Shown: positions 1 to 34,462, counted from the stretch's first letter. The stretch: 34,462 bases of DNA from Candidatus Iainarchaeum sp. (GCA_043816965.1 JBDRHK010000038.1:1-34462), one strand, 5' to 3'. Notes: generated from the sequence alone by a model not told the origin. Made by a program: numbers and translations.

Positions 1-195
1 CAGGCTGAAAAATTTCCTGTTTTTCTGCATTTCAGCCAGAACAATTTTTCTGGAAGCAAGTTTAGCCATAATCTTGTGGACCTGGCTTGGGGCAAGATTT
101 TCCTCATCCGCAAGTTCCCTCAAATAATGCCTTCTTTCCAGAAGCTTTTCAATAAGTTTAAATGCATCCTTATTTAGAAAGTCTATTGAATCCAT
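1..195 (-). CDS. Partial gene (runs off the left edge), N-terminal winged-HTH protein; possibly an HTH-nucleotidyltransferase antitoxin
   Basis: Manual translation from ATG at 195: MDSIDFLNKDAFKLIEKLLERRHYLRELADEENLAPSQVHKIMAKLASRKIVLAEMQKNRKFFSL, a YLRELA...PSQVH..M..L wHTH pattern. Not in the ORF track. Confidence 0.65.
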   Translation of the reverse strand, partial: MDSIDFLNKDAFKLIEKLLERRHYLRELADEENLAPSQVHKIMAKLASRKIVLAEMQKNRKFFSL

Positions 196-350
196 AATTA
201 TAATATTAATCGTTCATATATAAAAACATTTCGTTCACCATAAAGAACAATAAATTTGCTGTTTTCTGTTAAGAACTGAATTCCGGAACTTCCTTGGAAT
301 TCTCAGGGAAAATATAAATAATCTTCCATACCAATTATTTGGGTAAGAAA

Positions 351-1484
351 ATGAAGATGGTTGCTGTTGTTGGCGGAGGCCCTGTAGGCTTATACCTTGC
401 GAGAAGGCTTCAGGAGGAGGGCTGGGAAACAGTTCTTTTGGAGGAGCATTCTGCGATTGGAAAACCCGTTAATTGCGCAGGCCTGATAAGTGCTTCCGGA
501 GTAAATGACCTAAAACTGAATATTGAAGATTCCCTAGTAAATGAGATTAAGGGGGCAAGAATCTTTTCCCCGCACAATGAAATGCTTGAGGTTAAAAGGC
601 CGAGGACCGTCGCATATGTAATCGACAGGGAATTGTTTGATAAGTCCCTCTACAAGCAGGCTAAGGAAAAGGGAGTAGAGGTAAGGCTCAACACCAAGCT
701 AATTGATGTAAGAAATGAAACTTTATTTGTTGAAGCAGGAACAAGGGGGGAACTGTTAAAAGCAAAATATGTTGTCGGTGCAGATGGGGTTACATCCAAA
801 ATGAGAAATTTGATGGGTATTGGCACCAAGCCAAGCAACTTTGTCCATGCCTATCAGGCAAATATAAGGGGAAATTTTGACAAGAAATTTGTTGAGGTTT
901 ATTTCAGGGATTATGCAAATGATTTTTTCGCATGGGTCATTCCTGAAAGCGCGGAAGTCGCAAGGGTCGGCATTGCGACAAGCCAGGGAAATGTAAAGGC
1001 TGCGTTTGACTTGTTTGTTTCTGAAAAGAATTTTTCAGGGCCTTTCTCCTCAAAATCAAGTGCCCTTATTCCAATAGGCCTGCCCCTGAAAAACCTGATT
1101 AAGGACAATATGTTCCTTGTGGGGGATGCGGCCTTCCAGACAAAGGCATCAACCGGAGGGGGAGTCATTACAGGAATCACTGCTGCCGAGGCATTGTGCA
1201 AAACAATAAGCGGCTATCTCAAGGATAGGAAACCCTTCAGCAGTTACTATTCGCATCTGAAACCCCTCAATAAGGAACTCAACAGCCACTGGAAAATCCA
1301 CAACTTCCTCTCAAAAATGAGCGAGGATAAAATGGACAAAACATTCCGTGACATAAAGAATGCGGGGGTTGAAGAATTCCTGAACGAATACGGGGACATG
1401 GACAGGCCGACCCAATTCCTGGGAAAAGCTCTCACAAAACCAAGTTTGTGGAAACTGGCTCCATTGGCGTTGCGGTTTCTTTAA
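351..1484 (+). CDS. Geranylgeranyl reductase family flavoprotein (DGGGPL reductase-like)
   Basis: GGGPVG FAD motif, C-A-G, IDRELFDK, GADG, FAWVIP and LVGDAA...GGG motifs. ATG at 351 preferred over TTG at 339. Confidence 0.9.
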   Translation: MKMVAVVGGGPVGLYLARRLQEEGWETVLLEEHSAIGKPVNCAGLISASGVNDLKLNIEDSLVNEIKGARIFSPHNEMLEVKRPRTVAYVIDRELFDKSLYKQAKEKGVEVRLNTKLIDVRNETLFVEAGTRGELLKAKYVVGADGVTSKMRNLMGIGTKPSNFVHAYQANIRGNFDKKFVEVYFRDYANDFFAWVIPESAEVARVGIATSQGNVKAAFDLFVSEKNFSGPFSSKSSALIPIGLPLKNLIKDNMFLVGDAAFQTKASTGGGVITGITAAEALCKTISGYLKDRKPFSSYYSHLKPLNKELNSHWKIHNFLSKMSEDKMDKTFRDIKNAGVEEFLNEYGDMDRPTQFLGKALTKPSLWKLAPLALRFL

Positions 1485-1485
1485 T

Positions 1486-1625
1486 TCAACTGTCACGCCC
1501 AGTTGACGCAAAGCATGAGGCTTGCGTGAAAAATCGTTCAAAGATATATTGTGCAAGCCCGAGGCTAAGCCTCGGGTTCCCTCATGCTTTGACATGCGGA
1601 TACGTCGTCCCGCCTGCGACGGGAC
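1486..1625. repeat. Nested inverted-repeat element between convergent genes
   Basis: TCAACTG/CAGTTGA (1486-1506); 12-bp stem CAAAGCATGAGG (1509-1520)/CCTCATGCTTTG (1580-1591) enclosing CTTGC/GCAAG and the CCCGAGGC-TAA-GCCTCGGG hairpin (1558-1576); GTCCCG/CGGGAC hairpin (1607-1625). Confidence 0.75.
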
Positions 1626-1669
1626 ATAAATATAATCGCCCCCAGTGATGCGGTTTTTGTAAAAGTACC

Positions 1670-1984
1670 CTATTCCTTCAGGTTCTTAAGGCTTTTTTCC
1701 AATGCCTTATAAACTTCTTGCCTTTTTGATTTGTTTAAAGAAAACAGTTTCTTTTCCACAGTCTTTTCTGCTATTGTAAAAATGTAATTTGTTTTGATTA
1801 CGCTGTCCTTTATTGCCCCATCCTTTTTGGTCAGAGAAATTCCTTGCATTTCAGTATTGCTGGTTATCCCCGCAACTACAACATTCCCGAATTCCTTAAA
1901 AAGAACAACTGCCGGGCGTTTTTTGATCTCAAAAGTATCTGTAAACTGCACCTTTGCCAGAATTACATCTCCTGGTTCAGGCAT
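1670..1984 (-). CDS. PemK/MazF family toxin
   Basis: From ATG 1984: GDVILAKVQFTD...KKRPAVVL...ITSN, the MazF signature; overlaps the stop of the upstream small gene. Confidence 0.85.
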   Translation of the reverse strand: MPEPGDVILAKVQFTDTFEIKKRPAVVLFKEFGNVVVAGITSNTEMQGISLTKKDGAIKDSVIKTNYIFTIAEKTVEKKLFSLNKSKRQEVYKALEKSLKNLKE

Positions 1985-2213
1985 TTTCCCACTCTTCGTC
2001 TTCTTTATTATCCCACAATTCTTCCATCTTTTCTTGCTGTATCTTGTGCAGGACTTCATCATACTGGTTTTTCATCCTGAGGGATTTTTGGGTTTGCGCA
2101 AGTTCAAGAATAAGATCCGAATAGGTCTGCCTCGGGTATTTTTTCGCCTTCTTCAGCTCCCTGAGAACAGATTTTTTCAGCTGTATAGTTGTAACATCAG
2201 ACATATAACTCAC
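1977..2213 (-). CDS. Putative antitoxin (RHH-like N-terminus, acidic tail)
   Basis: TTIQLKKSV...TYSDLILEL N-terminus and ELWDNKEDEEWENA tail; coupled to the toxin; CATATAACT direct repeats at the start (2202-2221). Confidence 0.75.
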   Translation of the reverse strand: MSYMSDVTTIQLKKSVLRELKKAKKYPRQTYSDLILELAQTQKSLRMKNQYDEVLHKIQQEKMEELWDNKEDEEWENA

Positions 2214-2284
2214 ATATAACTACTATATAATTGATTATATAAATGTTTGTTTTCGATAATGAAGTGGATTAAAAAGAAAAAGAG

Positions 2285-2379
2285 TAGCCCCGAGGAGATT
2301 CGAACTCCTGTCACTGCCTTTCCCTATTTGGTCATAAAATATCAGAGGGCAGTATCCTTGGCCACTAGACTACGGGGCT
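2285..2379 (-). tRNA. tRNA-Gln(CTG) with 22-nt intron at 37/38 (intron 2320-2341); CCA not encoded
   Basis: Minus strand: acceptor AGCCCCG/CGGGGCT-A, anticodon stem CTGCC/GGCAG with CT-CTG-A, T arm AGGAG-TTCGAAT-CTCCT. BHB motif: helix CTCT/AGGG with bulges GA|T and AA|A. Confidence 0.95.
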
Positions 2380-2445
2380 ATTAACTAATAAATTCTGCTG
2401 GAAAAGATTTTTAATCTCTCTCCCTCTTATTTAATCCGGATTCAG

Positions 2446-2802
2446 ATGATTGATTTCATAATATCGACAATACTTTTCATCCTTGTTGTGACCATTCCAG
2501 GTTATGCAATCGCATTGGCATTTTTCACCAAAAAAGGGGAAATTGACCTTATTGAGAGATTGACGTTCTCACTTCTGTTCTCAATAATTTTCCCGCCAAT
2601 CCTTATCCTGATTGAGAACCAATTGCTTGGAATTCCCCTGAATTTCATTTCAGTGGCAGGCACTGAAATCTTCCTAATCCTCATTTCCCTGCTGGTTTAC
2701 TCTGCAAGAATCAAAAGAATTAATGCTCCGAAAATATTCTACAAGTACATTCCTGCAGTGAATGAAAAAGATGCGGTTGAACTAATTCCCAAAATCAGAT
2801 AA
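2446..2802 (+). CDS. DUF1616-like membrane protein
   Basis: PGY...FF...IDLIERLTFSLLFSI motif with three hydrophobic segments. Confidence 0.7.
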   Translation: MIDFIISTILFILVVTIPGYAIALAFFTKKGEIDLIERLTFSLLFSIIFPPILILIENQLLGIPLNFISVAGTEIFLILISLLVYSARIKRINAPKIFYKYIPAVNEKDAVELIPKIR

Positions 2803-5800
2803 TTACTTTCGTTCAGGTCTCCAGGAGAATTTTCCCTCCTTAGGGCCTTCTTTTTCCTTTGCATTGAACCAGTCATCCAGATCCCTGCTCACATTGGACC
2901 AGATGGAATCTTCCTTATGGACCTTTTTTACCGCATCATTCAAGCCCCATGGCCCTGATCCCTCACTCTTAACCTTCTTGTATTTCTTGTAGCTGTGCCT
3001 GACGAAAAGCCCGCTTCCAAAGAGCACAAATATCAGGGCAATTACAACAAGCAAAATTATAAGTATTATTATAATTGTAACAAGGTCTAGCCCCTCGCCA
3101 GCAGCCTGTTTGAAGCTTGGTGTTTCTCCACTCAGTAAAGGTATAGGCGGGGCAATGAAATCATTAATTACCCCGTCATCAATCAATGCATCTGCCTCAC
3201 CCTTTGAAAGGCCGTTCAGCCCATAGCTGAAAGTGGCGGTTTCGCCGGCCAAAACCTCTGCGCTGAATTTAATTATCGGGTCAGATTCAATTACTGTGAA
3301 ACCCCCGGAAATTTCGGATGAATCCCCTGCAAAGCTTTTCGGGACAAATTCTATAATCTGGATTGTTTTTGCTTCCCCTGAATTGTTTGTAAACTTAATT
3401 TCAATTTTTGCATCATATGTGGCAAGGGCATCAGAACCTTTCTTTGTAATTTTCAGGTTCCTTTCAACATTGTTTTCAGCAAGAAGTTCAACAGCTTTCT
3501 CTGATTGTGTGCCGATTAAATTGGTGGCATTAACCAAACCGGCCAGGTTGTCAGTGCTGAAATTGTATTTGGCTGTTTTGTAGGTGGTTTCATCTGTTGG
3601 AGGAGGTTCTGGAGGAGATCCCCCATTGTTCTTCAATGTAACTGAAATTATTGCCTCATCAGCATTTGCTGCCTTGTCCACAACCTCTGCTTTGAGTTCA
3701 TACTGGCCGTCTGCCATTTCGCTTGTGTCCCATTTGTAAACATAGCTTCCGCCGGTCTTGCCTGTAACCCCTGAGATTTTCTCCCAGTCCCCTGTTGATT
3801 TGTAGTAAAAGTTAACTGTTCTGATTCCTGAACCATTATCAGAAGCATCTGCCTTAAGGTCAACTGTTCCGCCAATTTCAGTATTTTCTGCAGGGGCCTC
3901 CCAGCTGACTGATGGTTCGGCAGCATCAATATAAAAGTCAGCCAAGGCGTCACACAAATTATTCTCAGAGTCCTTCCCCATTACAAGTATCTGCGCATTG
4001 CCTGTCTCGCCGCTTTCAACAGTGAATGAGGTTGAAATAAGTGAGGTGTTGTTTTTATTTTCCTCCAGGCGAGTGGTCTGTCCGCCCTTTTTCAGCTTTA
4101 CATCTGTATCGTACATCTTCCCCCCTGTTGAGGAAACACTAACATCCACCGTTCCTTCTTTTACATAAGCATCAACATCAATATTGATTGTTATATCACA
4201 ACCAATTTCGGGCCTTACAGTCCTCTCAGGGCTCATGCTTCCCTGATTGCCCACATTGTCAATCGGCCTGATTTTATAGTAATATGTCGTGTTTGCAGCC
4301 ATATTGGAGGCAACATCTGTGTAGTATCTGTTTGTGGTTGTATCAATCTTATCAGTTGCGGCATCTGCTATATTGAAGTTCCTGAAGACGCTCCTGTAAA
4401 TTTCATAATAATCCATTCCGGCATGGTCATCGCTTGAGGCGGCCCACTCAAGCCTTACGCTTCCGTCACTACTTGCGGTAGCGGTGAAACTCCCAGGGGT
4501 TGTCGGGCCTGTTGTGTCAACCTTAATTGTGTAGTGGTCTGTGTTTCCGCAGCAGATTCCATTGCATGCCCTCAAATGGAAATACCATGTTCCGTCTGAC
4601 TTGCTGTCAGTCATTGAGGTGTCAGATCTGTCAATTGATTCATCAGGTGTTGTTGAAGATGAATCATTAAACTCATAACTGTAACCTGTTGCGTTGGCCA
4701 CAGTTGCCCAGCTTAATTCAATTGTCCCGTCGGCATCCCAGGTATTTTCCGGGTGTGAGGAGCTTTCAATAACCGGAGTTCCCAAACTGCAGCCGCTTGC
4801 CACCGGAGTCACAATATCGCTGCTCTCTGAGGCAGGGCTTTCATTTCCTGCGGCATCAACGGCAGTAATTTTGAAGTAATAATCAGTTCCATTGCCCAAT
4901 CCTGAATTGAGATAAGTTGTAGTGCCTTTGGCAACAGTCGTAACTAAAGTATTAGCATCCCAGGCCTGCCCTGCAGTAATCCTGTAAATTTTAATCCCTG
5001 TAACATCAACCTCACCATGAGCACTCCAGCTGACTGTAACCGCCCCATTTCCTGCGCTCACCGATGGCTTTCCCGGAGCGGTAGGCGTTCCTGGGGAAAC
5101 AGAGACAGCCGTCACCGACTTATCCTCATTCGAATTTGTGTCAACTGCGGTCACAGCGAAGTAATAATTCTGGTTTGTGGTAAGCGAACTCGCTTCATAA
5201 GTGGTTGTTGAGGAATCCGTGGTGTCGATTGCGGTCAATGAAGTTACATCTGTAATTGCGGAAGTTTCCTGATAGATGTTGTAATGGTCCAAATCCCCGG
5301 CACCACTTGCAGCCCAGTCCAATTGGACACTTGTGTCAGAGAGCTCTGTAACTGTTAAACCTGTAATGTCATCAGGAGCTGTCGTATCTGCAGCCGCGGC
5401 AATTGTGAATGCCCACACAGATTGTGTTGCCGAATTCCCTGCATTGTCCTTGGCGTCAAGGGTCACATTGACCTCCTGGCCGACGGTGAAAGGCGTTGAA
5501 GGGGTAAATGTTACCGTACCGGACGCGAAATCAAGCTCTGCGCTTGTCACTGCGTAATTGGTGCCCTCAACATTCATCGTAATTGTTGCGGAATTAATGT
5601 CAGATGTTGCGTCGCTCAAAGACGCGGTTATTGGCTGGCTTAAATTGCTGGGTGTTGCGCCATTGGCCGGTGAAAGATTTGAGATGGTGGGCGCAACATT
5701 ATCAAAAATTATTGTATCGCTTGAAGTGGCAGTGTTAGCGTCAGTGCTCTCAACCTTTATATGCACTGTTTTGGTTCCATTATCAGCATTGCAGCCGCCC

Positions 5801-6039
5801 CCGGTTGAAAAATCAAAGGAACTGGTGGCGGCATAGGCAACATAGGCTTCATAAGTGGAATTATCGCAGGAAAATGCCATCCCGTTGGCATCGGTTGCGC
5901 TGATGTTCAGCGTGACCGCAGTTGTTTTCGTGTATTGCGCACCATTGGCAATGGCAAAACTGCTGATAACAGGCGTAACAGCAAATGCACTGTTAACCAG
6001 AAGCAATATAAGGATGCAAAAAAGGCCAAGTCTTTTCAA
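2803..6039 (-). CDS. Large secreted, membrane-anchored surface protein with FN3 and Ig-like domains
   Basis: Signal peptide; several FN3 repeats (YYFAVTAVD, YYFKITAVDAAGNES, YYYKIRPIDNVGN); Big-like domain; C-terminal TM helix and cytoplasmic tail. Confidence 0.85.
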   Translation of the reverse strand: MKRLGLFCILILLLVNSAFAVTPVISSFAIANGAQYTKTTAVTLNISATDANGMAFSCDNSTYEAYVAYAATSSFDFSTGGGCNADNGTKTVHIKVESTDANTATSSDTIIFDNVAPTISNLSPANGATPSNLSQPITASLSDATSDINSATITMNVEGTNYAVTSAELDFASGTVTFTPSTPFTVGQEVNVTLDAKDNAGNSATQSVWAFTIAAAADTTAPDDITGLTVTELSDTSVQLDWAASGAGDLDHYNIYQETSAITDVTSLTAIDTTDSSTTTYEASSLTTNQNYYFAVTAVDTNSNEDKSVTAVSVSPGTPTAPGKPSVSAGNGAVTVSWSAHGEVDVTGIKIYRITAGQAWDANTLVTTVAKGTTTYLNSGLGNGTDYYFKITAVDAAGNESPASESSDIVTPVASGCSLGTPVIESSSHPENTWDADGTIELSWATVANATGYSYEFNDSSSTTPDESIDRSDTSMTDSKSDGTWYFHLRACNGICCGNTDHYTIKVDTTGPTTPGSFTATASSDGSVRLEWAASSDDHAGMDYYEIYRSVFRNFNIADAATDKIDTTTNRYYTDVASNMAANTTYYYKIRPIDNVGNQGSMSPERTVRPEIGCDITINIDVDAYVKEGTVDVSVSSTGGKMYDTDVKLKKGGQTTRLEENKNNTSLISTSFTVESGETGNAQILVMGKDSENNLCDALADFYIDAAEPSVSWEAPAENTEIGGTVDLKADASDNGSGIRTVNFYYKSTGDWEKISGVTGKTGGSYVYKWDTSEMADGQYELKAEVVDKAANADEAIISVTLKNNGGSPPEPPPTDETTYKTAKYNFSTDNLAGLVNATNLIGTQSEKAVELLAENNVERNLKITKKGSDALATYDAKIEIKFTNNSGEAKTIQIIEFVPKSFAGDSSEISGGFTVIESDPIIKFSAEVLAGETATFSYGLNGLSKGEADALIDDGVINDFIAPPIPLLSGETPSFKQAAGEGLDLVTIIIILIILLVVIALIFVLFGSGLFVRHSYKKYKKVKSEGSGPWGLNDAVKKVHKEDSIWSNVSRDLDDWFNAKEKEGPKEGKFSWRPERK

Positions 6040-6218
6040 TCAAAACCCCTCAAAATCCACCAAAGACACATCTTACCAGATTTTATATATTCAGTTTAGA
6101 AATGTTTTAAAATGCATTATGCGGCACTGATACATAATTCAATTTTCAGCCCAAATTTTCCGTCCTTGAATTTTACTCCCTATACATAACCATTTAAATT
6201 CCTTTTACACAATTAAGT

Positions 6219-6677
6219 GTGGTTGGAATGAGCCCTGAACAGATAGTTTATTTGATTCTCATAACTATTGTCCCCTGGATTGAGTTGAGAGGGGCAATAC
6301 CTGCAGGAATCCTTATGGGCATGGATCCGCTAACGGTTTTTCTTATCTCAGTAGTTACAAACATCCTGGTCATTTTCCCGATTTATATCTTCCTTGAATT
6401 AATTTTCCCATATTTTGAATCCTTGCCCATAATTCAGCCAATTCTTGCAAAGATAAGGGGTAAAACCGGGAAATATGTTGATAAATATGGTTTCCTCGGG
6501 CTTCTAATCTTCACCGCAATTCCCTTGCCAGGGAGTGGCGCCTACAGCGCATGCCTTGGCGCGCATCTTTTGAAAATCAGGAAAAGGGATGCGATTCCTG
6601 CAATTGCTTTGGGCGTGATAGTTGCGGGAATTTTAGTCACTTTAATTTCAATTGGATTTTTCAAGTTATTTGTTTAA
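6219..6677 (+). CDS. Small multi-drug export family membrane protein (COG2426-like)
   Basis: PWIELRGAIP and FTAIPLPGSGAY motifs. Confidence 0.85.
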   Translation: MVGMSPEQIVYLILITIVPWIELRGAIPAGILMGMDPLTVFLISVVTNILVIFPIYIFLELIFPYFESLPIIQPILAKIRGKTGKYVDKYGFLGLLIFTAIPLPGSGAYSACLGAHLLKIRKRDAIPAIALGVIVAGILVTLISIGFFKLFV

Positions 6678-7457
6678 AACCGAGGTTTTAATGTCCTCTG
6701 CGCAGGAGCATTTCTTCTCCAAAGAATCAATTTTAGGCATGGTCTCCAGGAAAATCTTTTTCACATTTTCCACATTCTGCGCCATCACCTTCATGACTTC
6801 ATCAATTGTGACAGCTTGACAATTTGAGTCAAAGCAGTCATAATCAGTGCTCATAGCAACAACCTGATAATGCATCCCTGCCTCGCGCGCGAGAACACAC
6901 TCAGGAACGGTCGACATATTTATCACATCAGCCCCCCACTGGCGAAACATCAGTGATTCAGCCCTTGTGCTGAACCTCGGGCCCTCGATTGTGATTACTG
7001 TTTTATTCACATGGCTCTTAATTCCCAATTCCTTTGCAACCCCGGCCATAAGCCTGCGCAGTTCAGGGCAAAATGGCTCAGCCATAGGGAGATGGCAAAC
7101 CCTGTCCTTATCATAAAAAGTGGAAGCCCTTTTCGTTGTCCTGTCAATAAACTGATCAGGAAAAATCAAATGCCCTGGCTCAATTTCCTTGCGCAGTGAG
7201 CCGCACGCGCTGGAGGCGAGGATGTGCGTCACTCCCAATTGCTTAAGTGCATCAATATTTGCGCGGTTGGGGACATTAGTAGGCATAATGCTGTGCTTAG
7301 GCCCGTGCCGGGAGAGAATTGCGACATCCTTTCCCGCAATCTTCCCGATTTTTATTTTTGAGGAGGGTTTTCCCCATTCAGTGGAAATTTCCTGCTCCTT
7401 GGCATCTTTAAGGATTTTTGGATCCTCCAAACCTGAACCGCCAATAATCCCAATCAT
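6666..7457 (-). CDS. mtnP: 5'-methylthioadenosine phosphorylase
   Basis: IGIIGGSG, RHG..H...P, ACGSL, EGPRFSTRAES, INMST.PE and TDYD motifs. Confidence 0.95.
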   Translation of the reverse strand: MIGIIGGSGLEDPKILKDAKEQEISTEWGKPSSKIKIGKIAGKDVAILSRHGPKHSIMPTNVPNRANIDALKQLGVTHILASSACGSLRKEIEPGHLIFPDQFIDRTTKRASTFYDKDRVCHLPMAEPFCPELRRLMAGVAKELGIKSHVNKTVITIEGPRFSTRAESLMFRQWGADVINMSTVPECVLAREAGMHYQVVAMSTDYDCFDSNCQAVTIDEVMKVMAQNVENVKKIFLETMPKIDSLEKKCSCAEDIKTSVLNK

Positions 7458-7460
7458 TCT

Positions 7461-8045
7461 TCATTCCTCCAATTCCTTCGCCCTTTCCAGATATTCGAGA
7501 GCAATTTTTCCGGCCTCCTCCATCGATGCCCCCATGGAGAAAAATCCGTGCTCCCTCGCGACAATCATCTTATTCTCATTTAATATATCTATTATTTCCT
7601 TTAATAATTCTATAGTGCCGGCCTTTGCAAAGTTTTCCGTAACCGGAATCCCCAATTCAGCAGCATGCTTCAGAATAAGTTCACTGTGCCCGTGGAAAAT
7701 TGCATTTAGCTCAGGCCGCCTTTTGTAAATCTCCCAGTGAATGAAGGTTTCGCTGCTGGGCTCACTCAAGCCAACAACTTTCACACTAAAATTTTCAATT
7801 TCACACTCAATTACTTCGACCAATTCATTCTCCGAACAATTCCCCAAATTGTTTCCTGAAGCAGTAATAATCATTCCCTTCCCGCCCCGGAATGACAGAT
7901 TCCCGTGTGATCTCTCCCCACTGAGAGGCGCCAAACCAAATTCGGAAAACCTTTTGCACCAGTTAAGCAGTTCAGCAGAATTCGGATTTTCCGGCGCATT
8001 CCTCTCCAGAAAAACAGTCTCAAATTTCGCAACAGACTCAGTCAT
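7461..8045 (-). CDS. Class II aldolase/adducin family protein (Ald2- or MtnB-like)
   Basis: GNLS.R, ITASG, PSSE..IH..IY, H.H and EHG zinc ligands; 3 nt upstream of mtnP. Confidence 0.85.
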   Translation of the reverse strand: MTESVAKFETVFLERNAPENPNSAELLNWCKRFSEFGLAPLSGERSHGNLSFRGGKGMIITASGNNLGNCSENELVEVIECEIENFSVKVVGLSEPSSETFIHWEIYKRRPELNAIFHGHSELILKHAAELGIPVTENFAKAGTIELLKEIIDILNENKMIVAREHGFFSMGASMEEAGKIALEYLERAKELEE

Positions 8046-8095
8046 TGTAATTAAAGGGGAAGAAAAAGGTTATTAAGATTTTATTGTGGGATTCC

Positions 8096-8109
8096 GGGCA
8101 AATTTGCCC
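8096..8109. promoter_or_regulatory. Perfect 14-bp palindrome, candidate operator
   Basis: GGGCAAATTTGCCC between the divergent aldolase and SemiSWEET starts. Confidence 0.4.
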
Positions 8110-8149
8110 TGCACGAATATTTTTATTCCCTTTGAGCATATTCTGATAC

Positions 8150-8410
8150 ATGTGGATTGACCTTTTGGGTTATGCTGCCGGCCTTCTTGTTGTAATTTCC
8201 TTACTCCCCCAAACGATAAAAAGCTGGAGAACAAAATCCACCAAGGACCTGTCTTATTGGAGATATATCCTTTATTCAATAGGCCTGGTTCTTTAGATAA
8301 CCTATGCGGTGATAATTCAGAACGGCCCTGTTGCGGCGATGAATTCAGTCGGCCTGATACTTGCACTTTCAATCCTGTTTTTGAAAATTAAATATGAGTA
8401 TTTCAGTTGA
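8150..8410 (+). pseudogene. SemiSWEET/PQ-loop transporter interrupted by in-frame TAG (8294-8296)
   Basis: MWIDLLGYAAGLLVVISLLPQTIKSWRTKSTKDLSYWRYILYSIGLVL*ITYAVIIQNGPVAAMNSVGLILALSILFLKIKYEYFS. LPQ and T.DLS motifs and the TM3 Asn are present; the stop is at the family's conserved TM2 Trp. Confidence 0.85.
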
Positions 8411-8432
8411 ATAATATATTTTTGAATTAGAA

Positions 8433-9101
8433 TCAGAAACTGCCCTTCAAATTCTTAATAAAACCAGGGAAAACTTTCGCCTCTGCCTTCCTCAAATTTT
8501 CCTGGAATGCGCGCCTGCTGCAGTTTGCAAATCCCGCAAGTTCCTCAAGTGTTACATTCCTTGGCCATGAGTAATAGTTGTGCATCTGCGCAATCTCCAG
8601 TGCGGAAAACTGCTTTCCTGTGAGAGGCTCACCCCTATCTTCGCGGAAATTTCCGGCGCGGAAAACCTTTACCTCGCCAAGAATTTCCAACTCATTAAGA
8701 AGGCCAATCAATTCCTTAGGGTTCCTCGCCAAAACCTTGTGCCTTTCATAACCATTCTCCTGCACAATCGGCGCTGTGTAAAGGCAGTTGCCGTTTACAA
8801 TTGTGTCATAGCTTGAGCCCACACATTTCTGGATTGTTGAGGTAATTGCAGAGTTATCGGTTTTATTGAACACCTCAAAATCCATTATTCCCTTATGGTT
8901 CTTCACAAAATTCAGGTAATTTTCCAGGGACTTCTTGTCCTGTGCCCTAATATCCCATGTCACATGGGCCGTGGTCTTGCCATTTTGCCTTTTCATAATG
9001 GTGATAGGCCCTTTCTCCCTTGCGGAAACCTCGGGGAAAGCGGCGCTTGATTCAGAGCCCCAGCATCCTTGGTGATAAACACCCAATTCAATTTCTTTCA
9101 T
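8433..9101 (-). CDS. Transcriptional regulator with C-terminal HTH_10 (bacterio-opsin activator-type) domain
   Basis: LTGKQFSALEIA....YY.WPRNVTLEELA......RAFQENLRKAE.K; N-terminal H.GCW. ATG 9101 chosen because the longer ORF overlaps the next gene. Confidence 0.85.
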   Translation of the reverse strand: MKEIELGVYHQGCWGSESSAAFPEVSAREKGPITIMKRQNGKTTAHVTWDIRAQDKKSLENYLNFVKNHKGIMDFEVFNKTDNSAITSTIQKCVGSSYDTIVNGNCLYTAPIVQENGYERHKVLARNPKELIGLLNELEILGEVKVFRAGNFREDRGEPLTGKQFSALEIAQMHNYYSWPRNVTLEELAGFANCSRRAFQENLRKAEAKVFPGFIKNLKGSF

Positions 9102-9226
9102 TATATAATTGTGTTTCCTGGCTATATAAAGCTTACTAATTAACGTTATTGGGTTAATACTGGCATAATTCAGAGGTTTGAAATGGCAAAATTCATACGG
9201 AAATCGGCGATTTGAGGAGGTTAAGG

Positions 9227-9254
9227 TTATATAGAAAAACAGCGTATTTTTAGC
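9227..9254 (+). promoter_or_regulatory. TATA/leader copy 1, shared by surface-protein genes A, C and D
   Basis: TTATATAGAAAAACAGCGTATTTTTAGC directly before the ATG; similar to 12900-12930 and 15693-15724. Confidence 0.6.
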
Positions 9255-11072
9255 ATGAAAATAGCAATTTTTTGGATTTTGTTGATTCTCCTTGCAGGGG
9301 CTGTTTACGCAGCACCAACAATTTCCTCTGCAACTGAAACATTTTCCCACGGCGACCCTGTTCTGATTTCAGGGAGCGGGTTTGGAATTAAGGATCCGGC
9401 ACCCCCGATAATTTGGGACGATTTCGAGATAAAGGGAAACGAAAATTTGCCACAGGTCGGTGATTTGCTGAGTGAGAGTCCGATTGGATGGGATCTTTTT
9501 ATAGGCGGCCCAAGTGGCATGGATCCTGCGGATGGGGTTTATCCAACATACTCAAATGTTGAAACAAGAAATAGCAATAGCCAGTTTAGCGGAATGATGA
9601 ATACTCCTAGTGCCCAATATGATTCTGCTGCTTATAAAAGTGGTATTGGAAATCTTCATGAAGTTTATGCTTCATATAATTTTTATGTTGAGCACATTTC
9701 TGGACCCCCTTCTACAAATATGAAAATGCTTAGATTAAATGCCGGTTACCAATCATGGAATACTGGTACTCCGAACATTAGCGTAACTCTGGGCATTAAT
9801 GCCGCTGCTAATCCTACTGGTTGTTATCAAAATGGGAAATGGGCTGTTCCTTGGGCAGAGGAGACTTGGTATAATTGGGAATATTATTTAAAGGTTTCTG
9901 AACCAGTTGGGACGGCCAATGGTGAGGCTGGTGTTTGGATAAACAATACTGAGTTTTGGCATGAAAATAATCTTATGACTATGTGTGATGAGGCAACCCA
10001 GTATCCTAGCGGGGAGTATGCTTACATTAACACTGTTACGCTTCCCTATTATGTAGCAAATTGTGATTGCGCATATTGTGATGCCAGTTGCTCTGATCCA
10101 GGGCCAAATGAATATAAGATATATTATGATGACGTTTATGTTGATAGTACAAGGGCGAGGGTTGAAATCGGTAATGAAGCAACATGGGCAGATTCAACTC
10201 ACAAGGAAATCCAAATTCCCTCCTCCTGGAGCAATGGCATAATAGAATTCACTGCAAATCAAGGGGCCTTTGGGGATGGAAATGCAGCATATTTGTTTGT
10301 TATTGATGAATTTGGGGAAATGAATGAAACTGGTTATCCAATTTCTTTCGGCGAAGCCCCTGCCTGCGGCGATGGGGATAATCGCCCATGCAGCACAGGG
10401 GAATACGGAATCTGCGCAGCAGGAACTGAAACCTGCTCAGCTGACGTTTGGGGAGAATGTGTAAGGACAAATGAACCAATTGCTGAGGTTTGCACCGGGG
10501 GTTTGGATGAGGACTGTGATGATTCAATCGATTGTGCAGATAGTGAAGATTGTGAGTTAGAACCTGTTTGCATAGTCTCAACATGTGATGATGAAACCAA
10601 TTACGGGGCATGTTCTCCAATCCAGCCACTTTTTTGTTCAGACGGGGAATTAATTGATGACTGTTCTGAATGCCAATGCCCGAATGAAACCGACACTTGC
10701 GAATCTGATGGGAGTTGCACAGTTTGCACTCCTGAGCAAGAAATCTGCGACAACGAAATCGATGACGATTGTGATACTCTTATTGATTGCTCTGACACGA
10801 ATGATTGTGAACTTGATGTTGCATGCGAAGTTCCAGAAATATGCTTAGTGGATTTTGCAGCATGCGAAATCTATGTTGAAGGAGGAACAGCTACCTGCAC
10901 TCAAACATGGCTGGAGTATGAATATAATTCTGATACTCCGCTGGACAACATTGTTACTAATGTTCCAGCAAACTATTCCCTAAATATTTTAGTTGAGAAC
11001 CTAACCCAGGAAACATCCCAGGAATTCATACAAATTAGCAGCAGCGAAGGGGTGCTGGAATTCAGCACATAA
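9255..11072 (+). CDS. Secreted Cys-rich modular protein A (split IPT/Ig-like scaffold, inserted jelly-roll-like domain, MopE-like D/C motifs)
   Basis: Signal peptide; PTISS...ISGSGFG and EIQIPSSW..G.I.FT.NQGAF...YLFV scaffold halves; EICDNEIDDDCD-type motifs. Confidence 0.8.
   Translation: MKIAIFWILLILLAGAVYAAPTISSATETFSHGDPVLISGSGFGIKDPAPPIIWDDFEIKGNENLPQVGDLLSESPIGWDLFIGGPSGMDPADGVYPTYSNVETRNSNSQFSGMMNTPSAQYDSAAYKSGIGNLHEVYASYNFYVEHISGPPSTNMKMLRLNAGYQSWNTGTPNISVTLGINAAANPTGCYQNGKWAVPWAEETWYNWEYYLKVSEPVGTANGEAGVWINNTEFWHENNLMTMCDEATQYPSGEYAYINTVTLPYYVANCDCAYCDASCSDPGPNEYKIYYDDVYVDSTRARVEIGNEATWADSTHKEIQIPSSWSNGIIEFTANQGAFGDGNAAYLFVIDEFGEMNETGYPISFGEAPACGDGDNRPCSTGEYGICAAGTETCSADVWGECVRTNEPIAEVCTGGLDEDCDDSIDCADSEDCELEPVCIVSTCDDETNYGACSPIQPLFCSDGELIDDCSECQCPNETDTCESDGSCTVCTPEQEICDNEIDDDCDTLIDCSDTNDCELDVACEVPEICLVDFAACEIYVEGGTATCTQTWLEYEYNSDTPLDNIVTNVPANYSLNILVENLTQETSQEFIQISSSEGVLEFST
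10741..11060 (+). repeat. Near-identical direct repeat of 12541-12860
   Basis: 13 mismatches in 320 nt by manual comparison, no indels, offset exactly 1800. Confidence 0.95.
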
Positions 11073-11105
11073 AGATAATATACTACATTACACTATCTAT
11101 TTACA

Positions 11106-12872
11106 ATGAAAAAGGCAATAATTATCGGAAGTATCTTAATTTTCCTCGCTATTTCAGCTTCAGCAGCACCAACAATTTCCTCCGCCCCGGAAACGGTTTC
11201 ACATGGCGACCCTGTTCTAATCTCAGGAACTGATTTCGGGATTAAAGATCCGGCCCCTCCTTTAATATATGATAATATGGAAACAGGGAGTTTTAATCCT
11301 GCTTGGGGAAATACGCATAATCTACAAATTACTGCTAATGATAACAGACATGGTTTTTCTTCTTATAATGCTCTTAATGATTATAGTGTTGTTGTGTGTA
11401 ACGAAGCGGATTGTTATGCGATTGGTTCATATGGATTTTTTGCTGCTCCAGCAAGTATGGCCGATACTAAATTTTTTGTCCAGTACTGGTTTAATTTAGA
11501 TGATACCTGGGAGTGGCAGACAGGTGTTGATATGCCTCCCATGTCAAATATTAAATTCTTTAGGATGTGGCCGGAGACAGGGGGTCCTTATCCAAATTTT
11601 GCCGCAGTATATCATACCTTTGCGGGGCAGAACCGGACAGCATTTGGATCTGAAGGTATTGATCCGAGACAGGGGATAATATTTGATGATCCTCCCCCAT
11701 TAAGCATTGAAAAAGAAGTTTGGCATTCCCAGCAATTTGAGTTTGCAGAAAGTGATATTGATGTAGGAAATGGAGAATTTCGCTATTGGTATGATGGGGA
11801 TCTTAAAGCTGATACTGCGAATCTTATTACAAGAACCACAGAGCTTCCACAATTAAAGTTCCCATATATTGCAGGAGGATGGTTTAATTCCTGGGGCCCA
11901 ACCCCTAATCCGGTTTATATGAATATTGATGAGGTTTATGTTGACAATACCTGGGCAAGGATTGAAATAGGGAATTCTCCAAGTTTTAATTCCAGCACCC
12001 ACCGCGAAATCCAAATCCCCTCCTCATGGAACGATGGCATAATCGAATTTACCGTTAACCAAGGAGCCTTTACAGAGGGACAGGATGCATACCTCTTTGT
12101 TATAGACGAATTTGGTGAAGCAAATGAAACCGGTTATCCAATTTCCTTCGGCGAAGCCCCTGCCTGCAGCGATGGGGAGGATCGCCCATGTGACACTGGG
12201 GAATTTGGAATCTGCTCCGCAGGATTGGAAACCTGCTCAGCTGAAGTTTGGGGGGTGTGTGTAAGGACAAATGACCCGGTTGCAGAAATTTGTGATAATG
12301 GAGAGGATGACGACTGCGACAATTTAACTAATTGCAGCGATACTGAGGATTGTGAATTAAATCCTGTTTGCATTGTCCCAACATGTGCTGATGGAACTGA
12401 ATATGGGGCATGTTCTTCCCCTCAACCACTTTTTTGTTCAGACGGGGAACTAATTGATGACTGCTCTGAATGTGAATGCCCGAACGAAACTGATGCTTGC
12501 GAACCCGATGGGAGCTGCACAGCCTGCACCCCTGAACCAGAAATCTGCGATAACGAAATCGATGACGATTGTGATACTCTTATTGATTGCTCTGACACGA
12601 ATGATTGTGAGCTTGATGTTGCATGCGAAGCTCCGGAAATATGCTTAGTGGATTTCGCAGCATGCGAAATCTATGTTGAAGGAGGAACAGCTACCTGCAC
12701 TCAAACATGGCTGGAGTATGAATACGATTCTGATACTCCGCTGGACAACATTGTTACCAATGTTCCAGCAAACTATCCCTTAAATATTTTAGTTGAGAAC
12801 CTAACCCAGGAAACATCCAATGAATTCATACAAATTAGCAGCAGTGAAGGGGTGCTGGAATTTAGTTCGTAA
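11106..12872 (+). CDS. Secreted Cys-rich modular protein B (paralogue of A with a different inserted domain)
   Basis: Same N-terminus and C-terminal half as A; central ~230 aa strongly diverged. Confidence 0.8.
   Translation: MKKAIIIGSILIFLAISASAAPTISSAPETVSHGDPVLISGTDFGIKDPAPPLIYDNMETGSFNPAWGNTHNLQITANDNRHGFSSYNALNDYSVVVCNEADCYAIGSYGFFAAPASMADTKFFVQYWFNLDDTWEWQTGVDMPPMSNIKFFRMWPETGGPYPNFAAVYHTFAGQNRTAFGSEGIDPRQGIIFDDPPPLSIEKEVWHSQQFEFAESDIDVGNGEFRYWYDGDLKADTANLITRTTELPQLKFPYIAGGWFNSWGPTPNPVYMNIDEVYVDNTWARIEIGNSPSFNSSTHREIQIPSSWNDGIIEFTVNQGAFTEGQDAYLFVIDEFGEANETGYPISFGEAPACSDGEDRPCDTGEFGICSAGLETCSAEVWGVCVRTNDPVAEICDNGEDDDCDNLTNCSDTEDCELNPVCIVPTCADGTEYGACSSPQPLFCSDGELIDDCSECECPNETDACEPDGSCTACTPEPEICDNEIDDDCDTLIDCSDTNDCELDVACEAPEICLVDFAACEIYVEGGTATCTQTWLEYEYDSDTPLDNIVTNVPANYPLNILVENLTQETSNEFIQISSSEGVLEFSS
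12541..12860 (+). repeat. Second copy of the 320-nt repeat
   Basis: About 96% identical to 10741-11060. Confidence 0.95.
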
Positions 12873-12899
12873 CGTCAAAATCTCCCTTAAACACTATAA

Positions 12900-12930
12900 T
12901 TATATATACTAGAAAAGCCTATTTTTAGCG
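12900..12930 (+). promoter_or_regulatory. TATA/leader copy 2
   Basis: TTATATATACTAGAAAAGCCTATTTTTAGCG directly before the ATG. Confidence 0.6.
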
Positions 12931-15684
12931 ATGAAAAGGTTAATTTCCCCGGCAATTTTATTATTTCTATTAGTTAGCTCTGTTTACGCAGCACCAACAA
13001 TTTCCTCAGCTCCTGAAACATTTTCCCACGGTGACCCTGTTACAATATCGGGGAGTGGTTTTGGAATTAAAGAACCAGCCGCCCCATTAATCTGGGACGA
13101 TTTTGAGCTTACGGTTAGTGGCGTTCCTGCTGAAGGGGAGCTGTTAGACCAGAGCCCTGTTGGCTGGGACGTTACTGTAGGAACTAATAATGCATTATAT
13201 GCTGAATTTCCCTCATATTCAAGCGAAGTTACACGCTCAAATAACAGCGAGTTCAGTGGCATGATGAACACCCCCGGCACCCAATGGAACTCCATGGCAT
13301 ACATCGTCGGGCTCGGGCACCAGCACGAAATTTATGCCTCATATAATTTTTACATTGACCATATTTCAGGCCCGGATTCCACCAATATGAAGATGATGCG
13401 GCTTATTGGGGCAGAGTATAATGGTGCCGTACATAATGAGTATGGCGAGCCAAGCATTAGTGTTACTCTGGGAATCAATGCCTTTGCCGTGAATCCAGGT
13501 TCTGGCAGTTACCTTGGTTTGTGGGGAATCACGGCGGAAAAGGACCGATGGTACAACTGGGAATATTATTACAGGGCCTCTGAACCAATTGATGCCCCGA
13601 ATGGAGAATATGGATTTTGGGTTGATGGAAGTATGTTTACCGAGGCCTCCAATGTTGTGACAATGGACAGCGGAGCTTCCCAATTAGGCGGGGAGTACCA
13701 GTACATTAACGGGATAGTTCTGCCTTTTTATGCCTCTAATTGCGATTGCGCTTATTGCACCCCTGAACAGTGCGATGACCCAGGGCCAAACGAGTTCAAA
13801 ATTTACTATGATGATGTTTATGTGGATATCACCAAGGCAAGGGTTATGTTGTGTGATTCTTCCTCATGGGGTGCAAGAAGCCACTGCGAAGTACAAATCC
13901 CCTTTTCGTGGAATGATGGCTCAATCCAGTTCACAGCAAATCAAGGGAGTTTCGGTGATAGTACAGATGCATTCCTTTATGTTGTTGATGAGTTTGGGGA
14001 GGCGAATGAATTTGGCCATTCAATTTCATTCGGAGAAGCCCCGCCTTGCGTTCCTTCTGCAGAAATCTGCAACAACGGAACAGATGAAGATTGCGATTCA
14101 CTGGTTGACTGCAACGATCCAACTTGTGATGGCAATCCTGCGTGCCCTATCTGCACACCAACAACAGAAATCTGCGGCGATGGAATAGACCAGGACTGTG
14201 ATGAGGAAGATATAATGTGCGCAATATGCAGCGAAGGGGCAATAACTGAAAGGTGTATTTGTGGCGGCAGCATTTATGAAAGCGGTTATTGCTGCAACGG
14301 CACCAGGCAGGCAAGCCCATGCGCGGCAGGAAGATGCGACGAGTCAACAATTATTTCCTTGTTGGGTGGAACAGGCTTCACGCTCACCCCACTAACCTCC
14401 TCGGGAAATTTAATGTGCGGGGGAATAACCAGTGAAGCAGCACCGCGAATTTTGATGAGAGGCAGTTCAGGGGATGTTTCACAGGAATTTAGTTATGAAT
14501 ACGATTCTGAGGTTTCGGTTCAAAATAATGTCATTGAATTGCTTCCTTCCCTAGATTACACAATTTCAATACATAATGTAAATAATGGCCAGTCAGCAAT
14601 CCAATCCCTGCAAACTGATTCCTCGGGAAATTTAAATTTCGATGTCGAACCTATTGGAGACCCGCCGGCTGGAACTCCGCAAATAAATTCAGCCCCTTCT
14701 GCAATTACTGACAATTCCTCAGTTACAATTTCAGGAATTAATTTTGGAACAAAAGCGCAGGCCGCGCCCTTAAAATGGGATGATTTTGACCAGCCGGAAA
14801 ATAATCCGGGAGATGTGATTTCAAACTGGTATTATCTTTCATCCCCTCCTTTTTATGCACCGCATTATAATTCTGATAATTCCCTGCCTGGAAGCGATAA
14901 ACATATGCGGTGTGATTTCGGCGATATGGGCTATGGTTGTGATTTCTCTTATGACCATCAGGCAACCTTTTCCCCGGTTTATTTGACCTTTTGGTTCAAG
15001 CGCTCAAATCCCGGGGGAATCGTAACTGATAATGAAAAATATTTTAGGATTACACGAACGCCGGATGATGGTGTGGGAACTGGGCCATCTGTTGGCCATA
15101 GTTTTATTGGAACCACTCCCGGAACCCCGACAACAGGTGTGAAAGGCGGGAATGGTGGCGGGGACTGGATGGATGCCGGAAGATGGTGGGATACAAGCAC
15201 ATATGCTTTGAATACCTGGCACAGGTTTGAGGGATATTATGTGGAATCAAATCCTATTGGGGCTCAGAATGGTATTCTGAAGGAATGGTTTCAGGATGGG
15301 GGAATTGGAAACACCTTTGATGTAATTTTGGACCAGGTAATTATTACTAATGAGCCTCCGAGCACTGATCACTGGAGAGGGATTATATTTGGAAAATATG
15401 TAAGGCGGGGGTTGACTTATTTGGCCCCTGTTCCTGGATTCCACCTTACCCATGACTTTGACCAGATTTACATAGACAACACCCAGGCAAGGGTTGAAAT
15501 CAGTGACAATCCTAATTGGTTAGCCTCAACCCACCGCGAAATCCAAATCCCCTCCTCCTGGAGCAGTGGCTCAATCCAGTTCACAGCAAACCAGGGCGCA
15601 TTCACCAGCGGGACAAACCTCTACCTATTTGTAATCAACGCTGACGGAACAGTCAGCAACGGCTATCCTGTGAGTTTCTCCTGA
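12931..15684 (+). CDS. Secreted Cys-rich modular protein C (two scaffold-plus-insert modules)
   Basis: First module homologous to A; Cys-rich linker; second module from PQINSAP...ISGINFG to EIQIPSSW...GYPVSFS. Confidence 0.8.
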   Translation: MKRLISPAILLFLLVSSVYAAPTISSAPETFSHGDPVTISGSGFGIKEPAAPLIWDDFELTVSGVPAEGELLDQSPVGWDVTVGTNNALYAEFPSYSSEVTRSNNSEFSGMMNTPGTQWNSMAYIVGLGHQHEIYASYNFYIDHISGPDSTNMKMMRLIGAEYNGAVHNEYGEPSISVTLGINAFAVNPGSGSYLGLWGITAEKDRWYNWEYYYRASEPIDAPNGEYGFWVDGSMFTEASNVVTMDSGASQLGGEYQYINGIVLPFYASNCDCAYCTPEQCDDPGPNEFKIYYDDVYVDITKARVMLCDSSSWGARSHCEVQIPFSWNDGSIQFTANQGSFGDSTDAFLYVVDEFGEANEFGHSISFGEAPPCVPSAEICNNGTDEDCDSLVDCNDPTCDGNPACPICTPTTEICGDGIDQDCDEEDIMCAICSEGAITERCICGGSIYESGYCCNGTRQASPCAAGRCDESTIISLLGGTGFTLTPLTSSGNLMCGGITSEAAPRILMRGSSGDVSQEFSYEYDSEVSVQNNVIELLPSLDYTISIHNVNNGQSAIQSLQTDSSGNLNFDVEPIGDPPAGTPQINSAPSAITDNSSVTISGINFGTKAQAAPLKWDDFDQPENNPGDVISNWYYLSSPPFYAPHYNSDNSLPGSDKHMRCDFGDMGYGCDFSYDHQATFSPVYLTFWFKRSNPGGIVTDNEKYFRITRTPDDGVGTGPSVGHSFIGTTPGTPTTGVKGGNGGGDWMDAGRWWDTSTYALNTWHRFEGYYVESNPIGAQNGILKEWFQDGGIGNTFDVILDQVIITNEPPSTDHWRGIIFGKYVRRGLTYLAPVPGFHLTHDFDQIYIDNTQARVEISDNPNWLASTHREIQIPSSWSSGSIQFTANQGAFTSGTNLYLFVINADGTVSNGYPVSFS

Positions 15685-15692
15685 AGCACTAA

Positions 15693-15724
15693 TTATATAT
15701 AGCAGAAAAGCCTATTATTTAGCA
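15693..15724 (+). promoter_or_regulatory. TATA/leader copy 3
   Basis: TTATATATAGCAGAAAAGCCTATTATTTAGCA directly before the ATG. Confidence 0.6.
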
Positions 15725-18700
15725 ATGAAACCGATTATTTTCTCGGTAATTTTACTTATCTTTCTAACAAGCCTTGGCTCTGCCGCAATTATAGTGGACC
15801 ATACAATTATTGAGGAATTTGATTCAATACCTAATTCGGTTTTTACAGATCTCAAAAACGATCACAGGATTTATTATGGCCATACCTCTCATGGGGAGCA
15901 GCCACAGCAAGGCTGGGATATGTTAATTGACAAGTATCCTACTAAAGATCTAAGTTATACACTATATGAAGGATATGGATGGGGTGCCAGTAATGATAAT
16001 GCTGGTGATCCTCAATACTTTATTTGGTGGAGGGCTGGTGATTTAGGAAATCCGGATTTTGTTGCATGGGAGGGTTTTACTAGGACTTTTTTAAACAATG
16101 CCGGGACCCCTGATAATCCCGGGCCCGATACCAGGGATATTGTTATATGGTCCTGGTGCGGGGAGGTATCTACTGCAACTGAAGCCCAGATTGCTAATTA
16201 TCTTAGTTTAATGAATGGTCTTGAGCAAGACTATCCTGATGTTTCTTTTGTTTATATGACTGGGCATTTAGATGGGACCGGAGAAACTGGTAACTTGCAT
16301 CTTAGGAATGAGCAAATTAGAAATTATGCTCTTGCTAATAATAAGATCCTTTATGATTTTGCAGATATTGAAAGTTATGGCCCTGACGGAAGTTATTATG
16401 TAGATAGAAGCGGAGGATGTGCATATACAAATGGTTGTTTGTACAGACCAGACGGAGGTCTATGTAATGGTAACTGGTGTAATGAATGGTGCACTGCAAA
16501 TCCTGGGGAGTGTCCTACTTGTGAAGAATGTGCTCATTCTCAGTGTTTTAATTGTTATCTAAAAGGCAAGGCATTCTGGTGGCTGCTGGCAAAGATTGCT
16601 GGCTGGCCAGGGCCCTCAGGAACTTGTCCTAACAGCATATGTGCGGTTGATGAGGCATGCTCTTTGGATTGTTCAACAGAACAGTATTGCTCTGATTCCG
16701 CAGATAACGATCAAGATGGTTGCCTTAATTCAGCAGATTCTGATTGCGGTGGAACTGAAACAGTTTGTGATGATGAGATTGATAATGATTGTGATGGTTT
16801 AGTGGATTGTGATGATTCGGATTGCGATTCTGATCCTGCTTGTGAAACCTGTACACCAGAATCAGAAATTTGCGGAGATGGCATTGATCAAGATTGCGAT
16901 AGTGAAGATTTAACCTGCCCCCTATGTGATGAAGGTGAAATAACTGAAAGATGCGATTGCGGAAGGACTCCATATGAAACCGGTTACTGCTGTTCCGGAA
17001 CCCATCAAACCACCCCTTGCACACCTCCTGGAAGATGCGATCAAGAAACAATTGAAGCATTATTAGGCGTTCCTGTAATTTATGTAATGGAATCTGAGGA
17101 TGGCTTAATGTGCGGAGGACTTACTGATGAATCTCCTCCAAGAATTTTGATGAGAGGAAAAACCGGGGAAGTGGGGATGGCGTTTATTTACGAATATGAT
17201 TCGCCTGTTGCTGCACAAAACATTATTGAGGATTTGACTCCCTCAAAGGATTACGATATTATTATTGAAAATTTAACAAGCTCGGAATCCAGTGAAATTT
17301 CTGCTACAACTGATTCATCAGGGAGCTTAAGTTTCCTGGCGGAGGTTGGGGGAGTAATTCCATCAGGATGCGGAAATGGAATAATGGAAATTGGGGAGCA
17401 GTGCGAGGACGGTAATTCAGATCCAAATGACGGCTGCAATAACTGCCTGTTTGCAATGCCAACTTCAGGAACCATTTACTATGTCGATATTGATTCAATT
17501 GGAGGAACTTGTTCTGATAATGCAAACTCAGGAACAAGAACTGAACCTTGGTGCACCATACAGCACGCGATGGGGATTGTTGATGCAGGGGAAGCAGTTA
17601 TTATCAGGCAGGGGACTTATGCACTTCCAGAGCCGGCGCAATGCAATAGCCCTTTCGGATATGGTCCCTCAACATACCCTGCAAATAATGGTGCTGCAGG
17701 AAACCCGATATTAATTATGGGCTATCTTGGTGAGAGGGTTGTTATCACTAATCAAACTGCAACTTGCTGCCCTGTTATCGGAACCCATGGGAACAGCTAT
17801 GTTACTGTACAGGGCGTTGTGATTCATGAAGCCTCAATTCTTGCCAGGGGTGATAACCTCATAGTTCGGGGAAATGAGATTATTGGTGGTGACTGGTCAA
17901 CTGGTTGCGCTAACAACAATGGCGGAATTTGGGTTAATCCCGCAACAAATAGCCTGATTCAGGGAAATGTTATTCATGGCTTTAACACCTATCACGATAC
18001 TGGTTGCCCTGAATGTAATAATGGAATACTGACAGGTTCTGCGGGAGGTTCTCTTCAGGAAAATAATGTTTATGAGAATAATGAAATTTATGACAGTGTT
18101 CGAGGAATAATGGTAAAATGGGCCACTACAGGTCCTACTCATATTAGGAGAAATTATATTCACGATGTTTTGGAGTCTGGAATTGTTTTAGGCCTTGGAG
18201 ATGATCTTATTGTTTATGAAAATATAGTTGAGAATTCCTCCGGAGCAGTATTCCTGATAAGGGGAACAAACAACGATCAAATTTACAACAATACTTTTGT
18301 CAACCCAAGCAGTATTGGATTCCATTATTATCTATTGGGTGAAGACGGCTTTCCTGAAGATACAGATATTTGGAACAATATTGTCCAAAATACTGGTTAT
18401 GCTTTCAGGTGCAGGGAAGGGCCAGTATTTCCTGAATGCATTTGGCACAGATATTCCAATTATAATCTATACAATGGTTACACTACTTTCTCCCAATTGA
18501 ATTATCAGACACATGCAGCAACATTTGATATCTGGAAAAGTTCACGTTATCCGGATGATGAGTTTTCAATTGAAGGAGACCCGCAATTTTCGGATTCCTC
18601 CTATCACCTTTCCTCAAGTTCGCCGGCAAAGGGAAAAGGAAGAGATGGGGAAGATATTGGGGCCTATCCTAGGGGAACTGATAACACACTAATTGGAGCT

Positions 18701-18727
18701 CCAAATTTGCCAATCCCTCCGGCGTAA
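15725..18727 (+). CDS. Secreted Cys-rich modular protein D (YGHTSHG domain, MopE-like and myxococcal Cys repeats, C-terminal right-handed beta-helix)
   Basis: Signal peptide; CGNGIMEIGEQCEDGN...DGC repeat; YYVD...G...EPWCTIQHA....AGE.V.IRQGTY followed by I.NN.I repeats of pectin-lyase-like folds; linker shared with C. Confidence 0.8.
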   Translation: MKPIIFSVILLIFLTSLGSAAIIVDHTIIEEFDSIPNSVFTDLKNDHRIYYGHTSHGEQPQQGWDMLIDKYPTKDLSYTLYEGYGWGASNDNAGDPQYFIWWRAGDLGNPDFVAWEGFTRTFLNNAGTPDNPGPDTRDIVIWSWCGEVSTATEAQIANYLSLMNGLEQDYPDVSFVYMTGHLDGTGETGNLHLRNEQIRNYALANNKILYDFADIESYGPDGSYYVDRSGGCAYTNGCLYRPDGGLCNGNWCNEWCTANPGECPTCEECAHSQCFNCYLKGKAFWWLLAKIAGWPGPSGTCPNSICAVDEACSLDCSTEQYCSDSADNDQDGCLNSADSDCGGTETVCDDEIDNDCDGLVDCDDSDCDSDPACETCTPESEICGDGIDQDCDSEDLTCPLCDEGEITERCDCGRTPYETGYCCSGTHQTTPCTPPGRCDQETIEALLGVPVIYVMESEDGLMCGGLTDESPPRILMRGKTGEVGMAFIYEYDSPVAAQNIIEDLTPSKDYDIIIENLTSSESSEISATTDSSGSLSFLAEVGGVIPSGCGNGIMEIGEQCEDGNSDPNDGCNNCLFAMPTSGTIYYVDIDSIGGTCSDNANSGTRTEPWCTIQHAMGIVDAGEAVIIRQGTYALPEPAQCNSPFGYGPSTYPANNGAAGNPILIMGYLGERVVITNQTATCCPVIGTHGNSYVTVQGVVIHEASILARGDNLIVRGNEIIGGDWSTGCANNNGGIWVNPATNSLIQGNVIHGFNTYHDTGCPECNNGILTGSAGGSLQENNVYENNEIYDSVRGIMVKWATTGPTHIRRNYIHDVLESGIVLGLGDDLIVYENIVENSSGAVFLIRGTNNDQIYNNTFVNPSSIGFHYYLLGEDGFPEDTDIWNNIVQNTGYAFRCREGPVFPECIWHRYSNYNLYNGYTTFSQLNYQTHAATFDIWKSSRYPDDEFSIEGDPQFSDSSYHLSSSSPAKGKGRDGEDIGAYPRGTDNTLIGAPNLPIPPA

Positions 18728-18742
18728 TCTGCCTTTTTCCGA

Positions 18743-18760
18743 TAGTGACATATGTCACTA
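18743..18760. promoter_or_regulatory. Perfect 18-bp palindrome, candidate operator
   Basis: TAGTGACATATGTCACTA, 45 nt upstream of the next ORF. Confidence 0.55.
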
Positions 18761-18805
18761 AACCCCCTTATTCCTCCTCAGCAGCAATCCTTACAGGTGC
18801 AATGA

Positions 18806-19165
18806 ATGCTGATGGAAACACTTTACAATGCAATGAATCTCAACCTTGGCTGGTTTGTTGAGCTGATACTCGGCAATCTATTTTTCTCATTTGGCTTCCT
18901 TGCGATGATGTATTACTTCTTCGAGGGGAAGAAATTGCTGCGCACCACGGCATTAATCACCCTCATCCTTTTCGCGGTTCCTGATTTTGAGAAAGTAACT
19001 GGATTTGTAATTATAGTTCCCGCATTCCTCGCAATCCATTACATAGCAAAATTAGCGGTTTTGAAATTCGCAGAAACAGTTCCCGGGCTGGAGAAATGGA
19101 TGATGGTTGTTAACAACCTTGAATTGATATTGGCCTTCTTTTTCTTCAACCTTTTCCTTGCGTGA
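18806..19165 (+). CDS. Hypothetical multi-pass membrane protein
   Basis: 119 aa, about four hydrophobic segments. Confidence 0.7.
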   Translation: MLMETLYNAMNLNLGWFVELILGNLFFSFGFLAMMYYFFEGKKLLRTTALITLILFAVPDFEKVTGFVIIVPAFLAIHYIAKLAVLKFAETVPGLEKWMMVVNNLELILAFFFFNLFLA

Positions 19166-19340
19166 TAAAATGGGTTTGTTAAGAAAATCACTGCTGGCAT
19201 TTACGTTGATGTGTTTTTTCACAGGAATCTTCAGTCTTATGGATGGGGTAGGCATTATCAGCATCAACCTAAACAGCCCCCTCTATCCCCTAATTTTCTT
19301 CCTCTGGATTTTTTTCGAGGTGACGATTTCGACAATGTGA
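19158..19340 (+). CDS. Small two-TM hypothetical protein
   Basis: Fills the gap before the mtnA stop; two hydrophobic segments; start may be ATG 19170. Confidence 0.55.
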   Translation: MRDKMGLLRKSLLAFTLMCFFTGIFSLMDGVGIISINLNSPLYPLIFFLWIFFEVTISTM

Positions 19341-19345
19341 AATTA

Positions 19346-20419
19346 TTAGAAAAGCCCGGCAATCTCTTCCTTATTCGGTTTAATAATCCCTTTTGGGGTG
19401 ATAATTCCGGTAATGTACTTAGCAGGAGTCACATCAAATGCAGGATTTTTTGCATGGCTTTTCCAGTTGGCAATTCTCAAACGTTCAATCAGATTTTGTT
19501 CCTTTTCTGATTCCCCGCGCGCGTAAAGGATTTCCTCCTCGTCCCTCTCTTCAATCGGTATTTCCCTACCTGATTTTATTGAAAGGTCAATTGTGCTGAG
19601 GGGAACCGCAACATAGAATGGAATTCCATTCTCCTTTGCAACAACCGCCTTTTCATAGGTTCCGATTTTGTTTGCAATATCCCCATTAGAGGCAACCCTG
19701 TCAGCACCAACAATGCACAAATCAACTTCCCCATTCTGCATATAGTAACCGGCGGCATTATCAACAATTATTGAATGCGGAATCTGCTCATTAGCCAGCT
19801 CCCATGCGGTTAAGCGGGCTCCTTGCAATCTCGGTCTTGTCTCATCAACCCAGACAAAAATCTTTTTCCCATTCCTGCTTGCCTTGTAAACAGGCGCAAG
19901 TGCCGAACCCCAGTCAACAAAAGCCAGCCAGCCGGCATTGCAGTGGGTTAAAATTTTAGTTCCGTTTTCAAGCAGTTTCTCACCATGTTCACCAATCATT
20001 TCTCCCATCTTTGCCTGGTCCATCGCCATTGCGGTTGCGGTTTCCACAGCCTTTCTTCTCCCTTCTTCAACATCTTCCTCTCCCAATGCGGCTTTTGAAA
20101 CGGCATCAACGAAATGGAACAGGTCCTGTGCTGTTGGCCTGGTATTTTTTATGTGCTCGGCCGCCGCCTCAACAGATTCCCTGAAACCTTCTTTCGGCGC
20201 ATTGAGTGCAGCCTGTGCAACTCCATAACCGGCGGTTGCACCTATTGCACCAGCCCCCCTAACAACCATTGTGCTGATTGCTCCCGCAGTTTCATAATGG
20301 GTTTTCATTTTTACAATCTCAAAACGAAAAGGGAGCATTGGCTGGTTAATCATCTTCACATTCTTCCCGTCCAGCCAGACGGTGTGGTAGTGCTTTCCCT
20401 CAACCTGCAAATTACTCAC
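19346..20419 (-). CDS. mtnA: Methylthioribose-1-phosphate isomerase
   Basis: VRGAGAIG, RPTA, LTHCNAGWLA, DETRPRLQGARLTAWEL, GADR...GD.ANKIGTY and NPAFDVTP motifs. Confidence 0.95.
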   Translation of the reverse strand: MSNLQVEGKHYHTVWLDGKNVKMINQPMLPFRFEIVKMKTHYETAGAISTMVVRGAGAIGATAGYGVAQAALNAPKEGFRESVEAAAEHIKNTRPTAQDLFHFVDAVSKAALGEEDVEEGRRKAVETATAMAMDQAKMGEMIGEHGEKLLENGTKILTHCNAGWLAFVDWGSALAPVYKASRNGKKIFVWVDETRPRLQGARLTAWELANEQIPHSIIVDNAAGYYMQNGEVDLCIVGADRVASNGDIANKIGTYEKAVVAKENGIPFYVAVPLSTIDLSIKSGREIPIEERDEEEILYARGESEKEQNLIERLRIANWKSHAKNPAFDVTPAKYITGIITPKGIIKPNKEEIAGLF

Positions 20420-20437
20420 CCGTATTTGAATGTCCTT

Positions 20438-20719
20438 TCATATTCCCAAGTCCTTGCGGCCCATGTATTTCCTGAAAAGCTTTGGATTGTAAATCCAGGC
20501 AATTTTTCCTTCCTTATCCGCTGCTATTTTAGACGATTCAAGAAGATAATCGATTGCCGTGCAGTAGGTTTGGTACATCATTTTTTTTGGAAGATTTTCC
20601 CAAAGTTTCCGTTTCTTGAACTCGCCAGAGTGGTCCTTAATGAATTTCTCGACCATCAAAATAGTATCCAGCCTTGGGTAACGAATTAGTTGTGTAGTTT
20701 GTGAAGCCATTTTCATCAC
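20438..20719 (-). CDS. Small wHTH-like protein, paralogue of 31097-31369
   Basis: P.L.T..M.E...LPK......YLxxSxKIA...I.WI.NP pattern shared by both proteins. Confidence 0.7.
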   Translation of the reverse strand: MMKMASQTTQLIRYPRLDTILMVEKFIKDHSGEFKKRKLWENLPKKMMYQTYCTAIDYLLESSKIAADKEGKIAWIYNPKLFRKYMGRKDLGI

Positions 20720-20790
20720 CTATGTGGTTATATCAATTAATATAACAAGTGTTTTTAAGCTTTTTCCCAACCTAAAAATACGCCCAAAAA

Positions 20791-21012
20791 TTAGAGCGTA
20801 ATGGTTTTAATCTTGTTCATAAGTTTGCCAGGAATTTTGCTTTTTATTTCTTTGACCTTTTTCAAAGTTTTTTCATAGGAAGATTCATCAAAATATTCTT
20901 CTCCGCAATTCGTGCATCTAAGGGTTTCAATATCCTCGACCACAATATTCCCTGAAAAGAGCTTGCTGGTTTTTGCCTTCTCAAGTTTTGAATCGCATTT
21001 AGTGCAGAGCAT
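20791..21012 (-). CDS. YgiT/MqsA-type zinc-finger protein, putative antitoxin
   Basis: CTKC...CTNCGEEYFD. Confidence 0.8.
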   Translation of the reverse strand: MLCTKCDSKLEKAKTSKLFSGNIVVEDIETLRCTNCGEEYFDESSYEKTLKKVKEIKSKIPGKLMNKIKTITL

Positions 21013-21274
21013 TTTCTCCCTCCGATTTTCTTATGTCCCTTAGGCTTGAGTGGTAAAGCGTAATTATTACAACCACCTTGGCATATTCCTGGAAGATTAT
21101 AGTATAATATTGGTTTCCTACATTATAAATGCATTGCTTTTTGCTGGTTTCCTTATCCTGGCAGATAAAGCCATGCCTAAAAGACTTCCTGATTTGGCTT
21201 CTTTCAAATCCCCATTCAATGCTTCTTTGGAATGCATGGGAACTGAAAATTACCTTCTTTTTCCAGAATTCCAT
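20999..21274 (-). CDS. DUF4258-like putative RelE-fold toxin
   Basis: FSSHAFQR...VVIITLY; overlaps the zinc-finger gene. Confidence 0.65.
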   Translation of the reverse strand: MEFWKKKVIFSSHAFQRSIEWGFERSQIRKSFRHGFICQDKETSKKQCIYNVGNQYYTIIFQEYAKVVVIITLYHSSLRDIRKSEGENALH

Positions 21275-21323
21275 CTAATGAATGAGGAAAACAGATATTT
21301 TAAATATATCGACAATTGACGAA

Positions 21324-21848
21324 TTAATCCTCATAGTGGAGAAGACTGAAAATCTCATGCCCTTTCAGTTTCTCCCTGCCTTTAAGGAAATCCAGTTCAA
21401 TCAGGAAGCAGATTCCGTTAACCTTCCCGCCCAATTTTTCAACCAAATCAATTGTAGCCAATACTGTTCCACCAGTAGCCAACAAATCATCCGCAATGAG
21501 GACACTTTCCCCTTCACTGATTGCGTCCTCATGAACCTCGAAAGAATCCTTGCCATACTCCTTTTCAAATTCCTGGGAAATTGTTTTCGCAGGCAATTTT
21601 CCAGGCTTCCTTATAGGGACAAAACCCGCGCCCAATTCCTTGGCGATAATTGCGCCGAAAATAAACCCGCGGGATTCCATTGAAACAACTTTATCAAACT
21701 TTTTCCCGGCTTTTTTGTAGTGTTCAACAAACTGGTCTGCCGCATATCTCAATGCCTCGGCATCTTTCATCAATGTTGTAACATCATAAAACAGAATTCC
21801 CTTTTTTGGAAAATCAGGAACTGAACGTATCTTTGATTTTAGGTCCAT
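21324..21848 (-). CDS. apt: Adenine phosphoribosyltransferase
   Basis: IRSVPDFPKKGILFYD, ESRGF, RKPGKLP, IADDLLATGGT; ATG 21848 preceded by GGTG. Confidence 0.95.
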   Translation of the reverse strand: MDLKSKIRSVPDFPKKGILFYDVTTLMKDAEALRYAADQFVEHYKKAGKKFDKVVSMESRGFIFGAIIAKELGAGFVPIRKPGKLPAKTISQEFEKEYGKDSFEVHEDAISEGESVLIADDLLATGGTVLATIDLVEKLGGKVNGICFLIELDFLKGREKLKGHEIFSLLHYED

Positions 21849-21849
21849 T

Positions 21850-22548
21850 TCACCACTCCTTTTTTGCTTTCTCATATCTTTCAATAGTGTCGGTTGGGAA
21901 CCATTTTCCACCGTGGCGGAAACCGAATAATTTTCCCTGCTCCGCGAGCGCGGGAAACATTGTCTTCTCAATTAAACAGAAACCCGAAGGCATTAAATCA
22001 ATTGCCCCTTTTTCCAGGATGTAAGCTCCGGCATTTATCAAATTTGAGGGAGCCTCCTCTTTCTTCGGCTTTTCGATAAAATTCAAAATCTTCTCCCCTT
22101 CCAGTTCAGCAACCCCATACTGCTCGACCTCATCAACCTCAACAAGGGCAATTGTCCCTGTCGCGGAATTCCTCTCATGCAACTCATTCATTGCAGCATA
22201 ATCAATATCCATCAAATTATCGCCGTTCAGCATAATAAAGCGCCCATCGAAAAACGCCTGCGCGAATTTTAAAGCACCGCCAGTTCCCAAAAATTCCTTC
22301 TCAATGCTGTAATTGATTTTCACGCCGTATTTTTCCCCATTTCCAATTTCCTCATGCACCTTTTCATTGAGAAAACCAGTCCCCAAAACAATCTTCTCAA
22401 CCCCATAATCAGCAAGCCTTTCAATAGCCCATTCAAGAATCGGCTTCCCCTTCACAGGGAGCAGTGGTTTTGGGGTATCAATTGTGAGAGGCCTTAACCT
22501 CTCTCCCTTTCCCCCGGCGAGAATAAACGCGGATTTGATTCCAGTCAT
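21850..22548 (-). CDS. NDP-sugar pyrophosphorylase (nucleotidyltransferase)
   Basis: ILAGGKGERLRPLT...PKPLLP, LGTGG, NGD and F.EKP motifs. Confidence 0.9.
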   Translation of the reverse strand: MTGIKSAFILAGGKGERLRPLTIDTPKPLLPVKGKPILEWAIERLADYGVEKIVLGTGFLNEKVHEEIGNGEKYGVKINYSIEKEFLGTGGALKFAQAFFDGRFIMLNGDNLMDIDYAAMNELHERNSATGTIALVEVDEVEQYGVAELEGEKILNFIEKPKKEEAPSNLINAGAYILEKGAIDLMPSGFCLIEKTMFPALAEQGKLFGFRHGGKWFPTDTIERYEKAKKEW

Positions 22549-22642
22549 TGCATGAATTTACCTGCAAAAAGCTTTTATTTCTCAAAGTCCACCCAGAACA
22601 CTGCCATTTTAAACTTTTTCCAGCAGCTATTGATGGATTGCC

Positions 22643-23107
22643 ATGATTGAGGGAGTGGAAATTAAGGAATTAAAGGTCGTTAAGGATGACCGCGGCTATT
22701 TGATGGAAATGATGCGTTCTGATGACTCCTTTTTTAGGCAATTTGGCCAGGTCTATCTTTCGGTGTGCAACCCGGGAATTGTGAAGGGGTTCCATTACCA
22801 TAAAAAGCAATGGGACAGGTTTGTTATTGTGAAAGGGAATGCGAAAATTGTGCTTTACGATGGGAGAGAGGATTCCCCTACTTACAAGGAAATCAATGAA
22901 TTTGAGATTGGGGAAAAGAACCCGATTCTTTTGGTGATTCCTCCATATGTCTATCATGCAATGACCCCCGCAAAAGATGATGAGCCGATTTATTTGGTTA
23001 ATACTCCCACAGAGAAATACAATTACGATGAGCCTGATGAACATAGGGCGCCCTTCGATTCCAAAATGATAGGTTATGATTGGGGAAAGGGGAAGAGAGG
23101 CCATTGA
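22643..23107 (+). CDS. rmlC: dTDP-4-dehydrorhamnose 3,5-epimerase family cupin
   Basis: DDRGYLME and KGFHYH motifs; adjacent to rmlB and rmlA. Confidence 0.8.
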   Translation: MIEGVEIKELKVVKDDRGYLMEMMRSDDSFFRQFGQVYLSVCNPGIVKGFHYHKKQWDRFVIVKGNAKIVLYDGREDSPTYKEINEFEIGEKNPILLVIPPYVYHAMTPAKDDEPIYLVNTPTEKYNYDEPDEHRAPFDSKMIGYDWGKGKRGH

Positions 23108-23108
23108 A

Positions 23109-24065
23109 ATGAATTTACTGGTTACAGGCGGGGCGGGCTTTATCGGGAGCAATTTCATCAAATTTATGCTGGAAAAGCATCCTGATTACAAAATTACAAA
23201 TTTGGATAAACTCACCTATTGCGGTCGCCTTGAGAACCTTAAGGAAGTGGAAAAGAACCCGAATTATGGTTTCATGAAGGGGGATATTGCTGATGAGAAG
23301 ATTGTTGCCCAGTTGATGAAAGGGACAGATGTTGTAATTAATTTCGCCGCCGAAACCCATGTCGATAGGTCCATAAATGACCCATTTGCTTTCATTAAGA
23401 CCGACATTTTCGGGACCGGGGTTCTTCTTGAGGCTGCGCGGAAGAATGATGTTAAGAAATTTGTTCAGATTTCCACTGATGAGGTTTACGGAACGATTGA
23501 TAAGGGTAGTTTCAAAGAGACAGACAAGCTCACCCCGAGAAACCCCTACTCCGCTTCAAAAGCAGGGGCTGAAATGCTTGCCTATTCCTATTTCACAACT
23601 TATGGTTTGCCCGTCGTAATAACAAGAAGCAGTAATAATTACGGGCCCAACCAATTCCCGGAAAAATTGATTCCCTTGTTTGTAACCAATTTGTTGCAGG
23701 GGAAGAAAGTTCCTGTTTATGGTGATGGGAAGAATGTGAGGGACTGGATTTACGTGAAAGATAATTGCGCGGGAATTGATTTGGTTGCTGAGAAAGGGAA
23801 GGATGCGGAAATTTACAACATTGGCGGTGGGAACGAGGTGCAGAACATTGATCTGACTAATATGATTCTCAAGGATTTGGGAAAGGGAGAGGAAATGATT
23901 GAGTATGTTGAGGACAGGAAAGGGCATGACAGGAGATATAGCATTGATTCCTCGAAATTAGGGGAGTTGGGATGGAAGCCGGAAATGGATTTTGAGCAGG
24001 GATTGAAGGAAACTGTTAACTGGTATAAGGAGAACAAATGGTGGTGGGAGCCACTTGTTAAATAG
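23109..24065 (+). CDS. rmlB: dTDP-glucose 4,6-dehydratase
   Basis: TGGAGFIGS, DKLTY, AAETHVDRSI, STDEVYG, YSASKA, QFPEKLIP, GHDRRY. Confidence 0.95.
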   Translation: MNLLVTGGAGFIGSNFIKFMLEKHPDYKITNLDKLTYCGRLENLKEVEKNPNYGFMKGDIADEKIVAQLMKGTDVVINFAAETHVDRSINDPFAFIKTDIFGTGVLLEAARKNDVKKFVQISTDEVYGTIDKGSFKETDKLTPRNPYSASKAGAEMLAYSYFTTYGLPVVITRSSNNYGPNQFPEKLIPLFVTNLLQGKKVPVYGDGKNVRDWIYVKDNCAGIDLVAEKGKDAEIYNIGGGNEVQNIDLTNMILKDLGKGEEMIEYVEDRKGHDRRYSIDSSKLGELGWKPEMDFEQGLKETVNWYKENKWWWEPLVK

Positions 24066-24086
24066 CTTTTGTGGGGGGATTTTTGT

Positions 24087-24806
24087 ATGCGCGGAATAAT
24101 TCTTGCAGGCGGAACAGGCCAAAGGCTTCGCCCGTTGACTAATATTACCAACAAACACATCCTTCCAGTTTACAATAAACCCATGATTTACTACCCTTTG
24201 GAAAAATTGATACAGGCCGGAATTAAGGAAATACTTATTGTTTCCGGCAAGGAGCACGCGGGAGATTTTTTGCGTTTACTTGGTTCAGGAAAGGAATGGG
24301 GCGCCAAATTCACCTACGAAATACAGGACGAGGCGGGGGGAATTGCGCAGGCGCTTTCGCTTGCGGAAGATTTTACTGATAATGAGAGGATTGCGGTTAT
24401 TCTTGGGGATAATATAATTGAGGATGATTTAAGCAGTGAGATTAAGGAATTTGAAAACGGGAAATTTAACGCAAAGATTTTCCTGAAAGAGGTTGAGGAC
24501 CCTGAAAGGTTTGGTGTTGCCGAACTTGACGGGGACAAGGTTATTGGGATTGAGGAAAAGCCGAAAAAGCCGAAAAGCAATTATGCGGTTGTGGGGCTTT
24601 ACCTTTACACTGCCGAAGTTTTTGATGTTATAAAGAAACTGAAACCCTCCGCAAGGGGGGAGTATGAGATTACTGATGTCAACAACCATTTTATCAGGAA
24701 GGGGAAAATGGGTGCCGGCTTCATAAAGGGCTATTGGACTGATGCAGGGACTTTTGATTCATTGCTTCGCGCCTCGCAAATGGTTAAGGAAAGCGGGAAA
24801 GATTAA
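24087..24806 (+). CDS. rmlA: Glucose-1-phosphate thymidylyltransferase (short SpsI-like form)
   Basis: GIILAGGTGQRLRPLT...NKHILPVYNKPMIYYP, PSARGEYEITD, WTDAGT. Confidence 0.9.
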   Translation: MRGIILAGGTGQRLRPLTNITNKHILPVYNKPMIYYPLEKLIQAGIKEILIVSGKEHAGDFLRLLGSGKEWGAKFTYEIQDEAGGIAQALSLAEDFTDNERIAVILGDNIIEDDLSSEIKEFENGKFNAKIFLKEVEDPERFGVAELDGDKVIGIEEKPKKPKSNYAVVGLYLYTAEVFDVIKKLKPSARGEYEITDVNNHFIRKGKMGAGFIKGYWTDAGTFDSLLRASQMVKESGKD

Positions 24807-25618
24807 AGGAAAACCCTCGCCTTTTCCAAATCTGATTTTGAATTCACATTCACATACCTTCCCTGGAAGACATATCCATTCAGCAAATTCTTTTTCGCGA
24901 GTTTCGGGAACAGGTCCTTCTCAAGGGAGCGCATATTCCTCGAAATATGCCTGAAAATTTCGGGTTCTAGGAGAAAATAGCCGGCACTCACCAAATAACT
25001 GGGAACATCCTTCTTCGGTTTCTGGATGAACTCCCTAACCCTGTTTCCCTCCATGCTGACAACACCATAATCTTTTGGGTTGGAAACTGTTGTGAGGGCA
25101 ATTGTTGCAATGCACTTGTTTTTCCTGTGGAATGCAAGCATTTCATTAATGTTCAAATCACATAAAGTGTCGCCATATGCGACAAGGAAAGTATCATTCA
25201 ACTGCTCCCTTGCGCTTTGCAGAGGAGCAATAGTTCCTGAAGCATTATCCCCTTTAAGGAAATTAATTTTGTAGGGAAGATTTCTCGAATTCATATCTTT
25301 GACAATCTCGCTCCCGAAATTATCAACATAAACCAGGAAATTATTCATGTTGAATCCGCTAATCCCGTCCAGAACATGCTGGAGCAATGTTTTGCCATTA
25401 AGCATCTCGAGAAATTTGATTTTTTTCCCGAATAGAATATCCTTCTTCTCCCCTCCTGCAAGCACGAGCGCATTCTTCAGCCTGAAATCTGATAGGAATT
25501 TGGAGAGCAGGTATTCTACAGCCTGGCTCCTGCTCCTTATAGTTAACCCATCCACTAACCTGTCCACCTGCAGCAGCAGGTCCTTCTTTATTGTAATTGT
25601 CACCCTTTCTCTTGCCAT
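24803..25618 (-). CDS. Ribbon-helix-helix domain fused to a degenerate sugar-phosphate nucleotidyltransferase domain
   Basis: RERVTITIKKDLLLQVDRLV....RSRSQAVEYLL (CopG/NikR-type RHH), then LVLAGGEKKD lacking GxGxRL; YGD and F.QKP present. Confidence 0.85.
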   Translation of the reverse strand: MARERVTITIKKDLLLQVDRLVDGLTIRSRSQAVEYLLSKFLSDFRLKNALVLAGGEKKDILFGKKIKFLEMLNGKTLLQHVLDGISGFNMNNFLVYVDNFGSEIVKDMNSRNLPYKINFLKGDNASGTIAPLQSAREQLNDTFLVAYGDTLCDLNINEMLAFHRKNKCIATIALTTVSNPKDYGVVSMEGNRVREFIQKPKKDVPSYLVSAGYFLLEPEIFRHISRNMRSLEKDLFPKLAKKNLLNGYVFQGRYVNVNSKSDLEKARVFL

Positions 25619-25645
25619 TGAATCAACAACCCAAAAGTATTACTT

Positions 25646-25664
25646 CCTCATACTATGTATGAGG
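25646..25664. promoter_or_regulatory. Inverted repeat in the divergent RHH-fusion/ugd promoter
   Basis: CCTCATAC-TAT-GTATGAGG. Confidence 0.55.
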
Positions 25665-25747
25665 GTTTGGTTTATTTAAACCTTTTCTTATTCCCTCTTT
25701 ATAGTATTAAACCAAATTCTGTATTTTTTTCGAAAAAAGGCGATTAA

Positions 25748-27031
25748 ATGAAGGTATGTGTAGTTGGAACTGGATATGTTGGATTGGTGGCAGGATGCTG
25801 CCTGGCTGATTTGGGCAATGAGGTAATCTGCGTTGATATTGATGAGAAGAAGATAAATGCCCTAAAGAAGGGCGAAATCCCGATTTTTGAGCCTGGCCTT
25901 GCTGAATTGGTTGAAAGGAATTCCAGGGAAGGGAGACTCTCTTTTACGACAAACCTGCATGAGGCTGTTAAGGATTCTGAGACTATTTTTATCGCAGTAG
26001 GAACCCCGATGAGCGACAATGGGGAGGCAGATATGAAATATGTCTACAAAGTTGCCGAGGATATTGGGAAGGTGATGAATTCATACAAAGTAATCATCAA
26101 CAAATCAACAGTCCCTGTCGGGAGCGGGGGAAAAGTGAAGGAGATAATTTCAAGGCATTACTCGGGAGAATTTGATGTTGTCTCAAACCCTGAATTTTTA
26201 AGGGAAGGTTCTGCAATCAGGGATTTCATGGAACCTGACAGGGTTGTTATTGGTGCCAGTTCAGAAAAGGCTGCGGAAATTGTGAAGGGCCTTTATGCCC
26301 CTTTGAAATCTGAGATTCTGGTTACAGATGTTGAAAGTGCTGAGATCATAAAATATGCCTCAAATGCATTCCTTGCCACAAAAATCTCATTCATTAATGA
26401 GATTGCTAATTTGTGCGAGAAGGTTGGGGCTGATGTTGAAACAGTTTCGAGAGGGATGGGCCTGGACAAGAGGATTGGAAATAGTTTCCTGAATGCAGGG
26501 TGTGGTTATGGCGGAAGCTGCTTCCCAAAAGATGTCAAGGCAATTATGCACACCGCGAAGGAAAATGGCCTGGAAATGAATGTTATCCGTGCTGCGGATG
26601 AGGTAAACAAAAGGCAGAAAATAGTTCCTGTGGAAAAGGCAGAAGAAATGTTGGGCGATTTGAAGGGAAAGAATATTGCCCTGCTTGGGCTTGCATTCAA
26701 GCCGAACACGGATGATATGAGGGCTGCAAGCAGTATTGAGATAGCAAATTTGCTGGTTGAAAAGGGGGCGAATGTAATGGCATTTGACCCTGTTGCGGAA
26801 AATGAGGCAAAGAAAATACTCCCAAATATTTCCTATGGCGATAACTTTTACGATGCCCTTAAGGGGGCAGACCTCATGATTATTGCGACAGAGTGGAATG
26901 AGTTCAAGGAAATGGATCTGGAGAAGGCAAAGGAATTGATGAACTCTCCTGCAATTGTTGACGGCAGGAATATTCTTAACAGGGAAAAGGCCCTTGAAAT
27001 GGGGTTCAAATACACGGGAATTGGAAGGTGA
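25748..27031 (+). CDS. ugd: UDP-glucose 6-dehydrogenase
   Basis: GTGYVGL, NKSTVPVG, NPEFLREG, KYASNAFLA, GYGGSCFPKD, FKPNTDDMR. Confidence 0.95.
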   Translation: MKVCVVGTGYVGLVAGCCLADLGNEVICVDIDEKKINALKKGEIPIFEPGLAELVERNSREGRLSFTTNLHEAVKDSETIFIAVGTPMSDNGEADMKYVYKVAEDIGKVMNSYKVIINKSTVPVGSGGKVKEIISRHYSGEFDVVSNPEFLREGSAIRDFMEPDRVVIGASSEKAAEIVKGLYAPLKSEILVTDVESAEIIKYASNAFLATKISFINEIANLCEKVGADVETVSRGMGLDKRIGNSFLNAGCGYGGSCFPKDVKAIMHTAKENGLEMNVIRAADEVNKRQKIVPVEKAEEMLGDLKGKNIALLGLAFKPNTDDMRAASSIEIANLLVEKGANVMAFDPVAENEAKKILPNISYGDNFYDALKGADLMIIATEWNEFKEMDLEKAKELMNSPAIVDGRNILNREKALEMGFKYTGIGR

Positions 27032-27035
27032 AAAT

Positions 27036-27773
27036 ATGAAGGCAATAATTCTGGCAGCAGGTTATGGTACGAGATTGTACCCACTCACAAAAAACAAGCC
27101 AAAGCCAATGCTTGAAATCAAGGGAAAAACAATTATTGAATACATTCTCGAAAAAATTTCCGCCGTAAAGGATGTTGACAAGATTTATATTGTAACAAAC
27201 GCAAAATTCTTTGACACCATTGACAGGTATATTGAGGAACTTGGAATGGACGGCAAGATTAAGGTTGTCAATGACCACACTGAAAGCAATGAGGACAGAT
27301 TAGGGGCGATTGGGGATATTGCCTATGTTGTTGATGATAAAAAAATTGATGAGGACATCCTTGTTGTTGCAGGGGATAATTTGTTTGAGTATTCTTTAGT
27401 TGAATTAGTTGATTTTTTTAAGGAAAAGGGTTCAACGGCAGTTGCCCTTCATGATGTGAAGGATAAGAAACTTGCCCAGAATTACGGGATTGTTGAAATA
27501 GATAAAAACGGAAAAATTATAAGTTTTGAGGAAAAGCCGAAAAAGCCGAAAAGTACGCTTGTAAGCACTGGCTGCTATATGTTTGCAAAAGAGGATTTGG
27601 ATGACATTAGGGCGGTTTTAAAGAGGAATTCCGGAATGGACAATTCGGGAGATTTTATTAAAATGCTTTCCAGGAAGAAATCTGTTTATGGAAAGCCCTT
27701 TAGGGAGAAATGGTTTGATATAGGCTCATTTGAGTCTCTTGGAATGGCGCGAGAGGAATACAACCATGACTAA
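27036..27773 (+). CDS. Sugar-phosphate nucleotidyltransferase
   Basis: ILAAGYGTRLYPLT...PKP, AGDN, FEEKP, WFDIG; ATG 27036 after GGTG. Confidence 0.9.
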   Translation: MKAIILAAGYGTRLYPLTKNKPKPMLEIKGKTIIEYILEKISAVKDVDKIYIVTNAKFFDTIDRYIEELGMDGKIKVVNDHTESNEDRLGAIGDIAYVVDDKKIDEDILVVAGDNLFEYSLVELVDFFKEKGSTAVALHDVKDKKLAQNYGIVEIDKNGKIISFEEKPKKPKSTLVSTGCYMFAKEDLDDIRAVLKRNSGMDNSGDFIKMLSRKKSVYGKPFREKWFDIGSFESLGMAREEYNHD

Positions 27774-28887
27774 GAAGATTCTAGTTACAGGCGGGGCAGG
27801 TTTTATTGGCTCGCACTTGGTTGACAGGTTAATTTCTGACGGGAATGATGTAAGGGTTCTTGATAATTTAGAGAAGCAGGTTCATGTTGATGGGAAAATT
27901 CCTTCTTACTTCAATTCGAAAGCAGAATTTATTGAGGGGGATGTAAGGAAGACTGATGATTTGAGAAAAGCAATCGCCGATGTTGAGGTTGTTTATCATT
28001 TGGCTGCGCGCGTTGGGGTTGGGCAGTCGATGTATGAGATTAATAATTATGTAGAAACCAATACCTTTGGAACTGCGAAGTTATTGGATTTGCTGGTTAA
28101 TGGGGAAAATTCAGTTAAGAAAATTGTTGTCGCAGGCTCGATGAGTGAGTATGGTGAAGGTTCCTACAATTGCGGCAAGTGCGGACTTGTTATAGGTGAG
28201 TTGAGAAGCGAAGGGCAGATGTCCAAGGGCGAGTGGGAATTAAAATGCAGGAACTGCAATGCTATTATTGAACCAATCCCTACCTCTGAGGAAAAGCCAT
28301 TGCAGGTAAATTCCATTTATGCAACAACAAAAAGGGATCAGGAAGAAATGGTTATGGAAATTGGGGATGCTTATGGGATTAATTCCACTTCCTTAAGATT
28401 TTTCAATGTTTATGGCCCAAGGCAGTCCCTTTCAAATCCCTACACAGGGGTTGCGGCAATCTTTCTTAGCAGGATGAAAAACAACCAATCGCCGATTGTT
28501 TATGAGGATGGCCTGCAGTCCAGGGACTTTGTCTGGATTGGGGATATTGTTGATGCCTGTGTTCTTGCAATGGATTCGAAAAATGCTGAAGGGAAAATTT
28601 ACAATGTCGGTTCCGGCGACCATACAACAATCCTGAATGTTGCTGAAACAATCAACAAACTTCTGGGAAAGGATATTAGGCCGAAAGTAATGGGCAAGTT
28701 CCGAAAAGGGGATGTGAGGCACTGCTTTTCAGATATTTCGAAAATTAAAAATGAATTAGGTTTCTCCCCTAAAGTGAATTTCGAGCAGGGGATGAAAGAG
28801 CTTGTTGAATGGGGAGAGAAGGAAGAGGCAATTGACATGTTTGAGAAGGCGGAGAAGGAACTGGAGAGCAAGGGATTGGTGGATTGA
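27766..28887 (+). CDS. NAD-dependent epimerase/dehydratase with CxxC...CxxC insertion
   Basis: TGGAGFIGS, YATTK, LRFFNVYGPRQSLSNPYTGV; CGKC and CRNC. Confidence 0.9.
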   Translation: MTKKILVTGGAGFIGSHLVDRLISDGNDVRVLDNLEKQVHVDGKIPSYFNSKAEFIEGDVRKTDDLRKAIADVEVVYHLAARVGVGQSMYEINNYVETNTFGTAKLLDLLVNGENSVKKIVVAGSMSEYGEGSYNCGKCGLVIGELRSEGQMSKGEWELKCRNCNAIIEPIPTSEEKPLQVNSIYATTKRDQEEMVMEIGDAYGINSTSLRFFNVYGPRQSLSNPYTGVAAIFLSRMKNNQSPIVYEDGLQSRDFVWIGDIVDACVLAMDSKNAEGKIYNVGSGDHTTILNVAETINKLLGKDIRPKVMGKFRKGDVRHCFSDISKIKNELGFSPKVNFEQGMKELVEWGEKEEAIDMFEKAEKELESKGLVD

Positions 28888-29822
28888 TGAAAACCGTTGT
28901 TGTTGCCGGAGGGGCAGGATTTATAGGAAGCCATTTATGTGAATTTCTTTTGAAAAAGGGTGAAAATGTAATCTGCATTGATGACCTTTCAACAGGGGAC
29001 AAGAAAAATATCGAGCATTTAATGAACAACAGCAATTTTGTGTTTATGCGGCAGGATATTACCGAGCCTTTTTCAGTAAGGGATGATGTTGCCAAAGTTT
29101 TTAATCTTGCTTCCCCTGCATCGCCTGTGGACTACCAAAAAAAACCTATCAAAACCCTAATGGTTGGCGCAATGGGCACAAAGAACTGCCTTGATTTGGC
29201 GAAGGATAAAAAAGCAAGATTTTTGCAGGCATCCACCTCTGAAATTTACGGCGACCCTTTGGAGCACCCCCAAGTGGAAAGCTATTGGGGAAATGTAAAC
29301 CCTACAGGAGTTCGTTCATGCTACGATGAAGCAAAACGATTTGGTGAGGCACTTGTAATGGCATATAGGCGAAAATTCAATCTTGACACAAAAATCGCGA
29401 GGATTTTCAATACCTATGGCCCTAGAATGAGATATGATGACGGGAGAGTAGTCCCGAATTTAATTTTCCAGGCTTTGAACAAAAAGCCACTAACTGTTTA
29501 TGGGAATGGGGAACAAACCCGCTCCTTTTGCTATGTTTCAGATATGGTAGAAGGTCTTACTGCACTTATGAATTCCTCCACAAACGAGCCTGTGAATTTA
29601 GGAAACCCGAATGAAATGACAATCAATGAATTCGCCAATAAAGTGATTGAACTTACAGGAGTTAATTCCAAAATCGAAAATAAGCCCCTCCCTGAGGATG
29701 ACCCCCTAAAAAGGAAACCGGATATCACAAAAGCAAAGGAATTATTGGGCTGGGAGCCTAAAATAATCCTGGATATAGGGCTGCAGAAGACTATTGATTG
29801 GTTTGCTTCTATAAAGAAGTGA
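28884..29822 (+). CDS. uxs: UDP-glucuronate decarboxylase (UDP-xylose synthase)
   Basis: LASPASP..Y, ASTSEIYGDP, YWGNVNP.G.RSCYDEAKR, DDGRVV, DDP..RKPDI. Confidence 0.92.
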   Translation: MMKTVVVAGGAGFIGSHLCEFLLKKGENVICIDDLSTGDKKNIEHLMNNSNFVFMRQDITEPFSVRDDVAKVFNLASPASPVDYQKKPIKTLMVGAMGTKNCLDLAKDKKARFLQASTSEIYGDPLEHPQVESYWGNVNPTGVRSCYDEAKRFGEALVMAYRRKFNLDTKIARIFNTYGPRMRYDDGRVVPNLIFQALNKKPLTVYGNGEQTRSFCYVSDMVEGLTALMNSSTNEPVNLGNPNEMTINEFANKVIELTGVNSKIENKPLPEDDPLKRKPDITKAKELLGWEPKIILDIGLQKTIDWFASIKK

Positions 29823-29871
29823 TTATTTCTTCCCCTTTGCAGCTGCCAGGTATGCGGGTACGTTCCGAAAA
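29823..29871 (+). repeat. Cassette-boundary repeat R1
   Basis: TTATTTCTTCCCCTTT-GCAGCTGCCAGGTATGCGGGT-ACGTTCCGAAAA; core starts at 29839. Confidence 0.9.
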
Positions 29872-29880
29872 CAAAACATC

Positions 29881-30249
29881 TTATTTCACAAACTCAACAT
29901 TTCCCAAATTCCTGAATTCCTTGTCGCCGGTAAGGAATTTGATGCCGTGTTTTTTCGCAAGTACATAGCCAATGCAGTCAGCATAGGATAATTTCTGTTT
30001 CCTTTTGTCAAACCTGAACTTCGAGGCGGCGATTATGTCCTTTTCCGTCACCTCAATAAGGTTTGCGTTCACTTTTTTGATTTCTCCCGATGCCTTTTCT
30101 TCCCCTTCGGAGGAAACCACCGAGTACGAGAATTCATAAAGCTGGAAAATGCTTGTAAAAACTGGCTCTGATTTATAGGGCTTGTAATTTTCATTCCCTT
30201 TGGCAATTTCAATCAGCGCATAGCTGTCGAAAAAATACAACTCTACCAC
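29881..30249 (-). CDS. VapC/PIN-domain toxin
   Basis: YFFDSYALIE, LYE, LSYADC and LTGDKEF acidic residues. Confidence 0.9.
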   Translation of the reverse strand: MVELYFFDSYALIEIAKGNENYKPYKSEPVFTSIFQLYEFSYSVVSSEGEEKASGEIKKVNANLIEVTEKDIIAASKFRFDKRKQKLSYADCIGYVLAKKHGIKFLTGDKEFRNLGNVEFVK

Positions 30250-30464
30250 TCCTCTCTTCTTACAGAATCCTTGAATTTCTGGGAATCGATCTTAGAACCC
30301 TTCAGGTTCCCGAAAAAATCACCGGACGGCATTTTGACTCTCCTCTTCACCTCTATCCTTATTTCCTCATTTGCTTTTATATTCTCTTTCTCAATAATCT
30401 CTTTAGGAAGGGTAACCCCTATGGAATTGCCCCAATTCCTTGTTTTTACAATAACCTCGGCCAT
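30243..30464 (-). CDS. AbrB/MazE-type antitoxin
   Basis: KTRNWGNSIGVTLPKE; overlaps the vapC start. Confidence 0.9.
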   Translation of the reverse strand: MAEVIVKTRNWGNSIGVTLPKEIIEKENIKANEEIRIEVKRRVKMPSGDFFGNLKGSKIDSQKFKDSVRREEW

Positions 30465-30572
30465 GAAAATCACCAATATAATTATATCTAATTATATATT
30501 TAAATCTTCCCTTTAGGCCTTTTCAGGGCAACTTCTCATAGGATAAAATTTATTGCCCTTTTAAATGGTTTC

Positions 30573-30693
30573 TAGAGTGGACTTCCGGTGCGACACGCCT
30601 GTTCCTCGCGGAGCACCTAAGGGCCGGGTTTACGGGACGATCCATTCTACCCTCGTGGAGGGCAGGCAGAATGGCTCATACTCGCTACGCTCG
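30573..30693. other. GC-rich structured non-coding segment
   Basis: TAGAGTGGA/TCCATTCTA, TGTTCC-TCGC-GGAGCA, CCCTC-GTG-GAGGG and CCATTCT/AGAATGG stems; ends in CTCGCTACGCTCG. Confidence 0.55.
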
Positions 30694-30696
30694 CAA

Positions 30697-30743
30697 TTTA
30701 CTCCCCCAGCAGCTGCACAGTATGCGGGTGGCGAGGGCGAAAA
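30697..30743 (+). repeat. Cassette-boundary repeat R2
   Basis: TTTACTCCCCCA-GCAGCTGCACAGTATGCGGGT-GGCGAGGGCGAAAA; core starts at 30709. Confidence 0.9.
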
Positions 30744-30746
30744 CAA

Positions 30747-31100
30747 TTATCTTTTCCTATATTTAAACTTTTTATCGTAGCTCGGGTGGTCCATAATATC
30801 CAAAACAAATGCGATTATTTCAATTTTTGTTTCACTATCGGTTAAGGAATATAGCATTCTCCACCTGCTTGGCAGTTCAACCCTGAAAAGGTTGGTTATC
30901 CCGTACTTTTCCCGGTACTCTTTCGGAATGAGATTTTTCGCAATTGGGTTGCCATAATGCGGGTTTGCCTTTATCAGATCAGATTTTTTATTCAGTGCCT
31001 TTAAGATGCCCCTCTCGATTTTCGAGTTTGGGGCCTCCCTGTTAAGGTAGTTATAGACCTCTTCAGCCTCATCAGACAAGACAACTTCAACAGTTTTCAT
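30747..31100 (-). CDS. Putative RelE/ParE-fold toxin
   Basis: NP.YG, LFRVELP..WRMLY and H..YDK.F.Y pattern; ATGA-coupled to the upstream gene. Confidence 0.65.
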   Translation of the reverse strand: MKTVEVVLSDEAEEVYNYLNREAPNSKIERGILKALNKKSDLIKANPHYGNPIAKNLIPKEYREKYGITNLFRVELPSRWRMLYSLTDSETKIEIIAFVLDIMDHPSYDKKFKYRKR

Positions 31101-31369
31101 ATTCGCAGGCCCTTCTCAACAGCTTTCCTGAGTTTTGGATTTGGATTGTGAATCCATGTTATGCCCTTCATAGTCACCGCAATCTTGTTGCTTTCCTCAA
31201 GGTATTCAAGAATAACTTTGAGAGTATTGTGGTTCACCTGCTTTGGCAGCCTTCTCTTGAGTTCTGCCACGGTAACAAGGCTTTCATCCATTCCCTTCAG
31301 CGCATTCTCCGCCATAATGACCGTATTTAGGGTCGGGGAATGCCTCGGAAGCTGTGCCTGCTTTAACAT
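31097..31369 (-). CDS. Small wHTH-like protein, putative antitoxin
   Basis: SPTLNTV.M.E...ELKRRLPKQVNHNTL..ILEYLEESNKI; paralogue of 20438-20719. Confidence 0.7.
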   Translation of the reverse strand: MLKQAQLPRHSPTLNTVIMAENALKGMDESLVTVAELKRRLPKQVNHNTLKVILEYLEESNKIAVTMKGITWIHNPNPKLRKAVEKGLRI

Positions 31370-31522
31370 ATAAATCACTAAAAGTTATTAATTAATAACA
31401 ATTAGTTATCAAATTATATTTAAAGCTTTTGTTAGGCAAATTTCCGGAATCTCCCCAAAACCACCAAAAGAATAAACTTTATCGCATTTTTAAATGCTTC
31501 CGGAACCTCGTTTCCGGTGCGG

Positions 31523-31564
31523 ATTATCCTCCCGCAGCTGCCCGGTATGCGGGTGCGATATGCA
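31523..31564 (+). repeat. Cassette-boundary repeat R3
   Basis: ATTATCCTCCC-GCAGCTGCCCGGTATGCGGGT-GCGATATGCA; core starts at 31534. Confidence 0.9.
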
Positions 31565-31580
31565 GGAGCTTTGTTCAACC

Positions 31581-32543
31581 TTACTTTATATATTTCCTGT
31601 AAACGGCAAATAAGTTCCTGTATGTTTTTTTGTATTTATCAAGGAAAAGCCTTTCGAGGTTTGCAGTGTAGCCGCGATGGAAATCCTCAAGGCATTTTAT
31701 GTAAGAATCACGTTGGCTTTTCCTTATTATAAGCGGGGCATAACCATTGCGCAGCAAAATAACATTTGAAAGAAACCGGCCTACCCTTCCATTTCCATCC
31801 TCGAAAGGATGAATTCTTTCAAATTTCCCATGAAATAAAGCAGAAAGCTGCAAGGGATGAATTTTTTCAATCTCTTTTCCATACCACTCCAGCAAGTTTC
31901 CCATCTCCCCCTTAACCTTCTCAGGCGGAGTAAGCTTTACATCGCCACCCACTATATAATTAGGCACGGCCTTGTATCCTGTCCTTGTGTCAATATCTTC
32001 CATAAGCATCCTGTGTATCCTTATTATGTCCTTCTCCGTTATATCAAACCTGTTTTTCAGCATAATATCCATTACTTTTCGGGAATTCCTGGTTTCATAA
32101 ATCTCCCTCAAATCTCTTCCCTCAACAACCCTATTTTCAAACATCACAATAGCAACATCCTTCAAAGTCAGGGAGTTGCCCTCTATGGCGTTTGACTCAT
32201 AGGTAAAATTCGCAATAAACCTGTCAAATGCGTCCTTCTTCTGTTCCCTGCTGAATCCTTTTACTGTGTGCTGGTAATCTACCTTTATCCCCTCAATCTT
32301 CCCAATCTCTTCTGCGCTGAATATGCTGCCTGTTTGGTATTTTCCCACAGCAAACTTCGCAAAGGCTTCCTTCTCCTTTTTGGCAAAAAACTCAGCATAC
32401 TCTGCCTCAAGTGCCTTTATGCCCTTATGCCTGCCCTTAATCAGTTTCTGCAGTGTTTTTACCTTCCCATCAGGCAGCCTGATGGATTTTGTAAGGTAGC
32501 AGTATTTACTCCCACTTATCTCTTTCTCTTTCAGATAAACCAT
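31581..32543 (-). CDS. Fic family protein
   Basis: Canonical HPFEDGNGRVGR motif and inhibitory YESNAIEGN motif. Confidence 0.93.
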   Translation of the reverse strand: MVYLKEKEISGSKYCYLTKSIRLPDGKVKTLQKLIKGRHKGIKALEAEYAEFFAKKEKEAFAKFAVGKYQTGSIFSAEEIGKIEGIKVDYQHTVKGFSREQKKDAFDRFIANFTYESNAIEGNSLTLKDVAIVMFENRVVEGRDLREIYETRNSRKVMDIMLKNRFDITEKDIIRIHRMLMEDIDTRTGYKAVPNYIVGGDVKLTPPEKVKGEMGNLLEWYGKEIEKIHPLQLSALFHGKFERIHPFEDGNGRVGRFLSNVILLRNGYAPLIIRKSQRDSYIKCLEDFHRGYTANLERLFLDKYKKTYRNLFAVYRKYIK

Positions 32544-32552
32544 AGATAAATA

Positions 32553-32595
32553 TTACCCCTACAAATATATAAACATATCTTTATTGTAGGGGTAA
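32553..32595. promoter_or_regulatory. 12-bp perfect inverted repeat flanking the Fic TATA box
   Basis: TTACCCCTACAA-N19-TTGTAGGGGTAA; the spacer holds minus-strand TTTATATA-like sequence. Confidence 0.7.
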
Positions 32596-32630
32596 ATGCC
32601 TAATACAGTTACTCATCAAAAACCCCGCTA

Positions 32631-32672
32631 ATTATTCCACAGCAGCTCCCCGGTATGCGGGTACTTACGCAA
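32631..32672 (+). repeat. Cassette-boundary repeat R4
   Basis: ATTATTCCACA-GCAGCTCCCCGGTATGCGGGT-ACTTACGCAA; core starts at 32642. Confidence 0.9.
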
Positions 32673-32704
32673 CAATTAAATTCTCATAAGACAATTAATT
32701 CCTT

Positions 32705-33298
32705 ATGCCGCCAAACCCCCATAAGCCTGTGATGTTTGAGGTTGACCATGCCCTGAAAGATGTGGACAGTGCTGAGGCTGAATTCAGGGAAGCGATTAAG
32801 GGAAAAAGGGCACTGTACATAGAACTCACCGGCGCCAATGTGGATCTGATTCTGAAAGAAGGAAAATTCCACCAGTCCCCGGGCGCCCGTGCATACCAGC
32901 AGCTTGTGAAGATTGCCCATGAGGCGGGGCTTAGAGTGATTGCGCTGGACATCTCCCATAACAAAAGGCCGCCCAAACTCAAGGACAGGCTTGACTGGCA
33001 GGAAAGGGAGGATTATGACTCTTTTCCCAAAAGGGAAAAAAGGTGGCTTGGCATTTTGAGGAACGCCGGCTTGGGCTCTATCATAGTGATGCATCCCGGC
33101 CATGCTTTTGGGGTCGCCCAGGGGCTTGGGCTCCCGAAGGAGAACATCCTTAGGGGAGAAAAATATGCGGCCGAGCACAGGGAGCGAATGATGCTGGATG
33201 CCAGATTCCGCGATGTAACCGAAAAGGTTGAAAGCGGAAGGCTTGAAAGGAAAAGGGAAAGAGCAAAAGCAAGAAAACTGCGGACGCCGAGGGGATGA
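32705..33298 (+). CDS. Hypothetical basic protein, possibly EreA/ChaN/TraB-like fold
   Basis: Fits between R4 and R5; weak H...IE...VIALD...RE...PGH pattern; K/R-rich tail. Confidence 0.6.
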   Translation: MPPNPHKPVMFEVDHALKDVDSAEAEFREAIKGKRALYIELTGANVDLILKEGKFHQSPGARAYQQLVKIAHEAGLRVIALDISHNKRPPKLKDRLDWQEREDYDSFPKREKRWLGILRNAGLGSIIVMHPGHAFGVAQGLGLPKENILRGEKYAAEHRERMMLDARFRDVTEKVESGRLERKRERAKARKLRTPRG

Positions 33299-33302
33299 AA
33301 AT

Positions 33303-33349
33303 TTTATTCCAGAAGCATCTGCCCGGCTATGCGGGTACTGTGCGAAAAA
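33303..33349 (+). repeat. Cassette-boundary repeat R5
   Basis: TTTATTCCAGAA-GCATCTGCCCGGCTATGCGGGT-ACTGTGCGAAAA; core starts at 33315, with a 1-nt insertion. Confidence 0.88.
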
Positions 33350-33404
33350 TCCCCCTCCCACAATCTTAAGGAAGAAATAAATACTTCCAACGCCTATCTT
33401 TTTT

Positions 33405-34112
33405 ATGCCAAAACCCAAAAAGAGAACAATCCCTGACAAGAAAAGGCTCAGGATGCTGCTGGATGCCGAGAAGAAGCACCCTAAACACATAAGCCTGAAG
33501 AAGCAGAGTCCACTGCCCATACTGGACCGCTTTCTGGTCAAGAACCTTGCGCCCGGGAAAAGTGCCGAATCAGAAATCAGGCGGATACTGAAATTCAAGA
33601 GGAAGGCAAGGGTTTTTGAGATTTGCCCTGGCCAGGCGCAGGCTCTGACAGAACTCAAGCTCATGTTTGGCGACAGGATTCACACCATTGCCATCGACAA
33701 GGAAGTGCCGCAGGCAAAGGCAACTATTGACGAGTTCAGGAAAGGTGAGGTGTTAGAGTTCGAATTCCCGAAAAACTGCGACCTCATATTCTCGCTGAGA
33801 AGCCTGGGCTTTGTCGGCTCTCCGGAGGTGATTGTGGAGAAGGCCATCAAATCCCTTGCCCCTGGCGGGGTCGCCTACCTCGACTTCCCGATCCGCTCCG
33901 GATGGGGGGCCAGCAATTTCGGCTTCTGGGACAGGAAATTTCTGGATGAAATGGTGGAAAGGAGAAAATACAAGGGCATGGCGGTAAAGGGCAAGCTCTT
34001 CAAGGACAGGCGAACGGCCCTCTCAGGAAGCCCTGGCAACCAGAAAGAAATCGTCATCGAAACCCCGCTCACCTACCAACTCAGGCTTTCAAAACCGGCA
34101 AAAAGGAAATAA
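33405..34112 (+). CDS. Class I SAM-dependent methyltransferase-like protein
   Basis: VFEICPGQAQA (motif I-like), IAID, DLIFSLRSL, SLAPGG; basic N-terminus MPKPKKR. Confidence 0.7.
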   Translation: MPKPKKRTIPDKKRLRMLLDAEKKHPKHISLKKQSPLPILDRFLVKNLAPGKSAESEIRRILKFKRKARVFEICPGQAQALTELKLMFGDRIHTIAIDKEVPQAKATIDEFRKGEVLEFEFPKNCDLIFSLRSLGFVGSPEVIVEKAIKSLAPGGVAYLDFPIRSGWGASNFGFWDRKFLDEMVERRKYKGMAVKGKLFKDRRTALSGSPGNQKEIVIETPLTYQLRLSKPAKRK

Positions 34113-34139
34113 TTTTCTCATTTTCACTGAAGCCGGCAA

Positions 34140-34184
34140 TTTATTCTAAAAGAATCTGACACGGCATGCAGGTACTTACGCAAA
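34140..34184 (+). repeat. Cassette-boundary repeat R6 (most diverged)
   Basis: TTTATTCTAAAA-GAATCTGACACGGCATGCAGGT-ACTTACGCAAA; shares GGTACTTACGCAA exactly with R4. Confidence 0.75.
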
Positions 34185-34331
34185 CCCTGAGTTAAATAAC
34201 CATGCTCCCCACTCCCCCAACCCCAAACCACCCACCCCAAAAAATCCGAAAAACACTATTCCTTTGCAGGGATTAGGGGGGGATATTTAACCCAAACTGA
34301 ACGGGGGACGGGTGGTTATTAAAGTTCCAAT

Positions 34332-34462
34332 CTATCCCACAACACCAAAGAAAAAGAAAAAAATGAAAAGAGCTAGAATTGCAGGTAAGGTTAGAATGGA
34401 ACTTATAATTAAAAAAGGAATCGAAAGAAAAAGTAATTCTTTAGGAAGAGATGAATAAATCG
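34332..34462 (-). CDS. C-terminal fragment of a probable membrane protein (starts beyond the window)
   Basis: Manual translation IYSSLPKELLFLSIPFLIISSILTLPAILALFIFFFFFGVVG*. Confidence 0.5.
   Translation of the reverse strand, partial: IYSSLPKELLFLSIPFLIISSILTLPAILALFIFFFFFGVVG

Follow-up and report, generated by a model that had tools for sequence, protein, structure and literature searches.

A candidate gene-capture array with its own repeated site in Candidatus Iainarchaeum sp.

Results

The 34,462-nt stretch of DNA that was analysed (the window, i.e. contig C38 of the Candidatus Iainarchaeum sp. genome G000) ends in a series of single genes and TA pairs that are separated by co-oriented copies of a short repeat. 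The array is probably a cassette system in which site-specific recombination acts on double-stranded, sequence-defined sites, with the recombinase supplied in trans. In the genome of a sister species, G001, the same sites are followed by different modules, which makes the array look like a gene-capture system. A first-pass annotation of the window had proposed a gene-capture platform with its own recombination site, and this reading is supported: the tests of genomic scatter, of invariance among relatives and of attC character all came out in its favour.

A repeat divides the end of the contig into units

The repeat is 45–50 bp long, with the consensus WWTTAYTC-N4-5-GCAGCTGCCC-GGYATGC-GGGT-RS..GCGRAA. 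From the left, WWTTAYTC is followed by 4–5 variable bases and then by CAGCTGCCC / GGYATGC / GGGTGGC, which form an imperfect dyad; the GCGRAA tail is loosely kept. The dyad is weak, comprising 6–7 of 9 positions around the 7-bp centre as judged by eye, and its right arm differs among the sites. A site of ~45 bp had been annotated; the repeat is real, and it is longer than stated because the conserved WWTTAYTC on the left belongs to it.

Six full copies lie at the contig end, all on the + strand and at the positions annotated before. Their cores (GGYATGCRGGT) start at 29849, 30719, 31544, 32652, 33326 and 34163, i.e. with spacings of 870, 825, 1108, 674 and 837 bp. The stretch described as invariant in R1–R5 is indeed so (TATGCGGGT throughout), and its counterpart in R6 is CATGCAGGT. 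With up to three mismatches allowed, the 21-mer GCAGCTGCCCGGTATGCGGGT has four matches in the window versus none in 100 dinucleotide shuffles, and the 11-mer GGYATGCRGGT has 19 matches in the genome versus none for the reversed control. The array begins directly behind the stop codon of the last core gene, and its features are as follows.

28884–29822, + strand: uxs-like NAD-dependent sugar-nucleotide epimerase/decarboxylase, last core gene (Pfam GDP_Man_Dehyd, 1.9e-56; Epimerase, 3.3e-50)
29823–29871, + strand: repeat R1, array head (core 29849–29859)
29881–30476, − strand: cassette 1, VapC (PIN; 29881–30249; Pfam PIN, 4.4e-10) and MazE/AbrB-type antitoxin (30243–30476; MazE_antitoxin, 6.1e-08)
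30536–30694, + strand: promoter-like module (30536–30593), then a structured element of ~110 nt, abutting R2 (nhmmer, 2.7e-15)
30695–30744, + strand: repeat R2 (core 30719–30729)
30747–31378, − strand: cassette 2, RelE/ParE-like 117-aa protein (30747–31100) and winged-helix 93-aa protein (31097–31378)
31464–31523, + strand: promoter-like module, second copy, abutting R3 (nhmmer, 5.9e-17; alignment)
31522–31566, + strand: repeat R3, nearest to the consensus (no mismatches to the 21-mer; core 31544–31554)
31581–32543, − strand: cassette 3, Fic/DOC family protein (Pfam Fic, 6.6e-22)
32630–32674, + strand: repeat R4 (core 32652–32662)
32705–33298, + strand: cassette 4, 197-aa protein of no family (no Pfam matches at E≤0.01)
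33302–33349, + strand: repeat R5, with one additional base ahead of the core (core 33326–33336)
33405–34112, + strand: cassette 5, 235-aa methyltransferase-like protein (Methyltransf_23, 7.7e-4; Methyltransf_11, 2e-3; both below the curated cut-offs)
34139–34185, + strand: repeat R6, the most diverged full copy (33.3 bits; core 34163–34173, GGCATGCAGGT)
34194–34315, + strand: C-rich "long element" of ~120 bp, ending in a degenerate seventh repeat core (34301–34315)

The repeats split the contig end into self-contained units, as had been annotated. All six copies are intergenic, none lies inside a TA pair, and their orientation is constant while the cargo switches strand. The earlier count of six is correct for full copies, to which the degenerate seventh has to be added; the conserved element that it ends has four copies in the genome, with a mean column identity of 71% in the alignment of the four. 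The AbrB–VapC, winged-helix and Fic assignments were recovered with Pfam, the second of them as a weak SelB-wing_2 match of the 93-aa protein, whereas the methyltransferase match is weak and sub-threshold. The RelE-like assignment stands less directly: the 117-aa protein itself has no Pfam matches, and its 115-aa homologue in the G001 array (32% identity) matches ParE_toxin weakly (2.4e-4). The 93-aa protein also has a homologue in that array (46% identity).

The repeats are confined to arrays

With nhmmer and a covariance model, 22–23 copies of the repeat were found in G000, all of them in arrays on six or seven contigs, i.e. C38 (six copies), C57 (five), C96 (eight), C29, C4, C47 and C54; one weak match lies on C26. 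The copies are mostly at contig ends, and those on any one contig share their orientation. Exact end overlaps of 141 bp join C47 to C57 and C96 to C29, and these pairs are therefore pieces of longer arrays. The cargo comprises TA modules (PIN, HicAB, ParE/RelE), Fic, methyltransferases, GNAT, one nucleotidyltransferase, and orphans.

Scattering of the motif next to housekeeping genes, as a REP or a terminator, had been named as the outcome that would speak against gene capture. The remaining ~1.3 Mb of G000 outside the arrays contains no copies, beside housekeeping genes or elsewhere. REPs are scattered genome-wide and accompanied by a Y1 transposase (RAYT). Like REP/BIME elements, the repeats are short and intergenic and have some dyad character; unlike them, they are found in arrays only, and a search of G000 (86% complete) for Y1 HUH transposase genes (PF01797) had no matches. 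The repeat model detected seven copies in G001, the only other genome of the genus, and two single weak matches in 149 other genomes of the order. One of these two matches was inspected and sits in GC-rich, coding-looking sequence.

The same sites precede different cassettes in a sister species

The comparison of the two species depends entirely on incomplete MAGs, G000 (86% complete) and G001 (89%). In both, the site stands at two corresponding array heads, one behind uxs and one behind a GT87 gene. At the first head, the uxs products are 94% identical, and contig C71 of G001 matches the window with 85% identity over 4806 bp, up to position 29859, past which the sequences are unrelated. Thus, synteny stops at the final base of the R1 core. 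The first cassette behind it encodes HicAB in G001 versus VapBC in G000. At the second head, 5635 bp of C10 of G001 and C47 of G000 are 87% identical; the match extends across the first site behind the GT87 gene, and the first cassette is only partly common to both. The proteins of the core flanks are 85–95% identical between the genomes, in contrast to at most 46% over their length for pairs of cassette proteins; cassette content is therefore variable, as the first-pass annotation had expected. Speaking against the cassette reading, the homologous wHTH–RelE pairs of the two genomes have opposite orientations relative to the site.

A second kind of site, type B, is 35 bp long and has AATTATTTC and CAGCTGCCC in common with the main site. 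On C31 of G000, two direct type-B copies (97% identical) surround a gene for a 415-aa surface protein, an insert of 1.3 kb. C28 of G001 has one copy between the same LysRS and tRNA genes, and the 415-aa gene is absent. Site-specific integration of the tyrosine-recombinase type predicts one site in the empty state and two direct copies in the occupied state. The type-B site has this difference, a classic integration signature; the main site was seen only as arrays.

Promoter-like modules adjoin some of the sites

The most serious alternative, although an unlikely one, is that the repeat serves regulation or structure (as a terminator, insulator, protein-binding site or 3′ part of a small RNA) between accessory genes, and that the species came to differ by ordinary recombination, homologous or illegitimate, at short repeats. 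The promoter-like module and the structured element form a genome-wide family of ~30 copies. The left end of the site runs into the end of this module, so part of the conservation could serve transcription. Three sites lie directly 3′ of the structured element, for which RNAalifold predicted 25 pairs from five copies, 11 of them with compensatory changes.

The finding of no recombinase gene in or beside any array piece weighs against the cassette reading and fits the regulatory alternative, as do the public sequencing runs. Excised circles and empty junctions had been proposed as a check; in these runs, which contain the organism as contigs only (depth 2–4), the junctions were the same as in the window, and neither circles nor a joint at the repeat were seen. 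Against it, the orientation of the repeat is fixed and does not depend on that of the neighbouring genes, which is not how terminators or promoters behave. In addition, no terminator-like match coincides with a repeat, and copies are lacking outside the arrays. The uxs breakpoint, which falls on the repeat to the base, and the type-B site, single in G001 and double in G000, likewise argue for recombination at the sites.

XerA is the only tyrosine recombinase common to both genomes

Three tyrosine recombinases were found in G000 and two in G001, and XerA (NF040815, 278.5 bits, cut-off 220) is the only one common to both. The search for a co-occurring recombinase, as suggested before, tied no enzyme to the sites, and none of those found adjoins an array; candidates are XerA and enzymes of 486, 411 and 284 aa. 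The arrays might be Xer-dependent, similar to IMEX or dif modules, with the host's chromosome-dimer resolvase XerA recombining the sites; we regard this as unlikely. XerA is the sole enzyme of its type found in both array-carrying genomes, and the type-B site lies on the xerA contig, 7–8 kb from the gene. However, no array adjoins xerA, and the cassette site has no 11-6-11 (or 11-7/8-11) dyad. Among the 65 palindromes of the 11-6/7/8-11 type that were listed at one mismatch or fewer, none is the cassette repeat, in agreement with the earlier remark that the sites are not Xer/dif dyads. A better XerA target is a perfect 9-7-9 palindrome ~500 bp from xerA, which is conserved in both genomes; it looks nothing like the cassette site and has only TATG in common with the cassette core.

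Sites of the dif type are 11-6-11 dyads; in the pdif modules known from Acinetobacter plasmids, the flanking sites alternate in orientation. Like IMEX and pdif Xer modules, the arrays consist of small gene modules between short, here putative, recombinase sites, and would be moved by a host recombinase encoded elsewhere; unlike them, their sites are not 11-6-11 dyads and all have the same direction, with one orientation per contig.

An empty locus without a core

At a locus on C4, G000 has ~658 additional bases (a site and a 168-aa ORF) between two genes that adjoin in G001, a difference in line with the cassette reading. The "empty" G001 sequence contains the motif TTATTC/TTTATT only, without a core, and the extra DNA of G000 starts directly after the motif with a core. 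Simple site-by-site recombination therefore does not fit at this locus. The locus would fit units that are small non-autonomous, transposon-like elements and insert serially 3′ of TTAYT(C), similar to the single-strand transposons of the IS200/IS605 type. These have a Y1 HUH transposase and subterminal hairpins and insert 3′ of a short target, which they do not duplicate. Each "site" would then consist of the right-hand tip of one element and the left-hand end of its neighbour; this reading is unlikely. Strict co-orientation is typical of strand-specific insertion, and at the uxs head the stretch from TTATTC to the core is far more diverged between the genomes than the gene end, both of which would fit. 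On the other hand, no PF01797 match was found in G000, no TnpB-type gene was found in G000 or G001, and the sites have no conserved or stable hairpin. The C4 right junction has no matching end, and the type-B insertion duplicates the entire 35-bp site, unlike such transposition.

The sites lack the features of attC

In attC sites, the R″ (RYYYAAC) and R′ (GTTRRRY) boxes are 45–160 bp apart, and the single strand forms an imperfect hairpin whose structure is better conserved than its sequence. In the region 29800–34462, neither strand has an R″/R′ pair, nor is there one less than 100 nt from a core; the entire window contains two per strand. RNAalifold predicted no pairs for 21 repeat copies, and the best candidate helix has no compensatory pairs and equals shuffles. 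In single-stranded DNA folding, 12 of 12 folds were no better than shuffles (z −1.47 to +1.65), and a comparison with Rfam produced no matches, either at the gathering threshold or at E≤1. Thus, the sites are conserved in sequence and not in structure, the reverse of attC, and the earlier statement that they lack the attC arrangement is supported.

No tyrosine recombinase of either genome reached the integron-integrase cut-off (best XerA, 214.1 bits in two stretches; TIGR02249 cut-off 265), and an IntI with the IntI-specific extra domain next to an attI was found in neither. It is therefore very improbable that the array consists of ordinary integron cassettes minus the integrase (CALIN) with diverged attC sites, in spite of the co-oriented sites between small, TA-rich accessory genes and of the integrons and CALINs that archaeal MAGs are reported to contain (Ghaly et al. 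2022, PMC9668308), a survey that has "Iainarchae" zero times in its main text and one supplementary table.

Discussion

We propose that a chromosomal array of gene cassettes has its head at the end of the window, and that each unit, a single gene or a TA pair, would be bounded by a directly repeated, sequence-defined recombination site of ~45–50 bp. Recombination would be carried out in trans by a site-specific enzyme whose gene lies in another part of the genome. The enzyme is most likely a tyrosine recombinase, with putative strand exchange at both edges of the 7-bp centre GGYATGC. Two altered sites on C96 break at these edges, i.e. a hybrid near 5626, which has the left arm of the long element with a canonical centre and right arm, and a truncated copy near 4100, of which GGGTGG and what comes after remain. 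Recombination between two sites on double-stranded DNA would insert, excise and replace units, and may be going on at present. The constant orientation of the sites would lead to excision or insertion instead of inversion, irrespective of how the cargo is oriented. The array heads, of which there are at least two and probably three or more, each lie directly behind the stop codon of a housekeeping gene.

No published description of such arrays was found in the literature. They resemble sedentary chromosomal integrons and CALINs in the tandem arrangement of single-gene or TA cassettes with one co-oriented site between units, in a TA- and orphan-rich content that is hypervariable among close relatives behind a fixed head, and, for CALINs, in that an integrase is not adjacent. 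Unlike integrons, they have sequence-conserved, non-folding sites without R″/R′ boxes, no IntI, no attI next to an integrase, and several heads after housekeeping genes. The VCRs of the Vibrio cholerae superintegron are folding attC sites of ~120 bp. Like VCRs, the repeat is lineage-specific and highly similar among copies and recurs along an extended chromosomal array in which TA cassettes are numerous, whereas its length is 45–50 bp and it does not fold. In tycheposon-type arrays, the repeats are partial tRNA genes, and the driving tyrosine recombinases may be absent from the array. Here, too, cargo accumulates in tandem at one fixed place in the chromosome, with direct repeats between the units; unlike in tycheposons, the repeat is not tRNA-derived, and only the type-B site adjoins a tRNA gene.

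DPANN archaea have tiny, host-dependent genomes, and their acquisition and exchange of accessory genes are poorly understood. We tentatively suggest that the arrays may well be a gene-capture system distinct from integrons, in which a reduced DPANN genome collects cassettes (TA, defence-like and surface-protein genes) at lineage-specific, sequence-defined double-stranded sites behind several housekeeping stop codons. The trans-acting recombinase would be missed by integron and Xer models; it would be either a new enzyme or XerA with another type of site as its target. Because the sites are short and well defined, and because empty and occupied loci exist in nature, the search for this enzyme can be put to a direct test in vitro. 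If the proposal is true, the platform is invisible to standard integron finders, and gene capture by site-specific recombination would be wider and mechanistically more varied than surveys of archaeal integrons suggest.

Distribution of the cassette site in the genome

The last 4.6 kb of the window, which comprises the whole contig C38, contain six co-oriented repeats (R1–R6), with core starts at 29849, 30719, 31544, 32652, 33326, and 34163, and every copy lies in an intergenic region. For the 21-mer core, four matches with at most 3 mismatches were found in the window, compared to none in 100 shuffled sequences; the repeat noticed in the first-pass annotation is real and far beyond chance. 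An alignment of 21 site sequences from several contigs yielded the consensus WWTTAYTC, 4–5 variable bases, GCAGCTGCCC, GG, YATGCGGGT, RS, and a loose GCGRAA, and the letters T..ATGC.GG are invariant in all 21 of them.

The genome of the window (G000) is a MAG of 1.34 Mb in 109 contigs and is 86% complete. Profiles built from the window copies or from every copy converge with a sequence-only covariance model on 22–23 copies, which are grouped on array contigs, with one further weak match on C26. All copies within each contig share one orientation.

Copies of the cassette site per contig of G000
C38 (window): 6
C57: 5
C96: 8
C29: 1 (variant)
C4: 1
C47: 1
C54: 1
C26: one weak match, within an apparent gene

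Contigs C47 and C57, as well as the reverse of C96 and C29, are joined by exact 141-bp end overlaps, so the short contigs are pieces of longer arrays that the assembler did not resolve.

A degenerate seventh copy in the window forms the end of a conserved element of ~120 bp. This long element is C-rich and has four copies that are about 90% alike over 110 bp, each ending in a variant site core. On C96, the long elements precede paralogous GNAT-like genes, which point away from them.

Copies of the long element (L, extracted locus)
Window 34194–34315
L002 about 3215–3340
L002 about 5560–5700 (minus strand)
L006 about 1724–1849

Gene content of the arrays

The gene units between the window sites are of several kinds.

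Cassettes of the window
PIN protein and MazE/AbrB-type antitoxin
Winged-helix protein and RelE/ParE-like protein
Fic protein
Protein without a family
Protein with a weak methyltransferase match

The cargo of the other arrays of G000 includes PIN, HicA/HicB, DUF2204 nucleotidyltransferase, lipoproteins, membrane proteins, and many family-less proteins. The GC content of the array is that of the remaining window. The wHTH-RelE pairs of G000 and G001, the only other genome of the genus, are homologous but have opposite orientations relative to the sites, so the site does not fix the orientation of the cargo.

Comparison with known site types

The first-pass annotation had set the site apart from ordinary attC sites and from the 11-6-11 dif dyad, and both distinctions were borne out. 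No attC R''/R' box pairs were found within the array on either strand. RNAalifold predicted no consensus base pairs for the 21 site copies, and 12 ssDNA folds, one per strand for each of the six window sites, were shuffle-like, with z values from −1.47 to +1.65. The single plausible helix, GCTGCCCG/CGGGTGGC, showed 0 compensatory changes and was no better than column shuffles. Reading the core as a hairpin drew no support from consensus folding, the compensatory-change test, or ssDNA folding, and an outer inverted repeat AATTATTC...GAATAATT was likewise unsupported, its mean best match being 5.35/8 versus 5.38 in a direct-repeat control. None of the 65 dif-like sites listed (11-bp inverted repeats, 6–8-bp spacers, at most 1 mismatch) was the cassette repeat. 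No terminator-like match coincided with a repeat, and no Rfam family matched the array. The conservation of the site is one of sequence, not of shape, which points to a protein that reads it on double-stranded DNA.

Proposed position of strand exchange

One reading of the core is CAGCTGCCC / GGYATGC / GGGTGGC, i.e. two 9-bp, imperfectly inverted arms around a 7-bp centre. Two aberrant copies on C96 have their breaks at the edges of this centre. In the copy near 5626, the left arm of the long-element variant is followed by a centre and right arm of canonical sequence, and the copy near 4100 has lost TTAT through ATGC and has retained GGGTGG onward. The synteny break with G001 behind uxs, the last core gene before R1, lies just after GGGT and is compatible with exchange at the edges of the centre. 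A tyrosine recombinase that exchanges strands at the borders of its overlap region would leave such hybrid and truncated copies; these few cases suggest strand exchange at the borders of the 7-bp centre. As the most likely mechanism we favour, with moderate confidence, site-specific recombination by an enzyme acting in trans, for which the site would be a new one defined by its sequence. The first-pass interpretation of a gene-capture platform withstood the refuting observations that it had named for itself.

A promoter-like module and a structured element

A promoter-like module, of which G000 contains about 30 copies, is found left of R2, R3, and several site copies elsewhere. Its A/T-rich part, which includes a TATA-like box, precedes ~26 conserved nt that terminate in TTTCCGGTGCG, and most copies have the start of a leftward gene ~27 nt left of the TATA-like box. 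It looks like a propagated, perhaps mobile, promoter. To its right, at least 8 copies have a 60–170-nt element with cUUCGg loops, for which RNAalifold predicted 25 pairs from 5 copies, with compensatory changes in 11. The element has no counterpart in Rfam and is a candidate for a new small RNA family with the same reading direction as the cassette sites.

Promoter-like module and structured element
Module: window 30536–30593 and 31464–31523; further copies e.g. on contigs C22, C50, C21, C5, C15
Structured element: window 30583–30694; L001 1849–1940; L002 4088–4182 (minus strand); L279; L280; C21:4668; C5:7952; C22:18857

The end of the module or structured element is continuous with TTAYTC of the site, and thus part of the left-hand conservation may serve transcription, not recombination. 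The best-placed alternative, a regulatory repeat combined with ordinary recombination, could draw on this continuity; it appears unlikely.

At C81:9281–9350 of G000, a module copy is followed by a sequence resembling a tRNA T-arm and 3′ half, which could belong to a split tRNA gene or be a tRNA fragment where the 411-aa integrase encoded nearby has its integration site.

Candidate recombinases

G000 encodes three tyrosine recombinases, i.e. a 285-aa XerA on C31 and enzymes of 486 aa on C74 and 411 aa on C81 that both have a C-terminal zinc ribbon. G001 encodes the orthologue of XerA and, in addition, a 284-aa enzyme that is unrelated. None of the recombinases found in these two incomplete genomes adjoins an array. 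No serine recombinase or Y1 transposase was found in the incomplete G000, and no TnpB-type gene in either incomplete genome.

XerA of G000 scores 278.5 bits as an archaeal XerA equivalog (cut-off 220). A tRNA gene of the window (2285–2379, minus strand; Rfam tRNA, 52.7 bits) has, with 95 nt, an intron-holding length, and both matches are consistent with an archaeal origin. About 500 bp downstream of xerA lies a perfect 9-7-9 palindrome, CTTATGTAT-N7-ATACATAAG, which is kept in G000 and G001 with one spacer change and is a candidate dif site beside its recombinase gene.

Palindrome near xerA
G000 C31:21000–21028 (L274 about 7001–7029)
G001 L259 894–918

That XerA itself acts on the cassettes would overlap with recombination in trans, and a XerA is present in both genomes. 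However, the palindrome is the likelier dif and is unlike the cassette site, and we give this possibility slightly less credence than a regulatory repeat.

Empty and occupied loci

A related site of 35 bp (type B) on C31 of G000 has AATTATTTC and CAGCTGCCC in common with the main site, then diverges, and contains the palindrome AAAATCGATTTT. Two direct type-B repeats, 97% identical, surround a 1.3-kb segment with a 415-aa gene, whereas the LysRS and tRNA genes that border this locus enclose, in G001, a single copy and no 415-aa gene. One site when empty and two around an insert is the hallmark of site-specific integration. The product of the 415-aa gene is a cysteine-rich surface protein, and the gene was rejected as a recombinase candidate. 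A 290-aa HTH and LAGLIDADG_3 gene (L274 14930–15802), with a tRNA gene on one side and the type-B site on the other, is absent at the equivalent place in G001 and is probably a free-standing homing-endonuclease gene.

On C4, ~658 extra bases of G000 (the repeat and a 168-aa ORF) separate the genes for a methyltransferase and a PEP-utilising enzyme, which are adjacent in G001; the empty sequence there has the TTATTC/TTTATT part of the site alone. This fits an insertion at a secondary site, or another mechanism, and the difference may reflect gain in G000 or loss in G001. A targeted, transposon-like insertion after TTAYTC could account for such a locus; we place it below both a regulatory repeat and XerA. 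A diverged integron is very improbable, as the array lacks attC box pairs and no tyrosine recombinase of G000 or G001 reached the integron-integrase cut-off.

Four public sequencing runs contain parts of the window, all as contigs with a depth of about 2–4. Over R1, R3, and R4 their sequence is that of the window without a difference, and they have no joint at a repeat, at a depth too thin to judge excision.

Reach of the site family and turnover of the cassettes

Of 60 related genomes searched with a strict pattern, G001 was the only one to have the site, and the model gave 7 copies in it. In 149 other genomes of the order, the model gave two single weak matches (G026 and G076), with no repeat array at either locus; the G026 match sits in GC-rich, coding-looking sequence and was rejected as a true site. 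No same-strand repeat family with at least 3 copies was present within 8 kb downstream of uxs in 20 genomes from the order's other families, in a scan of modest sensitivity that found the window array, its positive control, via 3 of 6 copies; this suggests that the uxs array head is special to the genus. A degenerate 20-mer yielded single chance matches alone in metagenome and genome contig collections, mostly in high-GC bacteria, and a profile re-scan of 248 loci gave no real site copy except in G000. Within the modest sensitivity of the scan behind uxs, the site family and the uxs array head appear confined to one genus. The end of the C54 array seemed to be linked to a recombinase-bearing contig of G001, but the similarity was confined to a common lipoprotein signal-peptide region. 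Our literature search found no description of such arrays, and 'Iainarchae' is absent from the text passages and the one supplementary table searched of an archaeal integron survey (PMC9668308).

The two genomes of the genus are collinear at two array heads. At uxs, C71 of G001 matches the window with 85% identity for 4806 bp, and the match stops at base 29859, where the R1 core ends. Past this base, nothing is common to the two genomes, and VapBC in G000 stands against HicAB in G001. At the second head, behind a GT87-family gene, C10 of G001 matches C47 with 87% identity for 5635 bp, a stretch that takes in the first site. The ends of the first cassette are homologous there, the ParE/RelE gene of G001 is largely deleted in G000, and the PIN gene of G000 is absent from G001. 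Flanking core proteins are 85–95% identical, versus 46% for the best cassette-to-cassette match. Thus at least two array heads, each directly behind a housekeeping gene, have been kept in place between G000 and G001, while their cassette contents have been replaced.
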